Shown: positions 1 through 29,892 of the stretch, piece by piece | Layout: every line of letters starts with the position of its first letter | How positions within the stretch are numbered: the first letter of the stretch is position 1 | From: an uncultured archaeon | Lineage (GTDB): Archaea > Thermoproteota > Bathyarchaeia > TCS64 | Length of the DNA: 29,892 nt | Direction of reading: 5' to 3' | Assembly (NCBI GenBank): GCA_965368285.1 | Contig: CBDUMJ010000001.1 | Location: 1-29,892 of the forward strand | Position numbers and translations under genes: made by a program | Notes under the pieces: generated by a model | Database searches by the model: none | Told to the model about the DNA's origin: nothing | The model's input: only the letters and a program-made list of their open reading frames with translations

Positions 1-1
1 T

Positions 2-67
2 CAAGCAGAAGACGGCATACGAGATGTAGAGAGGTCTCGTGGGCTCGGAGATGTGTATAAGAGACAG
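2..67 (+). other. Illumina Nextera P7 adapter + i7 index + transposase read-2 sequence (sequencing artefact)
   Basis: 2-25 CAAGCAGAAGACGGCATACGAGAT (P7), 26-33 GTAGAGAG (index), 34-67 GTCTCGTGGGCTCGGAGATGTGTATAAGAGACAG; gives the artefact peptide CLLYTSPSPRDLSTSRMPSSA on the minus strand. Confidence 0.99.
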
Positions 68-618
68 GTTTTATAATGACTCACGTCACGGAGGGGAAAG
101 TAATCCTTGAGTCTCATTACATGTCTTCTCCAAATAGGATCATCCACAGTCATCCATTCCGCACCCTTCTTTTCTAAAAACCTGGAAAACCCTTTTATAG
201 CCCGAAAGGATGCTTCAAGAGTAGCTCCGCTTGTAACCGCTAAAAGTTGACCCAGAGCTTTGTACGATTTGGTAGGCGGACGCTTTTTGAAAATAGGAAT
301 CCTACGACCCTTGTACGTTATCCACTTTATGATGTCCTCTTTTGGTCTGAGGGTACGACGAGTTAAGTCCTCTAATGGTCCAAAAAGCTCTGTTGGTTTA
401 AAATCCGGTTTTGGTTCAAACACGTAATCTCCCACTTGGTTGCGGAACACAGTAACATGCGGTATGAACCCTTCTATTATGTCACTTGGGATCCCTTCAG
501 GGAATGCTGGGCATGTAAAAGTCTGAGGGTTAAAGTGTTTACATCCGTAACATAAAAAAACGACCCTCCAATCAGGCGGAAGTATCCCAAAAAGTTCGTC
601 TAAAGCACTGTTCATCAC
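68..618 (-). CDS. 3'-truncated phage protein with N-terminal Cys/His domain (CxxCxH...CxAFPxGIP...H) and a WITxxGxxIPI motif
   Basis: ORF track; CYGCKH, TCPAFPEGIP and WITYKGRRIPI motifs; start overlaps stop of 615-1220; true C-terminus replaced by adapter. Confidence 0.7.
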
Positions 619-1220
619 ATTTCCACCTTACGGTAAGGTTGTTTTTCCAGCACTAAATTGTACACTGCAAGTGCCCCTTGAGGCGGATCCGCTTTTGAAA
701 CAACTGGTCTTTTATTGATGGGAAACATTCGTGTCAGACGGATGTACAGAGGGACATAGTAGTACATATTAAACTCTTTCGGTACGTAGAAGGTATGCTT
801 AGATTTCAAGTAGCGCACACACCCCAACCAAACTATAAGCCGTCGAGGTGCTTTTTGGTGAAGATGACGCGTACTGATAGAGATGTACGGGCCCTTTGCA
901 CTCTTTGGGTAAAGGGGTGCGTAACGTTTATGCGTCCAATCGTAAGGCATAGCAACAAGGTCGTACAGTGGGACGTAAGGCGAAAAAGGAGTGATATAGC
1001 TAGCCTCGATGTAATGAGTTCGGGTTGGAAGATAACGCGATAGCATTTTGATGCACTTTTGTGCTACCACATCGTCTTTAAGCTGTAGTGTAAAAAACAT
1101 GACATCTAGGTCATGACTGACAAGCGAGGTCACTGCAGATCCTACTAGGGCTATGTACGGCCGTTTGATCTTAAAAGGCAGCATTTGTTCGCTTATACAG
1201 CGCTTAACTTGATAGGTCAA
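615..1220 (-). CDS. Pol-beta-superfamily nucleotidyltransferase-like protein, apparently two tandem copies of the fold
   Basis: YIALVGSAVTSLVSHDLDV fits hhhGS-x(7-10)-DhD; PYI..., YVPLY and (Y/V)(D/N)LV segments recur in the second half; TTG start. Confidence 0.5.
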   Translation of the reverse strand: MTYQVKRCISEQMLPFKIKRPYIALVGSAVTSLVSHDLDVMFFTLQLKDDVVAQKCIKMLSRYLPTRTHYIEASYITPFSPYVPLYDLVAMPYDWTHKRYAPLYPKSAKGPYISISTRHLHQKAPRRLIVWLGCVRYLKSKHTFYVPKEFNMYYYVPLYIRLTRMFPINKRPVVSKADPPQGALAVYNLVLEKQPYRKVEM

Positions 1221-1287
1221 GGTACTAACCTTGACTTAACCCCCCTTACACATGTAGATAGAAGAAAACACTTTTCAGGAGATTTAT

Positions 1288-4200
1288 ATGGATAGGTTGA
1301 AGGGAGTGACGTCTTTTGACACATCAATCCAGTGGTCATACACAACTTCTTTACAAGCTTCGGTCTTGAGACAGATATATAGAGACACTAACACAATAAG
1401 AAGGTGTGTTGACCAAATTGCGACGACGATCGCTGGACTCCCTTTTGAAGTGAAGGTGTCTCATCCATTCAAGAAGGAAGTAATCTCCGCTATTTTTGAA
1501 GGAGTGGGTCCCACAGGTGAAACATTTAAGGAAGTCCTTCAAGCATGTGTTGTTGACATGCTTGTCATCAACAAAGGTGTTATATTACCTGTGTTCACAC
1601 TTGGGTCTCAACTGAAAAGTTTCACCGCAAGAGACGCGGGCACGTTTGCTCCTGTGTTTAGAAAAGATGGGGTTCTCTTAGGATACATTCAGGAGGTCAA
1701 TGGTAAAAAATTTGAATTCAAACCAGATGAGGTTATTGTTATAGCTGGGGTCAAAAGGACCTACACTATTGGATCCTTATCTATCATTGAGTCTCTGACT
1801 TACGAGATCACTAATTTGGTTTACTCACTCCAGCGGATGCACAAGAAAGGAAGGCCACCAATTGGTGTTTTCGTAGTGCAAGAGGACGTAGGAAAGGAGG
1901 TAATAGAAAAACTACAGGCAGACTTAACCAACTTAGTTCAAGAACAGTCAACTAAAGTGCCAATTCTTTGGGGTGCTGGTAGAGGCGAGTGGATTGACAT
2001 AGTAAAACAACTAGACGTTCAACTCATAACCTCCTTCTTAGACCGAATGGATTGGCTGGTACGTTCAGCGTTTGGTTTCTCCAATCCTGGAGATAGTTTA
2101 GGCAGGCAAACCGCGCGACCTTTATTGTATTCGACCTACACACCTCATATTGTAACAGCTATCCAAGATCAACTCAATCACTTTCTCCGCCCTTACGGTA
2201 TCAATATAAGATTCAAAATACCCCCCGCTCATACTATATCAGAGTTGCTACTAGCTGCGAGGTCTGGGCTTATTTCACCTAACGAAGCAAGGGCATTCCT
2301 GCACTTACCACCCGCTCAAGGTGGTGACACACTCACTATCTTACAACCACAAGGTCTCACACCTGTTGGTGGGACAAAGCCTCCTGGTGGGGGAGCAAAA
2401 CCTCCTACCCAAGAACCTATAGTTGTGACCCCAGCTCGTGCTGAATCAGAGGACCCGTTTCAAGAGATAAAAAGGGCTGCCGAGTTAGAATATCTAGAAA
2501 GCGTACGTAACTTGAACCTGATTAGTGACCCTAAGACAGCTGACTTTGTATCTAAGCGGATGACTCTTTCAATGAAGCTAACCAAAAAGCTCAGGAAAGT
2601 ACATGAGGAGCTCACAGAGAAACTGTGCGAAAAGTTCATGCTAGTCAGAGCAGACGTTACCCCTACACTCGATCCATTGGACAAATGGTTCTACACGCAA
2701 ATACAGAACGCCTTGAAAGATGTGACCCCTGACGCTCTTCAGACAGGGTACTACTGGGTAGATAGGTACTGGCCTTCTTATGACAAAGATTATGTCGACG
2801 CTGAAACTGTACGTTCATTAAAGAAGATTAACGACTATATGACTCGTCAGTGGACTTCAAAATATCAAGAAGTCAAGAAAGACGCAGAAAAGAGAGATTG
2901 GGACAAAGTAAGAGATGATTTACATAAGTTACTCCTAAGCTTCCTGGCAGCGGGTGCGTTCGTTGGTTACCTTACACACTTACCCCTCCAGGCTGTAACT
3001 CGATTTTTTACCCTAAAAGGCAAAACTATCTATTACAAATGGGTTGGCACTGGCGATGAGAACATGTGTCAAGACTGTCGGGAGATGCACGGTAAAGTCT
3101 TCTCGCAAACTGAACTTGAGTTTATAGGTAGGTGGCCGGGCTGTGGTGAGCCTTACAAAGCTAGGGGAGTAAGATGTAACGGTAAATGTCGGTGCGTGTT
3201 AATTCCTGTCGATATAGAGGAGACCAGGTTTGAAGTAGATTGGCTCCAAAAAGTCATCCCAGTAAGAGGCCTGCACTTACCCAAGTCCGAGCTGCTGGCA
3301 ATAGGCGCGCTTGATCATGTCGATAAGAAAATCCGGGATATTTTACTAAAAGAACCTCGATTACGTGAACCTGCTTACTTTGCTTTGTTTGACAAAATAA
3401 CAACCACAGCGGCTGAGACACCATATTATAACCCGCTGGTAAACACGCTGTACATCCCTGCAAAAGCAACACATTCAACAGTAAGAAGTGCGTTTGTTGA
3501 CGCAGTTGTTGAGAACCTAATGTTTAGGAACAACTTTCTCGACCCATACTCACCCATCACAGCCCAGCTCGCAGCTATAATGCAAAAGGCTCGTGAGGAT
3601 GTGTGGGAAACTCGCTTGTGGAAAGTGTTCAGAAAGGTTGGTATAGAACTCGGCAAAGAACCGTACATTAAATTAGAAGAGGCGTGGAAGTTTGGGAACT
3701 TGGCGCCTTTTGAGAAGTTCACCTTACCACTCGACTTTCCTAAAGAAGCGTATGTGGATCCGATGTTGTTCTTTAAACACATGTTTCGCGCGGTTATCTT
3801 CACACCTCATAGGGAAATACCTGGTAAAGTAGCGTTTGAAGACTTCCTAGCATCAACACTTTGGACACCAAGTTCTTACAAAAAATGGGTTGGCAAGTCA
3901 CTTGAGAGACTGGGGCGGCCTTGGCCCGCTGTAACAAGTGTTGATGCGATTATGAAAAGAATTCCCTACGTCGACGAAAAGATCGAACCGTACATCCGAG
4001 CCCTATTGGAAACCTACCCCTTCCTAAGAGTCCCAGCTATATGGGAAGGACTCAACTATATTGGATTCAGTAAGACTACTTCAACATTTAACGCGTCGTA
4101 TATTTTAGGACGTGGGTATGAGAAGTTTATGGAATCATTCAACTCATCTATTGTAGTTACTCCTAACCTTTACCAGATACTTCATGAATTAGGTCACCAT

Positions 4201-5610
4201 ATCTTTGAACGTCATGTCATGTACAACACACTACTAGGGTCCACCTATGGGCAGGTCTACCTCTATGGGATCCTGTATCCTTTCGTAGAGAGGGCTACCT
4301 TATATGCAAAAAGTGAGAAGGAAGTAGCGAAGTTAATTGGATTTCTTGAGTACTTGGTGGAGAAAGAACAAAAGGGCCAGCTTCAAGCGGCTTTACTGGC
4401 TAGTTCGTCGTACATACGCGAAAACCTCATCAAGCCGTTCCAAGACAGGTTACCTGAGATTACGAAAAACTTATCTATTCCTCTCCGGGTGTATGCTATC
4501 TCAGACCCAGCGGAATCCTTCGCTGAGTTGTTTGCAACATTTGTAACCAAGCCCACAATCCTGCGGTACAGTTCACCCGAGCTTTACGACTACTTCTTAT
4601 CCTTAATGAGAGCAGTAGCAGTGAAGCCTCTCGCTGAGCTCAAAACCGAGAGAATGTGGAAAGAGTACATAGAGGCGATGAAGAAGCTGAAGCTCAGCCC
4701 CGATCAAATAAGAGAAGCAATAGAGTCTACTTTAACTGTTATGGCATCCACAGAAGCACAAAACTGGGATACAGTTGGCATGATGATTCGTAGGATTATA
4801 GCTGCGTCTAGGAGCGACAAGAGTTTATTGTTGGAGTTAGAGAAAGAAAAAGTGATTGATGTGCAAGGATTTAGTGAACAGCTAAATAAGATGACGGAAT
4901 ACTCAAGGCTAAAGGCATTAGAGGAAGCGCGTAAGAGGCCTGTCACTGCAGCAATTTTAAAGCGCGAAAGAGAGAAATATAAGAGGTTATTTGAGTTCTT
5001 AGCGGACACTAAAGGTAAGGATTTTCACAACGTGGTCGTTGAGTTTGTAGCAAAACTCGCGCCCGAAGAGCAATGTGAACCCATAGTGAACAAAATCTTC
5101 GCTTACTTGGACAGACAAGGATGGAGTAAGGATGCAATGTACGATGTATGGCGTCGGCTGAAAAACATTCGGTCTGGCGGTAAGCCAAGACAAGATGCGT
5201 ATAAATGGTTCGAAGAAGAAATGAAAGTCAAATGGACTTTGAAAAGGCCATGGGAGAAGAAAAAGAAAGTCATCGAAGCTGCTAAGCGTGAAAAGTGGTT
5301 TATCAAGTTCCAAGAAGCGGCAAAGGGTAAAGACTTTCGTAAGTTAGTCGCTAAGTTTGTGACAAAACTGACATCGGAAGAACAGCAGGTGCCGGTTGCG
5401 AACAAAATCTTTGCTTACCTAAATAAGCACGGGTGGAGCGAAGACGCAAAATTTAACGTGTGGCGCCACTTAAGAGGTATTGTGTTAGGTGGTAAATGGA
5501 GAGAAGACGCGTTTGAATGGTTTAAGAAGGAGGTGGGGATTGTCTGGGTGGCGCCAAAACGCCGTCCTGAAGAACAGTACCTCATCAAACTCCTAAAAGG
5601 AGGCGAGTAA
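1288..5610 (+). CDS. Portal protein fused to MuF (SPP1 gp7-like) head morphogenesis domain, zincin metallopeptidase domain(s) and a C-terminal duplicated helical domain
   Basis: Portal-like RRCVDQIATTIAGLPF...GLISPNEARAFLHLPPAQGGD (first ~350 aa); MuF-like YKWVGTGDENMCQDC...CNGKCRCVLIP; HELGH at 4183-4197 with downstream DPAESFAE; one uninterrupted ORF; AGGAG SD. Confidence 0.85.
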   Translation: MDRLKGVTSFDTSIQWSYTTSLQASVLRQIYRDTNTIRRCVDQIATTIAGLPFEVKVSHPFKKEVISAIFEGVGPTGETFKEVLQACVVDMLVINKGVILPVFTLGSQLKSFTARDAGTFAPVFRKDGVLLGYIQEVNGKKFEFKPDEVIVIAGVKRTYTIGSLSIIESLTYEITNLVYSLQRMHKKGRPPIGVFVVQEDVGKEVIEKLQADLTNLVQEQSTKVPILWGAGRGEWIDIVKQLDVQLITSFLDRMDWLVRSAFGFSNPGDSLGRQTARPLLYSTYTPHIVTAIQDQLNHFLRPYGINIRFKIPPAHTISELLLAARSGLISPNEARAFLHLPPAQGGDTLTILQPQGLTPVGGTKPPGGGAKPPTQEPIVVTPARAESEDPFQEIKRAAELEYLESVRNLNLISDPKTADFVSKRMTLSMKLTKKLRKVHEELTEKLCEKFMLVRADVTPTLDPLDKWFYTQIQNALKDVTPDALQTGYYWVDRYWPSYDKDYVDAETVRSLKKINDYMTRQWTSKYQEVKKDAEKRDWDKVRDDLHKLLLSFLAAGAFVGYLTHLPLQAVTRFFTLKGKTIYYKWVGTGDENMCQDCREMHGKVFSQTELEFIGRWPGCGEPYKARGVRCNGKCRCVLIPVDIEETRFEVDWLQKVIPVRGLHLPKSELLAIGALDHVDKKIRDILLKEPRLREPAYFALFDKITTTAAETPYYNPLVNTLYIPAKATHSTVRSAFVDAVVENLMFRNNFLDPYSPITAQLAAIMQKAREDVWETRLWKVFRKVGIELGKEPYIKLEEAWKFGNLAPFEKFTLPLDFPKEAYVDPMLFFKHMFRAVIFTPHREIPGKVAFEDFLASTLWTPSSYKKWVGKSLERLGRPWPAVTSVDAIMKRIPYVDEKIEPYIRALLETYPFLRVPAIWEGLNYIGFSKTTSTFNASYILGRGYEKFMESFNSSIVVTPNLYQILHELGHHIFERHVMYNTLLGSTYGQVYLYGILYPFVERATLYAKSEKEVAKLIGFLEYLVEKEQKGQLQAALLASSSYIRENLIKPFQDRLPEITKNLSIPLRVYAISDPAESFAELFATFVTKPTILRYSSPELYDYFLSLMRAVAVKPLAELKTERMWKEYIEAMKKLKLSPDQIREAIESTLTVMASTEAQNWDTVGMMIRRIIAASRSDKSLLLELEKEKVIDVQGFSEQLNKMTEYSRLKALEEARKRPVTAAILKREREKYKRLFEFLADTKGKDFHNVVVEFVAKLAPEEQCEPIVNKIFAYLDRQGWSKDAMYDVWRRLKNIRSGGKPRQDAYKWFEEEMKVKWTLKRPWEKKKKVIEAAKREKWFIKFQEAAKGKDFRKLVAKFVTKLTSEEQQVPVANKIFAYLNKHGWSEDAKFNVWRHLRGIVLGGKWREDAFEWFKKEVGIVWVAPKRRPEEQYLIKLLKGGE

Positions 5611-6191
5611 TGAGAGGTTTCATTATTGAAGTAAAATCCAACCGAGTAGTTGGAATATGGACTATTACCTTTGGCAGCTTATTCGTGTCGACGCCTGACG
5701 ACACGGTTAAGAGGCGAATAAGCAAGGGCATCCTACGGTCCAAACCTACTATATACCGTGGAAAGTTGTTCACTGAACCTGATTACATTCAGCCAGCAAA
5801 TGCAACGTTAGCTGAACTGACAGAAGCCCTTTCACCTGACTACGTGTGTGTAGCGGAAGAGGACATGGAAGAAGGTGCTATAAAGTTCCCACCACAAGAA
5901 GCTAAACTTACCTCAAACAACCTAGTTGGTCTTGTTACAAAAGATAACAAGGTTGTAGATGTATGGTGCTATGCCGGAGGTGAAATAAAATCACGCGTTC
6001 GTCCTAAGGGTTCAATAGAGACGAATGAAGTTGAAGTGTCGGAAACCAGTGCTGGGAATCTTAGGTGTGTAACAAGAACCGAGCGTGCGAGAAAGGCGGA
6101 ACCTGTAAGTTTGGGTGAAATTTCTTTAGCAACACCATATGCATTTTTACCAATGAGGTACTTTAAATGGGTAGAAAGAAAAAAGTCTTAG
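5610..6191 (+). CDS. Hypothetical protein with internal duplication, coupled to the portal-MuF gene
   Basis: TAATG stop/start overlap; IIEVKSNRVVGIW and LVTKDNKVVDVW repeats. Confidence 0.75.
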   Translation: MRGFIIEVKSNRVVGIWTITFGSLFVSTPDDTVKRRISKGILRSKPTIYRGKLFTEPDYIQPANATLAELTEALSPDYVCVAEEDMEEGAIKFPPQEAKLTSNNLVGLVTKDNKVVDVWCYAGGEIKSRVRPKGSIETNEVEVSETSAGNLRCVTRTERARKAEPVSLGEISLATPYAFLPMRYFKWVERKKS

Positions 6192-6436
6192 AATTAGGTT
6201 TAGCGTCAGCACCACATAAGAAGACGACAAACGATGAAGAAAGTAGTACTGGCAGCACCGTCGATGTGGTCGCTACTAGAATAAAAGAAGCGCTCTTAAA
6301 TAACCCTAATTTGAAACCACAAACGTGGATGGAAGTAGTCAAAGGACTGGAGCTTCTACTCAAGTATAAAGGCGAAGGCGACCCCGACGATGTAATCGAA
6401 CTGTTTGAGGAGAAGTTAAAGGATTTTGAGCCGTGA
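6167..6436 (+). CDS. Putative terminase small subunit
   Basis: Short helical charged ORF directly upstream of, and overlapping (GTGA), terL; call is positional only. Confidence 0.5.
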   Translation: MGRKKKVLELGLASAPHKKTTNDEESSTGSTVDVVATRIKEALLNNPNLKPQTWMEVVKGLELLLKYKGEGDPDDVIELFEEKLKDFEP

Positions 6437-7836
6437 ACATCAAAACACTCCGGAGATTGTGCCGCGAAAGTTTCGCATCATTCCTAACCTTCGTCTTCGA
6501 CTTCCCCCTAGCGGACCTTCATAAACAATGGTGTACGTTCTTAGAAACTAAACGGAAAATTCTCATCCTTTCTCCAAGAGCGCACGGGAAGAGTTCGGTC
6601 GTCTCCATAGCTTACCCGTGCTGGAGGATCGGGCTCAACACTAATATCAGGATCAAGATAGTTGCGAACTCAAACGAAAAGGCGAAGGAACTTTTATCAG
6701 CAATCACTCAAACACTGCTTTTTTCACCAAAGTACCGTGCTATTTTCCCTCACGTGAGACCATCTAAAGCCAGGTACTGGACTAAAGAAAGAATCTTTGT
6801 GGAGAGAAGCTTGGCGCTCAGAGATGCAACAGTAGAAGGTAAAGGGATAATTGCGACTGGTACTGGAGGAAGAAGTGACCTCCTTATTTGCGATGATATA
6901 TGTGACAACAGGACGGCGGCTACAAAAGGTATGATAAGAAAGGTAAAAGAAGCGTTCTTTGACGTCTGGATGAACACACTAGAGCCACAAGGTCACCAAG
7001 TTGTAGTCATCGGCACTACATGGGCAGAGGAAGATGTATACGCTGACCTTCTAAGAAAGAAAGGTTGGTGCCGTAAGATATGGAAGATAAATGAGAACTT
7101 TGATCCTCTATGGCCTCAAGTATGGCCGCGAGAGAAGCTGTACGACAAGTGGAAGGATGATCCACTAGCGTTTGAAAAAGGTTTCCGGATGCAGCCCATT
7201 CGGGTGGAGACTGTGTTATTCTCTAGAGAGTGCTTCAAACAGAGACACGATTGGCCTCTCACTCCCGGTTCCAACCCACCTGAGTATACAAGCCTTACGG
7301 AACCATATGTCAGAAAATACATGGGAGTTGACATCTCTGGTGGTCATGGTAAGGACTACTCAGTTTTATTCACGACGGGTGTCCACGCAGAAACACGGAT
7401 GCGGTGGCCGATTAACATAATAAGAGTCAAAGCAGCCGCACCTGAGGTCGCGAGACTACTGATCAGGGAGTACGAGAAGTATAAACCAGAAGTGATCCTA
7501 GTTGAGTCCAACGCTACCCAGCAAATGCTATTTGATTGGGTGGGTGAACTAAGGAAGCTCCCCATAAAGTCTTATTACACAGGTACGCAAAAGCACTATG
7601 TCAATGTTGGCATCCCGTCTTTAAGAGTTGAATTAGATAATAATATGTGGCACATCCCCTATTGGAGCCATGACCCTGGTTGTGAGTGTTCTTTTTGCGC
7701 ATGGAAACGTGAAGTGCTAAGTTATCCTTATAGCACCTATGATGACTGTGTAATGGCCTGGTGGTTCACAAGGGAAGCGATTCGACTCTACTTTGAGGGC
7801 ATGGGGAAGGGCGGCTACGCTGTGGTGGAGCTATAA
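6433..7836 (+). CDS. terL: Terminase large subunit
   Basis: Walker A LSPRAHGKS, Walker B LLICDDI, coupling motif VIGTTW, RNase H-like nuclease YMGVDIS and DDCVMAW. Confidence 0.93.
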   Translation: MNIKTLRRLCRESFASFLTFVFDFPLADLHKQWCTFLETKRKILILSPRAHGKSSVVSIAYPCWRIGLNTNIRIKIVANSNEKAKELLSAITQTLLFSPKYRAIFPHVRPSKARYWTKERIFVERSLALRDATVEGKGIIATGTGGRSDLLICDDICDNRTAATKGMIRKVKEAFFDVWMNTLEPQGHQVVVIGTTWAEEDVYADLLRKKGWCRKIWKINENFDPLWPQVWPREKLYDKWKDDPLAFEKGFRMQPIRVETVLFSRECFKQRHDWPLTPGSNPPEYTSLTEPYVRKYMGVDISGGHGKDYSVLFTTGVHAETRMRWPINIIRVKAAAPEVARLLIREYEKYKPEVILVESNATQQMLFDWVGELRKLPIKSYYTGTQKHYVNVGIPSLRVELDNNMWHIPYWSHDPGCECSFCAWKREVLSYPYSTYDDCVMAWWFTREAIRLYFEGMGKGGYAVVEL

Positions 7837-7845
7837 TATGCTTCA

Positions 7846-7895
7846 TATCATATGGTTATTGCGCCATATTTTAGCAATATGCGCGGGATCCCGCT
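7846..7895 (+). repeat. 50-bp dispersed repeat, copy 1 (copy 2 at 24587-24636)
   Basis: 43/50 identical by hand alignment; both copies are intergenic, between a stop codon and an SD. Confidence 0.85.
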
Positions 7896-7910
7896 AGGAG
7901 GTATAGGAAA

Positions 7911-9047
7911 ATGCGTGGTAAGGTTCTAATCGCAGGTATAGACGGTTTTATAGGATTTGCATTAGCGCAAAATTTAGTAGCACACGGGTTCGAGGTTTAT
8001 GGTATCGACAACCTCTTCAGAAGGAAGGTCGCAACGTCCATAACCCCAATTGCGTCAGTAGAAGACAGGGTTCACACCCTATCAATTGGCTTCGAAGTCT
8101 GTGACGTAACTGATTGGCCCCACTTCTTAGACGTACTCCGCAGAGTCGATCCAGACGCTATTGTGTATTTAGCACATCAACCTAGTGCACCGTACTCTAT
8201 GAAGGACCGAGAGAGCTGCTTTGAAACTACGTTCACCAACACTATTGGACCTTTAAACCTTGTTTGGGCTCTGCGAGAATTAAAGATGGATGTACACGTT
8301 ATAGTAATCGGAACCTTAGGAGAGTACGCGGCGTCTAACATCCCTATTTCAGAAAAGGGACTGGAAGTTAGCTACGGACCGTTCAAGGAAGTCCTACCAT
8401 ACCCCCGTAGAGGAATCTCTTTCTATCACGATACAAAAATCTTAGGCTCTCTTTATCTGGAGTTAGCGTGCAACTGCTGGGGGTTAACAGTGACTGACGT
8501 GATGCAAGGTGTTGTCTTTGGTGTATTAACAGAGGAAATAGACGGGAAAGACGAACTCTTATTCACACGCTTTGACGCAGATGAACTGTTTGGGACTTAT
8601 CTCAATCGTCTATGCGCCGAAGCTGCAACTAAAGATGTCTCGTTAACCGTCTACGGTTCGGGGAATCAAAAGAGAGGCTTCCTGCCTTTAAGAGACTCCA
8701 TTCAGTGCCTTCGTTTGTTATTAGAGAACCCACCCAGACGTGGAGAGTATAGGCTAGTTAATCAGTTAATGGAAGTCTATAGGCTGGAAGACCTGGCTAG
8801 AACTGTTAAAAGAATTTCAATGGAGGAATTTGGTATTTTCACAAAGATGAAGTACTATCCCAATCCAAGAGTTGAAAGAGAAGACATTGACTTATACAAA
8901 GTAGAGAAAGGAATCTTAGACAGCCTTGGTTACAAGCCTTCAATTACTCTTGAAGAAGAAATCAAGAACACTATTGAAATTTGTATAAAATATCGTAAGA
9001 GGATTCCTAGAAAGCTATTGAAACCGCGTACTAGATGGCGCCCTTAA
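7911..9047 (+). CDS. sqdB: UDP-sulfoquinovose synthase (SQD1/SqdB/Agl3, extended SDR family)
   Basis: GIDGFIG Rossmann motif, DNLFRR, SITPIAS, QPSAPYSM, GTLGEY (catalytic Thr), FYHDTK (YxxxK), DVMQGVVFG, DELFGTYLNR, LTVYGSGNQKRG, NPRVE; colinear with SQD1 family signatures along the whole length. Confidence 0.9.
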   Translation: MRGKVLIAGIDGFIGFALAQNLVAHGFEVYGIDNLFRRKVATSITPIASVEDRVHTLSIGFEVCDVTDWPHFLDVLRRVDPDAIVYLAHQPSAPYSMKDRESCFETTFTNTIGPLNLVWALRELKMDVHVIVIGTLGEYAASNIPISEKGLEVSYGPFKEVLPYPRRGISFYHDTKILGSLYLELACNCWGLTVTDVMQGVVFGVLTEEIDGKDELLFTRFDADELFGTYLNRLCAEAATKDVSLTVYGSGNQKRGFLPLRDSIQCLRLLLENPPRRGEYRLVNQLMEVYRLEDLARTVKRISMEEFGIFTKMKYYPNPRVEREDIDLYKVEKGILDSLGYKPSITLEEEIKNTIEICIKYRKRIPRKLLKPRTRWRP

Positions 9048-9980
9048 CCAACGTTTTACACTGAATGAAACAGTACCCTCTTTTAACATACGCTTTACAG
9101 CGGGGGTTATCTCTAACTTTAGTTCACGTTCGAAGGCGCTCATTCGGTACCAAAACCTCTGGAACAAGCTAACTGGTATTTCCTTCTTCTTGACCAACTC
9201 CAAGGTGTCCTTATATAGCTTTTGCAGATTATCCGCTCCTTTACTCCATCTTTCTAAAACGTGCATGAGCATATCAGTTTCCCTCTCTTGCCCAGACTTA
9301 CGTATGTAGGGGATTAATCTCTGCATCTCTTTTACAAGCGACTTCCTACCGCTCTTAGTTGGATAATTCGCACCTAGTTTTGCATATGTGATAAAACTAC
9401 TCGGACCTGGCCTGACAATAAAAGCCTTCTGCCCACTCTCAACCAGTAAATTGTGATATATCTTTTGTAGGTGCTTTCCTGACATCTCTCTGCCAAATAT
9501 CTTGGGCCCAAAGACCACAGGCACTCTTGGAACCTGTGAACTCACCATCCATTTTGGAGATAAAGGTTCAAATGGGATTCTAATCCCCGCCTTATATAAC
9601 CTACGCATCCCACCTTCGGCAAATATGTAGTCCTTCCTAATCGCGAAGTCAGATAAATAGGAAACATCACCCATTGCGTTAGCAAGCTGGTGTATAGCCT
9701 TTGGGTGATGAGATGCCTCTCTAAAGACCTCAATAGTATTTTTGTACTTCTTATGCTTTATTTCGTTCCAGAGGTAATCAGGCAGAGTTTCTTTCAGAAA
9801 GACGTAACCATCACTGGTGAGCATAGACCTTCCCAGCTTATCCACCGTAATGGATCCAAAGTATAAGTTCAGAATATGTTGTAACGTCTTGGGATCTTTG
9901 ATTCTCCACGGCTCAAACTCCGATACATGTATCCAGAATAGTTTACCTTGCCTATTCCTAAGTGGTATAAACTCTAACAC
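9015..9980 (-). CDS. Hypothetical protein with degenerate GNAT-like segment
   Basis: 321-aa ORF; ESGQKAFIV...YAKLGANY aligns with RSGVDEVKV...FSMLGAEF of the neighbour; converges on sqdB with 33-bp overlap. Confidence 0.7.
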   Translation of the reverse strand: MLEFIPLRNRQGKLFWIHVSEFEPWRIKDPKTLQHILNLYFGSITVDKLGRSMLTSDGYVFLKETLPDYLWNEIKHKKYKNTIEVFREASHHPKAIHQLANAMGDVSYLSDFAIRKDYIFAEGGMRRLYKAGIRIPFEPLSPKWMVSSQVPRVPVVFGPKIFGREMSGKHLQKIYHNLLVESGQKAFIVRPGPSSFITYAKLGANYPTKSGRKSLVKEMQRLIPYIRKSGQERETDMLMHVLERWSKGADNLQKLYKDTLELVKKKEIPVSLFQRFWYRMSAFERELKLEITPAVKRMLKEGTVSFSVKRWLRAPSSTRFQ

Positions 9981-9981
9981 C

Positions 9982-10989
9982 TTAACCTCTCACCAAAAGG
10001 TCTAATAGCTTATTTCCCTTCATAGGGATTCTGTACTTGCTGACTCCCTTGCCGAATATTAACTCTAATAGCCTTTTGAAATCCTTATAAGTGCCAGGTG
10101 CCTCTCCAGTAGTGGGGAACCCCGGTCTTCTAGGGAACATTGTATCTCTAAATATTTCCAAAATCCTGGGTAAACTTTGCGTTTGTTCTTTCGATAGCGT
10201 TATCATGATTTTCTTTATTTGCCACTCACGGGCTAATTTCATTCCCTTTAACTTACTAATAGCCAGCGCAGTGAATAACTTCGCCTCTCTTGGATTCTCA
10301 AACTCCGCCCCCAGCATGCTAAATAACACATGATCCGCCTTTCCTCTGCCTGCTACCTTAACCTCATCTACTCCACTCCTCTTAAACACCCGCGCTACTC
10401 TTTTAGCCCAATCCACATCACCACCTCTAACCTTCTCCAACCTCCTGGGATACATCACCAACTTATCTTTTTCTTTCTCAATACTTCCTACAAAACCTAA
10501 TGAAACGTCACCTTTCCATATCTTGGCATCTAAATCTATATTACCTCCTTTCTTTAATTCGACCTTATGTACATCATACGAATCCAGTCCTATCATATTA
10601 GCAGCACACGCCATCGCCCCCGGCGCTTTACAGACCTCACTCAACCTAGCTCCTATCTTTCCTTCATAACTCAACGCACCTATTAAATCTTTCATTCCAA
10701 TCCTGAGAAAGCTTTTCCCACCTTCGTTTATCTTAGCACTTTGTCCTACCAATCTCATAGTATTCATCTCAATCAATCTTTTACCAGCATCACTCAGCTT
10801 TTCCTCTCTTAACCTTTCTAACGGGATTGGGATGTGTCTAAGCCTACCTTTGACTCTTTTAGTAATAAATGTAACAGGACGTCCTTTTTCATCAACCTTG
10901 ATCTCGTATGCTCTTTTTAACTCTTTGAAGAACAAGTATTTAGCTAGAGAATCGAAGAACCTATCTTCGTTTTTTACCTTTACAATCAT
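9982..10989 (-). CDS. Lys/Arg-rich hypothetical protein with FITxxxxGxxxxIPI motif and degenerate GNAT-like segment
   Basis: 335-aa ORF, strongly purine-rich coding strand; motifs read from the translation. Confidence 0.75.
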   Translation of the reverse strand: MIVKVKNEDRFFDSLAKYLFFKELKRAYEIKVDEKGRPVTFITKRVKGRLRHIPIPLERLREEKLSDAGKRLIEMNTMRLVGQSAKINEGGKSFLRIGMKDLIGALSYEGKIGARLSEVCKAPGAMACAANMIGLDSYDVHKVELKKGGNIDLDAKIWKGDVSLGFVGSIEKEKDKLVMYPRRLEKVRGGDVDWAKRVARVFKRSGVDEVKVAGRGKADHVLFSMLGAEFENPREAKLFTALAISKLKGMKLAREWQIKKIMITLSKEQTQSLPRILEIFRDTMFPRRPGFPTTGEAPGTYKDFKRLLELIFGKGVSKYRIPMKGNKLLDLLVRG

Positions 10990-11102
10990 ACCACACTTTT
11001 TCTATTTACTCATACCCAATGTCAAGTCTTACTCTTATGGAATTTTTACGTGCTTAACCGCTTCTACTCAAAAGTTGCTCAACCCTATAGGCGCCATTCG
11101 AC

Positions 11103-11122
11103 CTCAAACCCTTGATTTTATT
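11103..11122 (-). repeat. 20-bp element AATAAAATCAAGGGTTTGAG, inverted partner of 15387-15406
   Basis: 19/20 identical to 15387-15406; upstream AAAA(T)GCAC also shared. Confidence 0.75.
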
Positions 11123-11242
11123 GTGAACGTGCTTTTTGCCTGGTTACGGAATTGTGTGACTGGTAGTTTCTAAGCGCGCCAATTTGTTATTTATAAGCGT
11201 ACTATTTGGGCGTGACAACGTGACTTGGCCCCTTCTAACGCG

Positions 11243-11440
11243 ACGTGACTTTTCCAACAGCTCTCTTAACGCGTACTTAACACAGCTCGGTTAACGCGTA
11301 TTGGTTCCTTCCAACACAACACGACGTGAACGTGACTTTTCTAACAGCTCTCTTAACGTGTACTAGCACAGCTCTCTTAACGCGTACTGGTTCCTTTTCA
11401 ACATAACGTGACTTTTTCTAACAGCCCCCCAAACGCGTAC
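11243..11440. repeat. Nested direct repeats (iteron-like), candidate replication origin
   Basis: ACGTGACTTTT units at 11243, 11330, 11406; five copies of ACAGCTCTCTTAACGCGTACT-like 20-21-mers at 11257, 11282, 11344, 11368, 11421; located at the gene-strand switch. Confidence 0.8.
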
Positions 11441-11471
11441 TAAGCAAAAATATATTAAAATTAAATATATA

Positions 11472-11510
11472 AAATTTAGTAATATATTAAGTTAATATAT
11501 TACTAAATTT
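11472..11510. repeat. Perfect 19-bp inverted repeat with 1-nt spacer, AT-rich
   Basis: AAATTTAGTAATATATTAA-G-TTAATATATTACTAAATTT. Confidence 0.95.
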
Positions 11511-11517
11511 ACACGAA

Positions 11518-11563
11518 GGCCAAGGCCAGTAAATCTGGCCTAATCCAGGCCGGAAAGGAGGTG
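11518..11563 (+). promoter_or_regulatory. Structured leader element copy 1 + SD
   Basis: GGCC-AA-GGCCAG(TAAAT)CTGGCC-TAATCCA-GGCC-GGAAAGGAGGTG. Confidence 0.8.
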
Positions 11564-11569
11564 AAAACC

Positions 11570-11869
11570 ATGGCGAACCTGAAAGAACTCATCGGCAAGG
11601 CCCTACAGGAGCAAGGCCAGCAAGGCGGCGGGCACATCACTGCCATGCGCCAACTCCTGGGCAAAATCGAGCGCGAGCATGGCCGCGAGGTGATCAGGCA
11701 ACTCAGGCCCTCTGGGTTCCGCCTGATCTTCGCAGCAGTCCACCCTGACTTGGCAAAGAAGGTCGGGAACCAGCACGAGTACGCCTGCCAGCTGAACCAC
11801 TACAAGGCCAACAACGACTTCAAGTATGACAGGGTCAACAAGACTTGGATCGACACTAGGGCTAAATAA
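11570..11869 (+). CDS. Hypothetical protein, paralog of 16181-16516; GC-rich codon usage
   Basis: ATG 6 nt after SD (track GTG at 11561 lies inside the SD); LKELIGKAL...GHITAMRQL...LRPSGFR. Confidence 0.85.
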   Translation: MANLKELIGKALQEQGQQGGGHITAMRQLLGKIEREHGREVIRQLRPSGFRLIFAAVHPDLAKKVGNQHEYACQLNHYKANNDFKYDRVNKTWIDTRAK

Positions 11870-11870
11870 T

Positions 11871-11908
11871 CCCGCCCAGGGCCCCGGCGGGAAAAGGTAA
11901 AGGGGCCC
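11871..11908 (+). ncRNA. Predicted H-type RNA pseudoknot 1 (3' of the 11570 gene)
   Basis: S1 CCCGCC/GGCGGG, L1 CA, S2 GGGCCCC/GGGGCCC, L2 0 nt, L3 AAAAGGTAAA. Confidence 0.7.
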
Positions 11909-11940
11909 AGTAAAGAAATGACCCGTTCAGGGGATTGCGA

Positions 11941-11985
11941 CTGGCCCGGGCCCATCCAGGCCAATCTAGGGTCAGAAAGGAGGTG
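11941..11985 (+). promoter_or_regulatory. Structured leader element copy 2 + SD
   Basis: CTGGCCC-G-GGCC(CATCCA)GGCC-AATCTA-GGGTCAG-AAAGGAGGTG. Confidence 0.75.
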
Positions 11986-11992
11986 GAGGAAG

Positions 11993-12280
11993 ATGATGTT
12001 AAGGTTCATAGAGGCGGGTGATGGCCCCTTCGAGGGTACTCACGCCGTAGATATAGGTGTTGAGACCACACGAGGGGAGCGAATCAGCGCGCGGCTCTTC
12101 TTCGGCAAGAAGGGTTTCGCAATCGACAACCTGATCTATCAGAGAACCGCTGAGTCATCAAAAGTATGCGTCAAGAGCCTTAGTGATCTCGATTGCGCGT
12201 CCTTGGAAGCACGTGATTGGGTTGTGTCAATGTTCGGGATTGAGACTGGCATAGAAGAGGAGGTGGAGGAAGATGAATGA
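11993..12280 (+). CDS. Hypothetical acidic protein
   Basis: ATG after leader SD; track start 11918 reads through the leader element. Confidence 0.75.
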   Translation: MMLRFIEAGDGPFEGTHAVDIGVETTRGERISARLFFGKKGFAIDNLIYQRTAESSKVCVKSLSDLDCASLEARDWVVSMFGIETGIEEEVEEDE

Positions 12281-12446
12281 AGGCTTTAAAGTAGGTGATA
12301 GGGTTACTGTTGTAGACCACCCTGATGACCATTATAACGGGGTGGAAGGGGAAATCGTGTTCATTCACGGAGGTTCTTGTCTAGTGGAGAATGATACTAC
12401 AGTCTATGAACTGAGACTGGATTGGTTAAAGTCTAAAGAGGATTGA
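12273..12446 (+). CDS. Small KOW/SH3-like beta-barrel protein (57 aa, below the track cutoff)
   Basis: Own translation MNEGFKVGDRVTVVDHPDDHYNGVEGEIVFIHGGSCLVENDTTVYELRLDWLKSKED; GGAGG SD; overlaps upstream stop. Confidence 0.7.
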   Translation: MNEGFKVGDRVTVVDHPDDHYNGVEGEIVFIHGGSCLVENDTTVYELRLDWLKSKED

Positions 12447-12448
12447 GG

Positions 12449-12498
12449 CTGACCCAGGTACCCGCGCGGGTACCTAATCCAAGGTCAGGAAGGAGGTG
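12449..12498 (+). promoter_or_regulatory. Structured leader element copy 3 + SD
   Basis: CTGACC-CA-GGTACCC(GCGC)GGGTACC-TAATCCAA-GGTCAG-GAAGGAGGTG. Confidence 0.85.
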
Positions 12499-12506
12499 AA
12501 AGAGCT

Positions 12507-13031
12507 GTGGAGCGCCAGGAATACTTAATTCGAAAGAAAGACGGCAGAGAATTCAAAGTAATCGTCGAGCTGGAACCTGAGCCTACACCTGTAATGGAAC
12601 CTGACCTTACTGACCTGATCGAGGAAGCCTTAGAAAAGAAGGCTTCCAAGTCGAGGTGGCCACTGGGCCCTACACAAAAGATTCGGTTCAGAGGAAGGAC
12701 AAGGAGGATCATGCGGCTGCAGTACATACAGGCATTTGGAATCTGGGGTGCGTTGGAAGTACTAAACATGAGGCCGAAAGAGACACCGAAGGAAGAGTTG
12801 AACATCGACATGAAAGACCCGTTAGGAAAGCTGATCGCGGAAGCCCTTAAAGGAAAGAAAAGAGGGCGGCCGCGGAAGAAAGTGGAGTCGCGTGTTCTAC
12901 CGGGAACGAAGATTGGAGACATGTATCAGAAGTGGGGAGAATTCACGTGCGACTGGAAAGATAAACCGGACTCAGAAATAGACGTTGGGACGATGGAAGT
13001 GATAGAAAGTCTATTATACGGAAATGAATAA
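12507..13031 (+). CDS. Hypothetical protein with AT-hook-like KRGRPRKK motif
   Basis: GTG after SD; LTDLIEEALEKK and LGKLIAEALKGK resemble the N-termini of the 11570/16181 proteins. Confidence 0.75.
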   Translation: MERQEYLIRKKDGREFKVIVELEPEPTPVMEPDLTDLIEEALEKKASKSRWPLGPTQKIRFRGRTRRIMRLQYIQAFGIWGALEVLNMRPKETPKEELNIDMKDPLGKLIAEALKGKKRGRPRKKVESRVLPGTKIGDMYQKWGEFTCDWKDKPDSEIDVGTMEVIESLLYGNE

Positions 13032-13075
13032 CCGTTGTGGCTCCGGTAAAAGAATCTGAGCCACGGAGGGAGGTG
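13032..13075 (+). promoter_or_regulatory. Variant leader element (long outer stem, no inner hairpin) + SD
   Basis: GTGGCTC-CGGTAAAAG-AATCT-GAGCCAC-GGAGGGAGGTG. Confidence 0.55.
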
Positions 13076-13080
13076 AGGAG

Positions 13081-13341
13081 ATGAAGAGATGTAAGAAGTG
13101 TGGAAAACCGATTCCAGAATGGGTGGAGATATGCCCAGAGTGTGCACCTCTTCGCGTGGAAGAGGTGGTTGCGTCGGTTTTCTACATCAATGAAGATGGG
13201 GTCCAGAAGGTAGAGAACTTCACAGATGGGAGCGAAGATGGGTTGGAAGAAGCAGTAAAGTTCTTCGAGCAGTGCCCAGGGAGGGCCAGGTTGGTAGTAA
13301 AGGATCCAATTGAATCATGGAGACGAGTAAAGGAGAAGTGA
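13081..13341 (+). CDS. Zinc-ribbon protein
   Basis: N-terminal CKKC...CPEC; SD upstream. Confidence 0.8.
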   Translation: MKRCKKCGKPIPEWVEICPECAPLRVEEVVASVFYINEDGVQKVENFTDGSEDGLEEAVKFFEQCPGRARLVVKDPIESWRRVKEK

Positions 13342-13342
13342 G

Positions 13343-13600
13343 ATGCCGTATAGAGTACAGGAAGTCGGTTCCCCACTACGAGCCTATAACGGTACCTTGC
13401 TCTGTACTAGTACATTAGAAGAAGCAAGGGTGGTACAGGAGCAGTGGTATGGTGAAGATGTGGACCTCTATGAGGTTCACGGGTATGTAGTGGAAAGCTT
13501 CGAGGAAAAATACTGGTTGGATAACAATAATTTTGTGAAGGTAAGAGCGGTCCTACTCCGACCTAAAAGGATTATAAAGGTTGGAGTAGTGCCGATTTGA
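13343..13600 (+). CDS. Hypothetical protein (weak ADP-ribosyltransferase-fold pattern)
   Basis: ORF directly after the previous stop; YR...CTST...LYEV pattern. Confidence 0.7.
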   Translation: MPYRVQEVGSPLRAYNGTLLCTSTLEEARVVQEQWYGEDVDLYEVHGYVVESFEEKYWLDNNNFVKVRAVLLRPKRIIKVGVVPI

Positions 13601-13615
13601 AAGGAGGTGAAAAAG

Positions 13616-13732
13616 ATGTTAGAGAAATACCAAGAAATCGGTCCGGTAGTTGTAGGCGTTAAGAACGTGCATTACTTCATGGTTTGGTTCTTTAAGGGTC
13701 GCGCAACAGTAGTCGCGTTCTTAAAGAAGTAA
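13616..13732 (+). CDS. Small hydrophobic protein (38 aa, below the track cutoff)
   Basis: AAAGGAGGTGA SD; MLEKYQEIGPVVVGVKNVHYFMVWFFKGRATVVAFLKK; fills the gap up to the next leader. Confidence 0.65.
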   Translation: MLEKYQEIGPVVVGVKNVHYFMVWFFKGRATVVAFLKK

Positions 13733-13735
13733 GCA

Positions 13736-13778
13736 GCCCAGGACCAAGAGGTCCTAATCCAAGGCCAGAAAGGAGGTG
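13736..13778 (+). promoter_or_regulatory. Structured leader element copy 4 + SD
   Basis: GCC-CA-GGACC(AAGA)GGTCC-TAATCCAA-GGC-CAGAAAGGAGGTG. Confidence 0.85.
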
Positions 13779-13783
13779 AGGAG

Positions 13784-13975
13784 ATGAAGTCGAAAGTATT
13801 AAATGAAGTGATTCGCGTCGGGAACGTTTTAGAGAAAGCGGAGACGAGGCTGGAGCGGATAATAGATGAGGTTGACGACGCGAAAGCAAGGGAGTATCTT
13901 ACCGAAGCTCACGACAAAGTAGTGGAGGCGTGGGCGACGTTGGTAACATTAGTCACAGAAGAGAAAGCAAAGTAA
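13784..13975 (+). CDS. Small helical-hairpin (coiled-coil) protein
   Basis: ATG after leader SD; amphipathic heptads. Confidence 0.75.
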   Translation: MKSKVLNEVIRVGNVLEKAETRLERIIDEVDDAKAREYLTEAHDKVVEAWATLVTLVTEEKAK

Positions 13976-14016
13976 GCCTGGGCCAAAGGTCCTAATCTAA
14001 GGCTGGAAAGGAGGTG
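13975..14016 (+). promoter_or_regulatory. Structured leader element copy 5 + SD
   Basis: AGCCT-GGGCC(AAA)GGTCC-TAATCTA-AGGCT-GGAAAGGAGGTG. Confidence 0.85.
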
Positions 14017-14022
14017 GGTGTT

Positions 14023-14448
14023 GTGAGGTTGTTTACGACTGTACCATGTTCTATGATAAGTCTACAACAAATCCTGAAAGATGGAGTACCACCTGGTTCT
14101 GATACTGCTAACGGGCATGATGTTGTACTCGTTTCAGCAATTGAGTTCCCACTATTAAATGAACCTACTTGGGTAGTGGAGTTTGAGGTTGAGCCTACAG
14201 AAGTCTACTTTGATTGCGACGATGGTAGTGAAATAATAAATCAGCTTCCACTTGAGGAGCAAAAGATTGACTGGAGTGATAAACCGTTAGCTACAGTACT
14301 TAGTAAGTATAATGATGTTGAAGTACGTACTGGTTATGGGTTGTATGTCAAACGTGTAAAACCGGAACAGGTGAAGAGAGTGACGTTTCAGTTACATTTG
14401 GATTCGGATTTGAGTACAACACATATTAGAATGGACTTAACAGCCTAG
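14023..14448 (+). CDS. Hypothetical protein, possible ART/Tpt1-like fold
   Basis: Likely GTG start at 14023 (track GTG is inside the SD); RLFTT...LQQILKDGVPP, WVVEFEV, VKPEQVKRV. Confidence 0.7.
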   Translation: MRLFTTVPCSMISLQQILKDGVPPGSDTANGHDVVLVSAIEFPLLNEPTWVVEFEVEPTEVYFDCDDGSEIINQLPLEEQKIDWSDKPLATVLSKYNDVEVRTGYGLYVKRVKPEQVKRVTFQLHLDSDLSTTHIRMDLTA

Positions 14449-14486
14449 GACCAAAAAGGTCCTAATCTAAGGCTGGAAAGGAGGTG
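14441..14486 (+). promoter_or_regulatory. Structured leader element copy 6 + SD
   Basis: CAGCCT-A-GGACC(AAAAA)GGTCC-TAATCTA-AGGCTG-GAAAGGAGGTG; overlaps the upstream stop codon. Confidence 0.85.
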
Positions 14487-14491
14487 AGGGA

Positions 14492-14896
14492 ATGAAGCTC
14501 GATCTAGGTTCGGGACCAAAAGAATACTGGGTAGAGGACACCCCAGACTGGATCCATTTGGACTGCGAGAAGTATGACGGAGTCGTGGAGTGGAGGTGTC
14601 CTGATCGGATTCCGGTTGGGGATGAGTCTACCGATGAGGTTTACATAGGGCAACTATTGATAGCGTTAGACAAAATCGCGCGTGCGGAGTTGGCGCGCGA
14701 GTTAGATAGAGTATGTAAAGTTGGCGCGGTTTTACAGGTTCATTGTTATGGAGATGAAAGAAGTGGAGTTGGAGTATGGAGAGAGTTCTTCGATCTGCTA
14801 GAGTGTAGAGGATGGACATTAGTAAAGGAGGAACCGGTTAACAAATGGGAAAGAGGTTATACCTATATGATCAAACTAATAAAGAGACCCGCTTAG
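14492..14896 (+). CDS. Class I SAM-dependent methyltransferase-like protein
   Basis: KLDLGSG motif I, WIHLD, IPVGDESTDEVY, ELDRVCKVGAVLQV. Confidence 0.7.
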   Translation: MKLDLGSGPKEYWVEDTPDWIHLDCEKYDGVVEWRCPDRIPVGDESTDEVYIGQLLIALDKIARAELARELDRVCKVGAVLQVHCYGDERSGVGVWREFFDLLECRGWTLVKEEPVNKWERGYTYMIKLIKRPA

Positions 14897-14945
14897 AGGG
14901 GATTGAGCAGCGTTATATAGTTTCTATAAGGAACTATATACAATG

Positions 14946-14989
14946 GGCCTGGGACCAAAAGGTCCTAATCTAAGGCTGGAAAGGAGGTG
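14946..14989 (+). promoter_or_regulatory. Structured leader element copy 7 + SD
   Basis: GGCCT-G-GGACC(AAAA)GGTCC-TAATCTA-AGGCT-GGAAAGGAGGTG. Confidence 0.85.
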
Positions 14990-14998
14990 AGAGAGAAA

Positions 14999-15343
14999 GT
15001 GGACTACAGGGACATCATCAACCAGTTCATGCAGGAAGTGAGAGCGGAACCTGGGTTACTAGAGAAGCTGAAAGGGAAACCAGTCTGTGTTTGGACTAGA
15101 GTGATTTGTGACTACGCTGAACTGAAAGAGTTGACAAAGACACCTAGAGTGAAGTTATACCGTCAAGTTTATAGTTGGCTACGACACCGGATCACCTATG
15201 AACCGAAACCGAAAGAGGACAAAGAACAGCCGTGGGGCAAGTTGGACCCACGAAAGAGAGCGTATCAGATTACGGAAGCGCGGTACACCCGAATTGAAGT
15301 AGAAGCGGTTAATAAAGCACTATTTCAACGTCAGGATGAGTAA
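14999..15343 (+). CDS. Hypothetical protein
   Basis: Likely GTG start 9 nt after SD (track GTG 14987 is inside the SD). Confidence 0.75.
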   Translation: MDYRDIINQFMQEVRAEPGLLEKLKGKPVCVWTRVICDYAELKELTKTPRVKLYRQVYSWLRHRITYEPKPKEDKEQPWGKLDPRKRAYQITEARYTRIEVEAVNKALFQRQDE

Positions 15344-15365
15344 GTGGTTGGCACGAAATTTCTGG

Positions 15366-15394
15366 TTGATGTGAAAATGCACCTGTAATAAAAT
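15366..15394 (+). promoter_or_regulatory. Possible sigma70-type promoter
   Basis: TTGATG-N17-TAAAAT; overlaps the 20-bp repeat, so either reading could be incidental. Confidence 0.35.
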
Positions 15395-15406
15395 CAAGGG
15401 GTTGAG
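15387..15406 (+). repeat. 20-bp element AATAAAATCAAGGGGTTGAG, partner of 11103-11122 (opposite strand)
   Basis: 19/20 identity. Confidence 0.75.
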
Positions 15407-15413
15407 CTCGGGG

Positions 15414-15518
15414 TGCTCACTTAGGCTGAGCAACTTTTGAGTAGAAACAGTTAAGCACTGGAACTCTACTTTGACAAAACCCTGCCTTAGGTCTCGCTTT
15501 GGTGAGGCCAGGCAGGGT
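15414..15518 (+). ncRNA. Candidate small RNA of three consecutive hairpins
   Basis: TGCTCA/TGAGCA (15414-15432); AGTAGA/TCTACT with inner CAGT/ACTG (15440-15470); ACCCTGCCT/AGGCAGGGT with inner GGTCTC/GAGGCC (15479-15518); ORF-free gap. Confidence 0.4.
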
Positions 15519-15552
15519 AATGAAAGGAAAAGCTGGTTTGTTTGTGAAGGTT

Positions 15553-15591
15553 TAATTTTATTTTATATAAATTTTTATTTTTTAAAACGTT
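15553..15591 (+). promoter_or_regulatory. 39-bp AT-rich element, copy A (candidate promoter)
   Basis: 38/39 identical to 16088-16126; contains TTTATATA; immediately 5' of an SD. Confidence 0.7.
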
Positions 15592-15605
15592 AGGAGGTGT
15601 CGTTT

Positions 15606-15878
15606 GTGACAGATGGGTACAAACTAAGGGAGATAAAGACAGTTGATGATCTGGGTGAAACTGGAAACATTTGGTGGTTGGAGCTGTATGAGTTCGAGGA
15701 CCTCAAAGGCAAGTATGTGATTGATGATCGTCAGGCAACTACCTATGACCCAGAAGGATCCAAGATGGTTGAAGTGGTTCTGAGTGTCAACAATGTGATT
15801 TATGATGTAGAAGCAGAAGTGGACATAGTAGGCAACGAGTTGTACATTGCAGAGGAAGAGATCGACCGGATAATCTAG
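15606..15878 (+). CDS. Acidic hypothetical protein
   Basis: GTG after AGGAGGTG SD (track start is inside the SD). Confidence 0.75.
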   Translation: MTDGYKLREIKTVDDLGETGNIWWLELYEFEDLKGKYVIDDRQATTYDPEGSKMVEVVLSVNNVIYDVEAEVDIVGNELYIAEEEIDRII

Positions 15879-15903
15879 TCAAACTAAGAGGAGGTGAAGA
15901 AGA

Positions 15904-16080
15904 GTGCATATAGAGGAAGAAGAGATGGAAGAGGTATATCAGGCATTAGAGAAGCTACTGTGTAAAAAGTTGGAAGAGCTTGGGCATGATAAGATGTCAG
16001 AGTGTGTAGAAGAACTGGATAAGGAGTTAGCTTATTGGATTAACAAGTACTTGGACGGTTGGGGTTCTTACTACCTGTAG
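15904..16080 (+). CDS. Small acidic helical protein (58 aa, below the track cutoff)
   Basis: AGGAGGTGA SD; MHIEEEEMEEVYQALEKLLCKKLEELGHDKMSECVEELDKELAYWINKYLDGWGSYYL. Confidence 0.7.
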   Translation: MHIEEEEMEEVYQALEKLLCKKLEELGHDKMSECVEELDKELAYWINKYLDGWGSYYL

Positions 16081-16087
16081 TCAGGCA

Positions 16088-16126
16088 TAATTTTATTTTA
16101 TATAAAATTTTATTTTTTAAAACGTT
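16088..16126 (+). promoter_or_regulatory. 39-bp AT-rich element, copy B
   Basis: 38/39 identical to copy A; directly precedes leader copy 8. Confidence 0.7.
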
Positions 16127-16131
16127 TGGAA

Positions 16132-16174
16132 CAGCTTGGACCTTTAGTCCAAATCCAGGCTGTGAAAGGAGGTG
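16132..16174 (+). promoter_or_regulatory. Structured leader element copy 8 + SD
   Basis: CAGCT-TGGAC(CTTTA)GTCCA-AATCCA-GGCTG-TGAAAGGAGGTG. Confidence 0.8.
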
Positions 16175-16180
16175 AAAAGA

Positions 16181-16516
16181 ATGGCGGAGGCAAAGAAAAC
16201 TGGCATTATGACCGTAAAAGAATCTGAGAAGGAAGCTACTGTGGATCTGAAATCTCTCGTGGACGCAGCATTAGAGAAGAAGAACGGTCAGTCTCAGTTG
16301 GGCCACACCACCTACATGCGCGATTTGGCAGCAAGGATCATAAAGGATAAAGGTCCTGAGGTCTTCAAGAAGTTAGGTCCAACTGGATTCCGGAAAGTAT
16401 GTATCCTCATGTTCAAGAACGAGAAGCCTGAGTTGTGGAAGAGAGTGCAAGAGAAAGTGAAGATGTCAACCTTGAAGGCAGAGATGCAGAAGGCTTACTA
16501 CGATGCACAAGAGTAG
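16181..16516 (+). CDS. Hypothetical protein, paralog of 11570-11869
   Basis: LKSLVDAAL...GHTTYMRDL...LGPTGFR aligns with the 11570 product. Confidence 0.85.
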   Translation: MAEAKKTGIMTVKESEKEATVDLKSLVDAALEKKNGQSQLGHTTYMRDLAARIIKDKGPEVFKKLGPTGFRKVCILMFKNEKPELWKRVQEKVKMSTLKAEMQKAYYDAQE

Positions 16517-16525
16517 TAGGCCTTT

Positions 16526-16565
16526 TACCGCTGTGCCACCGTGGCGGTATATAAAACAACGGTGG
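16526..16565 (+). ncRNA. Predicted H-type RNA pseudoknot 2 (3' of the 16181 gene)
   Basis: S1 TACCGCT/GGCGGTA, L1 GTG, S2 CCACCGT/ACGGTGG, L2 0 nt, L3 TATAAAACA. Confidence 0.7.
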
Positions 16566-16620
16566 GCTAAAGTTCGTGCATCGAACTATAATATTAGGAA
16601 AAAGCTGGGAGGTTTAATCG

Positions 16621-17487
16621 ATGCATGAACTCAAACTAATATCAAAGGCCGGTAGAGAGCGTTATTATGCTTTTAAGCCGCTGCAAAAGGTATTGCCTAA
16701 GTTATCAGAAGCTGATTATGAAGATCTTAAGGAGGCCATTGGAAAGAACGGACTCACGGAGTCTATCAAAGTCGTGAAGCTGGACAGGAACCGGTATGTC
16801 ATCTTAGACGGAGTGCATAGATTCAAAGCCGTTGAGGAGCTTGGTTGGCTCAACACAGCAAGATCCAAAGTCAAGGTGGAGTTTGTCGAAGCCAAAAAGG
16901 AAGACTGGTTCCGAATTGGGCTTATGATGAACTTAAACGCAAAGAGAGGTAGGCAGATAAAGAAGAGGGATTTGGTCAAAGCACTCTACAAAAAGTATAA
17001 AGAGAGAGTGAAGGAGCCACGTGTTGAAGAGTTTAGGAAGGAGCTGGAGTCATATGGGTTGCATCTGGCGTTAGAGACTGTGAAATCGTATGTACATAGT
17101 GCATTTAAGCCAGAGCATCACGGTCAGAGATCAAAGCAGCTGCAGGCCCCCAGGGGCCTGCATCCCAAACCAAGGTCAGAAACTAGAGACTCTGCAGGCC
17201 CCCAGGGGCCTGCTGTAGAACAAGAAACGCACGATATTAGTACAGATCCAAGCCCTGATGCTGACGTGGGGTCTGAAAGTGCACAAATATCAACAGATGC
17301 AAGACTGAGCAATTCCACGATCCTACTCAACATGAACAGTGTTGCAAACCAACTCGACACAAACGTTGAAGAGCTCATCAAGTGTCTTTTCGAGCTGGCA
17401 CCGGACCTTCAGAAAGCTGCAAAGCGGTTCAATGAAACTCCATTGGACATGTTACGCAAGTGTGTTGAAGCATTGAAAAAGATATAG
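16621..17487 (+). CDS. ParB/Sulfiredoxin N-terminal domain protein
   Basis: LPKLSEADYEDLKEAIGKNGL...IKVV...YVILDGVHRFKAVEELG; low-complexity linker; helical C-terminus. Confidence 0.85.
   Translation: MHELKLISKAGRERYYAFKPLQKVLPKLSEADYEDLKEAIGKNGLTESIKVVKLDRNRYVILDGVHRFKAVEELGWLNTARSKVKVEFVEAKKEDWFRIGLMMNLNAKRGRQIKKRDLVKALYKKYKERVKEPRVEEFRKELESYGLHLALETVKSYVHSAFKPEHHGQRSKQLQAPRGLHPKPRSETRDSAGPQGPAVEQETHDISTDPSPDADVGSESAQISTDARLSNSTILLNMNSVANQLDTNVEELIKCLFELAPDLQKAAKRFNETPLDMLRKCVEALKKI
17140..17213. repeat. Two identical 22-bp palindromes inside the ParB-like gene (candidate parS-like sites)
   Basis: CTGCAGGCCCCCAGGGGCCTGC at 17140-17161 and 17192-17213, read in different frames; 9-bp arms, 2-nt spacer. 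Confidence 0.85.
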
Positions 17488-17501
17488 GGAAGGAGGAACG
17501 A

Positions 17502-17816
17502 ATGAGTGAGGAGCACGTTTATGTGATCGCGACGTTGAAGGACTTGAGGCCACATTGGAGCGAGATTGCTGAAACAATCATGAACCAGACGCACTTTAAG
17601 GACATCAAAGTAAAAGGCCTCAAGTTGGTAGAAGGACCGGGATGTCTCAACCTTGGTCTCTCACTTGAAGGGCCGAAGAAGGAAGCAGAGCTGCTTGTCA
17701 AGAACCTGACTCTGAGCCTGATGCCTGCACGCTATTCGCAGGCAGGAGATAAACCGTGGACAGGAGTCTTCAAGCAAATCACGCGGGTCAAACCTGATGA
17801 GGTGTCACGTGGCTGA
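17502..17816 (+). CDS. Hypothetical protein
   Basis: ORF with AGGAGG SD. Confidence 0.75.
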   Translation: MSEEHVYVIATLKDLRPHWSEIAETIMNQTHFKDIKVKGLKLVEGPGCLNLGLSLEGPKKEAELLVKNLTLSLMPARYSQAGDKPWTGVFKQITRVKPDEVSRG

Positions 17817-17820
17817 ACAA

Positions 17821-17870
17821 CGGGCCCCCTGGTTTTTGCCCCGGGGGTGGGGTCAGAAACGCCCGGGCCC
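17821..17870 (+). other. Very GC-rich multi-stem hairpin after a stop codon
   Basis: GGGCCC/GGGCCC outer arms, GTTTTTG/CAGAAAC, CCCC/GGGG; several alternative folds. Confidence 0.5.
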
Positions 17871-17880
17871 TTAGTAACAC

Positions 17881-17966
17881 ATAGTTAAAAGCGATGTATA
17901 GTAACGTATAGTTAAAAGTAAGGGTTAAAAGCGACGCCATAGTCAAAAGTAAGGGTTAAAAGCGAC
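17881..17966. repeat. Direct repeats upstream of the 18006 gene
   Basis: 28-mer ATAGTYAAAAGTAAGGGTTAAAAGCGAC at 17908 and 17939 (27/28); GTTAAAAGCGA three times. Confidence 0.85.
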
Positions 17967-18005
17967 ACACAGCTAAGAAAGCAGGGTTACGTAAAGGAGA
18001 CAGTA

Positions 18006-18347
18006 ATGAAGTATTTGCTTAAGCTTAGGGTCAGAAAGAATGCCCTCTCTGACGAAATAACTAGAGGGCTGAAGTCTGTATATAACGTCGACGCGGCGGT
18101 AACACCAGCAGAGGGTGAGTTACAGGTACCAGGGCTGGATGTGATAGTTAAAGCTTTTAACGTAAGAGATAACCGCACTGGTAGTTGTGCTGTGTTTCTA
18201 GCAATTGGGTATGAAGATACTACTTGGGCGAAGTATCGTATATATGGCGATCTCTACACGTACTGCCCTAAGTGTAAGGTCTTAGTCGACGAAGGTGGGA
18301 AATACTGCCGTGTTTGTGGAGCAAAAATTGAATACCAGATCCCTTAG
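18006..18347 (+). CDS. Protein with C-terminal zinc ribbon
   Basis: CPKC...CRVCG; AAGGAG SD. Confidence 0.8.
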   Translation: MKYLLKLRVRKNALSDEITRGLKSVYNVDAAVTPAEGELQVPGLDVIVKAFNVRDNRTGSCAVFLAIGYEDTTWAKYRIYGDLYTYCPKCKVLVDEGGKYCRVCGAKIEYQIP

Positions 18348-18420
18348 GAGGTTTAAGATTGAAAGCAACGCACAGGCGTTAACATATGAAGTTCATTCTG
18401 GGTCAATGATGTAAGAAAAG

Positions 18421-18618
18421 ATGGAGGAAGGAGATAAAAAAGTGATTAGGATTGAGTGCGATAATCCTGACTGCGTCATCTGTCAAGAAGGTGGCGTGGT
18501 TGAGGTAGATGAACATCAGCCGTGGACGGCGTGGACGTGCCCGTGTTGTTCAGTAGTGGTTGTGGACCAAAAGGAAGAAGGGTCGTGCAAAGGTGAAATA
18601 TATAAAAACGAGGGGTAA
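18421..18618 (+). CDS. Small Cys-rich (zinc-binding) protein
   Basis: CDNPDCVIC...CPCC. Confidence 0.65.
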   Translation: MEEGDKKVIRIECDNPDCVICQEGGVVEVDEHQPWTAWTCPCCSVVVVDQKEEGSCKGEIYKNEG

Positions 18619-18620
18619 AG

Positions 18621-18821
18621 ATGAGTGAGAAATACTTCATACTTGAGAAAGACGACGTCCAAATCCATTTGTTTGCTGACACGGATTTGGACGATGTGAT
18701 ACTGAACCGGCAGGAGTTGTATAAGGTTTTTGAAGAGGCTGGCTTTAGGGTTAGAGAAGTCCCAGCTACGCCTCCTTATGAAAGCTACGTTGAGACACGA
18801 ACTAATGGAGGTAGTAAGTGA
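18621..18821 (+). CDS. Hypothetical protein
   Basis: Tightly packed ORF, GAGGGG SD. Confidence 0.7.
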   Translation: MSEKYFILEKDDVQIHLFADTDLDDVILNRQELYKVFEEAGFRVREVPATPPYESYVETRTNGGSK

Positions 18822-19048
18822 ACGCTCAAATAAAAAACAAAGTAGTAGAAGAAGTATTGCGGTTCTCCACTGATCTGAATTCAGCTAGGTATAAAGTCAG
18901 AAAGGAGAGCTTCCGGGAAGGGAGAGTGGATTTGGTCTGTCAGTTCTACATGAAGGATCTAATGGACACGTTGGAAACTAAAGAGGATGAGGTGATCAGG
19001 AATTTCATTTATAGGTTGTACCAAATTTTGGATGAAGTTGACACGTGA
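18818..19048 (+). CDS. Hypothetical protein
   Basis: GTGA overlap with the upstream gene, GGAGG SD. Confidence 0.7.
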   Translation: MNAQIKNKVVEEVLRFSTDLNSARYKVRKESFREGRVDLVCQFYMKDLMDTLETKEDEVIRNFIYRLYQILDEVDT

Positions 19049-19093
19049 ACTCAGTGGGGCTATGCTTTTAGGTTTAAAATATGGGGGGCAGGA

Positions 19094-19702
19094 ATGAAAG
19101 AACTCCTTAAGGAAATCCGAAAGTTGAAGTATAACAAGATTGTGTGTGTGGGGTCAAACAAGGTCTCCACACTACACTTGAAGTGCATGGATCATGACTT
19201 TCTGTTTAGGAGCGTGAACGGGAGAAGAAAGATGCCGAAGTCTATTGGAGCAGCACTGGTATATTTAATAAAGAACGGTTACGTTCAACTCAAACCGACA
19301 CACGCGGGGTATGAATTTGCGAGTCGTGCGCTAGGAGCATATGAACTAGAAGAAATGAGGAAACGTGAGATAGCTAAGGAACGGAGGCGTATACGATCGA
19401 TTGTGCTGAGAGGTAAGTTCAAGTTGGATGAGATTGCTAACCGTAAGTATAACGCTACCATTTTTGGTCACTACGACGAAGGTGTAATGGTTACGGCGTT
19501 TGAATACGGGCGTTATGTGAAGTTGCGGAAGGGAGATATAATGACGTTTGTAGGATCAGGGAAGCTCTACAATAAGCTGCTAAACGACATTACTACTGCT
19601 CTCAGGTCACCCAAAGGAAGGTTGTGGTTGGTTAAAGCTGGGGTTGGACATTTAGAACGTTACCTCAGACCAAAGGATACGTTAAAGGGCGGCGGCTCCT
19701 AA
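19094..19702 (+). CDS. Paralog family B member 1 (winged-helix-like N-terminal part)
   Basis: Aligns end to end with 22066-22665 (LKCM..DF, LIK.GY...PT.AG.EFA, GHY, KL.KG, SP.G..WL.K). Confidence 0.85.
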   Translation: MKELLKEIRKLKYNKIVCVGSNKVSTLHLKCMDHDFLFRSVNGRRKMPKSIGAALVYLIKNGYVQLKPTHAGYEFASRALGAYELEEMRKREIAKERRRIRSIVLRGKFKLDEIANRKYNATIFGHYDEGVMVTAFEYGRYVKLRKGDIMTFVGSGKLYNKLLNDITTALRSPKGRLWLVKAGVGHLERYLRPKDTLKGGGS

Positions 19703-19780
19703 AAATAAGCGAGTTGTTCAAGTTAAAGAAGAAAATTGAAATAACTCCATCCTATTATTTCCAGATGTAGGTGGTAGCTG

Positions 19781-20092
19781 ATGGGGAAAGGTTGGAAAAG
19801 GTTAGAAAGCTTCATATGTAACCTAGACAAGGATAGCCGCTTTTATACGTTAGTCAGGTATGATGAAATCGACGCAATATATGAAGAACTGAAGAAGGAG
19901 TCTATAAAAGATTCACATATGATGAGGCTGGTTAAGAGACTAAGAGATAAGTGGGTAAAGGACAGAGATGGCTTAACAAAACTGTATGACGAGGTTACCG
20001 AGAGGGACGAATTTCCGGATGATTACTTACCAGAAGGGATTTGTAGTGCTATTCAAGATTTATATGATTACTATGAGGAGAAGTATGGGTAG
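19781..20092 (+). CDS. Hypothetical helical protein
   Basis: 103-aa ORF, AGGTGG SD. Confidence 0.7.
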   Translation: MGKGWKRLESFICNLDKDSRFYTLVRYDEIDAIYEELKKESIKDSHMMRLVKRLRDKWVKDRDGLTKLYDEVTERDEFPDDYLPEGICSAIQDLYDYYEEKYG

Positions 20093-20116
20093 GAGCGCAT
20101 GAAGTGCGTGTGGACT

Positions 20117-20154
20117 AAATTTTTTAATTTAAAAAAATTTAATTTTAAAATGTT
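20117..20154 (+). promoter_or_regulatory. AT-rich element, diverged third copy
   Basis: Ends TTTTAAAATGTT-AGGAGGTG like copy A (TTTTAAAACGTT-AGGAGGTG); dyad AAATTTTTT/AAAAAATTT. Confidence 0.5.
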
Positions 20155-20169
20155 AGGAGGTGAGAGGAA

Positions 20170-20367
20170 ATGCCAGCGTTCACTATTTGGGACAAAGAGG
20201 ATATAGATCATGACGAGGATTTGAGGACGGATTTTAAGGGCGCTGAGTTTGTAGTCCAGTTCCCAGCTCATTTGAGAGTAGCTCCATGCGGATGCTGGGT
20301 GTGTGAGGTAGTAACCCCGTTTGGTAATGTTACTCTAGCTGCATACAAATGTGGACAACATATGTAG
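20170..20367 (+). CDS. Hypothetical protein
   Basis: AGGAGGTGA SD. Confidence 0.7.
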   Translation: MPAFTIWDKEDIDHDEDLRTDFKGAEFVVQFPAHLRVAPCGCWVCEVVTPFGNVTLAAYKCGQHM

Positions 20368-20393
20368 AATCGCTTAAGTGTGGAGGCAGGATA

Positions 20394-20828
20394 ATGTCAG
20401 AAGAAGCTCCTGGCATAGTTACTATAGGCGATGCTCGAGATATACAACGACTGTGGGAGTTAGGTCACCACGATCCTAACTACATCGCTGAGGCGCTTGG
20501 ATTGACCTACTATGAAGTCCTACATGTCCTCAGAGAGGCTGAAAGGCTTGATCACGATGCTTTTCGTCGTTTCGATCCGGTTGAGAAGATAACAGACATA
20601 CATATAGCGCATATGTGGGAGGATGACCATTTACCGTGCGTAGCGCTCTTCTTCAAAGATGAGAAGGGCAGGTTACGTTTTGCTGAGATTCTCTATGATG
20701 AGATTGGACCAGGTATGGCTAAATACGCGCCTCATTGCCAAAAAGCTCACGACGATTTGGTTGAAGCTATAAACAACTACTATCAAATGAAGAGAGAAAC
20801 CGACCAAGGAGGTGAACAAGATGGGTAG
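20394..20828 (+). CDS. Paralog family C member 1
   Basis: ITDIHIAHMWEDDHLPCVALFFKDEKGRLRFAEILY shared with 26028-26702; likely ATG 20394 after GGAGG. Confidence 0.85.
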   Translation: MSEEAPGIVTIGDARDIQRLWELGHHDPNYIAEALGLTYYEVLHVLREAERLDHDAFRRFDPVEKITDIHIAHMWEDDHLPCVALFFKDEKGRLRFAEILYDEIGPGMAKYAPHCQKAHDDLVEAINNYYQMKRETDQGGEQDG

Positions 20829-20994
20829 AAAAGACTTTGTAGAAGTAAAAGCGGTGTATGAGAGGGACACAAAAAGATACCACCGGTTCAATATCGAGTC
20901 TGAAGAGGTAACGGGTGTGGTATATGTAAAAAGGGATGCTGAACTGCCCAGAGAAGTGCGAGTTAAACTTACAGTAGAGGGTGACAAAGAGTAA
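20821..20994 (+). CDS. Small beta-rich phage protein
   Basis: AGGAGGTGA SD before ATG 20821; YERDTKRYHRF...TGVVYV. Confidence 0.7.
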   Translation: MGRKDFVEVKAVYERDTKRYHRFNIESEEVTGVVYVKRDAELPREVRVKLTVEGDKE

Positions 20995-21673
20995 ACACTT
21001 TCTAAGTGTGGAGAGTCTGATCTGGGGGTGCTTCAGTATGTCAAAAGGAATTCGCCGAGGTCTAAAGATGATCGATTATTCATGCGCCGAACTTAGGAAG
21101 GCGGAAGAGAGTCTTTTATCACAGATTCATCCTGCTGTTGTGTTGGAGACAATATTGTTTGTCGCACCTTCGGTTCAGTTTAAAACACGATTGCCTGATG
21201 ATGTGCTAGTTGAGGTGTTTTTTGCTGAGTCTAATAAGGTTAAAGTGAACTTCCCTCGCCTTACAGTCCCAGGTACACCAGTATGTCTAGAAAGACACGA
21301 CATACGATCTGTAACTCTCGTTAAGTTAAAGGACTTGTTGTGTGGTATAACTGCACCTCAACGTCGTTTACTAAAGCTTAATAGCCTGTGGACTGGGTAT
21401 CTAAAGACATGGCGCCAGGCCACACCATATTTGAAACGTGTTAATTTTGAAGTACAACGCGCATACTGGGATTGTCGTAAGAATCCTAGGCTCGCCTCAA
21501 ATCCTCCTTCGTTTGGAATTCAAGGATCACGTATCCTTCTCCCACTTGATGTAGTACAGCAAGCTGAGTTACAGTGGTGTGTGTGCCTTTTCAACGAATG
21601 TTATGGAGGCCACGTCATCCAAAAGTGGGAGGAGTTCTGTGCTCATTATCCTAGTCCATGGTATGAACGTTAA
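20981..21673 (+). CDS. Hypothetical protein (start uncertain)
   Basis: 230-aa ORF on the gene-dense strand. Confidence 0.65.
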   Translation: MTKSKHFLSVESLIWGCFSMSKGIRRGLKMIDYSCAELRKAEESLLSQIHPAVVLETILFVAPSVQFKTRLPDDVLVEVFFAESNKVKVNFPRLTVPGTPVCLERHDIRSVTLVKLKDLLCGITAPQRRLLKLNSLWTGYLKTWRQATPYLKRVNFEVQRAYWDCRKNPRLASNPPSFGIQGSRILLPLDVVQQAELQWCVCLFNECYGGHVIQKWEEFCAHYPSPWYER

Positions 21674-21703
21674 TTTGACTGATGTCATAGGAGGTAGTAC
21701 GGA

Positions 21704-22069
21704 GTGAATGAAGCGATGGTAACCGTGTTTAATGAGGAGGGGCGCCCGTTAATTACCATATACAAGCATTACGGAGGTCACCCGGAAGGTCTGGGTGTGT
21801 TCTTAAGGCGTTTCTTAAAGGATAGGACAGTTATACGTGGTAACCCAACTCCTGAGCTGAGAGATCGCTTGAAGATGTCGAATGGTATGGGTGATCTCGC
21901 GGCTCAGTTAATTTGTGAACTCAAGAAGAAATCGTTCGTAGGTGACGTCTATATAAGTCCTATAGGGATTAATATGGGAGTGAAATACACTTACAATATT
22001 AGGTTTGGTGGTTATGGGCATCCTGTAACCTTAGAGGTACGTAAAACACAATATGGAGAGGAATCATGA
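21704..22069 (+). CDS. Conserved hypothetical phage protein
   Basis: IYKHYGGHPEGLG...FL...NGMGDLAAQL resembles a pattern I recall from uncharacterised phage proteins (YxHxDGYP...NGMGCLAAQL). Confidence 0.7.
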   Translation: MNEAMVTVFNEEGRPLITIYKHYGGHPEGLGVFLRRFLKDRTVIRGNPTPELRDRLKMSNGMGDLAAQLICELKKKSFVGDVYISPIGINMGVKYTYNIRFGGYGHPVTLEVRKTQYGEES

Positions 22070-22665
22070 AAGAAAAATTGAAGAATGTATACCTGCGTGT
22101 AGAAGATGGAACATGGGTTTCTCCCACAGTATTGAAGTGTATGCACTCCGACTTTGTACGGAAGAGTGTTGATCGAACAGGGATGCCTTCATCTATAAGT
22201 AGTGCTTTGGCGTTTCTAATAAAGAAGGGATACATTGAAATACACCCGACGCGAGCCGGGCGTGAGTTTGCAGACAGGTTCATGAGGCTGTACGAGCAGA
22301 GAGAAAGGAAGCTGGTTGACGCGACTAAAGTGCGGAGACAAATGCGTCATACCGCTCTAAAAGGGACGTTTTGTTTAGATGAAATCATTCCTAGTGAAGC
22401 CCCTAGTGATCCAAATGTAACTATTTGTGGGCATTATGAAGATGATGTCAGAGTTACAGTGACTTCGATTTATAAATACATCAAACTCAAGAAAGGACAC
22501 ATAGTGTCGTATGTAGACAAGGGAAAGCTTTATGATAAGATAATAACTGACGTCTCTACTGTACTGATAGAGTCACCTGAAGGGAAGATGTGGTTACTTA
22601 AAGTTGGTGTAAGCCAACTGAAGTGGTTCGTGAATTGGTATAGATCACGTAAGACTGTTAGATAA
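22066..22665 (+). CDS. Paralog family B member 2
   Basis: Aligns with 19094-19702; ATGA overlap. Confidence 0.85.
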   Translation: MKEKLKNVYLRVEDGTWVSPTVLKCMHSDFVRKSVDRTGMPSSISSALAFLIKKGYIEIHPTRAGREFADRFMRLYEQRERKLVDATKVRRQMRHTALKGTFCLDEIIPSEAPSDPNVTICGHYEDDVRVTVTSIYKYIKLKKGHIVSYVDKGKLYDKIITDVSTVLIESPEGKMWLLKVGVSQLKWFVNWYRSRKTVR

Positions 22666-22675
22666 AGGAGATAAG

Positions 22676-22888
22676 ATGAAAGATGGTAAAGAACATTTGA
22701 CCATAGAAGGCTATGTAATAACAAGAAGACATGGAAACTACATCGTTGCAAAGGAAGTCCTTGAAGATTTAAAGGTGAGTTTGAAAGGGATGACAGTGTC
22801 GCAAAAAGGTCGGCCGGTTGGTAGAATTGAAGAAGTTGAGGTAGATGATAAAGGGTTACGAGTTAAAATTAAGATGTTTAAAAAGTGA
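22676..22888 (+). CDS. Small protein resembling part of the HK97 prohead protease fold
   Basis: LTIEGYV...RPVGRIEEVEVDDKGLRVKI; AAGGAG SD; catalytic His not visible. Confidence 0.6.
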   Translation: MKDGKEHLTIEGYVITRRHGNYIVAKEVLEDLKVSLKGMTVSQKGRPVGRIEEVEVDDKGLRVKIKMFKK

Positions 22889-22915
22889 AGTAAGCCTTCT
22901 TGGAAGTCTGGTTTG

Positions 22916-23245
22916 ATGCGAGTGTTAACTTCTATATTGTCACGTGCTGTGCCGGATGTGCGAGTTGAATCAGTGGAAATAGTTGAATCGGCGATCAGGG
23001 CGTGGTGCTGGATCCAGATCAGACCAAATCATGAGAAGTACTGGGAGCGGTTCGTGGAACTTTACCCGCACTGGAAGCGAGTGGGCTTTAAGTATGGTCA
23101 TTTGGATCTCGGGGCTACTCCTACATTTCCTTCACGGTTTTTGTTAATGGGTTGGTTATCAGAGGTGTTAGGTTTAACACAAGGAGAGAAAAAGCTTTTA
23201 TACCTCAATCTAGGACACAATTGTGATATGTTTACTAACCGTTAA
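22916..23245 (+). CDS. Paralog family A member (isolated copy)
   Basis: LSRAVPDVRVESVEIV...PNHEKYWERF...WLSEVLGLTQGEKKLL. Confidence 0.85.
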   Translation: MRVLTSILSRAVPDVRVESVEIVESAIRAWCWIQIRPNHEKYWERFVELYPHWKRVGFKYGHLDLGATPTFPSRFLLMGWLSEVLGLTQGEKKLLYLNLGHNCDMFTNR

Positions 23246-23624
23246 GTGAACAGAGGATTGCTTGGGAGTTGACGTGGTTGCCCTTTTTGAGAAGTAGCGC
23301 TTAGTCATTCAAGAGGAGTTAAAAAATTCAGTGACCACTCCAAACTATGCGTTATATAAATAGCGCCAAAAGAGGCTTATTTTGGTAATGATGAGTTATA
23401 GGGAGGTTAGAGTGAATACAGGTCCCAAAAATTTAGTGATGGCGCGTTTATCTGGCACGTGTGAGGCCGAGAAAAGATCAGTGTTGGACTCCTGAGGAGT
23501 GAGATGAAAAGGTTTGACAGTATAAGTGATTTCTATAAAGTTTTGTCAAGAATTTCAGTGCTGAAGAGTAGGAGGAGTTAAGAATTTTGGTGCTAGAACC
23601 TGGCGCTCCACTCCACAAAAATTC

Positions 23625-23680
23625 TGAACCATCAAGTACCCCTATAATATAATTAATATATATAGGTACTTGGTGGTTCA
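23625..23680. repeat. Long imperfect inverted repeat with AT-rich centre
   Basis: TGAACCATCAAGTACC / GGTACTTGGTGGTTCA (16 bp, one G-T) around CCTATAATATAATTAATATATATA. Confidence 0.85.
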
Positions 23681-23728
23681 AAATGATCCACGAATTTTGG
23701 TGATGGAGCGTTATCTAAGGAGGGTGTT

Positions 23729-24094
23729 ATGAGAGTAGTGGGTTTGAAAGTAGTAGAAGTGCTGAGGCCAACACTTCTACTGTGTGAGATACCAAACACC
23801 AAAGCGATCGATGTGACTGTTAACCACAATAGCAGAACACACCAGTTTACACTCAACCCAAACTTTGCTCCGACTTTTGCGGATTTGAAGTATCTTGGTT
23901 ACGAATACGTACCTGTTGACATAAGCGAAGACACTGATGGAATTATTGATTCAGTTTGTATTGGTAAAGTTCCAGCAAAAATGGCTGTTCTCGATTTCTT
24001 GTCACAGTACTCCAGCAAGTTCCAGAGAGGTCTCGAAGAGTTGTGGTGGATCGTTAAAGGCGACGTTATATATTTGTTTGGTTGGTGGGACTAG
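23729..24094 (+). CDS. Hypothetical protein
   Basis: AAGGAGG SD. Confidence 0.75.
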   Translation: MRVVGLKVVEVLRPTLLLCEIPNTKAIDVTVNHNSRTHQFTLNPNFAPTFADLKYLGYEYVPVDISEDTDGIIDSVCIGKVPAKMAVLDFLSQYSSKFQRGLEELWWIVKGDVIYLFGWWD

Positions 24095-24096
24095 TT

Positions 24097-24222
24097 ATGT
24101 ATAAGATAGTTGCTTACCACCCAGGTGCTGGTAAGTACTTAATAAGGCGTTGGGATGGTGTTCAGTTCTTCTGTAACCTCAAGATGTTAAACTTCGTGTT
24201 GCGGTTGGGGCTTATTCAATAG
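24097..24222 (+). CDS. Small protein (41 aa, below the track cutoff)
   Basis: MYKIVAYHPGAGKYLIRRWDGVQFFCNLKMLNFVLRLGLIQ exactly fills the gap between neighbours. Confidence 0.5.
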   Translation: MYKIVAYHPGAGKYLIRRWDGVQFFCNLKMLNFVLRLGLIQ

Positions 24223-24231
24223 GAGGTGAAG

Positions 24232-24576
24232 ATGAGAATAGGGTTTAGGAAGTTTGGCGCAGGATCTGATAGGGACTTTGGAGAAGTGGAAGTTCCTCAG
24301 AATGTCTTACTTCTTATAAACGGCTGCCCCAGAGTTGCGGTTGAAGACTTGGGGGACGTACCTACTTCTAGATTGAACAAGTTAGTGCGAAGGCGTTCCA
24401 CACTTGTTTCTGGAATGGACACGGGTTTCATGGTGGTTAAATATAAACATATGGTAGAAGTAGGATTAGCCTCACCTATTGGCTGGATCAATCCAGATGA
24501 CACAGAGATTCTGTTGGTGTGTGAAAAAGACGATGAGAGGACCCACGTCGTTTGGATCCACTCACATTGGGAATAA
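24232..24576 (+). CDS. Hypothetical protein
   Basis: ATG after AGGAGGTGA SD. Confidence 0.75.
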   Translation: MRIGFRKFGAGSDRDFGEVEVPQNVLLLINGCPRVAVEDLGDVPTSRLNKLVRRRSTLVSGMDTGFMVVKYKHMVEVGLASPIGWINPDDTEILLVCEKDDERTHVVWIHSHWE

Positions 24577-24586
24577 CCTATATGAT

Positions 24587-24636
24587 TATCATATGCTCAT
24601 TGCGCCATATCTTAGCGATAAGCGCGGGTTCCTGCT
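24587..24636 (+). repeat. 50-bp dispersed repeat, copy 2
   Basis: 43/50 identical to 7846-7895. Confidence 0.85.
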
Positions 24637-24669
24637 GATACGTATGTAAACCCTTTGTAGGAGGGGAGA

Positions 24670-24861
24670 ATGACAGTAAAAGAGCTTGCAAAGTTGTTGA
24701 ATAGCTTAAAACCTGAGCTTCAAGATAAAGAGGTGAAGGTACCCACTCCGGGTGGTTACTTGCCCGCGACTGTGAAGTTCCATAAGAAGACCCACGATTT
24801 CTCCTTAACTAAGGAGAGTGTGGAGTTTGTCGTAGTAACGTACGCGGGAACTTACGACTAG
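24670..24861 (+). CDS. Small phage protein (MTVKEL-type N-terminus)
   Basis: GGAGGGGAG SD. Confidence 0.7.
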   Translation: MTVKELAKLLNSLKPELQDKEVKVPTPGGYLPATVKFHKKTHDFSLTKESVEFVVVTYAGTYD

Positions 24862-24870
24862 GAGTGTGTT

Positions 24871-25104
24871 GTGTTGAAGGAGGAGATTTTAAAGATTTTA
24901 GAATCGAGTACAGGCGACCTTGAGGAAGTCGCGATCAAGATAGAGAACCTTGTGTTGTCAATCATTCCTCATAGGGAGGTGTATGATAGAGACGATGTGA
25001 CGAACCCAGACTTTGCTACTACATGTGCGTTTAAAGACGGATGGAATGATTGTATAGATGAGATGATGAGGAGAATTGAGGATGAGGAAGAGAGTAGTGA
25101 TTGA
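24871..25104 (+). CDS. Small acidic phage protein
   Basis: AGGAG SD; GWNDCIDE motif. Confidence 0.7.
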   Translation: MLKEEILKILESSTGDLEEVAIKIENLVLSIIPHREVYDRDDVTNPDFATTCAFKDGWNDCIDEMMRRIEDEEESSD

Positions 25105-25357
25105 TGTTCACAAAGCAATTCCTATAAAGGACTTGGATTTGGTGTTGCAGATATGGGTAGACGAGATTAGACGTAATTTTGGCGTTGAAGTAGTTGAAAC
25201 AGGTACATTAGCTATCTATGGTGACATGCTGTATATTGCGGATGACGCGCCACTCACAGTAGAGGGCACTGACGAGGACATTAAAAGGTTTATGGACGTA
25301 TTGGGCCTTACTGATATTATAAAAGAAGAGTCCAGTGAGAGCGGAGCGGTCGATTAG
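25076..25357 (+). CDS. Hypothetical protein (true start possibly GTG 25097)
   Basis: ORF on the gene-dense strand, overlapping neighbours. Confidence 0.65.
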   Translation: MRMRKRVVIDVHKAIPIKDLDLVLQIWVDEIRRNFGVEVVETGTLAIYGDMLYIADDAPLTVEGTDEDIKRFMDVLGLTDIIKEESSESGAVD

Positions 25358-25706
25358 GGCGCGTAAGAGACAGTGGATGCGGAGAGTTGTTTTACGGGCC
25401 ACATTTAATCTAGATGAGGTTACAAGAGGAGTACAAGGAGATTTAGTAATCTATGGTCATTACAATAAAGTTAAGGCAGTTGTAAGTTATCAACATGTGT
25501 CAAACTATGATTTTGCTCATGTTGTCCTACAACACGATGATGTCTCAACCGCCTCATATTACGGTGAGTGCTGTAGGAAGGTACTGGCAGACGTGCTTCA
25601 CGTGATAAAGGAGACGAGCAAAGGGCGTCTGTACTTGTTGAAAGAGGATTATTTACGACGTTTCGTTATTACTGTAGAGAAATGGATAAAGAATCGAACG
25701 TTGTAG
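25335..25706 (+). CDS. Paralog family B member 3 (C-terminal domain only)
   Basis: MRRVVLRATFNLDEV...IYGHY...SKGRLYLLK aligns with the C-halves of 19094 and 22066. Confidence 0.75.
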   Translation: MRAERSIRARKRQWMRRVVLRATFNLDEVTRGVQGDLVIYGHYNKVKAVVSYQHVSNYDFAHVVLQHDDVSTASYYGECCRKVLADVLHVIKETSKGRLYLLKEDYLRRFVITVEKWIKNRTL

Positions 25707-26038
25707 AAGGCATCATTCCATCTAACATTCAGACTTGGGTAGATAGCATCTTGGAAGAAGTGTCGGATGAGGTCGGAAAGGAAGAGAATGGAGAATTCCT
25801 TTTACTCTATGAGGGGTGGAGCGATATATGTGTGAGTGAAGTAACTGACCCTTTAAAGTCTGATAAGGAAAATGAAGATGCTTGTTATGCGTTTGCTGAA
25901 GAGCAAAGTGACAAAGTTATTGAAGAGTGGGTTGTGGAATATACTGGATACCAGTTAGTTCAGTGTGGGTACGAGCGAAGGTTAGGACTTTATGGAGTCA
26001 CGTGGGCTCTGTTTAAGAAGGTTGACGATGGAGTGTAG
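25682..26038 (+). CDS. Acidic hypothetical protein
   Basis: 118-aa ORF overlapping neighbours. Confidence 0.7.
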   Translation: MDKESNVVEGIIPSNIQTWVDSILEEVSDEVGKEENGEFLLLYEGWSDICVSEVTDPLKSDKENEDACYAFAEEQSDKVIEEWVVEYTGYQLVQCGYERRLGLYGVTWALFKKVDDGV

Positions 26039-26702
26039 GGGTTTAAGAGTAATTAGTGTTCGTGAAATAATTAAGAAGCGGTTTGGAGTCGGATGGGAGA
26101 CGCTAGGCGCTTTGGTAAACAATGGTTACCTTGAGATAGGCTCGACTTTTGAGCCTGTGACTGATATGACGGATATTCACCTTGCCTGTGTATGGGAGGA
26201 TGATCACCTCCCTTGTGTCTCTCTTTTCTTCCGCGACGAGAAAGGCAGGTTGCGTTACGCAGAAATCCTATACAATGAATTTGGACCGGGTATGGTGGTA
26301 TATGCTCCTGGTTCGGATGTCGCGAAAAAGGATTTGATTCGTGAGGTGAATCGTTTCTATAGTTATGGGGGACGGTCTGGCAAAGATGTGATTGGGGATT
26401 GGGGTTCCTCGGATGCATATGTCTGCCGGGATGGAGGTAGATATTTCACGGTTGTGGATAGTCGTCAAATGGGAGTAAAGGTAGCTTTTTGTGGCGTTGA
26501 GGATCTTCACCTGTTTAGAGGGAGCGTTGAGTGGCGGATGAAGACCGACGTTGGAGTTTGGATTATTGAAGCCACTTTTGACACACCAACTGATGCGCTG
26601 GCGTGGTATTTATATAAAGGAGGGCTGGCGAAGCGTGATGAAGCACGTCAGATAGCCAGACTTTTGTTGATATTAAAGGGCTCACGGGTTTTACGAACAT
26701 AG
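26028..26702 (+). CDS. Paralog family C member 2 with C-terminal extension
   Basis: MTDIHLACVWEDDHLPCVSLFFRDEKGRLRYAEILY; start could be 25992 or 26028. Confidence 0.8.
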   Translation: MECRGLRVISVREIIKKRFGVGWETLGALVNNGYLEIGSTFEPVTDMTDIHLACVWEDDHLPCVSLFFRDEKGRLRYAEILYNEFGPGMVVYAPGSDVAKKDLIREVNRFYSYGGRSGKDVIGDWGSSDAYVCRDGGRYFTVVDSRQMGVKVAFCGVEDLHLFRGSVEWRMKTDVGVWIIEATFDTPTDALAWYLYKGGLAKRDEARQIARLLLILKGSRVLRT

Positions 26703-26714
26703 AAGGAGGGGGAA

Positions 26715-26918
26715 ATGGAGGAGAGATTTTTCTTACTGGAAGAAGTTAAAGATGGAGTTTGTATCATTCTCGACGAAGTGCTTACTAAAGTAGAGAGGGC
26801 TGGTGAGAGGAAGGTTGTTGTGAGGGATGTGGTGAAGATAGAAGGACTTGAGTTGCCGTGGGAGGAGAAGGTAACGGTTATCGTAGGAAAAGATGGTAGG
26901 TTGTATTTACCTGTGTAG
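26715..26918 (+). CDS. Hypothetical protein
   Basis: AAGGAGG SD. Confidence 0.7.
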   Translation: MEERFFLLEEVKDGVCIILDEVLTKVERAGERKVVVRDVVKIEGLELPWEEKVTVIVGKDGRLYLPV

Positions 26919-26929
26919 AGGTGAGTGAA

Positions 26930-27106
26930 ATGAGTAAAATAAGTGATGAAGCTATGATGTACCATGCTGCTCAATTTATGGAGAAATCCTTAACTGCTTT
27001 TGAGAAGAAGCGTATAGGGAAAGAGGGTCATTTTGAAAAAGAGGTAAAAAGGAGGAGAAAGAGAAATAAGTTAGCGCGATTAAGCCGAAGGCGTAATCGT
27101 CGGTAA
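26930..27106 (+). CDS. Small protein with very basic C-terminal tail
   Basis: KRRRKRNKLARLSRRRNRR; GAGGTGA SD. Confidence 0.7.
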   Translation: MSKISDEAMMYHAAQFMEKSLTAFEKKRIGKEGHFEKEVKRRRKRNKLARLSRRRNRR

Positions 27107-27127
27107 TACAAGCTGAAGGAGGGAAAA

Positions 27128-27469
27128 ATGAGAGTTGACAGATTCGAAATTGAGCGGGGAGTAACTGGAGTTACTGTTAGGGTCGAGGTTTCCACTGAGG
27201 TTGAGGTTAGGTTTGATATTTTAGTGCATCGGGAACTTGTTGCGGGTTTTAACTATGATGATAAAAGAAAGTTGGAGGGCGAGGAAAGCTTCGTCGAGCT
27301 TCGCTTTAGGACATCTGCCTTACAGAACTTGAACCAAGCGAAGCGCGCTGCCCAAGAGATAAAGGCGATCTTAGATGAAGTGAAGCGCAAAGAGCAGAAT
27401 GGGTTGGAATGGCTGCGAGTGGTTGAGGATTACTTAAGGAAGGAGTTTGAAGGACTTGTTACGGGTTAA
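27128..27469 (+). CDS. Paralog pair D member 1
   Basis: GVTVRV...VRF...GF...D...LEG...F aligns with the next gene; AAGGAGG SD. Confidence 0.8.
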   Translation: MRVDRFEIERGVTGVTVRVEVSTEVEVRFDILVHRELVAGFNYDDKRKLEGEESFVELRFRTSALQNLNQAKRAAQEIKAILDEVKRKEQNGLEWLRVVEDYLRKEFEGLVTG

Positions 27470-27819
27470 TGGGGGAGAATGTTTACGTTAAGGAGGTAAA
27501 GATGAGACGTACTTTGATGATTAAGAATGATAAGCAAGGTGTACGCGTTTCGGTGACGTTTGTGATGGCTAAGGCAGTCAGATTTGAGGGACCGATTAAG
27601 TTGGAAGTCCTGCAAGGGTTTACTAAGACGGATGAAGATGCGCTTAAAGGTAAAGCTGATTTTTGCACACTCGATTTGGTATCGGAAGTGGTTAAGAGTG
27701 TTGTAGATGCAAAGAAGGTGAAGGGGGAGTTGGCTAGGGTCAAACGCTGCTTAGAAGATTTAGAGTCGGAAGTGGTGACATTAGACAATTCTATAGAGGA
27801 AACCTTGTTTGGTGACTAA
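27469..27819 (+). CDS. Paralog pair D member 2
   Basis: TAATG overlap; GVRVSV...VRF...GF...D...LKG...F. Confidence 0.8.
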   Translation: MGENVYVKEVKMRRTLMIKNDKQGVRVSVTFVMAKAVRFEGPIKLEVLQGFTKTDEDALKGKADFCTLDLVSEVVKSVVDAKKVKGELARVKRCLEDLESEVVTLDNSIEETLFGD

Positions 27820-27837
27820 TAAACTGGAGGAAAGGCT

Positions 27838-28290
27838 ATGAAGTGCTACAGAATCGCGGTTAGGGGGGTTATTAGGACTCCTATTCAGTCTGTTGAAGAT
27901 TTCTATGAGGAATTGTACCAGATATTTCAGGACTATTTCGGTCCTGATGTTTGTGGTAGCCTAACTTTTGATGTAGAGCCGATTAGTGGTCAAGTTGTTA
28001 ACCCACAAAAACGCTGGGTGAAGTTACGGCGCATTGAGGAGTATAAAGACCTTAAAGAGTGTGGTTATAACCACGTAGTTGATAAATTAGGTTACACTCT
28101 TGATGATTTACGTGGGTGCTACGTGGATTGTGACGATCGCTATCATTTGTCAGTAGAACCTTCCGGTGTGGAACCGGTTACATTTGTGCATGTAACGAAT
28201 CATGGATGCTTTTTTAGGAACGTGACCGCAGTTAAAGTTGACACGGACTTATACCTTAGCGAGGAGGACTTTTCTGGTTGGAATTGTTAA
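27838..28290 (+). CDS. Hypothetical protein
   Basis: GGAGG SD. Confidence 0.75.
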   Translation: MKCYRIAVRGVIRTPIQSVEDFYEELYQIFQDYFGPDVCGSLTFDVEPISGQVVNPQKRWVKLRRIEEYKDLKECGYNHVVDKLGYTLDDLRGCYVDCDDRYHLSVEPSGVEPVTFVHVTNHGCFFRNVTAVKVDTDLYLSEEDFSGWNC

Positions 28291-28577
28291 CTCGGCTATT
28301 GTCACGTGCTGTGCCTGACGCTCGTGTCGAGTTAGTAGAGATAGCTCGTGTTGATAATAGGTTTTATATACACATTACTCCTAACCATTTTAGGTACTGG
28401 GGTCGGTTCAGAAGAAGGTACTTTTACAGTATGGATCTGGCGCAAGAACGTGGCGCAAGGGTTTTGCACACTGCTTGTCCAGAGTTTCATACAAAAAGGG
28501 ACTTAATTGACTGGTTGTCGGACACGTTGAAGTTAACACAAGGTGAGCGTAATCTTTTACATCTTTCTATAAAGTAG
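28278..28577 (+). CDS. Paralog family A, tandem copy 1
   Basis: LSRAVP...PNHFRYWGRF...CPEF...WLSDTLKLTQGERNLL. Confidence 0.85.
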   Translation: MELLTRLLSRAVPDARVELVEIARVDNRFYIHITPNHFRYWGRFRRRYFYSMDLAQERGARVLHTACPEFHTKRDLIDWLSDTLKLTQGERNLLHLSIK

Positions 28578-28586
28578 TGCTACAAA

Positions 28587-28886
28587 ATGTTAACGACAGT
28601 ACTAAGTCGGGCCGTGCCAGATGTATACGTTGAGTCAGCAGAAATAGTTAAATCATCAGCCAGAGCAGTGTGCTGGATCCGAGTTAGCCCAAATCATGAC
28701 AGGTATTGGAAGCGGTTCAAAGAGGTGTACCCTTATTGTTTGTGTCTGGCGCAAGAGTGCGGCGCGGAAATTAGACTCACTGCTTGCCCAGAGTTTTGCG
28801 CAAGAGAGGCCCTGATTGATTGGCTGTCGGATACTTTGCGCTTGACACAAGGGGAGAGAAATTTGTTGCATTTAATGAAGTTATGA
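28587..28886 (+). CDS. Paralog family A, tandem copy 2
   Basis: LSRAVP...PNHDRYWKRF...CPEF...WLSDTLRLTQGERNLL. Confidence 0.85.
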   Translation: MLTTVLSRAVPDVYVESAEIVKSSARAVCWIRVSPNHDRYWKRFKEVYPYCLCLAQECGAEIRLTACPEFCAREALIDWLSDTLRLTQGERNLLHLMKL

Positions 28887-29200
28887 TGATGCAGTCATTT
28901 TTTCGGATGTTAGTTCCGGATGTTTGTGTTGAGTCAGTACGTGTGGTAAATGCATATATGGGGTACTACTTACTTGTTCAACCGGATCATCAGGAATACT
29001 GGATTCGGTTCCGGAATGAATTCCCCGAGCTTATAACTTTGGCGTGCAGAGATTATGGTGCTTCGGCGAGGAGAGTAGAAGATGATCTTCCGTACCTTTG
29101 CCCCGTGTTTGCTTCGAAGGAGGACTTGATCGGGTGGTTGACGGTTATATTTCGTTTAACACGAGGTGAAAAAAACTTGTTGCGACTTTGTATGGCTTAA
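28883..29200 (+). CDS. Paralog family A, tandem copy 3
   Basis: Likely ATG 28883 (ATGA overlap); LVPDV...PDHQEYWIRF...CPVF...WLTVIFRLTRGEKNLL. Confidence 0.85.
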   Translation: MMMQSFFRMLVPDVCVESVRVVNAYMGYYLLVQPDHQEYWIRFRNEFPELITLACRDYGASARRVEDDLPYLCPVFASKEDLIGWLTVIFRLTRGEKNLLRLCMA

Positions 29201-29529
29201 TGCAATTATTGGTTAACATACTGTCACGTGCGGTATCTGGTGTACTTGTCAGTTTCGCGTCGATTGCGACATCGACAAAGAGTAAACAGTACTTCATTGC
29301 GGTTACACCAGATCACGCGGAGTACTGGGGGCGGTTTAAAGAGCGGTACCCTGATAGCATCTACTTAGCGCGAAGCCGTGGCGCGAGGGTTGATGATGTT
29401 GCTTGCCCAGAATTTACCACAGTGACGGACTTGTTGAATTGGTTGTCAGATGTATTAGGTTTAACGCAAGGAGAGAGGAAGCTATTGCGTTTTTGTAGTA
29501 ATGTGGTGAGATGTCATATGTTAGTGTAA
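29200..29529 (+). CDS. Paralog family A, tandem copy 4
   Basis: Likely ATG 29200 (TAATG overlap); LSRAV...PDHAEYWGRF...CPEF...WLSDVLGLTQGERKLL. Confidence 0.85.
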   Translation: MQLLVNILSRAVSGVLVSFASIATSTKSKQYFIAVTPDHAEYWGRFKERYPDSIYLARSRGARVDDVACPEFTTVTDLLNWLSDVLGLTQGERKLLRFCSNVVRCHMLV

Positions 29530-29542
29530 TTAGGAGTGATTA

Positions 29543-29875
29543 TTGATTCGGTCAGCGTTACAGAGGTTGGTTCCAGATGTGTGTGTTGATTCGGTAGAGA
29601 TACGAACCGGTTATGGGTGCCGGCTTTACCTTCAGGTTTCCCCTGAGCACTTCAAGTACTGGACTCGATTCCAGGTCAGGTATCCTGAATTTATTTTTCT
29701 GGCGTGTAAAAGATATGGTGCGTTAACTAGGTCGGAAGGCCTCACGTGTCTTTGTCCTGAGTTTCTTTTGAAGAGGGATTTGCTTGGATGGTTGGCGTGC
29801 ATAGCGAGCGCGACGCAGAAAAAGCGTAACTTCTTGCGTTTCTATATGAGGACACAGTCATGTCACAGTTATTAA
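29543..29875 (+). CDS. Paralog family A, tandem copy 5
   Basis: LVPDV...PEHFKYWTRF...CPEF...DLLGWL; AGGAG SD. Confidence 0.85.
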   Translation: MIRSALQRLVPDVCVDSVEIRTGYGCRLYLQVSPEHFKYWTRFQVRYPEFIFLACKRYGALTRSEGLTCLCPEFLLKRDLLGWLACIASATQKKRNFLRFYMRTQSCHSY

Positions 29876-29892
29876 CTTTCCTGATGTAACGT

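Follow-up and report, generated by a model that had tools for sequence, protein, structure and literature searches.

In the 29,892-nt stretch of DNA analysed here (hereafter the window), one intact open reading frame joins an HK97-type portal domain to a MuF module, a pair of zincin-type domains and a tail of two basic repeats (Table 1). With moderate confidence, we propose that the product is a portal bearing a permanent cargo, and that its zincin most likely cuts this cargo at the linkers. The virus has no second portal gene: when a 131-kb tailed-virus record from a hydrothermal vent was searched in its entirety, the single portal match was the fusion gene. The contig of the window had been binned with an archaeal MAG.

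Table 1 Features of the fusion gene and of its downstream neighbours (nucleotide positions in the window)
Feature	Residues	Position (nt)	Strand	Remarks
Fusion ORF		1288..5610	+	1440 aa, 165.7 kDa, pI 9.2; sole portal gene of the virus
Shine-Dalgarno-like AGGAG		1277..1281	+	6 nt upstream of the ATG of the fusion ORF
HK97-type portal domain	1-360	1288..2367	+	phrog_12, PF04860, TIGR01537; 49-53% identity to relatives
Pro/Gly-rich linker	361-395	2368..2472	+	Divergent, with indels; putative hinge or cleavage region
MuF module	396-645	2473..3222	+	Fast-evolving helical part, then conserved WVG..D..CxxC...PG...CxxxCRC core
Cys cluster	C594, C597, C630, C634, C636	3067..3195	+	From motif alignment
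Putative degenerate zincin-like domain	646-880	3223..3927	+	Three strands and a helix; no HExxH, AFVDA in its place
Predicted anthrax-LF/MtfA-type zincin	881-1115	3928..4632	+	H966-E967-x-x-H970, Y1069, E1076
Helical spacer	1116-1215	4633..4932	+	14-20% identity
Basic repeat 1	1216-1320	4933..5247	+	pI 9.8, net charge +9
Basic repeat 2	1321-1440	5248..5607	+	pI 10.0, net charge +12
193-aa gene		5610..6191	+	TAATG stop/start overlap with the fusion gene; AGGAGG within the end of the fusion gene
89-aa gene		6167..6436	+	Conserved downstream partner
Large terminase subunit (TerL)		6433..7836	+	phrog_38, E 8e-63

The frame itself is genuine and intact. An initial annotation of the window had described one ORF, and this was upheld by four further assemblies, in which a single 1441-aa ORF is preserved at 97-98% protein identity, and by contigs from four hydrothermal-vent metagenome runs, whose differences from the fusion gene were all substitutions with zero indels; one 10.8-kb vent contig covered the entire ORF with 63 substitutions and no gaps. 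Relatives with 35-40% identity were likewise single ORFs, of 1283-1435 aa, and dN/dS values of 0.015-0.12 between strains indicated purifying selection along the full length of the ORF. The tract of residues 881-1320, which diverges between strains, is still homologous and gave values of 0.015-0.053. Were the long ORF an artefact of assembly or frameshift that had merged separate portal, MuF and protease genes, the most distant clade would speak for it, as gene callers report the portal and the MuF-zincin there as two genes. However, the MuF-zincin frame lacks a start codon even in this clade and, with indels absent from all five independent assemblies and from the four metagenome runs, one frame maintained in distant relatives and selection spanning the whole ORF, such an artefact is refuted as nearly as sequence data allow.

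Profile searches, motif conservation, a fold match and the persistence of the architecture in relatives support the overall succession of portal, MuF and metallopeptidase first read from the sequence. The portal motifs noted in the first ~350 residues correspond to matches to phrog_12 (E 1.5e-22, residues 19-227), TIGR01537 (E 1e-5) and the Pfam family Phage_portal (PF04860, E 4e-6 on residues 36-230, at 26.5 bits against a cut-off of 39.1 that is passed by the relatives P0009, P0005 and P0006). The domain closes with a ...GLISPNEAR..LPP..GGD crown motif that is invariant across relatives. Beyond it, conservation is lowest in the linkers, and the Pro/Gly-rich one shows 21-32% identity among relatives and a 9-residue indel. 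These features fit the earlier suggestion of a hinge or cleavage point at this position; the Pro-Pro pairs of the window's linker, however, are missing in relatives, so that no conserved cleavage site can be named.

No conserved slippery run was found at the portal-MuF junction of the window gene, where the runs present are a G5 at position 2389 (G4A in sister strains) and an A5. As this is the sole portal gene and its junction holds no conserved slip site, every portal subunit would be translated with its cargo, and the earlier argument that a dodecameric portal carries up to 12 protease domains unless cleaved therefore stands. The most distant clade follows another route. A conserved T9 run marks the place where its portal ORF is overlapped, in the -1 frame, by a MuF-zincin ORF without a start codon; the slip site T_TTT_TTT_TTC closes the portal ORF in five contigs of three lineages (L016, L018 and L019-21), and the MuF-zincin frame is devoid of ATG, GTG or TTG for 65-105 codons and has a pN/pS of 0.20. 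This sister clade would thus make an equivalent portal-MuF-zincin fusion by -1 recoding, presumably on only a fraction of its subunits. In this clade the downstream frame is entered only by a -1 shift, an arrangement that resembles the lambda G/GT frameshift, whereas the window gene is in one frame throughout and has no slip site. Because the sister clade reaches an equivalent fusion through a conserved T9 site, the covalent link itself appears to be selected; because the fusion is hard-wired in the window gene, the ratio of plain to cargo-bearing portal could not be set there by slippage. The frameshift-only clade also suggests that a few fusion copies may suffice, although the window's lineage carries 12.

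The MuF module comes immediately after the portal domain, or after the portal ORF in the case of the sister clade. It was matched by phrog_2662 (E 3e-15 on residues 324-641), TIGR01641 (E 6e-4) and PF04233 (Phage_Mu_F, E 7e-5 to 3e-4 on residues 578-639), the last at 22-24 bits against a cut-off of 29.6 and in two of seven family members; the MuF-type PHROGs 595, 115, 24918 and 3517 matched the same stretch in P0001 or P0008. The Cys-rich MuF motifs previously placed at nt ~3030-3206 could be located at nt 3067-3195, within a WVG..D..CxxC...PG...C..CRC.L.P motif that the aligned lineages retain; in P0009, CxxC is without its first Cys and a single Pro stands for PG. C597, C630, C634 and C636 are invariant in all seven aligned lineages and C594 among close homologues, being lost in P0009, and the cluster is a probable metal site of MuF. 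Three relatives carry an intein whose +1 residue is C594.

Annotation of phrog_595 as a 'head maturation protease', together with the fixed position of the zincin at the portal inside the procapsid, might cast the zincin as the main head-maturation protease of the virus. The phrog_595 match, however, covers the MuF Cys motif only (residues 583-644) and leaves the zincin outside, and a separate Peptidase_S78 prohead protease gene adjoins the module. In L002 and L017 this gene lies beside an HK97-type major capsid protein (MCP) gene, the MCP having Pfam matches, and in the near-identical strain L003 it lies beside a cut 299-aa ORF. Since this S78 gene is present, the zincin is not needed as a canonical head-maturation protease, and we regard such a role as improbable.

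The two zincin-type domains differ in their catalytic residues. Moderate evidence points to residues 646-880 being a second, degenerate and inactive zincin-like domain: an AF2 model (pLDDT 78) weakly resembled minimal zincins and ArdC in fold (Z 5.0-5.5), and matches to the DUF45, M76, IrrE, DUF4157 and DUF6782 models were also obtained. In the domain that follows, the HELGH/ESFAE zincin of the initial annotation was borne out, HELGH occupying residues 966-970 (nt 4183-4197) and ESFAE residues 1076-1080 (nt 4513-4527). H966, E967, L968, G969, H970, Y1069, E1076 and F1078 are invariant in seven homologues of 23-37% identity, while the other ESFAE positions vary. VIA-align matched residues 881-1115 to the catalytic domain of anthrax lethal factor (LF, Z 10.6), MtfA (Z 8.8) and PPEP-2 (Z 8.3), followed by Certhrax, LF-N and EF-N (Z 7.7-8.1), and the best seven matches among 48,161 chains were all LF-type folds. 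A Foldseek search against the PDB alone returned no significant match for this domain, and a phage M34 endopeptidase in BFVD matched it with E 4e-3 (prob 1.0). Its YA.SDPAE.FA motif aligned with the MtfA chains 9srw and 3dl1, and a Tyr is found downstream of HExxH, seven residues before the Glu ligand (Y1069/E1076); the LF and MtfA residues used in this comparison are those that we take to be the metal ligands. The gathering cut-off of PF06167 (Peptidase_M90; 26.2) was not reached by P0001, P0007, P0008 or P0009 (15-18 bits), and we describe the domain as LF/MtfA-like without assigning it to M90 or M34.

With its catalytic residues complete, this domain is predicted to be an active zinc metallopeptidase. 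It has accumulated 63 synonymous against 5 non-synonymous changes between strains (dN/dS 0.015-0.017), and such constraint (~0.016), together with the invariant catalytic residues, argues for catalysis over structure alone. Among 1.84 billion proteins, four representative relatives of residues 645-1135 were retrieved, in which this region was always joined to portal and MuF, either directly or in the -1 frame.

The duplicated tail reported earlier was confirmed, residues 1228-1317 and 1334-1421 sharing 50% identity (E 1e-31), and the duplication is specific to the window's lineage. As the tail model reached only pLDDT 48, it is the charge of the repeats that suggests DNA binding. Downstream, the 193-aa gene is translationally coupled to the fusion gene. 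Each of the fused relatives examined has it behind its MuF-zincin gene (24% identity), with a weakly matching counterpart in the recoded clade (hhalign probability 35%). It occupies the position that a cognate immunity gene would take in a MuF toxin system, and it belongs to no recognisable family. In the distant clade, a gene of equal size takes the place of the 89-aa gene, which it matches by size and position.

Portal-MuF-effector fusions exist in other phages, and zincin-like metallopeptidases (MPTases), more frequent than any other domain in phage 'polyvalent' head proteins, have been proposed to autoprocess them (PMC5512222). In SPP1, gp7 binds the portal (PMC5576092). In our preferred explanation, the C-terminal end of the portal domain would face the capsid interior and continue into the cargo, made of MuF, the probably inactive zincin-like domain, the catalytically complete LF/MtfA-type metallopeptidase and the two basic helical repeats. 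The covalent linkage would replace the non-covalent portal-MuF docking of SPP1 gp6 and gp7, and the cargo would therefore be present at the portal vertex of every procapsid, at 122 kDa per chain and ~1.5 MDa for up to 12 chains. Acting as a working enzyme, the zincin would most likely cut at flexible linkers, in cis or between adjacent subunits, either during ejection or while still within the head. Once freed, MuF, zincin and the DNA-binding-like tail could accompany the DNA end out through the portal channel.

What the zincin does is something that we infer: it may release its own cargo or attack proteins of the host. An ejected effector, freed by S78 or by itself, would enter the host with the DNA and cleave host proteins, for example defence or regulatory ones. 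In fold, the zincin comes closest to substrate-specific endopeptidases of the LF/M34 and MtfA/M90 types, lethal factor, PPEP and MtfA each acting on specific protein targets, and the degenerate zincin-like domain preceding an active one recalls the inactive N-terminal copy of LF. Metallopeptidases are also carried by 20% of MuF toxins (PMC5576092), and Iyer et al. allow such a role for MPTases (PMC5512222). Against this, the same zincin co-diverges with the portal in every relative instead of being polymorphic, no immunity-like partner has been established, and detachment from the portal would be needed first, so that processing would still be required. We consider the effector role a real but minority possibility; it is compatible with linker cleavage, and both could hold.

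Somewhat less probable still is that the cargo is never released and that the 12 MuF-zincin-tail arms stay beneath the portal as a lasting internal body, organising or retaining the DNA end, with a zincin that is mainly structural or acts in assembly only. An assembly role might, for instance, be the trimming of scaffold or neighbouring proteins. A sole portal gene without a slip site does imply that 12 arms are made, their repeats are basic (net charges of +9 and +12), the 1.5-MDa cargo would by our own estimate fill well under 1% of a capsid interior sized for 131 kb, and the N4 vRNAP, although it has an MPTase, enters the particle without being processed (PMC5512222). However, the signs of selected catalysis described above favour a working enzyme, the S78 prohead protease is already there for scaffold removal, and only a fraction of the sister-clade subunits is made as fusion.

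Several known systems share parts of this architecture. Like LF (M34), PPEP-1/2 and MtfA (M90), the zincin combines an HExxH helix with a Tyr at position -7 relative to the Glu ligand and, as in LF, a zincin-like domain, here probably inactive, lies upstream of it. It departs from these proteins in its PF06167 score (15-16 bits vs 26.2), in the ~105 residues with a helical insert between HExxH and Glu, and in its context, a virion portal in place of a secreted toxin or cytoplasmic regulator. MuF polymorphic toxins (Jamet et al. 2017, PMC5576092) similarly combine an N-terminal MuF module with a C-terminal enzymatic domain in a gene of the packaging module. The analogy to them drawn in the initial annotation was not supported: here MuF is fused to the portal, and the same two zincin-type domains were found in nine of nine relatives, with identities tracking the portal (portal 49-53%, MuF core 37-43%, zincins 36-43%). 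Because the domains co-diverge in this way and dN/dS is 0.015-0.12 (0.015-0.017 in the zincin), a polymorphic toxin was rejected and the fusion regarded as a conserved virion part.

Portal and MuF-like minor capsid protein are likewise combined in one ORF in Microbacterium phages of clusters EA3, EA5, EA8 and EB (PMC7302621), and PHROG 2662 (717 positions) already spans the portal-MuF junction, its positions 389-708 aligning to residues 324-641. The Microbacterium/PHROG 2662 fusions (~700-970 aa, e.g. P0005 and P0006) end after MuF or a short extension, whereas the window fusion has 800 further residues, comprising the two zincin-type domains and the basic duplicated tail. Iyer et al. (2017) described MPTases of bacterial phages and plasmids in 12 clades (PMC5512222); the window zincin could not be placed in any of them, its best match being of LF/MtfA type. 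Its neighbours in BFVD and Atlas included, with weak scores, proteins with a 'large polyvalent protein associated domain' and ArdC-N/LPD proteins. Polyvalent proteins, among them portal-MuF-PBECR fusions, link unrelated domains in one virion-associated polypeptide with the zincin MPTase as hub and fusion to portal and MuF as packaging handle, and a self-processing and/or early effector role has been proposed for them (PMC5512222), as it is here. With its portal, MuF, two zincin-type domains and basic repeat encoded beside TerL, the fusion belongs among these phage 'polyvalent' head proteins and is not a new kind of system.

The reading frame at 1288-5610 (forward strand) was open over its whole length and started with an ATG located 6 nt downstream of an AGGAG motif. 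As the initial annotation had proposed, similarity to portal proteins was present over the first ~350 residues, together with a Cys-rich MuF motif, the zincin motifs HELGH and ESFAE and a duplicated C-terminal module. Contigs from four hydrothermal-vent metagenome runs differed from the gene by substitutions only, with no indels, and one 10.8-kb metagenome contig covered it entirely. A single 1441-aa ORF, 97-98% identical at the protein level, was also kept in four further assemblies (ENA, JGI and two IMG/VR records), and relatives at 35-40% identity carried single ORFs of 1283-1435 aa. We consider the possibility that the long ORF is an artefact to be excluded.

Features of the fusion gene, its neighbours and related loci (L- and P-numbers denote relatives' loci and proteins)
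Feature	Position	Evidence or remark
Fusion ORF	1288-5610 (+)	1440 codons
Portal domain	residues 1-360	phrog_12 E 1.5e-22, PF04860 E 4e-6, TIGR01537 E 1e-5
Linker	residues 361-395	Pro/Gly-rich; 9-residue indel among relatives, 21-32% identity
MuF	residues 396-645	PF04233 E 7e-5 to 3e-4, TIGR01641 E 6e-4; below curated cut-offs
Cys-rich MuF motif	3067-3195	
Putative degenerate zincin-like domain	residues 646-880	
HELGH	residues 966-970	
ESFAE	residues 1076-1080	
Helical spacer	residues 1116-1215	poorly conserved
Basic repeats 1 and 2	residues 1216-1320 and 1321-1440	1228-1317 against 1334-1421: 50% identity, E 1e-31; pI 9.8 and 10.0; net charge +9 and +12
201-aa ORF	615-1220 (-)	divergently transcribed; GS...HDLD motif
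193-aa gene	5610-6191	
89-aa gene	6167-6436	
Large terminase subunit (TerL)	6433-7836	phrog_38 E 8e-63
Sugar epimerase/dehydratase	7911-9047	NAD-dependent; PF01370 E 3e-21
Mini-intein in relatives	L002 about 11790-12270 = P0003 residues about 598-755	also L012, L013, P0004
Portal/MuF-zincin overlaps, most distant clade	L016:7686-8001; L018:3794-4001; L019:3809-4001; L020:1468-1660; L021:957-1149	
300-aa ORF	L018:1642-2544	faint LAGLIDADG_3 match
657-aa ORF	L019:557-2530	

The portal domain was closed by a conserved motif, GLISPNEAR..LPP..GGD. In the linker that follows, a slip site or internal start was considered and rejected, as the distance between GGTGGGGGAG and the next GTG is 29 nt and the G5 run is unconserved; the Pro-Pro pairs were likewise dropped as PPEP-type sites, being absent from the relatives. 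The MuF profile matches all fell on one common stretch, which was also matched (E 3e-15) by phrog_2662, a "portal" family of 717 positions whose own profile extends through the MuF region. The signature WVG..D..CxxC...PG...C..CRC was retained in most relatives; in the related protein P0009 the first Cys of CxxC was missing and PG was reduced to a single Pro. PDB sequence searches with the MuF profile and with the portal part returned nothing significant. Three relatives carried a mini-intein of ~157 aa immediately ahead of the first CxxC cysteine, with a Cys start, a TPDH block, VYDV..HT..NG..SGN and then Cys as hallmarks. The three best PDB sequence matches of this region were all inteins (E 0.16-0.95), and phrog_85 matched the same region. 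The window's gene contained no mini-intein.

A full HMMER pass with residues 645-1135 recovered four relatives among 1.84 billion representatives. Three of these (P0007, P0008 and P0009) showed portal or MuF matches, and the fourth, P0010, had no PHROG or Pfam match, its tie to a portal ORF resting on its locus. A tblastn search of 50,697 phage records with the whole protein gave no match at E 1e-5, and PDB sequence searches with the zincin region and its profile were not significant, giving a short MtfA motif match only (E 0.26-0.6). We modelled residues 641-1200 with AlphaFold (7 alignment rows, mean pLDDT 78). Foldseek found no match to this model in the PDB with E <= 0.001 and weak zincin-type matches only among the AFDB clusters; a wide search with VIA-align was needed for the fold to become visible. 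In that exhaustive search the top seven matches of residues 884-1115 were all of the anthrax lethal factor (LF) type, including the LF catalytic domain (Z 10.6), MtfA (Z 8.8), PPEP-2 (Z 8.3) and Certhrax, LF-N and EF-N (about Z 8). The best BFVD match was a phage "endopeptidase family M34" protein (E 4e-3, prob 1.0). H966, E967, H970, Y1069 and E1076 showed no variation among seven sequences that are 23-37% identical, and YA.SDPAE.FA aligned position by position with MtfA; in the LF/MtfA family, the Tyr at this place, seven residues ahead of the Glu ligand, is the catalytic tyrosine. The Pfam M90 score was under the cut-off, and the domain (residues 881-1115) is therefore named LF/MtfA-like rather than an M34 or M90 member.

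In the model, residues 646-880 formed a unit of three strands plus a helix that contained no HExxH. VIA-align matched it weakly to minimal zincins and to ArdC (Z 5.0-5.5), and there were further matches to DUF45, M76, IrrE, DUF4157 and DUF6782 models. This amounts to moderate evidence for a degenerate zincin-like domain, as judged from the predicted fold. Beyond the spacer, in place of the two repeats, the relatives have a single, shorter copy that is preceded by a Lys/Pro-rich linker. AlphaFold predicted the tail (residues 1116-1440, 6 rows) as all-helical with a mean pLDDT of 48, too poor for a fold search, and an Atlas feature search with the tail returned nothing.

Comparison of the window with its sister strains gave a dN/dS of 0.045-0.049 for the whole gene and 0.015-0.017 for the zincin, where 59-63 synonymous and 4-5 non-synonymous changes were counted. 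dS along the gene was mosaic, being 0.02-0.08 over residues 1-880 (0.12-0.22 in the short linker), 0.5-0.9 over residues 881-1320 (window 3928-5247) and 0.14-0.15 in repeat 2, and we therefore infer a homologous recombination tract over the zincin, spacer and repeat 1. Across the deep relatives the domains co-diverged. Specifically, identities to the four closest lineages (L002, L012, L013 and L015/P0007) were 49-53% for the portal, 37-40% for the MuF core, 36-43% for the degenerate zincin-like domain, 36-39% for the zincin and 17-30% for the linker, helical part of MuF, spacer and tail. In no relative was the zincin swapped for another domain. The analogy with polymorphic MuF toxins drawn in the initial annotation is thus contradicted, as exchange of the effector is the defining feature of such toxins.

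The window is an entire 29.9-kb contig, and its MAG is of 2.55 Mb and 76% complete. Near-identical contigs reach further left than the window and have a Peptidase_S78 gene in that part, which in more distant relatives adjoins an HK97/SU10-type major capsid protein. The canonical prohead protease is therefore separate from the fusion, and it is very improbable that the zincin serves as the main maturation protease. The IMG/VR record of the virus (131,001 bp, 91% complete by CheckV) had a single portal match, the fusion gene, and more than 20 metagenomes from hydrothermal vents or sediments contained the virus. The MAG contained the archaeal ribosomal protein S28e and lacked bacterial L20. Binning is weak evidence for a host, and because no rRNA was found in the MAG and that of P0003 is labelled "bacterium" by NCBI, we regard an archaeal host as probable only.

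Upstream of the fusion gene, the 201-aa ORF looks like a minimal nucleotidyltransferase from its motif; it was 38% identical (E 8e-42) to the same-position gene of L002 and had no Pfam or PHROG match. The sugar epimerase/dehydratase gene lies immediately 3' of TerL, within the morphogenesis block, and was also found near the fusion gene in L002.

Two genes, of 193 and 89 aa, follow the fusion gene, and translation of the first is coupled to that of the fusion gene (TAATG). In the most distant clade of relatives, a 199-202-aa gene and one of 89 aa (L018-L021) or 116 aa (L016) follow the MuF-zincin gene while TerL is upstream of the portal gene, and the pair therefore travels with the fusion gene and not with the terminase. 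The 193-aa protein aligned to its distant counterpart with hhalign at E 4e-4 (prob 35%). No family or function was found for either gene, and an Atlas search with the 193-aa protein was empty. As a test for an immunity or inhibitor partner, a complex of this protein with the zincin region was predicted and scored 0.00 with a poor partner model (pLDDT 49), a result that weighs neither for nor against such a partner.

In this same clade, gene callers gave two genes, a portal of 441-446 aa and a MuF-zincin of 694-717 aa, in three lineages 47-80% identical to one another (five contigs from different samples). The MuF-zincin frame was -1 relative to the portal ORF. In L018 and L019-L021 it was shut by stops up to 3 nt upstream of a run of nine T (T9), and in L016 it was open from 63 nt upstream of T9. 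The phase of the run was constant (xxT TTT TTT TTC GAA), and no ATG, GTG or TTG occurred in the MuF-zincin frame for 65-105 codons after it. These start-less codons were conserved, under purifying selection (pN/pS 0.20, L018 against L019), and aligned to the N-terminal MuF region of the fused proteins. T9 was the longest homopolymer of each locus, and its 20-nt core was 80-95% identical against 56-81% for the flanks in the same pairs. Based on these features, the overlap very probably directs programmed -1 frameshifting or transcriptional slippage, which would yield a portal-MuF-zincin protein beside the plain portal. The long protein would be a minor product, arising from a -1 shift at T_TTT_TTC or from slippage of the polymerase at T9. 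The hairpin 3' of T9 was weak (-6.3 kcal/mol) and showed no covariation, and we therefore claim no RNA stimulator. Scans of metagenomes, viral contigs and genome contigs yielded no further members of this recoded clade, and no published description of portal-MuF recoding was found in our literature searches. As read from these loci, the covalent link between portal and cargo is itself the selected product.

In L018, the 300-aa ORF separates the portal gene from an upstream 485-aa ORF that equals L016's TerL in length; in L019 the position of the 485-aa ORF is taken by one of 657 aa. These arrangements suggest that a homing endonuclease or an intein lies within or next to the terminase gene of the recoded clade.

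The window's lineage had no conserved slip site, the G5 at 2389 being G4A in sister strains, and all 12 portal subunits should therefore carry cargo. The C-terminus of a portal protein is at the crown, in the capsid interior, which would place the 122-kDa extension at the portal vertex inside the head. With twelve copies the extension would total about 1.5 MDa and, by our own estimate, take up less than 1% of the volume that a capsid for 131 kb would have. Exit of this cargo would need detachment from the portal. Self-release by the zincin is to us the most economical reading, and we give it even chances, because the protease is intact and under strong constraint and is flanked by flexible, fast-evolving linkers. 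That the extension instead stays in the head as a permanent inner body seems distinctly unlikely. An effector acting on host proteins, a role compatible with self-release, is somewhat unlikely. Self-release also agrees with the proposal of Iyer et al. for the metallopeptidases of polyvalent proteins (PMC5512222).

Overall, we tentatively propose that covalent portal attachment may be the general route by which this virus group loads a MuF-protease cargo, with the number of loaded subunits evolvable. The sister clade would dose this cargo by -1 slippage at T9, and the window's lineage would have fixed the fusion. All 12 subunits would then bear an active LF-type protease, and the virus, probably an archaeal one, would have an unrecognised, protease-bearing inner body of 1.5 MDa at its portal vertex. 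Both self-release and, once ejected, action on host proteins would fall to this protease. A complete LF/MtfA-type protease on each portal subunit makes a long-standing question, the targeting, counting and release of internal head proteins, directly testable, and the hard-wired fusion (12 copies) against the sister lineage joined by frameshifting only (few copies) offers a natural comparison. The protein further represents a zincin family of hydrothermal-vent viruses that is rare and deeply diverged, with only four representative relatives in 1.84 billion proteins.

Portal-MuF fusions have been published for Microbacterium phages (PMC7302621), MuF-metallopeptidase toxins have been described (PMC5576092), and so have portal-MuF-PBECR fusions and polyvalent proteins rich in zincin-like metallopeptidases (PMC5512222). 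Portal-MuF fusions and MuF-effector fusions are thus already known, each separately. What differs here from the published fusions is that these elements are combined with a rare pair of LF/MtfA-like zincins and a basic duplication specific to this lineage, in a vent virus that is probably archaeal.

Follow-up and report, generated by a model that had tools for sequence, protein, structure and literature searches.

The DNA analysed here (the window), a stretch of 29,892 nucleotides, encodes a full-length protein of the SQD1/SqdB/Agl3 family. The reading favoured by the evidence, with a probability of roughly one half, is that this protein is an active NAD+-dependent UDP-sulfoquinovose synthase of a tailed virus of ~152 kb, the product of which feeds viral glycosyltransferases, with viral proteins as the likely acceptors. 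By analogy with SQD1 and Agl3, bound NAD+ would oxidise C4 of UDP-glucose, water would be eliminated across C5–C6 of the oxidised UDP-glucose, sulfite would be added at C6 of the enone, and the 4-keto group would be reduced back to give UDP-sulfoquinovose. UDP-glucose and sulfite would be supplied by the host, while the virus's own glycosyltransferases would take UDP-sulfoquinovose to form a sulfonated glycoconjugate, most likely on virion or other viral proteins. Expression of the gene would be late in infection.

Family and predicted fold of the protein

The SQD1-family open reading frame starts with ATG, includes its stop codon within the span given in Table 1, encodes 378 aa and is preceded by a Shine-Dalgarno motif (AGGAGGT), with 8 nt between the motif and the ATG. 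Pfam assigned the protein to Epimerase/GDP_Man_Dehyd, and the NCBIfam model of UDP-sulfoquinovose synthase (NF041015) matched it over the whole model (positions 2–384; E 5.6e-117). The score of 391 bits was below the trusted equivalog cut-off of 575 bits, which is centred on Sulfolobales/Agl3 and of which a cyanobacterial-type homologue falls short too. The PDB sequence match was Arabidopsis SQD1 (1i24/1qrr; E 7e-77, residues 4–377). An AlphaFold model based on an alignment of 51 homologues (pLDDT 92) had SQD1 as its top Foldseek matches (1qrr/1i24; TM 0.95/0.92, rmsd 1.3–1.4 Å), and the predicted fold included the C-terminal substrate domain; the next match was a GalE with a TM of 0.70.

Two other identities were rejected. 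The UDP-glucose 4-epimerase model (GalE, TIGR01179) scored 28 bits against a cut-off of 262 bits and covered the N-terminal Rossmann part only. The runner-up among NCBIfam models was a dehydratase (TIGR01181), with 50 bits against a cut-off of 365 bits, and the protein reads T-L-G-E-Y at the catalytic Thr, where NDP-hexose 4,6-dehydratases (RmlB, GMD) instead carry [ST]DE or [ST]SE (PMC8987622). Because the best matches by profile, PDB sequence and fold were all UDP-sulfoquinovose synthases, the generic-epimerase reading fails, and assignment of the product, from its sequence and predicted structure, as a full-length SQD1/SqdB/Agl3-family enzyme rather than a GalE epimerase is safe.

Catalytic residues and sequence divergence

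Residues were mapped on a 96-sequence family alignment, read together with Agl3 mutagenesis (PMC4388408) and a table of signatures (PMC8987622). The GxxGxxG of the NAD site was intact (G9/G12/G15), and the catalytic residues T135, E138, Y139, S170, Y172, H173, T175 and K176 were retained, T135 lying within GTLGEY and Y172-H173-x-x-K176 within SFYHDTK. A reading made earlier from the sequence only had described a full-length SQD1-family protein with Thr, YxxxK and the adjacent His in place, and these observations bear it out. The SQD1-type signature, [ST]MG...YHxxK (PMC8987622), was found in the form [ST]-M/L-G...YHxxK as T135-L136-G137 and Y172-H173-D-T-K176; L136, the equivalent of Agl3 M145, is a Met-to-Leu change with Leu also in 8/96 family members. 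Ten residues of Agl3 have been mutated, and Ala mutants of H95, R101, M145, E147, Y148, S180, Y182, T185 and K186 were inactive or impaired, that of His95 being inactive (PMC4388408). Seven of the ten are identical in the viral protein (the equivalents of T144, E147, Y148, S180, Y182, T185 and K186). The equivalent of R101 is Pro, as it is in 92/96 family members, and that of H95 is Tyr, a position at which 86/96 members have His. The viral protein is apparently a catalytically competent enzyme.

In all, 21 positions with ≥85% conservation in the family were altered (e.g., Y13F, GEYAAS for GEYGTP and Ile for His in HYYNP), clustering in part within HYYNP and the loop that follows GEY. The viral protein also had the lowest NF041015 score of nine proteins, the comparators ranging from 421 to 684 bits (684 for the Sulfolobales orthologue P0089, 567 for a homologue encoded by the metagenome-assembled genome (MAG) itself, and 540 for the cyanobacterial-type homologue). 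By sequence, the viral protein is unusually derived despite its intact catalytic core.

The viral genome, its authenticity and its host

The window is the entire contig C1 of a MAG of 2.5 Mb and 540 contigs. It aligned to 49.7–79.0 kb of the IMG/VR sequence UViG_3300025163_000238 (131 kb) at 85–97% identity, and it makes up the initial 131 kb of a contig of 151,812 bp. The same sequence, with other start points, was found in assemblies of 151,826, 152,538 and 152,866 bp. Because contigs of equal length from different assemblies start at different points, the genome is probably circular or permuted, of ~152 kb; the IMG/VR label of an integrated provirus was rejected on the same grounds, these contigs measuring 151.8–152.9 kb. 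The MAG contains nine more contigs of this virus, several of which are tetranucleotide outliers in it. The sequencing runs listed for the stretch were 23 public DNA runs, with the label hydrothermal vent metagenome on 21, and no RNA run was among them. The source of the virus was deep-sea vent sediments.

The order of TerL, the SQD1 gene and the downstream gene was identical in eight loci from JGI, ENA and Logan assemblies, some of which duplicate the same samples, and Logan contigs from four runs bridged both junctions of the SQD1 gene with no joints or loose ends there. An assembly chimera or chimeric host insert is excluded by these independent assemblies, and the gene is virus-encoded, as the sequence-only reading had it. 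Among the eight variant loci all frames were intact and the dN/dS of the gene was 0.02–0.07, with dS up to 0.24; purifying selection on the viral gene is strong. A recent origin of the gene by capture from the binned organism was also rejected, the MAG's own homologues being only 43% and 38% identical and located in another clade of the tree.

Binning placed contigs of the virus in several archaeal MAGs; NCBI lists near-identical copies as Candidatus Bathyarchaeota, and another gene of the virus is filed under Aenigmarchaeota. Binning is the sole ground for assigning an archaeal host. The only CRISPR array of the MAG (C86:6728-7050) had five spacers, none matching the virus, and for the 880 spacers of 80 metagenome arrays that share its repeat, the only matches were chance ones of 15–16 nt. 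Searching TerL peptide patterns against one genome per GTDB species found nothing, and a search of 400 genomes sampled from the phylum of the MAG did not find TerL either. A paper on Bathyarchaeia viruses (PMC10848311) mentions neither sulfoquinovose nor epimerase nor Guaymas. The virus encodes an M15 peptidoglycan peptidase of 121 aa (phrog_894 endolysin, E 7e-31) that is 45% identical to Rheinheimera phage endolysins, with weaker matches to Vibrio and Escherichia phages and 686 matching phage records in all, and among its other products are a bacterial-type Ku and a sigma-70 region 4 protein. A bacterial host is considered likelier than an archaeal one, by roughly 3:1. The archaeal N-glycan (Agl3) reading is weakened because the virus, with its M15 endolysin, looks like a bacteriophage.

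Neighbourhood of the gene and viral glycosyltransferases

The SQD1 gene closes a co-directional block that begins with the portal-MuF fusion and continues through two small ORFs and TerL, and two genes with no family match converge on it from downstream (Table 1). Its place directly behind the terminase, already read from the sequence only, is confirmed by the TerL family match. No homologue of the 321-aa ORF was found in the loci of related viruses, and ESM Atlas look-ups of both convergent ORFs were uninformative. The 50-nt intergenic element was nearly invariant among virus variants, with a single base differing near the TerL stop, unlike the SQD1 gene, in which the same variants differed at 15–24% of synonymous sites; a second copy (about 43/50) was located at 24587–24636. 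The fold of the element was no better than that of shuffles (z −1.2), and the same was true of promoter and terminator scans around the SQD1 gene. Neither Rfam families nor tRNAs were found in the window, nor any tRNA in a related genome.

Table 1. Features of the window and selected genes of the same virus and its relatives (window positions unless a sequence is named)
Feature	Position	Strand	Evidence or context
Portal-MuF fusion, 1440 aa	1288–5610	+	phrog_12, phrog_2662 portal; Pfam Phage_portal and Phage_Mu_F
193-aa ORF	5610–6191	+	No family match; weak similarity to same-position gene of relatives
89-aa ORF between 193-aa ORF and TerL	6167–6436	+	No family match; gene called in all related loci
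Large terminase subunit (TerL), 467 aa	6433–7836	+	phrog_38, E 8e-63
Conserved 50-nt intergenic element and Shine-Dalgarno motif	7846–7902	+	Element 7846–7895, with palindrome GCGGGATCCCGC at 7883–7894; then AGGAGGT at 7896–7902
SQD1/SqdB/Agl3-family extended SDR, putative UDP-sulfoquinovose synthase, 378 aa	7911–9047	+	Family and fold matches
321-aa ORF	9015–9980	-	No family match; convergent on SQD1 gene, 33-nt 3' overlap
335-aa ORF	9982–10989	-	No family match
271-aa GT-A	G001 84237–85052		Opposite strand, immediately after head-tail connector
630-aa protein with GT2 domain	G001 94224–96116		
GT32-like gene	L096:3874-4773		Near ligase, QueC, PyrF, phosphoribosyltransferase
Glyco_trans_1_2 GT-B gene	L096:4888-5757		Near ligase, QueC, PyrF, phosphoribosyltransferase
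SQD1-like protein of relative L224	L224:7833-8990		Full-length; catalytic Thr, Tyr, His gone
SQD1-like protein of relative L225	L225:7909-8985		Full-length; catalytic Thr, Tyr, His, Lys gone

The sequence-only reading had noted no glycosyltransferase in the window, and none was found at the Pfam level among the 18 largest ORFs. For the rest of the virus, a 95%-identical genome (G001) and the parent contig served as reference, the 151.8-kb contig being covered up to 139.6 kb, and four glycosyltransferases were encoded there outside the window (Table 1). The 271-aa GT-A and the 630-aa GT2 recur on two contigs of the MAG (C193 and C40). The best solved relatives of the GT2 protein were the Listeria flagellin O-glycosyltransferase GmaR (E 4.5e-17) and the peptide glycosyltransferase SunS, so that this transferase of the head module may point to protein acceptors. 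Among PDB homologues, the GT-B gene had no sequence match and the GT32-like gene only non-significant ones. SQD2 and SqdX, which are known to transfer sulfoquinovose, belong to the GT-B enzymes, and the viral GT-B enzyme would be the best candidate for this activity; a search of 131 kb for a GT4 partner (PF00534) like SqdX/SQD2 was negative. Nor were viral genes found in 131 kb for a PAPS reductase (sulfite supply) or an NTP-transferase (UDP-glucose supply). The virion proteins carried no Ser/Thr-rich glycosylation tags, with at most 45% S+T per 20-aa window and no runs.

Orthologues in related viruses

TerL shares 58–60% identity with the TerL of related vent viruses, whose genes sit on contigs of 60–83 kb. 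In two of these (L224 and L225), the SQD1 orthologue lies not behind the terminase but upstream of the portal gene, at the end of a single co-directional glycosylation cluster. The order in L224 is QueC, KH and ligase, followed by GT-A, GT32, methyltransferase, ATP-grasp, Glyco_trans_1_2 (GT-B), the SQD1-like gene and a gene with a response-regulator domain; L225 has the same backbone, ATP-grasp aside, with two additional AdoMet-decarboxylase genes. The SQD1-like gene starts 2 nt after the end of the GT-B gene in L224 and overlaps it by 4 nt in L225. The GT-A, GT32, ATP-grasp and GT-B genes of the cluster are 37–45% identical to genes scattered over the ~152-kb virus, and in the relatives the counterpart of the 630-aa GT2 directly follows the head-completion gene, in the head module. 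The terminase position is a feature of the window virus's lineage only, since the orthologue of the relatives lies in the glycosylation cluster, and the terminase neighbourhood therefore cannot carry a functional inference. Because the same cluster places the orthologue beside a GT-B gene, the link between the SQD1 gene and viral glycosyltransferases is, as judged from gene order, ancestral in the group.

Identity to the window protein is 34% and 25–26% for the SQD1-like proteins of the two relatives, both of which have lost catalytic residues (Table 1), so that the lineage tolerates loss of SQD1 chemistry; of the three viruses examined, only the window virus would have kept it. The relatives share with the window protein a one-residue insertion (SMEEFG) and the loss of HYYNP. 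In the tree, the window protein, the relatives and two proteins (P0003 and P0004) from a phage-like contig with amidase and holin genes formed a six-row clade (SH-aLRT 91), apart from the MAG's own homologues, and the window protein grouped with the two relatives alone with an SH-aLRT of 76. Because the branches are long, this placement by sequence is tentative.

Alternative explanations

The most likely use of the enzyme product is virus-directed glycosylation, with virion proteins as the favoured target. Support for this comes from the four viral glycosyltransferases, the adjacency of the orthologue to a GT-B gene and the conserved GmaR/SunS-type transferase of the head module; thus the earlier proposal of sulfoquinovosylation rather than simple host metabolism gained ground, while its original basis, the place in the morphogenesis operon, did not hold, as that position is not conserved. 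The virus-directed reading is weakened by the lack of Ser/Thr-rich tags, the lack of a viral gene for sulfite or UDP-glucose supply in 131 kb, the Tyr in place of Agl3 His95, the divergence of the protein and the dead orthologues. An auxiliary metabolic gene would have its UDP-sulfoquinovose consumed by host machinery, for SQDG sulfolipid or for envelope or S-layer glycans, sustaining a host pathway during infection or altering the cell surface, and the viral glycosyltransferases would serve other ends. This has been the published reading for a Mu-like virus of the Cariaco Basin (PMC7785012), and it fits the solitary position of the gene in the ~152-kb virus, distant from the viral transferases, and the two SQD1 homologues of the MAG, which imply that sulfoquinovose use exists in the community. 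It was nevertheless regarded as unlikely, because the orthologue of the relatives abuts or overlaps a viral GT-B gene within a viral glycosylation cluster, the clade members of known context (P0003 and the two relatives) are on phage-like contigs in a clade that is not host-like, and no host acceptor pathway can be named. A little less probable is an enzyme of SQD1 fold but altered chemistry, which would still perform the oxidation and the 5,6-elimination but then release UDP-glucose-5,6-ene, add a nucleophile other than sulfite or use another UDP-sugar as substrate. Against it stand a catalytic core kept whole under strong purifying selection, with the SQD1-typical His next to the Tyr, a model that superposes closely on SQD1, and cyanobacterial-type homologues that are likewise below the NCBIfam cut-off; altered chemistry would, for its part, fit the changed conserved positions, partly in the post-GEY loop and the HYYNP motif, the long branch and the score under the equivalog cut-off, the lowest of nine, and the 5,6-ene is also what Agl3 releases in the absence of sulfite (PMC4388408).

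DNA had also been proposed as a target, and a sulfo-sugar or other sugar from the enzyme on viral DNA could block host nucleases. The glycosylation cluster of the relatives does begin beside QueC and a DNA ligase, and two transferases of the ~152-kb virus have ligase, QueC, PyrF and a phosphoribosyltransferase as neighbours; the 131 kb searched contained, however, no thymidylate-synthase-like hydroxymethylase and no TGT/DpdA, and the best-characterised relative of any of the transferases is a protein glycosyltransferase, which makes DNA hypermodification improbable and leaves the proposal of DNA as a target unsupported. Least probable, and very much so, is a non-catalytic role, in which the protein would partner a glycosyltransferase as a scaffold or by binding nucleotide sugars. 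The dead orthologues of the relatives, retained at full length, must have such a role, but the window copy has every catalytic residue, the NAD motif and a dN/dS of about 0.05.

Comparison with known systems and implications

Sulfoquinovose is a major organosulfur compound, known chiefly from photosynthetic membranes and Sulfolobus N-glycans. Compared with Arabidopsis SQD1 (1qrr, 1i24) and bacterial SqdB, the window protein has full-length homology, 36% identity in the Foldseek alignment, the same fold and the GxxGxxG, T-x-G-E-Y and S-x-Y-H-x-x-K motifs in common, and differs in being viral, in a five-residue deletion after the RR motif and in its 21 changed family-conserved positions. As regards the SQDG pathway (SqdB with SqdX/SQD2), PF00534 was not found in the 131 kb, and the GT-B present is of the Glyco_trans_1_2 type and abuts the orthologue in the relatives. 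Identity to the Sulfolobales orthologue P0089 is ~45%, and of the Agl3 residues mutated in Sulfolobus acidocaldarius, where the enzyme makes UDP-sulfoquinovose for N-glycans (PMC4388408), two beyond the seven identical ones are conservative or family-typical, with Tyr at the His95 equivalent; the AglB N-glycan route is doubtful for a virus that probably infects a bacterium.

Viral SQD1-family genes were already known. Mara et al. (2020, PMC7785012) published a putative UDP-sulfoquinovose synthase as an auxiliary metabolic gene of a Mu-like virus in the Cariaco Basin, and our survey found near-full-length homologues on about 50 IMG/VR contigs, 34–44% identical to the window protein. Among cultured phages and archaeal viruses, the only match was an SFV1 dehydratase with 29% identity over half the length. 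The Cariaco and IMG/VR genes are likewise virus-borne and from anoxic, sulfidic marine settings; the window virus is far larger than the Mu-like virus and of a different kind, and its gene falls in a separate clade with P0003, P0004 and the dead orthologues of related viruses. What the present case adds is a conserved glycosylation module, orthologues in both live and dead form, and a phage that was probably mis-binned in archaeal MAGs.

In mycobacteriophages, work by Freeman et al. in 2023 reportedly described virion glycosylation by phage glycosyltransferases encoded in the structural module. The window virus likewise has glycosyltransferases within the head/tail module, one of them of a protein-glycosylating type; it differs in having no Ser/Thr-rich acceptor tags and in encoding a sulfonated-sugar nucleotide synthase. 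A bolder proposal, which we consider rather doubtful, is that a lineage of large vent phages puts sulfoquinovose on its own, probably virion, proteins by means of a phage-specific SQD1 clade together with the GmaR/SunS-type and GT-B transferases, and that sister phages keep the synthase as a dead partner of the GT-B enzyme. If so, it would be the first viral sulfo-sugar protein glycosylation system, with a pseudoenzyme derivative.

Five or six concrete genes would be offered for in vitro work, and the pair of live and dead orthologues is a natural experiment on the role of the protein beside its transferase. With this 152-kb phage spread over ten of its contigs, an archaeal MAG has its metabolic interpretation affected, and the Bathyarchaeota and Aenigmarchaeota MAGs in which the virus also occurs are affected likewise. 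If the favoured reading of a viral UDP-sulfoquinovose synthase is true, the reach of sulfo-sugar biology would widen to virions or the surfaces of infected cells in sediments that are dark and sulfidic.

Viral Contigs in the Bin and Host Affiliation

The window and nine further contigs of the archaeal MAG (C2, C10, C18, C25, C34, C40, C193, C477, and C538) were parts of a single ~152-kb virus, the nine being 90–99% identical to G001, and several of them were among the tetranucleotide outliers of the MAG. Viral DNA therefore makes up about 120 kb of the bin. The M15 endolysin of the virus shared 45% identity with its counterparts in Rheinheimera phages, and the genome also encoded a Ku of bacterial type as well as a sigma-70 region 4 protein, which together suggest a bacteriophage mis-binned in archaeal MAGs. 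The virus combines Ku with an ATP-dependent DNA ligase encoded about 43 kb away on its circle, a pairing that resembles the end-joining systems of some phages. At least 120 metagenome contigs, drawn from widely differing habitats, also carried the CRISPR repeat of the MAG.

Features of the virus, its relatives and the MAG (C, MAG contigs; G001, 95%-identical genome of the virus; L096, locus on its parent contig; L224 and L225, related viruses)
Feature	Location	Remarks
CRISPR array	C86:6728-7050	At end of contig; repeat GTTTCAATCCACGCCCCCGCACGGGGGGCGAC
Peptidase_M15_3 endolysin, 121 aa	L096:10724-11089 = G001 128494-128858	phrog_894, E 7e-31
Ku homologue	G001 22303-22995	Ku_bact, E 2e-34
ATP-dependent DNA ligase	L096:2760-3761	Same virus as Ku
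50-nt repeated intergenic element, two copies	window 7846-7895, 24587-24636	About 43/50 alike
SQD1 homologues of the binned organism itself, two	C17:3312-4454 (-); C321:1557-2741 (+)	MAG contigs
L001	Logan SRR27456515 contig, 26.7 kb	Phage-like: GH108 lysozyme, two TnpB genes
7-deazaguanine pathway genes	G001 18452-19771; L096:1-455; G001 10046-10681, 20831-21502	QueD, QueC, two radical-SAM genes
SIS-domain protein, 192 aa	G001 21517-22092	NCBIfam 6-phospho-3-hexuloisomerase model
SQD1-like orthologue, full-length	L224:7833-8990	Catalytic Thr, Tyr, His gone
SQD1-like orthologue, full-length	L225:7909-8985	Catalytic Thr, Tyr, His and Lys gone
AdoMet-decarboxylase-domain genes, two side by side	L225:3582-4293	Within glycosylation cluster

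Auxiliary Genes and the Glycosylation Cluster

The viral QueD (PTPS) had a LAGLIDADG endonuclease domain fused to or interrupting it, and no TGT/DpdA was detected in the 131 kb of virus genome searched. The SIS-domain protein scored 163.8 bits, reaching the NCBIfam cut-off of 160 bits, and as judged by this match the virus carries a putative 6-phospho-3-hexuloisomerase-type gene, an unusual auxiliary gene. The copy of the 50-nt element ahead of the SQD1 gene was nearly invariant among virus variants, with a predicted fold no better than that of shuffled sequences.

One of the two MAG homologues of SQD1 was a standard 384/388-aa gene adjoining a GalE-like gene, and the other was a 525-aa form with a Cys-rich N-terminal and an acidic C-terminal extension. 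The homologue on L001 (46% identity) lay within a co-directional block of about nine sugar genes, including three glycosyltransferases, two epimerases, a methyltransferase and a GDSL esterase. In the two related viruses, the SQD1-like orthologue was separated from a Glyco_trans_1_2 gene by 2 nt (L224) or overlapped it by 4 nt (L225); given this arrangement and the lost catalytic residues, these orthologues may be pseudoenzyme partners. An ATP-grasp gene (RimK/MptN-like) was confirmed in both viruses examined for it, that of the window and L224. Together with the AdoMet-decarboxylase pair of L225, it indicates that the cluster may make more than a plain glycan.

Follow-up and report, generated by a model that had tools for sequence, protein, structure and literature searches.

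A covarying RNA leader motif heads nine early genes in a tailed virus from an archaeal MAG bin

Operator and processing hairpins of phages include the MS2 and PP7 coat operators, the targets of T4 RegA and RegB, and the early RNase III sites of T7. H-type pseudoknots with an A-rich loop 3 are found as viral recoding knots and as decay-resistant 3' elements. To our knowledge, post-transcriptional control is almost unexplored in archaeal viruses. In one such virus, many small early genes have in common a conserved, virus-specific upstream element together with a strong TATA-type promoter, for which the archaeal consensus is TTTAWATA, and a role of these genes against host defense has been proposed (PMC11065993). 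Autorepression of such a promoter was proposed in the same study for Aca8, a winged-helix protein of Sulfolobus rudiviruses. For repeat units that stand outside arrays, the SRUFinder rule sets a minimum of 90% for both identity to a known CRISPR repeat and coverage of it (PMC10651486).

We analyzed a window of 29,892 nucleotides from a contig that encodes a portal and a large terminase. The contig represents a tailed virus and was placed by binning in a MAG in which TBP is present, so that the MAG is archaeal; the virus-host link is given by binning alone, and the MAG is 76% complete (2.5 Mb). A sequence-only reading of this DNA had pointed out the same four-part layout (AT-rich block, leader, paralogous open reading frame, and pseudoknot) at 11445-11908 and at 16088-16565, and all four parts are present in both places at or near those positions. 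The segment of the window from 11437 to 16565 would represent the early-gene block of the virus, and we see an even chance that the module is built from expression signals that are separable and only stacked on one another, as opposed to a single protein-RNA pair dedicated to one task.

The leader consists of an outer stem (P1) and an inner hairpin (P2), stacked coaxially, with a 3' bulge of 6 to 7 nt that contains an invariant AAUC. A covariance model of this motif (R1) detects eight strong copies (E < 2e-5) and one weak copy in the window, all on the + strand and within 11515-16172:

11515-11561, + strand: leader copy 1, before p1 (37.3 bits, E 2e-7), with P1, P2, and the AAUC bulge, then GAAAGGAGG
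11940-11983, + strand: leader copy 2, before gene 11993-12280 (36.9 bits)
12448-12496, + strand: leader copy 3, before gene 12507-13031 (51 bits)
13035-13073, + strand: simplified leader, before gene 13081-13341, a single stem with AAUC in the loop (14.5 bits, E 0.05)
13732-13776, + strand: leader before gene 13784-13975 (57.6 bits)
13972-14014, + strand: leader before the gene ending at 14448 (53.2 bits)
14439-14484, + strand: leader before gene 14492-14896 (69.5 bits)
14943-14987, + strand: leader before the gene ending at 15343 (60.8 bits)
16129-16172, + strand: leader copy 9, before p2 (29.4 bits, E 1.5e-5)

P1 and P2 of copy 1 appear in the minimum-free-energy fold, the stem of the simplified leader covaries in related locus L008, and the hairpin at 14439-14484 contains the stop codon of the preceding gene (14446-14448). 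The Shine-Dalgarno (SD) sequence lies 1 to 3 nt past the outer stem, so that leader and SD are fused. Among relatives, R1 gave 55 matches (36 of them distinct) in 16 related loci, with 93.9% of positions paired. Double changes were seen at 9 of the 12 pairs, a level reached by none of 500 shuffles, and slid controls remained at or below 58%. A 131-kb relative carries six copies on one strand, confined to a single block of about 4.3 kb. A search of the rest of the 2.5-Mb MAG with R1 found no leader copy. Considering that the stems contain strand-specific G-U pairs, the structure is one of RNA and not a DNA operator. These data indicate that the leader is a new, virus-specific, covarying RNA motif that heads nine early genes.

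As in the early-gene consensus described with Aca8, a shared element stands before many small early genes, there including the gene of a small regulator (PMC11065993). That element, however, is DNA around the BRE/TATA core, whereas the leader is an RNA hairpin located downstream of a promoter or between cistrons; it shows covariation and G-U pairs and lies against the SD, and promoter blocks are present at only four sites. In layout, the leader is also like the phage operator and processing hairpins, being a hairpin with a conserved bulge at or over the ribosome-binding site, repeated before early cistrons, and suited to coordinated post-transcriptional control. It has no sequence or structural similarity to them, the host here is archaeal, and the trans-acting factor and the control itself are putative. 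The leader would tag the nine early cistrons as one post-transcriptional set, most likely by offering a single putative trans-acting protein a docking site beside the ribosome-binding site and by stabilizing the mRNA through a 5'-proximal hairpin.

The paralogous open reading frames encode two small basic proteins:

11570-11869, + strand: p1, 99 aa, pI 9.9
16181-16516, + strand: p2, 111 aa, pI 9.5

The alignment claimed for them holds (41% identity over 69 aa, E 5e-14), and by sequence they are true paralogs of a tiny family with 8 representatives among 1.84 billion proteins. Translated in all six frames, the window contains the helix motif L..L[IV]..AL at exactly four places (shuffled expectation, 0.0085), one in p1, one in p2, and two in the product of gene 12507; the motif is kept in 7 orthologues. 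The resemblance of the gene 12507 helices to those of p1 and p2, also part of the sequence-only reading, is thus real by motif count, although BLASTP detected no homology of this protein to either paralog (E 0.65 and 23).

Four blocks of at least 88% A+T are found in the window, each upstream of + strand genes:

11437-11514, + strand: AT-rich block 1, promoter-like, with TATA-type sequences
15541-15596, + strand: AT-rich block 2, with TTTATATA at 15562, preceding gene 15597-15878 without a leader
16081-16132, + strand: AT-rich block 3, with TTTATATA at 16097
20109-20160, + strand gene downstream: AT-rich block 4

The motif TTTATATA is on the + strand in two of the four blocks; in block 1 this motif is found solely on the opposite strand, next to further runs that resemble TATA. 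In an archaeal BRE/TATA promoter, a box matching TTTAWATA is expected about 25 nt before the start of the transcript. We predict that these are TATA-type promoter blocks, and as strong promoters they would open four transcription units. Block 1 also contains a near-perfect inverted repeat of 39 nt (11472-11510) that matches its own reverse complement at 97%. This repeat covers TATA-like sequences, as would be expected if p1 and p2 were, by analogy with Aca8, DNA-binding autorepressors that shut off their own strong early promoter through palindromes overlapping the TATA region. Besides this precedent (PMC11065993), the model of p1 combines helices with a C-terminal beta hairpin and is weakly winged-helix-like, and its best matches, all weak, are winged-helix DNA-binding domains (GntR/LutR, Z 5.5 with an rmsd of 2.9 over 71 residues; Fur, MarR, and BrxR by Foldseek, E about 1). 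However, every structural match lies below the noise level of the comparison (Z < 8, with 6.0 as the best value for p1; Foldseek E about 1), the model of p2 is all-helical, lacks a wing, and found no match in fold searches, and the inverted repeat of block 1 is just partly conserved among relatives. We regard autorepression of this kind as somewhat unlikely. Small, basic, and for the most part helical, p1 and p2 each begin with a flexible LxxL[IV]xxAL helix in the N-terminal part; they are probably nucleic-acid-binding regulators that would head two transcription units, although in view of the insignificant fold matches the word regulator is a guess. The models speak neither for nor against RNA binding.

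Downstream of each paralog lies a pseudoknot:

11870-11908, + strand: pseudoknot 1, with stem S1 of 7 bp, loop L1 of 2 nt, S2 of 7 bp, no L2, and an A-rich L3 of 9 nt, beginning immediately 3' of the p1 stop codon
16526-16565, + strand: pseudoknot 2, with S1 of 7 bp, L1 of 3 nt, S2 of 7 bp, no L2, and an A-rich L3 of 9 nt, beginning 9 nt 3' of the p2 stop codon

When the window was scanned for H-type knots whose two stems are both 7 bp long, four were found on the + strand, of which these are the only GC-rich ones; Markov-random windows gave a mean of 0.13 in the same scan. Both sites fit the H-type class, in that the loop of stem 1 pairs downstream and the loop lengths are sterically allowed. 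They share with known H-type knots a pair of 7-bp stems, a loop 1 that is short, the absence of loop 2, and an A-rich loop 3 whose 9 nt could run along the minor groove of stem 1. Pairing in the stems is standard at 111 of 112 cells, counted over the only 8 distinct variants available. Pseudoknot 1 is present in all six p1 variants, with two compensatory pair changes in S1 among orthologues, and 5 of the 7 pairs of S2 differ between the two pseudoknots with pairing kept. The two have the same geometry and unrelated sequence, which argues that the 3' structure is kept under selection.

Since knots of this type positioned 0 to 9 nt past a stop codon resemble viral recoding signals, we considered whether they extend p1 and p2 through stop-codon read-through or frameshifting. 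The p1 frame is indeed open in the window from 11870 into gene 11993-12280. Among orthologues, however, the spacer from the pseudoknot to the following gene varies by a 1-nt indel and the downstream genes differ, so that no fusion frame is conserved, p2 ends in two tandem in-frame stop codons, and hairpins take the place of pseudoknot 2 in orthologues. With no conserved extended frame downstream of either stop codon, recoding is disfavored and extremely improbable. The two pseudoknots differ from known H-type knots in their place after the stop codon without a conserved downstream frame, in being interchangeable with plain hairpins among relatives, and in having no Rfam match; an Rfam scan of the window gave no match at or above the gathering threshold, only sub-threshold CRISPR-DR8 and sR52 matches with E up to 5. 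No oligo-T run directly follows either pseudoknot, and lacking such a canonical run, neither is an ordinary archaeal terminator. Every member of the p1/p2 family nevertheless has a very stable RNA structure at its 3' side, which is a pseudoknot here and in relatives a GC hairpin, sometimes with a T-run. Most likely this structure blocks 3' decay or read-through, and would thereby let the first cistron be kept at a level different from that of the downstream genes.

The sequence-only reading had taken the module to be duplicated as a unit and its protein to be a candidate binder of its RNAs. Duplication stands for the true paralogs, each with a 3' pseudoknot of the same geometry, but not for the rest: the leader heads nine genes, and AT-rich block 3 has its 92% twin in block 2 (repeat family D7), not in block 1, and block 2 stands before a gene (15597-15878) that is unrelated to p1 and p2 and has no leader. 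At the DNA level, the two modules match over only 38 nt (the 3' half of the leader plus the SD). As promoter block and leader are general early-gene signals, the likeness to a duplicated pair is limited to the gene with its 3' pseudoknot. Several features would suit p1 and p2 as binders of the AAUC-bulged leader, of their own 3' pseudoknot, or of both in an autoregulatory or anti-defense protein-RNA system: both proteins are basic, leader and pseudoknot occur at both genes with GC-rich knots in the window only after these two, the bulged hairpin beside the SD resembles a protein operator, and the LxxL[IV]xxAL helix is common to p1, p2, and the third leader-bearing protein. In contrast, the seven further leader-bearing genes are unrelated to the family, and fold searches with p1 and p2 yielded no significant match and recognized no RNA-binding fold. 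For the leader, moreover, the comparison shows the independent distribution that the sequence-only reading had named among its refuting results. Four distant homologues have the AT block, the SD, and a 3' hairpin (followed by a T-rich run in three of the four) but no leader, and p2 orthologues carry either pseudoknot 2 or a GC hairpin at the same place, the plain hairpin in several cases. A protein-RNA system of this kind is, in our estimate, unlikely. The module looks, from sequence comparison, like a stack of reusable expression signals in which only the gene and its 3' structure are co-inherited.

Two further elements resemble CRISPR repeats:

11909-11941, + strand: solitary CRISPR-repeat-like unit 1, ending in ATTGCGAC (Rfam CRISPR-DR8, 20.9 bits, E 0.016 on 141 nt, below threshold)
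14877-14908, + strand: CRISPR-repeat-like unit 2, overlapping the end of gene 14492-14896 (CRISPR-DR8, 24.9 bits, E 0.039 on 5.3 kb, below threshold)

They lie about 2.97 kb apart and are solitary in the sense of having no second repeat within 100 bp. Unit 1 adjoins both pseudoknot 1 and leader copy 2 and occupies exactly the space that separates them, a new observation that is circumstantial evidence for an anti-defense role. Together with the strongly promoted small early genes, it makes the anti-defense setting that had been suggested a plausible one. Like Racrs and solitary repeat units (PMC10651486), unit 1 is a single sense-orientation element that lies between viral genes, near small early ones, and whose 3' end resembles a canonical handle; it differs in being embedded between two RNA structures, in an identity to listed repeats below the 90% cutoff, and in that no matching host array was found.

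The units could belong to an RNA-based anti-CRISPR locus, in which they would be either Racr decoys or sites of Cas6 cleavage; a Cas6 cut would make pseudoknot 1 the protected 3' end of the p1 mRNA and leave an 8-nt handle before the next leader. Apart from the placement of unit 1 and the two sub-threshold CRISPR-DR8 matches, this is favored by the units of relatives, which end in ATTGAAAC, by the core pattern, which defines genuine arrays with periods of 66 to 81 nt, by the L160 variant, which differs from the L211 array repeat at one of the last 28 nt, and by the co-transcription of known Racrs with acr genes (PMC10651486). Yet the best full-length identity of the window unit to genuine array repeats is 26 to 29 of 33 positions among the matches listed, and the 76 to 88% across the array repeats listed is under the SRUFinder rule. 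None of 400 genomes of the MAG's class carries the core pattern, the only array of the MAG (on C86; the MAG is 76% complete and tied to the virus by binning) has a different repeat and no spacer match to the window, and module 2, that of p2, has no such unit. We consider an anti-CRISPR locus distinctly unlikely. Less probable still, and quite doubtful, is a combined system of RNA-centered takeover and anti-defense, in which one viral protein, possibly p1 or p2 through its LxxL[IV]xxAL helix, reads the leader and switches the nine early cistrons together, host Cas6 cuts or binds the repeat-like unit, and triple-helix-type pseudoknots protect the resulting 3' end. If true, a single operon would unite a translational regulon with a Racr decoy and with mRNA punctuation that depends on Cas6.

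In this region, a compact RNA motif supported by covariation marks the early-gene set as a whole and directly adjoins the ribosome-binding site, two pseudoknots appear to replace 3' hairpins in function, and a CRISPR-repeat-like unit is packed among the RNA structures. The leader offers a handle for finding early, possibly anti-defense, genes in this virus group and for capturing its putative reader protein. Should the leader prove to be a translational operator, archaeal viruses would have a counterpart to the early-gene shutoff systems of phages.

The sequence-only reading had described a module of AT-rich block, leader, ORF and pseudoknot at two sites of the window, and this four-part layout proved real at both: the AT blocks, leaders and pseudoknots were all confirmed, as were the two paralogs, whose proteins align at an E value of 5e-14. 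The features concerned are as follows.

11437-11514, AT block 1
11515-16172, + strand, span of the leader copies
11570-11869, + strand, paralog 1 (99 aa)
11579 (paralog 1), 16247 (paralog 2), 12606 and 12822 (gp12507), L..L[IV]..AL helix motif
11870-11908, + strand, pseudoknot 1
11909-11941 and 14877-14908, sense orientation, solitary CRISPR-repeat-like units (sub-threshold Rfam CRISPR-DR8 matches)
12507-13031, + strand, leader-bearing gene encoding gp12507
15541-15596, AT block 2
16081-16132, AT block 3
16181-16516, + strand, paralog 2 (111 aa)
16526-16565, + strand, pseudoknot 2
20109-20160, fourth AT-rich block, with a TTTTAAAATGTTAGGAGG-type end junction as in block 2, upstream of gene 20170-20367

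The window is the entire contig C1 of a 2.5-Mb MAG (540 contigs), which is archaeal because it encodes TBP; mcrA and an archaeal 16S gene were not found in this 76%-complete MAG. The contig carries a portal fusion and a large terminase, and the same region is present in an IMG/VR record, IMGVR_UViG_3300025163_000238 (131,001 bases, 91% complete). Comparison of 11100-17000 with phage records by blastn gave no match, and Rfam identified no family at gathering level in the window. The gene strand switches at ~11,000-11,450, and all genes lie on the + strand from 11,570 onward. At the switch, just 5' of AT block 1, are nested direct repeats (11180-11440; ACGTGACTTTT boxes and AACGCGTACT cores) that could be an origin or operator array.

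The leader is a new, covarying, virus-specific RNA motif that belongs to the early block as a whole and is present on nine early genes. In MFE folds of the upstream regions, it consists of an outer stem (P1), an inner hairpin (P2) and a 3'-side bulge of 6-7 nt holding AAUC, with GAAAGGAGG located 1-3 nt 3' of P1. Alignment with MAFFT placed the stems out of register and left zero pairs in RNAalifold; we instead registered a seed by hand and built a covariance model. The seed (18 copies) showed 94% pairing, with both sides changed in 8 of 12 pairs. The covariance model built from it (R1) detected eight copies in the window at E < 2e-5, along with one simplified copy, all on the + strand in the interval 11515-16172, and no copy in the rest of the MAG. 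It also detected 55 copies (36 distinct) in 16 related metagenomic loci, and in this alignment 93.9% of cells were paired and 9 of 12 pairs had compensatory changes. None of 500 shuffles reached the values observed for the leader, and pairing fell to 55-58% in a control with the partner slid one column. Because G-U pairs are frequent, the leader is a + strand RNA structure and not a DNA operator. The 131-kb relative carries six copies on a single strand within 4.3 kb. Short inter-cistron gaps are filled by leaders, and in one case the stop codon of the upstream gene (14446-14448) lies inside the leader hairpin.

Three readings of the leader were rejected on inspection. Tandem G-A pairs are absent, which argues against a K-turn, and the single 6-7 nt bulge does not fit a bulge-helix-bulge splice motif. 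Base-pairing between the AAUC bulge and the 3' tail of 16S rRNA would place the two in the wrong order relative to the Shine-Dalgarno sequence and is lost in the AAUCUA and AAUCAA variants.

Only four stretches of the window reach at least 88% A+T (11437-11514, 15541-15596, 16081-16132 and 20109-20160), and each has a + strand gene just downstream. Blocks 2 and 3 share 92% identity (repeat family D7), and both contain on the + strand TTTATATA, which fits the archaeal TATA consensus TTTAWATA (PMC11065993). A sigma-70 promoter scan of the blocks found none, as expected for an archaeon. By their sequence, the AT blocks are predicted to be general promoter blocks, and the one at 20109-20160 is probably a further promoter of the block 2 class, heading gene 20170-20367. 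If transcription starts ~25 nt after the TATA-like sequences, P1 would lie no more than a few bases from the 5' end at the two promoter-proximal leaders. The sequence-only reading had proposed that the module was duplicated as a unit, and here the promoter speaks against it: block 2 is the twin of block 3 but precedes an unrelated gene without a leader, while block 1 differs in sequence from both and contains a 39-nt near-perfect inverted repeat, indicating that the promoter part was not copied with the paralog.

Two further observations concern these regions. The first leader block is followed, behind its last gene, by a ~200-nt noncoding stretch (15344-15540) with strong hairpins, such as CCCTGCCT...AGGCAGGG at ~15481-15518; the first transcription unit may end here. 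In addition, metagenomic contigs of the virus group (L004, L006, L011, L015 and L021) often end at AT-rich blocks or within leaders; these repeated signals probably fragmented the assemblies.

A script scan of the + strand of the window for H-type knots with two 7-bp stems returned four, compared with a mean of 0.13 in Markov-random windows: the two GC-rich sites claimed earlier, a low-complexity match in AT block 1 and an AU/GU-rich match inside a coding region. Since the MAFFT alignment misplaced the pseudoknot pairs, they were tallied by script. Pseudoknot 1 is present in all six paralog 1 variants; among orthologues its stem 1 reads TCCCGCC/GGCGGGA in some and CCCCACC/GGTGGGG in others, giving two compensatory pairs. 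Orthologues of paralog 2 fall into two groups: pseudoknot 2 is kept in three variants, and a plain GC hairpin stands in its place in three or more lineages, the 131-kb virus among them. In each of four distant homologues the gene is preceded by an AT-rich block and followed by a strong hairpin, with a T-rich run after the hairpin in three of the four. Consistent co-occurrence of homologues and RNA motifs was not observed for the leader, as none of these four has an R1 leader and the leader itself heads nine early genes. What travels with the paralog gene is therefore a strong promoter, a Shine-Dalgarno sequence, the gene and a very stable 3' structure. The pseudoknot appears to be one form of that structure, standing where relatives have hairpins. 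With no T-run after either pseudoknot, a classical terminator is less likely than a barrier to decay or read-through. Recoding is an unlikely role, since the frame after the paralog 1 stop is not conserved and paralog 2 ends with two in-frame stops; likewise, a read-through fusion of paralog 1 with gene 11993 lacks a conserved frame.

The CRISPR-repeat-like unit at 11909-11941 takes up exactly the gap that separates pseudoknot 1 from the following leader. Relatives of both units end 3' in the canonical handle ATTGAAAC. The unit core pattern finds many genuine arrays in bacterial MAGs, one archaeal MAG and metagenomes, with full-length identities of 76-88% among the matches listed, and is absent from all 400 genomes searched from the class to which the MAG belongs. 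In the MAG itself a single CRISPR array was found (contig C86, 6728-7050); it has five repeats of 32-33 nt, starting GTTTCAATCCAC on the contig + strand, and four spacers, none of which matches the window. Its repeat, which looks type I-C-like, differs from the window units, and the AATCCA that it contains is considered a 6-mer coincidence. By the criteria of PMC10651486, the units are a Racr-like lead, below a call; they may represent RNA anti-CRISPRs or sites of Cas6 processing.

Both paralogs are basic and belong to a tiny family: a word search found 4 and 13 close relatives, respectively, and a profile search found 8 representatives among 1.84 billion proteins. Pfam and PHROGs searches of 18 early proteins gave nothing informative for either, and a feature search of a protein atlas gave no usable match for paralog 1. 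Structure prediction and Foldseek had been suggested by the sequence-only reading. For paralog 1 the predicted structure (pLDDT 80) consists of helices and a beta hairpin at the C terminus; it comes closest to winged-helix DNA-binding domains, although at noise level (Foldseek E ~1, Z ≤6). The paralog 2 model (pLDDT 78.5) is all-helical and had no match. The proteins may be DNA-binding Aca-like autorepressors, or they may be RNA-binding proteins, as first proposed. The helices noted earlier in gene 12507 are real: L..L[IV]..AL occurs twice in gp12507 and once in each paralog and nowhere else in the six frames of the window, four occurrences against a shuffled expectation of 0.0085, and it is retained in seven orthologues. 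In BLASTP, gp12507 showed no global homology to either paralog. The conserved N-terminal helix, which is modeled with low confidence as a flexible element connected to the core through a G/Q-rich linker, looks like a short docking motif that gp12507 also carries.

Overall, the original observation stands, and its interpretation finds partial support. The firmest new results are the leader motif on nine early genes, the pseudoknots found in place of the hairpins of relatives and the helix motif in three early proteins.

Follow-up and report, generated by a model that had tools for sequence, protein, structure and literature searches.

The early gene cassettes of a virus, probably a tailed virus of an archaeal host, are headed by copies of a short folded element, here called E, which carries a conserved AAUC bulge and is fused to an extended Shine-Dalgarno (SD) sequence. 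We give even chances to the explanation that E is a structured RNA leader of the early transcripts, read by a putative factor, that also acts as a crossover joint. In this explanation, the best that we have, the recombination role has comparative support, and every RNA-level step is one that we infer.

The DNA analyzed is a stretch of 29,892 nucleotides (the window). A covariance model of E that was built without the SD (R1) gave eight strong matches in the window with filters off, all on the plus strand, at 25.6-45 bits (E 3e-12 to 6e-6), the next-best match reaching 11.6 bits. The plain pattern AATCYAN7RAAGGAGG has seven exact matches, and ten when up to two mismatches are allowed, against 1.09 expected. 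The eight are the two-stem copies with AATCYA that an earlier note on this DNA had listed, and the stem sequences it quoted are as stated; a degenerate ninth copy is added here. Genes are denoted f0, f1 and so on, and the supporting evidence is given in brackets.

11516-11553, plus strand: E1, before f0 (start 11570), just 3' of an AT-rich promoter block (R1 34.2 bits, fold)
11554-11572, plus strand: extended SD GAAAGGAGGTGA with spacer and start codon, shown for E1; this module lies behind every copy
11941-11975, plus strand: E2, before f8 (start 11993), with a 7-bp outer stem including one G-U pair (R1, fold)
12449-12488, plus strand: E3, before f3 (start 12507), 2 nt past the f13 stop (R1, fold)
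13038-13066, plus strand: E9, the ninth, degenerate copy, before f1 (start 13081) (pattern scan, fold)
13733-13768, plus strand: E4, before the variable cassette f14, with a mismatched hybrid outer stem CAGCC.../...GGCCAG of 3 bp (R1, fold)
13973-14006, plus strand: E5, before f9, overlapping the f14 stop by 3 nt (R1, junction comparison)
14440-14476, plus strand: E6, before f5, containing the f9 stop TAG (9-nt overlap); the top-scoring copy (R1, fold)
14944-14979, plus strand: E7, before f6, a hybrid of two elements, those on either side of cassette f19 in relative L010 (R1, junctions)
16131-16164, plus strand: E8, before the second f0 paralog (start 16181), with an AT-rich promoter block on its 5' side and the SD on its 3' side (R1, fold)

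The element is 34-40 nt long, with a G+C content of 0.49-0.69, and consists of an outer helix of 4-7 bp and an inner helix of 4-8 bp that are stacked coaxially, adding up to 11-14 bp in intact copies. Its 5' strand is unbroken, and its 3' strand carries a bulge of 6-7 nt, (U/C/A)AAUC(Y/A)(A/G); the AATCYA "loop" of the earlier note is indeed unpaired, but is better termed a 3'-side bulge between the two helices. The hybrid E4 has as few as 9 bp in total, with only three pairs in the outer stem. E9, which is kept in relatives, retains a 7-bp outer stem with AATCT directly 5' of the 3' strand, followed by the SD, and has lost the inner hairpin. The inner hairpin of E3 (GGTACCC/GGGTACC) stands before another gene, f21, in relatives.

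The extended SD, GRAAGGAGGTG, begins 3-4 nt past the end of the outer helix, and in the window (G)AAAGGAGGTG and then a start codon come after each copy. Though R1 holds no SD, (G)RAAGGAGGTG lies behind every true R1 match, the exception being a chance match on contig L046. The spacing from element end to start codon stays at 15-19 nt, whereas the gap between the upstream stop and E ranges from -9 to +114 nt overall. This gap is -9, -3, 0 and +2 nt in four window copies, which therefore occupy the entire space from stop to SD, as had been claimed for several; five of the eight directly abut or overlap the upstream coding sequence. E and SD together form one module at the head of each early gene cassette of one to four genes, always in sense orientation. 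Predicted SD accessibility is little altered by E (0.48, against 0.44 with E deleted and 0.39 with E shuffled).

Evidence for selection on the fold comes from 46-48 distinct copies of E in relatives from hydrothermal-vent metagenomes. Both helices covary, and both sides change in 10 of 12 pairs. In the model-fitted alignment, 84.7-85.3% of cells are paired versus 73-74% in shuffles (0/500 shuffles reach it) and at most 59% in slid-register controls; an independent MAFFT alignment, not fitted to the model, gives 88.5% versus 76.6% (again 0/500). The covariation on which the earlier note had staked its proposal of a selected RNA or single-stranded DNA structure thus holds in an expanded alignment, and such a structure is supported by these comparisons. 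Much of the apparent covariation may stem from recombination that swaps whole stems, and not from independent compensatory mutations. The minimum free energy fold has the common architecture in 44 of the 46 distinct copies, with a mean fold energy of -9.5 kcal/mol even at 60 °C. The plus-strand fold is more stable than the minus-strand fold in 30 copies, against 10 with the reverse (Wilcoxon p ~0.001), because of G-U pairs, and G-U cells outnumber A-C cells by 56 to 22. As G-T pairs, they would stabilize a plus-strand single-stranded DNA hairpin too.

AATC, described earlier as invariant, is so in all eight window copies but not in relatives, where 42 of the 46 distinct copies read AATC, three AATT (one of them as GATT) and one AATA. 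AAUC and the pairs that close the bulge are far better conserved than the distal stems and the loop, the conserved letters being CC-(U)AAUC-..GG, a pattern that would point to specific recognition by a putative factor. Two known motifs of archaeal RNA were compared by inspection and rejected. A K-turn has a 3-nt bulge and tandem G-A pairs, while in the 46 distinct copies a bulge of 6-7 nt is followed by (A)GG pairs; the bulge-helix-bulge motif has two 3-nt bulges 4 bp apart, while E has a bulge on one strand only, with 0-1 unpaired nt on the 5' strand and an inner helix of 4-8 bp.

Gene maps of 18 related loci contain insertions and deletions only as units of E plus gene (f8-f13, f21, f31, f14, f9, f19). 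The f14>f5 junction of L034 matches window E5 on its left side and window E6 on its right, an exact element-by-element recombinant; window E7 and E4 are hybrids, and outer stems are weaker in hybrid copies. Homologous crossover inside the shared 29 nt accounts for the junctions. The gene-shuffling cassettes suggested earlier are supported by this comparison of relatives, and at the level of sequence comparison we regard it as shown that the module is a homologous crossover joint for gain, loss and reordering of cassettes in related viruses.

It could be argued that E is chiefly a module for recombination at the DNA level, or a selfish repeat of recent origin, with a hairpin that is tolerated or a by-product and without an RNA-level reader. 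The conserved 3' half of about 30 nt (inner 3' strand, AATC, outer 3' strand, SD) would then be the homology that spreads with the cassettes. The exact recombinant, the hybrid copies and the bounding of all indels by E fit this explanation, as do the clade-specific and dispensable nature of E, its presence on an unrelated contig, and the fact that neither host copies nor a reader were found. We nevertheless consider it unlikely, if still to be reckoned with. Recombination needs identity and not pairing, yet the distal stems diverge with pairing kept, orthologous junctions included (before f5, AGGACC/GGTCCT versus AGAACC/GGTTCT). Moreover, conservation is higher in the unpaired AAUC than at the paired positions, and the strand asymmetry of the fold is unexpected for duplex DNA.

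A single-stranded DNA site folded for a structure-specific enzyme, either attC-like with a tyrosine recombinase or REP/IS200-like with a conserved tetranucleotide in a hairpin cut by an HUH (Y1) transposase, would account for an array in which elements and genes alternate and which is read outward from a divergent control region, and for a hairpin with an extrahelical stretch and one short conserved word, with which G-T pairs are compatible. E does share with integron attC sites, including those of archaeal integrons, that it is a structure-defined, sequence-poor site in a promoterless cassette array beside a divergent control region. However, attC sites measure at least 57 nt, whereas E has 34-40 nt, lies 5' of the gene, is fused to the SD, and has neither an integrase nor an R-box core: R''/R' cores (RYYYAAC / GTTRRRY) are absent, as is a GTAG-type core. 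In the 131-kb relative, Phage_integrase (PF00589) has no match, which speaks against an IntI-type recombinase, although a very divergent enzyme is possible, and Y1_Tnp (PF01797) has none either, so that the Y1 transposase or RAYT of REP and IS200-IS605 ends was not found. Pfam gives no match for the two divergent genes at 9015-10989. Since plain homologous crossover in the shared 29 nt explains the observed junctions and a rigid SD fusion would be meaningless for a DNA site, we hold this alternative to be quite improbable.

Copies of E are confined to an early ORFan region of about 5 kb, both in the window and in the 131-kb relative, and f3, f9 and f4 each occur with and without E in the gene maps of relatives. 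E is therefore dispensable gene by gene, and the "virus-wide" regulon of the earlier note is not supported. A more distant relative without E retains two genes of the E region, f5 (71% identical) and an f0 homologue. The otherwise unrelated contig L045 has only E and SD in common with the window virus. The host MAG is archaeal (TBP and EndA are present) and probably from Bathyarchaeia; the E model found no copy in it or in 78 other genomes from the same order, so E does not serve a host regulon. The search of Rfam proposed earlier yielded no known family for E: no Rfam 15 family reaches its gathering score in the window, and at E <=10 over 11400-16300 nothing overlaps E except for one base, shared by E2 with a CRISPR-DR8 match. 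CRISPR-DR8 is the only family with more than one match there, and these fall on a separate motif upstream of E. Nearly all viral genes lack Pfam matches, and no candidate reader of E was found among them.

The PeSLs (promoter-early stem-loops) of T4-type phages combine a strong sigma-70 promoter with a stem-loop terminator (Arbiol et al. 2010, PMC2839356; Comeau et al. 2014, PMC4122927). PeSL and E are both short composite motifs with a stem-loop that includes G-T pairs. Both span the interval between the upstream stop and the SD and start of the next gene, and both recur in front of ORFans in an early region that is hyperplastic. Where close relatives differ by indels or replacements, the motifs mark the borders in both systems, and recombination from one motif copy to another is the explanation. 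The genes behind E have no Pfam matches, and in this plastic region the indels of close relatives are E-bounded. Unlike a PeSL, E has no AT-rich box or promoter inside it (G+C 0.49-0.69), its stable stem-loop is not followed by a T-run (GAAAGGAGG), its helix is in two parts with a conserved AAUC bulge and compensatory change, and its virus is probably archaeal. Lacking the strong internal promoter, E was not classed as a PeSL; in our best reading it would be an archaeal counterpart of the PeSL cassettes, with a structure formed in RNA.

RNase III sites are known between the early genes of phage T7, and Bacillus phage SP82 has Bs-RNase III sites with a polypurine 5' stabilizer. E resembles both as an intercistronic hairpin with a 3'-side unpaired stretch, placed in early phage mRNA directly ahead of a strong SD. 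A T7-type site, cut on the 3' side of its internal loop to leave a protective hairpin on the upstream RNA, would match E in shape (lower stem, 3'-side unpaired stretch, upper stem-loop) and in position between early genes just before the SD, and the MAG has one marginal RNase III domain match, at the cut-off on the single contig C299 (26.6 bits; 27 with neighboring in-frame matches). That match may be contamination, the MAG is archaeal, and the domain is absent from all four archaeal control genomes. The helix of 11-14 bp (9 in E4) is about half as long as the ~20 bp, or about two turns, of double-stranded RNA in T7-type sites, and no Rfam family matches, which makes this explanation extremely unlikely. 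RNase III sites and PeSLs had been offered as analogues only, and they stand as likenesses and not as memberships, given the archaeal host, the short helices and the absence of a promoter from E.

Returning to the RNA leader, we propose that E would be a folded leader of 34-40 nt, carried in sense orientation by the early transcripts of a tailed virus. The module would act after transcription and form or define the 5' end of each cassette's message, with a putative factor reading the conserved bulge and the flanking G-C pairs. A host enzyme is favored as this reader because E is common to otherwise unrelated contigs. Tentatively, the likeliest act would be to punctuate and stabilize polycistronic early RNA, by an endonucleolytic cut or by blocking an exonuclease; a translational operator that switches the early set together would come next, with a somewhat smaller chance. 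In chloroplasts, intercistronic RNA ends are set by a PPR protein that acts as a barrier to RNase J on unstructured RNA (e.g. PMC3799425). By analogy, the 5' end of the cistron that follows would be fixed by a barrier just 5' of the ribosome-binding site, the barrier of E being an RNA hairpin, with or without a bound factor. Archaea also carry RNase J / beta-CASP 5'-3' exonucleases. A more specific version, a dedicated RNA punctuation of archaeal viruses in which a putative endonuclease or RNA-binding protein reads the AAUC bulge and cuts or marks early RNA per cassette, seems rather unlikely. If it were true, each cassette would have its own message under an identical hairpin-plus-SD leader, and expression signal, processing signal and recombination joint would be one portable unit.

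Two solitary units that resemble CRISPR repeats lie in the same region.

11910-11941, plus strand: CRISPR-repeat-like solitary unit in mRNA sense (...GACCCG..GGGGATTGCGAC), abutting E2 (Rfam CRISPR-DR8, E 0.35-0.55)
14877-14908, plus strand: second such unit, overlapping the f5 stop, 36 nt 5' of E7 (CRISPR-DR8, 24.9 bits, E 0.023)

E2 and E7 have such a repeat mimic 2-36 nt upstream, as do other copies in relatives; most copies of E have none nearby. The motif builds real arrays elsewhere; a search of 79 genomes from the host order found no array made of that repeat. E itself was rejected as a CRISPR repeat, solitary repeat unit or RNA anti-CRISPR, as it has no Rfam CRISPR-DR match, and as a host CRISPR repeat, as it has only the six letters AATCCA in common with the array repeat of the MAG. 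The units carry an invariant GGAUUG, to which YAAUCY is complementary if wobbles are allowed. This complementarity and the adjacent units would suit an RNA-level countermeasure against CRISPR, in which the AAUCY bulge would base-pair with the GGAUU(G) found where repeat and 5' handle meet, either in crRNA precursors of the host or in the virus's mimics. We regard this as highly implausible. The complementarity is only 4-6 nt and is shortened in the many copies that read AAUCA or AAAUC, most copies lack a unit nearby, the 79 genomes gave no such array, and a pseudoknot with an adjacent unit appears sterically implausible because the linker is 0-1 nt. Under the RNA punctuation described above, the upstream mimics would be host Cas6-dependent cuts or RNA anti-CRISPR decoys.

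Promoter-like sequence lies outside E.

11440-11515, no strand assigned: AT-rich region with TATA-box-like motifs that heads the early array, a divergent promoter region as predicted from sequence and the archaeal host
16088-16125, plus strand: AT-rich promoter-like repeat (TTTATATAAAA) (sequence)

Further copies of the AT-rich repeat are at 15545-15590 and ~20130, and the one at 15545 leads straight into an SD with no E between. The class I/II intergenic repeats of halovirus HF2 are AT-rich promoters of the BRE/TATA kind, and their transcript starts have been mapped (Russ et al. 2021, PMC8707807). Like E, these are signals that recur between genes in the early-to-middle region of a tailed virus of archaea and keep their position in relatives. 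However, they are not SD-fused hairpins, and they match the AT-rich blocks of the window virus and not E, from which the AT-rich motif is absent; E was rejected as a repeat of this type. Separate TATA-like blocks precede only two or three copies of E. TATA-like boxes lie about 25 nt before E1 and E8, so these two copies would be 5'-terminal, and E1 is probably at the 5' end of a primary transcript.

All eight sites that an earlier note had described as two-stem elements with an AATCYA loop share one layout on the + strand: the 5' strand of an outer stem is followed by 0-1 unpaired nt, the inner hairpin, (T/C/A)AATC(Y)(A) and the 3' strand of the outer stem, after which come G(A/G)AAGGAGGTG, 5-9 nt and the start codon. 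A covariance model (R1), built from the eight window copies with the Shine-Dalgarno (SD) sequence excluded and run with filters off, recovers these eight in the window at 25.6-45 bits, all on the + strand, and nothing else above 11.6 bits, which bears the description out. Within the metagenome-assembled genome (MAG) the element was found on the virus contig alone. RNAfold gives a two-part hairpin as the minimum-energy fold of most window copies. The comparison with Rfam that the note had suggested turned up no matching family, either at the gathering score or at E up to 10.

Copies of the element in the window
11516-11553, + strand: E1, heading gene f0
11941-11975, + strand: E2
12449-12488, + strand: E3
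13038-13066: degenerate ninth copy, with a 7-bp outer stem, AATCT and the SD kept, and the inner hairpin absent
13733-13768, + strand: E4
13973-14006, + strand: E5
14440-14476, + strand: E6
14944-14979, + strand: E7
16131-16164, + strand: E8, heading the second f0 paralog (f0')

Two close relatives in IMG/VR (64.9 and 131 kb) and 16 loci from a motif scan of JGI metagenome contigs provided further copies, of which the model found 81 and then 89 (45-48 distinct). Pairing in these copies exceeds that of shuffled alignments on two independent layouts.

Pairing in the element compared with shuffled alignments
Model-fitted alignment: paired cells 84.7-85.3% against 73-74% in shuffles, with 0 of 500 shuffles reaching the observed value; covariation score 0.37-0.39 against 0.21-0.22; slid partners at most 59%
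Plain MAFFT alignment of 25 diverse copies: paired cells 88.5% against 76.6% in shuffles, with 0 of 500 reaching the observed value; covariation score 0.472 against 0.263; slid partners at most 58%

The MAFFT figures refer to the two-helix structure in full, counted on that alignment after RNAalifold, which by itself had found the inner helix unaided, with five of its six pairs compensated. In the fitted alignments, both sides are altered in 10 of the 12 pairs. The same can be followed at orthologous junctions: before f5 (f numbers denote gene clusters), AGGACC/GGTCCT has become AGAACC/GGTTCT, a compensatory change, and before f6, CAGCCC/GGGCTG has become CAGCTC/GGGCTG, giving a G-U pair, and A-U has become G-C. 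The claim of a selected structure is supported.

The same architecture (continuous 5' strand, loop of 3-6 nt, 3' bulge of 6-7 nt) is the minimum-energy fold in 44 of 46 distinct copies, with a mean energy of -16.6 kcal/mol at 37 C and -9.5 at 60 C. The + strand gives the more stable fold in 30 copies and its complement in 10 (p about 0.001), and G-U cells outnumber A-C cells (56 against 22); the fold is therefore a property of the sense strand. AAT in the bulge is invariant except in one copy, the following C is present in 42 of 46 distinct copies, and there is almost no change in the pairs that close the bulge (..GCC / AGG..CCU / ..GGC); the loop and the pairs of the distal stems are free to vary. 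A conserved bulge on freely varying paired stems is the usual signature of a hairpin bound by a protein or enzyme. By its conservation, the bulge, together with the pairs that close it, resembles a surface for specific recognition, for which the distal stems would need only to pair.

The connection to the SD is equally strict. Although the model contains no SD, (G)RAAGGAGGTG follows every true copy in all genomes, with the start codon 15-19 nt past the element; a single chance match, in the metagenome locus L046, was left out of this count, since that contig looks bacterial and the structure is absent from it. The distance from the upstream stop codon ranges from -9 nt (stop within the element) to +114 nt. 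Because surplus spacer, where found, always lies on the upstream side, the element belongs to the leader of the downstream gene and not to the tail of the upstream one. The structure is therefore real, under selection on the sense strand, rigidly fused to the SD, and placed at the head of gene cassettes.

How these cassettes behave became clear when genes were called in 19 loci (the window and 18 related ones) and their products clustered. The left part of the common backbone reads f12, element, f0, element, then f8 f13, or f21 (f26), or both, or none, and again an element. It continues with optional f31, element, f3 f1 f2 (f7), element, optional f14, element, optional f9, element and f5, and on the right with element, optional f19, element, f6 f4 (f10), element and f0'. 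The variable units each consist of an element and one or two genes, and genomes with 85-98% identity in their shared genes differ in which units they have. Genes f3, f9 and f4 carry the element in some genomes and lack it in others.

Several junction sequences are composite. L034, a related locus, lacks f9, and its junction is identical to window E5 on the left and to window E6 on the right, with the crossover somewhere within the 29 nt common to both, GGTCCTAATCTAAGGCTGGAAAGGAGGTG. Window E7 combines the 5' half of the element before f19 in another relative (L010) with the 3' half of the element after f19. E4 borders the variable f14 cassette, and the two halves of its outer stem do not match, which leaves three pairs; the inner hairpin of E3 is the one that precedes f21 in other genomes. 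These sequences identify the elements as crossover joints, fresh hybrids having weaker outer stems, and the cassette shuffling proposed in the note gains comparative support. The main rival explanation is that the module is merely a recombination or selfish repeat. Larger composite modules also move, since a block of CRISPR-repeat-like unit, palindrome and element recurs at another junction in relatives. The palindrome, which is AT-rich (TATATAGTT..AACTATATA), lies at 14909-14943 between such a unit and E7; the same module stands before f3 in L038 and L039.

The note had further proposed a virus-wide regulon. This is not supported, as the element is limited to the early region in both the window and the 131-kb relative. 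True copies in the IMG/VR motif scan occur only in the two close relatives; 11 further loci on nine contigs are chance SD matches in which the stems are absent. None was found in 78 other genomes of the host's order, nor in a motif scan of GTDB species genomes, and this absence of host copies rules out an ordinary host regulon. A 1.8-kb metagenome contig (L045) has two good copies, one on each side of an unrelated gene, and shares nothing with the virus beyond the element by blastn or tblastx. A distant relative (L059) encodes an f5 product 71% identical to ours, an f0 homologue and an AT-rich promoter of the same type; a model search with filters off found no copy there. Long intergenic repeats of another kind precede paralogous genes in L059 (4040-4180 with 5140-5235; 4530-4640 with 5680-5790), so that the repeated leaders differ between related viruses.

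Some early transcripts may begin at the element itself. Repeated AT-rich blocks in the window read ATTTTATTTTATATAAA(A)TTTTTATTTTTTAAAACGTT, with TATA-box-like words.

AT-rich blocks with TTTATATA-like words
11440-11515
15545-15590, leading directly to an SD
16088-16125, with E8 between the block and the SD
~20130 (about 20125-20165)

Judged by sequence, they would be archaeal TATA promoters. Such promoters usually lie about 25 nt from the transcript start, which for the first and third blocks would place the start at the first bases of E1 and E8. Separately, the 250 non-coding nt after f6 (15344-15596) contain a strong hairpin, CCCTGCC...GGCAGGG, and a degenerate repeat-like word, GGGGTTGAGC, and may encode a small RNA.

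It is plausible that the element acts in RNA. As its reader we prefer a host enzyme or the translation apparatus, because the element is common to contigs that are not otherwise related and the analysis brought up no viral candidate. Tentatively, the element might punctuate and stabilize the early RNA, either because an endonuclease cuts at it or next to it or because it stops 5'-3' exonucleases; every cassette message would then be headed by a hairpin-plus-SD leader, like the primary transcripts from the TATA blocks. Only slightly less likely is a translational operator, through which one factor would switch the early set. A passive enhancer or insulator is unlikely: predicted SD accessibility is nearly equal for native, deleted and shuffled elements (0.48, 0.44 and 0.39), and gave no clear support. 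Several specific readings were dropped. CUAAUCC is complementary to GGAUUAG, which we take to be universal in 16S rRNA (790 loop), and chance alone would yield a match of 6-7 nt somewhere in rRNA. As a tRNA-like minihelix for RNase P or RNase Z, the element would have its unpaired stretch on the wrong strand. The attC-like and REP-like readings are unlikely, the requisite enzymes having no Pfam match in the 131-kb relative and the core words being absent.

Solitary units resembling CRISPR repeats occur 2-36 nt upstream of E2, E7 and further copies in relatives, at two to three per genome.

CRISPR-repeat-like units
11910-11941, + strand: solitary unit
14877-14908, + strand: solitary unit
Also in the related loci L040, L033, L037, L038 and L042

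On the sense strand they read ..GACCCG(Y)TT(A)GAGGGGATTG(A/C)G.., also written GACCCG..GGGGATTGAG/CG, and in one relative the unit ends in the canonical ATTGAAAC. The Rfam model CRISPR-DR8 matches over its full length, below the gathering score (E 0.023 for one unit, 0.35-0.55 for the other). Many genomes of bacteria and archaea contain true arrays of this pattern; a search of 79 genomes from the host order found none with this repeat. By analogy, the units look like the solitary CRISPR-repeat mimics that have been described as RNA anti-CRISPRs (PMC10651486). They may be decoys of this kind or Cas6-dependent processing sites. Pseudoknot pairing between the element's bulge and the adjacent unit was rejected on geometry, and the bulge as a type III CRISPR anti-tag because the required matching part, the inner 3' strand, is not conserved.

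Among known systems, the promoter-early stem-loop (PeSL) cassettes of T4-type phages are closest in behavior (PMC2839356, PMC4122927). In both, composite motifs reach from a stop codon to the next start ahead of ORFans in plastic regions, and modules are shuffled through recombination between the motifs. However, PeSLs are promoter-plus-terminator units, whereas our element has neither promoter nor T-run. The RNase III sites of T7 and SP82 are similar in shape and position, but that reading fails on helix length and probably on the enzyme set of the host. Intergenic repeats of halovirus HF2 are promoters (PMC8707807), and correspond to the AT-rich blocks of this virus rather than to the element. 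The element is thus new to Rfam and to all sources searched, and in kind a variant of the regulatory-cassette repeats of T4-type phages.

To our knowledge, very little is known about RNA processing and translation of polycistronic early RNA in archaeal viruses, and the literature searched contained no structured intercistronic signal with covariation support in them. The element is a compact RNA motif (34-40 nt, two-part helix, AAUC bulge, fixed SD distance) with naturally occurring compensatory variants, and a clear natural case of cassette shuffling at a regulatory repeat beyond T4-type phages. Should the element have a specific reader, the two would form a new archaeal RNA-protein recognition pair, and the element would be a portable expression part for thermophilic archaea. 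If there is none, the hairpin-plus-SD module alone would suffice as a gene-exchange joint among co-occurring viruses.

The 29.9-kb window is a whole contig, one of 540 in the MAG. Its genes include a portal-MuF fusion and a large terminase, the latter assigned through distant homologues with Terminase_6 domains. From 11.5 kb onward, its genes are small and all rightward, with almost no Pfam matches. The ESM Atlas returned no result for the divergent gene of 335 aa. The MAG is archaeal, since it encodes TBP (twice) and a tRNA-splicing endonuclease. ANME-1 was rejected as host, mcrA not being found in the MAG. Judged by binning, the virus host is probably a member of Bathyarchaeia, as near-identical f5 products are mostly binned there (two in 'Candidatus Bathyarchaeota archaeon' MAGs, one in a 'Ca. 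Desulfofervidus' MAG). DNA of the window is present in many metagenome runs from hydrothermal vents and sediments.

Related contigs reach about 152 kb. Terminase relatives (54-60% identity) differ in gene order, and their 21-kb loci, which leave the early regions outside, hold no further copies. One of them (L187, 56%) encodes a DnaB-like helicase, a family A DNA polymerase that contains an intein, and RecA_N. Replication genes of this combination are more typical of bacterial phages, so that the hosts of the wider virus group may be archaeal or bacterial. No relatives were found among INPHARED phage records, and a ParB-like gene used as anchor had no match in IMG/VR.

Three other contigs of the MAG deserve mention. 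A CRISPR array on C86 (6729-7030), the one clear array of the MAG, has five spacers, none matching the virus; its repeat, GTTTCAATCCACGCCCCCGCACGGGGGGCGAC, presumably resembles type I-C repeats of bacteria, and C86 may be a binning contaminant. On C299 (1990-2229, - strand), a 167-aa frame has a marginal RNase III domain match (26.6 bits), which could come from contamination or from an RNase III-like gene of a kind rare in archaea. C164 (3499-3820) carries a 16-nt palindrome, TCTATTGGTACCAATA, repeated about six times at a spacing of 55-121 bp; these repeats are not a CRISPR array.

Follow-up and report, generated by a model that had tools for sequence, protein, structure and literature searches.

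The window analysed here, a 29,892-nt stretch, is a contig of an archaeal head-tailed virus, and it raises the question of what two compact folds do directly behind the stop codons of two of its genes. A sequence-only reading had proposed two H-type pseudoknots of similar geometry behind two paralogs. Both were read directly in the sequence, confirming that the two post-stop pseudoknots in the window are real. The upstream genes are indeed paralogs, as BLASTP aligns 69 aa of their products at 41% identity (E 5e-14), and each of them stands first behind an AT-rich putative promoter.

Paralog 1 gene, 11570..11869, + strand: 99 aa from the ATG at 11570; homologs also 99 aa
Pseudoknot 1, 11870-11908, + strand: S1 11870-76/11886-92; L1 11877-78; S2 11879-85/11902-08; L3 11893-11901
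Paralog 2 gene, 16181..16516, + strand: 111 aa from the ATG at 16181
Pseudoknot 2, 16526-16565, + strand: S1 16526-32/16543-49; L1 16533-35; S2 16536-42/16559-65; L3 16550-58

Two pseudoknots behind paralogous genes

At site 1, the fold begins 0-1 nt after the TAA stop of paralog 1 (11867-69). S1 pairs UCCCGCC (11870-11876) with GGCGGGA (11886-11892); the stem had been described as 6 bp from 11871, and it is present but comprises 7 bp and begins at 11870. L1 is CA (11877-78), S2 pairs GGGCCCC (11879-11885) with GGGGCCC (11902-11908), L2 is zero and the A-rich L3 (11893-11901) reads AAAGGUAAA. At site 2, paralog 2 ends in a double stop, TAG TAG (16514-19), and the fold lies 9 nt past the first TAG. 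S1 pairs UACCGCU (16526-32) with GGCGGUA (16543-49) and includes one G.U, L1 is GUG (16533-35), S2 pairs CCACCGU (16536-42) with ACGGUGG (16559-65) through seven Watson-Crick pairs, L2 is zero and the A-rich L3 (16550-58) reads UAUAAAACA. The direct reading thus agrees at both sites with the earlier description of a classic fold with zero L2, short L1 and A-rich L3, Watson-Crick throughout except for the one G.U in S1 of site 2, and located 1 nt and 9 nt after the stop. The stems had also been thought to be almost fully re-sequenced between the copies. This holds for S2, which is unrelated between the sites, with 5/7 pairs changed on both sides and the pairing kept, but not for S1, in which UCCCGCC/GGCGGGA and UACCGCU/GGCGGUA are recognisably homologous (5/7 and 6/7 identical).

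A strict H-type scan (S1 of at least 6, S2 of at least 7, at most one G.U, L1 1-4, L2 0-1, L3 5-12) gave three matches on the + strand of the window versus 0.29 +/- 0.52 in 150 dinucleotide shuffles. Pseudoknots 1 and 2 were the sole GC-rich matches; the third + strand match lies within the portal CDS, and the two - strand matches are the same portal stretch and an AT-rich promoter-like block at 20116-20149. Given S1, the probability that shuffled loop and tail provide a fitting 7-bp S2 by chance is 2.6e-4 at site 1 and 0.7-2e-3 at site 2. At 37 C, pseudoknot 1 is estimated at -29 kcal/mol and its best nested alternative at -17.8 kcal/mol, and for pseudoknot 2 the two estimates are -21 and -15.7 kcal/mol; at 80 C, the site-1 estimates are -9.7 and -5.1. 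From about 40 nt, the pseudoknot obtains roughly twice the stability otherwise available.

Neither pseudoknot matched any Rfam family, even at E 10. Because no oligo-T occurs within 30 nt 3' of either fold, an archaeal intrinsic terminator was rejected for both. Recoding was rejected as well. Pseudoknots of this kind direct MuLV gag-pol read-through, luteovirus and retrovirus -1 frameshifting and antizyme +1 frameshifting, and the present folds resemble them in their H-type geometry, with zero L2 and A-rich L3, and in their position 0-9 nt from a stop. However, there is no slippery heptamer, site 2 has two stops in a row, and the reading frame past the stops is not conserved among relatives, where further stops follow and L1 indels do not come in multiples of three. 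The preQ1-I, SAM-II, fluoride and guanidine-III riboswitches likewise have a hairpin whose loop pairs with the 3' end of a downstream A-rich tail, but they differ from the present elements, which lie behind a gene rather than in front of one and whose 7-bp P2 would fold constitutively.

Conservation and replacement among relatives

A search behind homologous genes had been proposed as a check, and its outcome differed between the two families: all detected homologs of paralog 1 have the pseudoknot, but most homologs of paralog 2 have a plain hairpin. Every homolog of paralog 1 that was found, the most distant at 56% protein identity, is followed by the site-1 element; these copies comprise 14 different versions and come from over 15 independent assemblies. 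S1 covaries among these relatives, with three pairs changed on both sides, including pair 13-36 (CG 8, UA 5, UG 1) and pair 17-32 (AU 7, GC 7), and paired cells make up 98.5% of the total, a share that drops to 65-69% if the partners are shifted by one column. S2 consists of six invariant pairs and one G.U across the 14 versions, with no covariation within the family. L1 varies in letters and in length (1-3 nt), while the adjoining 7 nt and their 7-nt partner are constant, and most of L3 is letter-invariant. The strict letter conservation of S2 at this site exceeds the needs of a mere barrier. In two relatives (L039 and L040-42), the unit is doubled head-to-tail.

The site-2 cassette is also present in L030, L186-189 and L177. 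Both flanks differ in L177, and the conserved block spans exactly S1a to S2b, while a C>U change in S1b yields a G.U pair. The plain hairpins of most paralog-2 homologs are 9-11 bp long, unrelated in sequence and occupy the pseudoknot 2 slot, so the pseudoknot is not required there. Four unrelated hairpins lie behind near-identical paralog-2 genes and one hairpin has an inverted loop (GTTT/AAAC), indicating that the letters in this slot do not matter. In copies directly behind the paralogs, the non-Watson-Crick pairs are sense-strand G.U (L026, L004, L177, L193 and the L034/L008 type); in degenerate or secondary copies (L021b, L027b and L040 unit 1), C.A mismatches correspond to G.U on the opposite strand. 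The structural reading as H-type, acting at the RNA level and on the sense strand, is supported by S1 covariation, by S2 pairing kept despite re-sequencing, by the short, variable L1 and zero L2, and by the exact edges at site 2. The folds exist, are non-random and conserved, and partly covary on the sense strand.

Pseudoknot 1 is followed by a further conserved element.

CRISPR-repeat-like motif, 11910..11941, + strand: GUAAAGAAAUGACCCG-UUCA-GGGGAUUGCGAC

The motif is conserved in all relatives, always 3' of pseudoknot 1 and 10-13 nt behind it, and it matched the full length of the Rfam CRISPR-DR8 model with 20.9 bits (gathering score 39, E 0.011). Its 3' half recurs in real bacterial arrays, the common part being TGACCCG-loop-GGGGATTG(A/C)(A/G)AC. 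A second copy of the motif, without a pseudoknot, overlaps a coding stop, and site 2 has no such motif.

A possible barrier behind the first cistron

Paralog 1 is the first gene of an early + strand operon. Structure prediction (model pLDDT 79) gives it a helical, winged-helix-like fold with a beta-hairpin at the C terminus, and its weak fold matches (E about 1) are mainly to wHTH regulators; both paralogs probably encode winged-helix regulators. In this family, the slot adjoining the stop codon is always occupied by a stable fold, which in the window is a coaxially stacked 7+7 bp H-type pseudoknot at both sites. Since unrelated sequences fill it, its function should depend on shape rather than letters. 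Our best reading is that the pseudoknots are sequence-independent 3' protective or insulating RNA structures. Specifically, we tentatively propose, with somewhat less confidence than doubt, that both are cis-acting sense-strand structures on early-operon mRNAs that form a 3' barrier protecting the first cistron. Once the polycistronic RNA is cut at some downstream point, a compact GC-rich fold that forms in vivo would halt 3'-to-5' exonucleolytic decay, and the promoter-proximal cistron would survive longer than the remaining operon. This would be the malE-malF principle transferred to an archaeal virus, with a pseudoknot. Of the functions offered earlier, a 3' nuclease barrier is thus the better-fitting prediction, and the four unrelated hairpins disfavour sequence-specific binding by the adjacent protein.

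Viral xrRNAs of flaviviruses and plant viruses adopt a ring-like three-way-junction fold that blocks 5'-to-3' Xrn1 and protects downstream RNA. They share with the role proposed here a compact pseudoknotted viral fold that stops a processive exonuclease, whereas the present folds are simple H-type and lie 3' of the gene that they would protect. Closer parallels are the malE-malF REP hairpins and the protective 3' structures described behind the first cistron of bacterial operons (PMC5927463, Dar and Sorek 2018): these too are stable intra-operon folds behind a promoter-proximal cistron that lack a terminator U-tract, and any sequence that folds serves. They differ in being hairpins rather than H-type pseudoknots, and in an archaeal virus other enzymes replace RNase E, PNPase and RNase II.

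A hairpin alone, the S1 or the S2 stem-loop, might suffice, with the second stem a by-product, unformed or irrelevant in vivo. The simple hairpin in most paralog-2 homologs and the lack of S2 covariation in the site-1 family are in line with this, and a ribosome terminating 0-9 nt upstream would have to melt the fold in each round. We nevertheless regard it as rather unlikely, because the S2 complementarity is improbable by chance (3e-4 and about 1e-3) and survives re-sequencing between the modules, loop letters vary outside S2a while S2a is constant, the site-2 block stops exactly at S2b, and the pseudoknot energy estimate is better than that of any nested fold. The folds could instead be regulatory RNAs read by a protein or the ribosome, or be remodelled by termination, setting downstream translation or processing or insulating the next leader; T4 gene 32 and r-protein operators are models for such reading. 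At site 1, S2 and most of L3 are invariant beyond the needs of pairing. At both sites, the fold lies so near the stop codon that every termination event would unfold it; in addition, conserved two-stem leaders fused to the Shine-Dalgarno (SD) sequence punctuate the whole operon. However, four unrelated hairpins behind near-identical proteins imply that the neighbouring protein is not a sequence-specific reader, the genes downstream of the elements vary among relatives, and the paralog fold resembles, albeit weakly, a DNA-binding winged helix, making this reading fairly improbable. It is quite unlikely that the interleaved inverted repeats and the conserved motif are DNA-level recombination or operator sites at module borders of a mosaic virus genome. 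Cassette swaps do fall exactly at the pseudoknot sites, L026 and L046 look as though the sequence between the two GACCCG..GGGGATTG copies had been deleted, the inverted hairpin loop is a DNA event, degenerate-copy mismatches have no strand preference, and the paralogs may bind DNA. But no known DNA process requires an A-B-A'-B' order together with a zero L2, a short L1 and a sense A-rich L3 in two unrelated sequences, every G.U pair of the primary copies is a sense-strand one, and recombination would be expected as a side effect wherever RNA elements are conserved.

Pseudoknot 1 and the CRISPR-like motif might also form one unit that engages the host CRISPR system, in which the solitary repeat is bound or cut by Cas6 and the pseudoknot caps the new 3' end. 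This idea takes two forms, an RNA anti-CRISPR or a borrowed processing site. It draws on the full-length CRISPR-DR8 match, the half shared with real arrays and the constant position behind pseudoknot 1. Moreover, relatives carry motif variants that terminate in ATTGAAAC, ATTGAGAC or ATTGCGAC, typical handles of 8 nt. Solitary repeat units act as RNA anti-CRISPRs (Racrs) in phages (PMC10651486), and 11910-11941 likewise places one repeat-like unit in a viral genome, although it is intra-operon and not behind its own promoter. The idea appears very unlikely given a score far under the gathering score, a search that found no array with this repeat among 79 genomes of the order and 251 of the class of the MAG in which the contig is putatively binned, the different repeat of that MAG's own array, the second motif copy without a pseudoknot and the lack of a motif at site 2. 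Finally, excised pseudoknots might neutralise a neighbouring endoribonuclease, as in type III toxin-antitoxin systems. The ~35-nt units with A-rich segments or linkers recall ToxI, CptI and TenpI, and the earlier objection that they are not in arrays applies to the single units of the window but is softened by the tandem units of two relatives. They nonetheless lie downstream of a small helical protein gene rather than upstream of a toxin gene, the downstream gene is not conserved, and Pfam, PHROGs and PADLOC detected no ToxN, CptN, TenpN or other defence family in neighbouring genes. The comparison with ToxI fails for want of a toxin, and we consider such an antitoxin extremely unlikely.

Elements flanking the folds

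Each site belongs to a duplicated module composed of a putative promoter, a structured leader, a small winged-helix-like regulator gene and a post-stop structure. The presence of TBP and absence of sigma-70 indicate an archaeal host; no reverse gyrase was found above cut-off in the MAG.

AT-rich promoter-like block of module 1, 11445..11510, + strand: putative promoter, from sequence reading
Two-stem leader and Shine-Dalgarno of the next gene, 11942..11992, + strand: from sequence reading
AT-rich block of module 2, 16085..16125, + strand: putative
Long-range 14-bp helix, 16571..16631, + strand: 16571-84 with 16618-31, z -3.27

An iteron-like repeat field at 11170-11440, in a divergent intergenic region, precedes the AT-rich block of module 1. 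In that of module 2, T-runs could terminate the upstream transcription unit and a TATA-like sequence could start the next. The gene after pseudoknot 1 truly starts at ATG 11993 or 11996; an ORF extension back to 11918 was rejected as spurious, since in relatives the stretch from 11918 to 11993 is interrupted by stops or indels. The 14-bp helix, which is separate from pseudoknot 2, buries the SD and AUG of a ParB-like gene and has a local 5-bp hairpin as its competitor. A compensatory change in L188 keeps this hairpin intact.

Geometry, chance expectation and stability of the two folds

The sequence-only reading had placed an H-type pseudoknot behind the stop codon of each of two genes that it took for paralogs. 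The upstream ORFs are paralogous (41% identity, E 5e-14), homolog lengths put their true starts at ATG 11570 and ATG 16181, and both folds can be written exactly as described. The elements considered here are as follows.

11870-11908, + strand: site 1, pseudoknot 1, behind paralog 1
11910-11941: CRISPR-repeat-like motif behind pseudoknot 1
14886-14910: second copy of the motif
16526-16565, + strand: site 2, pseudoknot 2, behind paralog 2

As H-type we counted stems in the order S1a-S2a-S1b-S2b (a and b being the 5' and 3' arms), with loops long enough to bridge the grooves (L1 of 1 nt or more next to a 7-bp S2, L3 of about 5 nt or more next to a 7-bp S1) and an L2 of 0-1 nt for coaxial stacking. 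Both sites show this stem order and these loop lengths, and relatives have an L1 of 1-3 nt, an L2 of 0 and an L3 of 8-10 nt. Two details were revised. At site 1 the S1 proposed as 6 bp is present, but it reaches 7 bp and begins right after TAA. The stems had also been described as almost fully re-sequenced between the two sites, which applies to S2 (5/7 pairs changed on both sides, a comparison that presupposes that the two elements are homologous) but not to S1, where UCCCGCC/GGCGGGA at site 1 and UACCGCU/GGCGGUA at site 2 differ by one compensatory pair and one wobble change. Since S1 is similar and only S2 is unrelated, the comparison points to a joint duplication of gene and element, followed by an exchange of S2 in which pairing was kept.

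A strict H-type scan returned 3 matches on the + strand, with 0.29 expected; two of them are sites 1 and 2, and the remaining one falls within the portal gene. On the - strand there were 2 matches, one in that portal stretch and the other in an AT-rich block. The portal-MuF stretch (1542-1574) has a pseudoknot-like interleaved complementarity that is kept with one change in another genome (G002, locus L317:7508-7539), and it is probably a coding coincidence. Given S1, a fitting 7-bp S2 arose in 2.6e-4 of shuffles at site 1 and in 0.7-2e-3 at site 2.

Pseudoknot energies were calculated from nearest-neighbour stacks and a Dirks-Pierce-type penalty, and are estimates rather than the output of a pseudoknot folding program. 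At site 1 the pseudoknot was estimated at -29 kcal/mol versus -17.8 for the best nested fold at 37 C, and at -9.7 versus -5.1 at 80 C; the corresponding values at site 2 were -21 versus -15.7 and -4.0 versus -2.2. The nested folding z-score of site 1 (-0.26) is not significant, as expected because a GC-rich pseudoknot was scored under a nested model, and it was not counted as evidence. We consider it fairly likely that the pseudoknots form at all.

Conservation and replacement of the elements in relatives

Loci related to site 1 were collected from IMG/VR, JGI, ENA and NCBI. If the fold belongs to the gene, it should recur downstream of homologous genes, and at site 1 this was borne out: 14 distinct versions were collected, following paralog-1 homologs with protein identities as low as 56%, and the element was found in many independent vent metagenomes. 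In the site-1 alignment 98.5% of the cells are paired; sliding the partners by one column lowers this to 65-69%. S1 comes in two types, UCCCGCC/GGCGGGA and CCCCACC/GGUGGGG, together with one version containing a U.G pair, and 3 of its pairs are changed on both sides. Both arms of S2 are invariant except for one G.U in locus L004, re-sequencing of S2 being seen between the paralogous modules only. L1 varies in length (C, CA, CU, CC, UC, CCU), and L3 is A-rich with few changes. Support for the structure is good for S1 and circumstantial for S2. A generic search of viral contigs for the pattern GGGCCCC-N-GGGGCCC was uninformative, being swamped by ordinary GC hairpins.

In loci L039 and L040-42 the site-1 unit is duplicated head-to-tail with a 35-nt period (L039:2831-2904; L040:913-987). 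Because S1a of the second unit shares nucleotides with S2b of the first, the tandem knots cannot both be complete. Loci L021 and L027 carry degenerate extra copies behind a different gene, indicating that the element is an intergenic cassette that is not bound to one gene.

At site 2 the same expectation held in part. The cassette is unchanged in L030 and L186-189. It is also present in L177, where both flanks differ and conservation sets in precisely at S1a and stops at S2b; S1b of this copy has a C>U change that turns one pair into G.U. All the other paralog-2 homologs (79-96% protein identity) have a plain hairpin of 9-11 bp in the same slot, and these hairpins belong to several unrelated or covarying sequence types. 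Since either a pseudoknot or a plain hairpin fills the slot, the constant of the gene family is a stable fold right after the stop, and the pseudoknot is one way of providing it. The exact site-2 pattern was not found in IMG/VR. The 10-11 bp hairpins of L028 and L178 are identical to those of L033 and L029 except that the 4-nt loop is reverse-complemented (GTTT versus AAAC), which is a DNA inversion of the palindrome.

Possible functions of the post-stop folds

Scanning the window with Rfam 15, pseudoknot riboswitches included, gave no match at the gathering score, and permissive scans of both modules (E<=10) gave nothing on the pseudoknots and only a weak CRISPR-DR8 match next to pseudoknot 1. 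No tRNA or tmRNA was found. VIPR tandem-repeat RNAs are unrelated, consisting of 5-nt GGY/NN repeats (bioRxiv 10.64898/2026.04.26.720920). The pseudoknot motif is a real, conserved and apparently undescribed element of an archaeal virus.

An archaeal intrinsic terminator was rejected, as no run of at least 4 T lies within 30 nt after either fold; T-runs sit instead in the AT-rich blocks 15560-15590 and 16085-16125. A recoding signal, which would call for a slippery site 5-9 nt upstream or for a conserved frame beyond the stop, was likewise rejected at both sites. The sequence upstream of pseudoknot 1 reads ..GCU AAA UAA and has no X XXY YYZ heptamer, and paralog 2 ends in a TAG TAG double stop. 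Read-through or frameshifting at site 1 is contradicted by relatives, which have stops 16 codons on and non-triplet L1 indels of 1-3 nt. An in-frame continuation (11870-12280) is present only in this window; those stops and indels show that the ORF which here seems to lead on from the stop to the next gene is accidental. A small ORF across the element, on either strand, was excluded by the same stops and indels.

At both sites a stable structure lies directly 3' of a cistron and inside a transcription unit. Upstream of the genes that run on the + strand from 11570 lies a divergent intergenic region of 570 bp with iteron-like repeats and an AT-rich promoter-like block, and a second, similar block (16085-16125) stands upstream of paralog 2. 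We propose that the elements are cis-acting, shape-dependent RNA structures that would mark the 3' side of the promoter-proximal cistron: after a cut downstream, 3'-to-5' decay would be blocked at the fold. The proposed parallel for these post-stop folds of a viral operon is the malE-malF principle of a 3' protective structure (PMC5927463). A barrier of this kind is plausible, and we put it forward tentatively as the favoured reading, at somewhat short of an even chance.

Several rivals have to be weighed against a decay barrier. The hairpin alone may be what matters; behind most paralog-2 homologs the slot holds plain hairpins, and behind the paralog-1 homologs all 14 versions keep the pseudoknot. 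The fold may be a protein- or ribosome-linked regulator. The structure model of the paralog (pLDDT 79) shows helices and a C-terminal beta-hairpin, and its weak fold matches (E about 1) are mostly to winged-helix DNA binders. Because unrelated hairpins stand behind near-identical proteins, the fold is probably not the specific RNA site of the neighbouring paralog. A recombination or operator site acting at the DNA level is a further rival; the non-Watson-Crick pairs are G.U on the sense strand in the primary copies and show no strand preference in the degenerate ones.

A ToxI-like RNA is suggested by the pseudoknot itself, but antitoxin RNAs of type III toxin-antitoxin systems form a tandem array just upstream of the toxin gene, whereas the window has one unit per site, downstream of the gene, and paired units are confined to L039 and L040-42. 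A type III toxin-antitoxin system was rejected, as Pfam, PHROGs and PADLOC searches detected no ToxN, CptN, TenpN or defence family among the neighbours. The elements may also belong to a CRISPR-linked unit, on which the repeat-like motif next to pseudoknot 1 bears. A related and improbable reading is that the pseudoknot units are small RNAs, cut from the early transcript at the A-rich linker and the motif, and would serve as pseudoknotted decoys that target a host or viral protein in trans, with the letter-invariant GGGCCCC/GGGGCCC stem as recognition surface. In archaeal viruses such a decoy would correspond to RNA anti-CRISPRs or ToxI-type RNAs.

To our knowledge, very little is known about expression tuning in the operons of archaeal viruses or about cis-acting RNA structure in archaeal mRNAs. 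The motif of about 40 nt comes with natural variants (covarying S1, re-sequenced S2, tandem copies and hairpin replacements), which makes it a clean test case for whether pseudoknots block RNA decay or processing in archaea. If the decay-barrier reading is true, archaeal and possibly thermophilic expression systems would gain a portable mRNA stabiliser.

The CRISPR-repeat-like motif, the host and the surrounding genes

In every relative, the sequence GUAAAGAA(A)UGACCCG-loop-GGGGAUUG(C/A)(G/A)AC follows 10-13 nt behind pseudoknot 1. It scores 20.9 bits over the whole of the Rfam CRISPR-DR8 model, below the gathering score of 39. The form TGACCCG-loop-GGGGATTG followed by CGAC or AGCA occurs twice in the window, at 11910-11941 and at 14886-14910, where the second copy spans the stop of the gene 14492-14896. 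Real CRISPR arrays of bacteria from vents and sediments (Sulfurimonas, Cloacimonadota, Latescibacterota) share the 3' half of the motif, which has the same form as in their repeats. Arrays with this repeat were found in none of 79 genomes of the MAG's order and none of 251 of its class, a single match in genome G044 being coding sequence and not an array. The only CRISPR array assembled in the MAG (G000:C86:6729-7025) is built on the repeat GTTTCAATCCACGCCCCCGCACGGGGGGCGAC, its spacers measure about 34 nt, and it is unrelated to the motif. A mimic of the host's own CRISPR repeat was rejected on these grounds, with the proviso that the true host is uncertain. Solitary repeat units acting as RNA anti-CRISPRs are known in phages (PMC10651486), and by analogy the motif as an RNA anti-CRISPR-like repeat unit is a lead only. 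If the neighbour is functional, RNA-based counter-defence would extend to archaeal viruses. In two relatives (L026:1115-1198 and L046:335-418) the sequence found after the gene 14492-14896 in the window follows directly on the motif behind pseudoknot 1, as if recombination between the motif copies had deleted about 3 kb.

The contig (29.9 kb, complete) is binned in an archaeal MAG in which TBP was found and sigma-70 is absent. Because a 1440-aa protein has weak portal and MuF matches, we regard the contig as a head-tailed virus or provirus. It was found in DNA runs from hydrothermal-vent and sediment metagenomes. A covariance model of pseudoknot 1 plus the motif had no match in 70 other genomes of the MAG's family, and the host is therefore uncertain; assignment of the viral contig to the MAG's organism is unproven. 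One paralog-1 homolog is in a MAG labelled Thermococcus sp., the archaeal MAG has no reverse gyrase above the cut-off, and the flanks of a 131-kb provirus contig held nothing taxonomically telling.

Further regulatory-looking features were noticed around the two modules. In the divergent intergenic region that separates the early + strand operon from the - strand genes, iteron-like direct repeats (ACGTGACTTTTYYAACAGCTC..TTAACGCGTACT) at 11170-11440 may serve as an origin or as an operator field. Three gene groups are preceded by near-identical copies of an AT-rich block (TTTATTTTATATAAAWTTTTATTTTTTAAAACGTT; 15560-15590, 16085-16125 and 20117-20150), in which T-runs could end the unit before it and a TATA-like core could start the one behind. 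Most small early genes within 12447-14986 have a conserved two-stem leader upstream, with an outer stem, an inner hairpin, AAUCYA and the SD GGAGGUG. Behind site 2, 16571-84 pairs with 16618-31 in a 14-bp long-range helix (fold z -3.3) that buries the SD and AUG of a ParB-like gene. This helix competes with a local 5-bp hairpin whose pairing is kept through a double change in L188, and it may be a translational switch.

Follow-up and report, generated by a model that had tools for sequence, protein, structure and literature searches.

The five tandem genes found at the end of the DNA analysed here are the first part of a 27-gene array, co-directional and tightly packed, which encodes diverged versions of one protein of about 100 amino acids. 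The carrier of this array is a tailed virus of hydrothermal-vent communities, with a genome of roughly 130-150 kb. A viral tandem multigene family is a known kind of feature; the protein family is absent from the libraries searched, and its predicted fold is without detectable relative. The paralogs may constitute a translationally coupled battery of specific binders, employed for host takeover or anti-defence, a reading to which we would assign a probability of about 0.4.

Anatomy of the array and its viral carrier

The window, that is, the whole stretch of 29,892 nt, is the complete contig C1 of a 540-contig metagenome bin (genome label G000). On the basis of ORF listing and alignment, positions 28278-29875 hold five tandem genes of 99-110 codons on the plus strand. 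The first copy (28278..28577, 99 aa) has a TTG start with a GAGGAGG Shine-Dalgarno sequence ahead of it, and overlaps by 13 nt a plus-strand gene of 150 aa (27838..28290) that precedes the array. This gene lies outside the family (0.3% probability in the hhalign comparison) and is without match in Pfam, PHROG and NCBIfam. Copies 2 (28587..28886, 99 aa), 3 (28883..29200, 105 aa) and 4 (29200..29529, 109 aa) start with ATG, the second and third sharing an ATGA overlap at 28883 and the third and fourth a TAATG overlap at 29200; for copy 4, this ATG is a more plausible start than the TTG at 29188 of the longest open reading frame. Copy 5 (29543..29875, 110 aa) has a TTG start behind TAGGAGTG, and a sixth array gene, of which just the 5′ part is present (29860..29892, from ATG 29860), is cut by the contig end. 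In addition, an isolated family copy of about 107-110 aa (22913..23245, plus strand, profile E 1.3e-43) is located 5 kb upstream of the array. Its ortholog occupies the matching relative position in the 131-kb relative G401, with a dN/dS of 0.14.

The six copies of the window, the isolated one included, align over their full length, with 37-58% identity to copy 1 and 16 invariant columns. Moreover, a profile built on these six sequences recovers each copy in the genome with E-values from 1e-43 to 1e-48, which excludes chance as an explanation. The preliminary description, which had spoken of five tandem paralogs of about 100 aa plus one further copy, of a conserved scaffold with variable segments in between and of two overlapping junctions, is borne out on all these points. 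It had also noticed that the array reaches the window end; in fact the feature is larger than claimed, since the gene starting at 29860 continues on another contig of the bin.

Specifically, the end of contig C2 carries about 22 more tandem copies on the minus strand plus one isolated copy, and the interrupted gene resumes at the head of the reverse-complemented C2 in a three-way alignment of the C1 end, the contig L034 and C2 itself. A single weak family copy is found near the end of a third contig, C21. The whole locus is covered by two independent metagenome contigs, L034 (ENA) and L035 (JGI), and blastn maps both C1 and C2 to one locus of each. Positions 24922-29892 of the window match them with 99% identity, followed by the reverse-complemented C2 at 97.5%. 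One piece of the locus is represented twice, by the final 160 nt of C1 and the initial 160 nt of reverse-complemented C2, at about 85% identity, and it is therefore two haplotypes that broke the assembly at this point.

Counting units as profile matches in the main array, G000 has 27, namely 25 intact and 2 frameshifted copies, with a separate short relic besides. L034 and L035 have 26 units each, L149 and L150 have 32 each (L150 on a contig of 152.9 kb), and G401, an IMG/VR record of 131,001 bp that CheckV estimates to be 91% complete, has 34. An isolated copy and a cluster of three bring the total of G401 to 38 copies, accounting for 9.7% of its DNA; for one family, this is an unusually high share of a 131-kb genome. 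Both flanks of the array are constant. On the 5′ side the same 150-aa gene is found, also in L034, L035, L149 and L150, and on the 3′ side three small genes are followed by a PF18894 phage metallopeptidase, a MoxR-type ATPase and a VWA/DUF2201 protein. The possibility that the flanking genes are cryptic family members was rejected. Likewise, stops of all three kinds and changes of reading frame between copies led us to discard both an alternative genetic code and a single giant gene that had become broken.

The viral nature of these genes, proposed beforehand, is supported by a large terminase (PHROG 38, E 8e-63) and a 1440-aa protein matching portal and MuF, both encoded in the window together with an epimerase and a ParB-like gene. 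Contigs C2 and C21 encode Ku, a QueE-like radical SAM enzyme, FolE2, a UDG-PolA fusion, a gp32-like protein and RecA, and G401 further encodes a helicase, SbcCD-like proteins and the anaerobic NrdD. The terminase shows at most 26% identity to those of cultured phages. The DNA of positions 26000-29892, comprising the start of the array and its upstream flank, is present in at least 13 hydrothermal-vent metagenome runs.

As for the host, the bin is a Bathyarchaeia MAG by its RpoB, and a single-contig Bathyarchaeia genome holds a terminase relative with 34% identity. However, binning gives no host evidence, because family members at NCBI occur in MAGs with differing labels (Deltaproteobacteria, Thorarchaeota, Bathyarchaeota and Desulfofervidus). 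The sole CRISPR array of the bin contains no spacer matching the virus. Neither a sigma factor in G401 nor any tRNA was found, and a search for GH108 lysozyme had no match in G401, and likewise none in 14/14 control genomes, which makes this particular result uninformative. The host may be Bathyarchaeia or another uncultured vent lineage. The replication genes of the virus are bacterial in appearance.

The gene content around the array also bears on a special case of the binder idea, that of a polyimmunity locus. Each protein would then neutralise a different toxin, whether an abortive-infection or toxin-antitoxin toxin of the host or a toxin of rival elements. The hallmark of such loci is a tandem series of diverged paralogs with a small domain (PMC3113570), and the 1440-aa portal-MuF fusion is encoded by the same virus, although its gene lies 23 kb from the array. 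Against this special case, no toxin gene adjoins the array, whose flanks consist of small genes of no known family and of the PF18894 metallopeptidase, and the Pfam immunity families are without match, so that we consider a dedicated polyimmunity function very unlikely.

Protein family and predicted fold

The family was not found described in the literature searched and is absent from every library searched. In particular, the best Pfam match (E 0.034) lies below every cut-off, with no DNA-binding family at E up to 1; no PHROG family matches at E up to 1; NCBIfam gives no match; PADLOC matched 0/24 members; and the best hit among PDB sequences has an E-value of 0.13. The proteins thus match no enzyme, DNA-binding, structural or housekeeping family in these five resources, which is in line with the preliminary description. 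Nor is there homology to known anti-defence inhibitors in Pfam and PHROGs, or a helix-turn-helix domain, such as an Aca-type regulator would have, in the flanking genes.

Among 1.84 billion cluster representatives, 103 matched the family profile, corresponding to about 95 real clusters. The genuine matches are proteins of about 100 aa, and the long repeat proteins P0056, P0077, P0092, P0098, P0099 and P0103 were set aside as summed chance matches to unrelated repeats. The distant relatives that could be traced reside on short virus-like metagenome contigs, often again in multi-copy or tandem form, with 2-4 family copies each on the stretches seen; one of these contigs also encodes a GH108 lysozyme and a helicase. 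No family match was obtained in a single-protein scan of GTDB genomes, no copy in 400 genomes from the phylum of the bin, and none in five Bathyarchaeia genomes with distant terminase relatives. The cultured-phage collection gave neither DNA nor protein matches to the family, and the ESM Atlas just sub-threshold clusters without names.

Copy 2, used for the first AlphaFold model, is predicted with high confidence (pLDDT 94.4, pTM 0.85) to form a helix at residues 2-10, a hairpin at 18-24/29-35 and helices at 38-48, 52-58, 74-85 and 89-97. According to the models, the shared core is an alpha/beta single domain made of an N-terminal helix, a beta-hairpin and four helices. In some copies the hairpin tip is enlarged; specifically, in the model of a 125-aa paralog with a hairpin insertion (pLDDT 89.5), two added strands give rise to a four-stranded sheet. 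A fold match was defined as a Foldseek E of 0.001 or lower, or a TM of at least 0.5 with a confident model. Against the PDB, neither model had a hit at E <= 0.001 (best E 0.11-0.15, TM about 0.3), and against BFVD the copy 2 model reached a best E of 0.035 and a best TM of 0.49. The predicted fold is apparently new. The best Foldseek rows were PII/GlnK-like and ribosomal protein S6-like folds, which likewise are small alpha/beta domains with a protruding beta-hairpin; they were rejected with E-values of 0.1 or worse and a TM of about 0.3. A RaK2 protein matched at chance level (TM 0.27).

The invariant positions of the family are Pro, Trp, Phe and Leu, which hold the core together with the motifs PxHxxYWxRF, YPxW, CPEF and WL, and no residue of catalytic type is invariant across the family. 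A family-wide catalytic Cys/His dyad was discarded, since several copies have another residue in place of the Cys of CPEF, and at least one in place of the His. Variability among paralogs is concentrated in two segments, the hairpin tip (columns 25-29) and the loop before CPEF (columns 61-69). By hydropathy the proteins are soluble, with a transmembrane-like segment in one paralog only (2/87 sequences). Their pI values lie between 5.3 and 9.9 (median 8.6); DNA mimicry was ruled out on this ground, as the proteins are not acidic.

The same basic median is compatible with nucleic-acid binding, by which the paralogs would act either as small specific transcription factors or as structural, genome-coating DNA binders. 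In addition, the C-terminal L-T-x-G-E-R-x-L-L helix resembles the helix with which LuxR and sigma region 4 motifs begin, and a role of this kind has been proposed for the zinc-ribbon expansion of Bacillus phage G (PMC7824862). The protein, however, stops right after this helix, leaving the helix-turn-helix incomplete, charge is not conserved over the pI range given above, and the Pfam DNA-binding families are, as said, without match. We regard nucleic-acid binding as unlikely.

Far less probable, to the point that it can hardly be credited, is that the proteins are RiPP precursors or scaffolds, in which the leader would be long and conserved and the C-terminal tail short and variable, and which would be served by a radical-SAM maturase. 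The idea is raised by one distant family member whose gene immediately follows a 442-aa radical SAM gene, with a 4-nt overlap, and by the Cys residues that some tails contain. That neighbour is seen on one distant contig only; the 442-aa protein has no homologue in G401, and just weak generic matches on other contigs of G000. Moreover, the tails comprise 2-12 residues, with the ribosome-binding site of the next gene lying partly in their coding sequence, the whole domain is predicted to be folded, and variation is found in internal loops rather than in a C-terminal core. That variation is internal, and that G401 lacks a maturase, speaks against this explanation.

Coupled layout, age and turnover

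All units of the array are co-directional, and at most junctions stop and start codons overlap by 1-16 nt or are separated by a gap of 2-13 nt. Many ribosome-binding sites lie inside the tail of the preceding gene; in some copies, the RGC-type tail falls on such a site. Internal Shine-Dalgarno sites are weak, and promoter-like and terminator-like sites show no excess in the array. Given that the genes overlap or are spaced by 2-13 nt, their translation is probably coupled and all paralogs are probably made together. The layout probably reflects, as far as can be judged from the DNA, one long translationally coupled transcript.

A polycistronic, coupled layout of this type could also serve a different purpose, that is, the possibly equimolar synthesis of subunits for a large hetero-oligomeric assembly, such as a shell, a scaffold or a filament, with coupling fixing their proportion. 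The strongly conserved core and termini could be interfaces, and 23 ortholog groups are kept in all four lineages compared. Nevertheless, the unit number of the array is not the same between relatives, frameshifted or truncated copies occur in otherwise intact viruses, the array lies outside the morphogenesis module, and distant relatives have just 2-4 copies on the contigs seen. Single copies are dispensable, which argues against an obligate assembly, and we judge this alternative distinctly unlikely.

By sequence comparison, the repertoire is old and retained, with turnover at its margin, and neither currently expanding nor fast-evolving. Identity between paralogs is 23-63% (median 43%). A tree of 87 copies, drawn from three genomes, places almost all of them in ortholog triplets, and short tips are combined with long branches between paralogs. 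Comparison of four lineages gives 23 ortholog groups in 1:1:1:1 ratio and one young trio (3:3:2:3); a further group is missing in L150, six are limited to the G401/L150 clade and one is unique to G401. Similarity along the array follows a weak gradient at best (neighbours 48% versus 42.5%, permutation p 0.076).

Turnover affects single copies. G000 possesses one additional chimeric copy with respect to L034 and L035, and G401 two additional copies with respect to L150, its 97% relative. One-copy offsets are found both between G000 and L034 and between G401 and L150, and gains and losses of one copy are seen between strains about 97% identical. Two frameshifted copies are common to three assemblies and intact in G401, the truncation of another copy is confined to L034 and L035, and the copies restricted to particular lineages number six or seven. 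In other vent samples, contigs show skips of 323-348 nt and a back-step of 306 nt at the young trio, in which assembler effects are possible.

Selection on the family was measured by the Nei-Gojobori method. The pooled dN/dS over 26 family pairs between G000 and G401, 0.27, exceeds the 0.17 obtained with 29 neighbouring genes (Mann-Whitney p 0.0017). By segment, the values range from a minimum of 0.08 at CPEF to a maximum of 0.39 at the hairpin tip, and by column they are 0.33 at the positions variable among paralogs and 0.12 at the conserved ones. Positive selection is often seen in arms-race binders; here, between orthologs, dN/dS above 1 was seen neither overall nor in any segment. The value of 0.33 at paralog-variable columns indicates that the variable residues proper to each paralog are themselves kept by selection. 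Furthermore, residues conserved among paralogs are encoded by many synonymous codons in randomised fashion, and constraint therefore acts at the protein and not at the DNA level. Gene conversion and DNA-level cassettes were rejected on the same randomisation of synonymous sites.

The arms-race expansion put forward in the preliminary description survives in part. A copy number that differs between relatives (26/27/32/34 units), as anticipated, is what the comparison found, whereas ongoing diversification is at odds with the 23 groups in 1:1:1:1 ratio. The notion of a currently expanding family has to be abandoned in view of the short tips, the long inter-paralog branches and the pooled dN/dS, and the search for diversifying selection returned the low values reported above, including those of the most variable segment and columns. 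A role in countering variable host targets, also put forward there, is putative. Purifying selection together with a fixed copy number had been named beforehand as the pattern that would speak against the proposal: selection is purifying throughout, and copy number is not fixed.

Proposed role and comparison with known systems

If the array works as a battery of binders, the 27 paralogs would be co-translated from one coupled operon, and each would keep its own target surface under purifying selection. Jointly, they might neutralise or redirect differing host proteins, either defence components or targets for takeover, or proteins of competing elements. What the analysis establishes is the family, its fold model, the anatomy of the array, the age of its copies, purifying selection and copy-number turnover; that the genes are co-translated, that their products bind, and what they bind, we infer. 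A more specific version, in which one stable 100-residue scaffold with two variable surface segments, kept in at least 26 individually conserved versions and produced from a single coupled operon, forms a natural binder library, each version disarming a different host-defence or competitor protein, is conceivable but on the whole doubtful.

Tandem multigene families are known host-interaction repertoires in large eukaryotic DNA viruses; to our knowledge, they have rarely been described in prokaryotic viruses. With a 23-copy core and a variable margin, the array thus offers a tractable case for studying how viral paralog repertoires are retained and turned over. If the proteins are specific inhibitors, they would make up a ready set of about 30 probes with which the defence or physiology of uncultured vent microbes could be examined, and would offer a compact natural scaffold for binder engineering. 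If the binder library is real, it would represent the largest anti-defence battery known in a prokaryotic virus.

A few described systems share some of these traits. The SUKH immunity arrays of bacterial chromosomes consist of up to about six tandem genes and are interpreted as a panel against many toxins (PMC3113570). Like the array, they are made of tandem diverged paralogs of a small domain; the array differs in giving no profile match to SUKH and in having no adjoining toxin gene. Archaeal viruses provide a second case, as the AcrID1 homologues of SIRV2 form sets of several diverged small paralogs per viral genome, most of them uncharacterised, which include at least one proven defence inhibitor (PMC11065993). 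The Acr paralogs of SIRV2 are, however, few monocistronic early genes with their own strong promoters at the genome termini, whereas the array comprises 27 coupled genes in mid-genome and has no homology to them.

Closer in scale is Bacillus phage G, in which a lineage-specific expansion has produced about 35 copies of a zinc ribbon (PMC7824862). In both cases a tailed phage encodes one small uncharacterised protein in tens of tandem copies, which are old and diverged. The array belongs to a different family, without zinc ribbon, and takes up about 10% of a far smaller genome (131 kb).

Finally, the MGF360/505 genes of African swine fever virus constitute a viral repertoire of paralogs that bind host defence proteins (PMC8941908). 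The two systems have no relation in sequence or fold, and the array is found in a prokaryotic virus, with proteins of about 100 aa coupled in one operon; in addition, MGF360/505 members act on host defence proteins, whereas such a role of the array is putative. Nonetheless, in both of them many diverged paralogs are arranged head-to-tail in a virus genome, and copy number differs between isolates while individual members are retained.

Variation in the paralog array and at the contig ends

Within the continuation of the array on contig C2 of the same assembly (G000), three adjacent copies of the family form a young trio (L032, a piece of C2, 3355-4339), in which the central member resembles a chimera of the two beside it. 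At this site the assembly differs by exactly one unit from other assemblies and samples. At the edge of the window itself, positions 29876-29892 carry an indel in the final dozen bases relative to both the independent metagenome contig L034 and the reverse complement of C2, and this indel places a stop within the start of array copy 6. Indel and stop are probably a contig-end error where two haplotypes meet.

The opposite end is also affected, as an Illumina Nextera adapter with its index sequence occupies window 1-67, and the same adapter is found at one end of most contigs in the G000 assembly. It is because of this adapter sequence that the terminal ORF (1-618, minus strand) attracts spurious protein matches.

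Gene duplication in the virus is also seen outside the array family. Specifically, the neighbouring genes for 113 and 116 aa at window 27128-27819 are paralogous (28% identity, E 2e-6), C2:4977-5555 is matched by both 19094-19702 and 22066-22665 of the window, each at about 32%, and C2:11316-11855 is a 58% paralog of window 20981-21673.

Replication, modification and intein-bearing genes

Contig C21 of G000 encodes a FolE2 GTP cyclohydrolase, a UDG-PolA fusion, a gp32-like protein and RecA (L033, 1212-7593), and C2 encodes a QueE-like radical SAM enzyme (L031, 670-1341). Together, these genes make up a replication and modification module, which points to possible 7-deazaguanine DNA modification. 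A different radical SAM gene, of 442 aa, accompanies a distant family member on contig L055 (1034-2694), the family member overlapping its stop by 4 nt; no homologue of this enzyme was found in the 131-kb related virus G401.

On C2, adjoining a MoxR ATPase, lies a VWA/DUF2201 metallopeptidase-like protein of 750 aa (L031, 13047-15299), which contains an intein, given its Hint and LAGLIDADG matches. The version in the relatives L149 and L150 is 400 aa long and intein-free, and G401 has another intein-bearing gene, of 667 aa (L053, 6179-8182).

Host signals

By RpoB, the G000 bin falls in Bathyarchaeia. Public MAGs holding genes of the same virus family are labelled Deltaproteobacteria, Thorarchaeota, Bathyarchaeota and Desulfofervidus (proteins P0112, P0113, P0117, P0120 and P0026); binning of these virus contigs is therefore inconsistent. 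The bin also has a small CRISPR array at a contig end (G000:C86, 6727-7050). Its 32-nt repeat is probably type I-C-like, and no spacer among its five matches the virus contigs or the examined parts of G401.

The single-contig Bathyarchaeia genome G736 lacks the paralog family. It does encode a terminase (L146, G736:C1:1987496-1988527) that is 34% identical to that of the virus, and is thus closer to it than the terminase of any cultured phage, at 26%.
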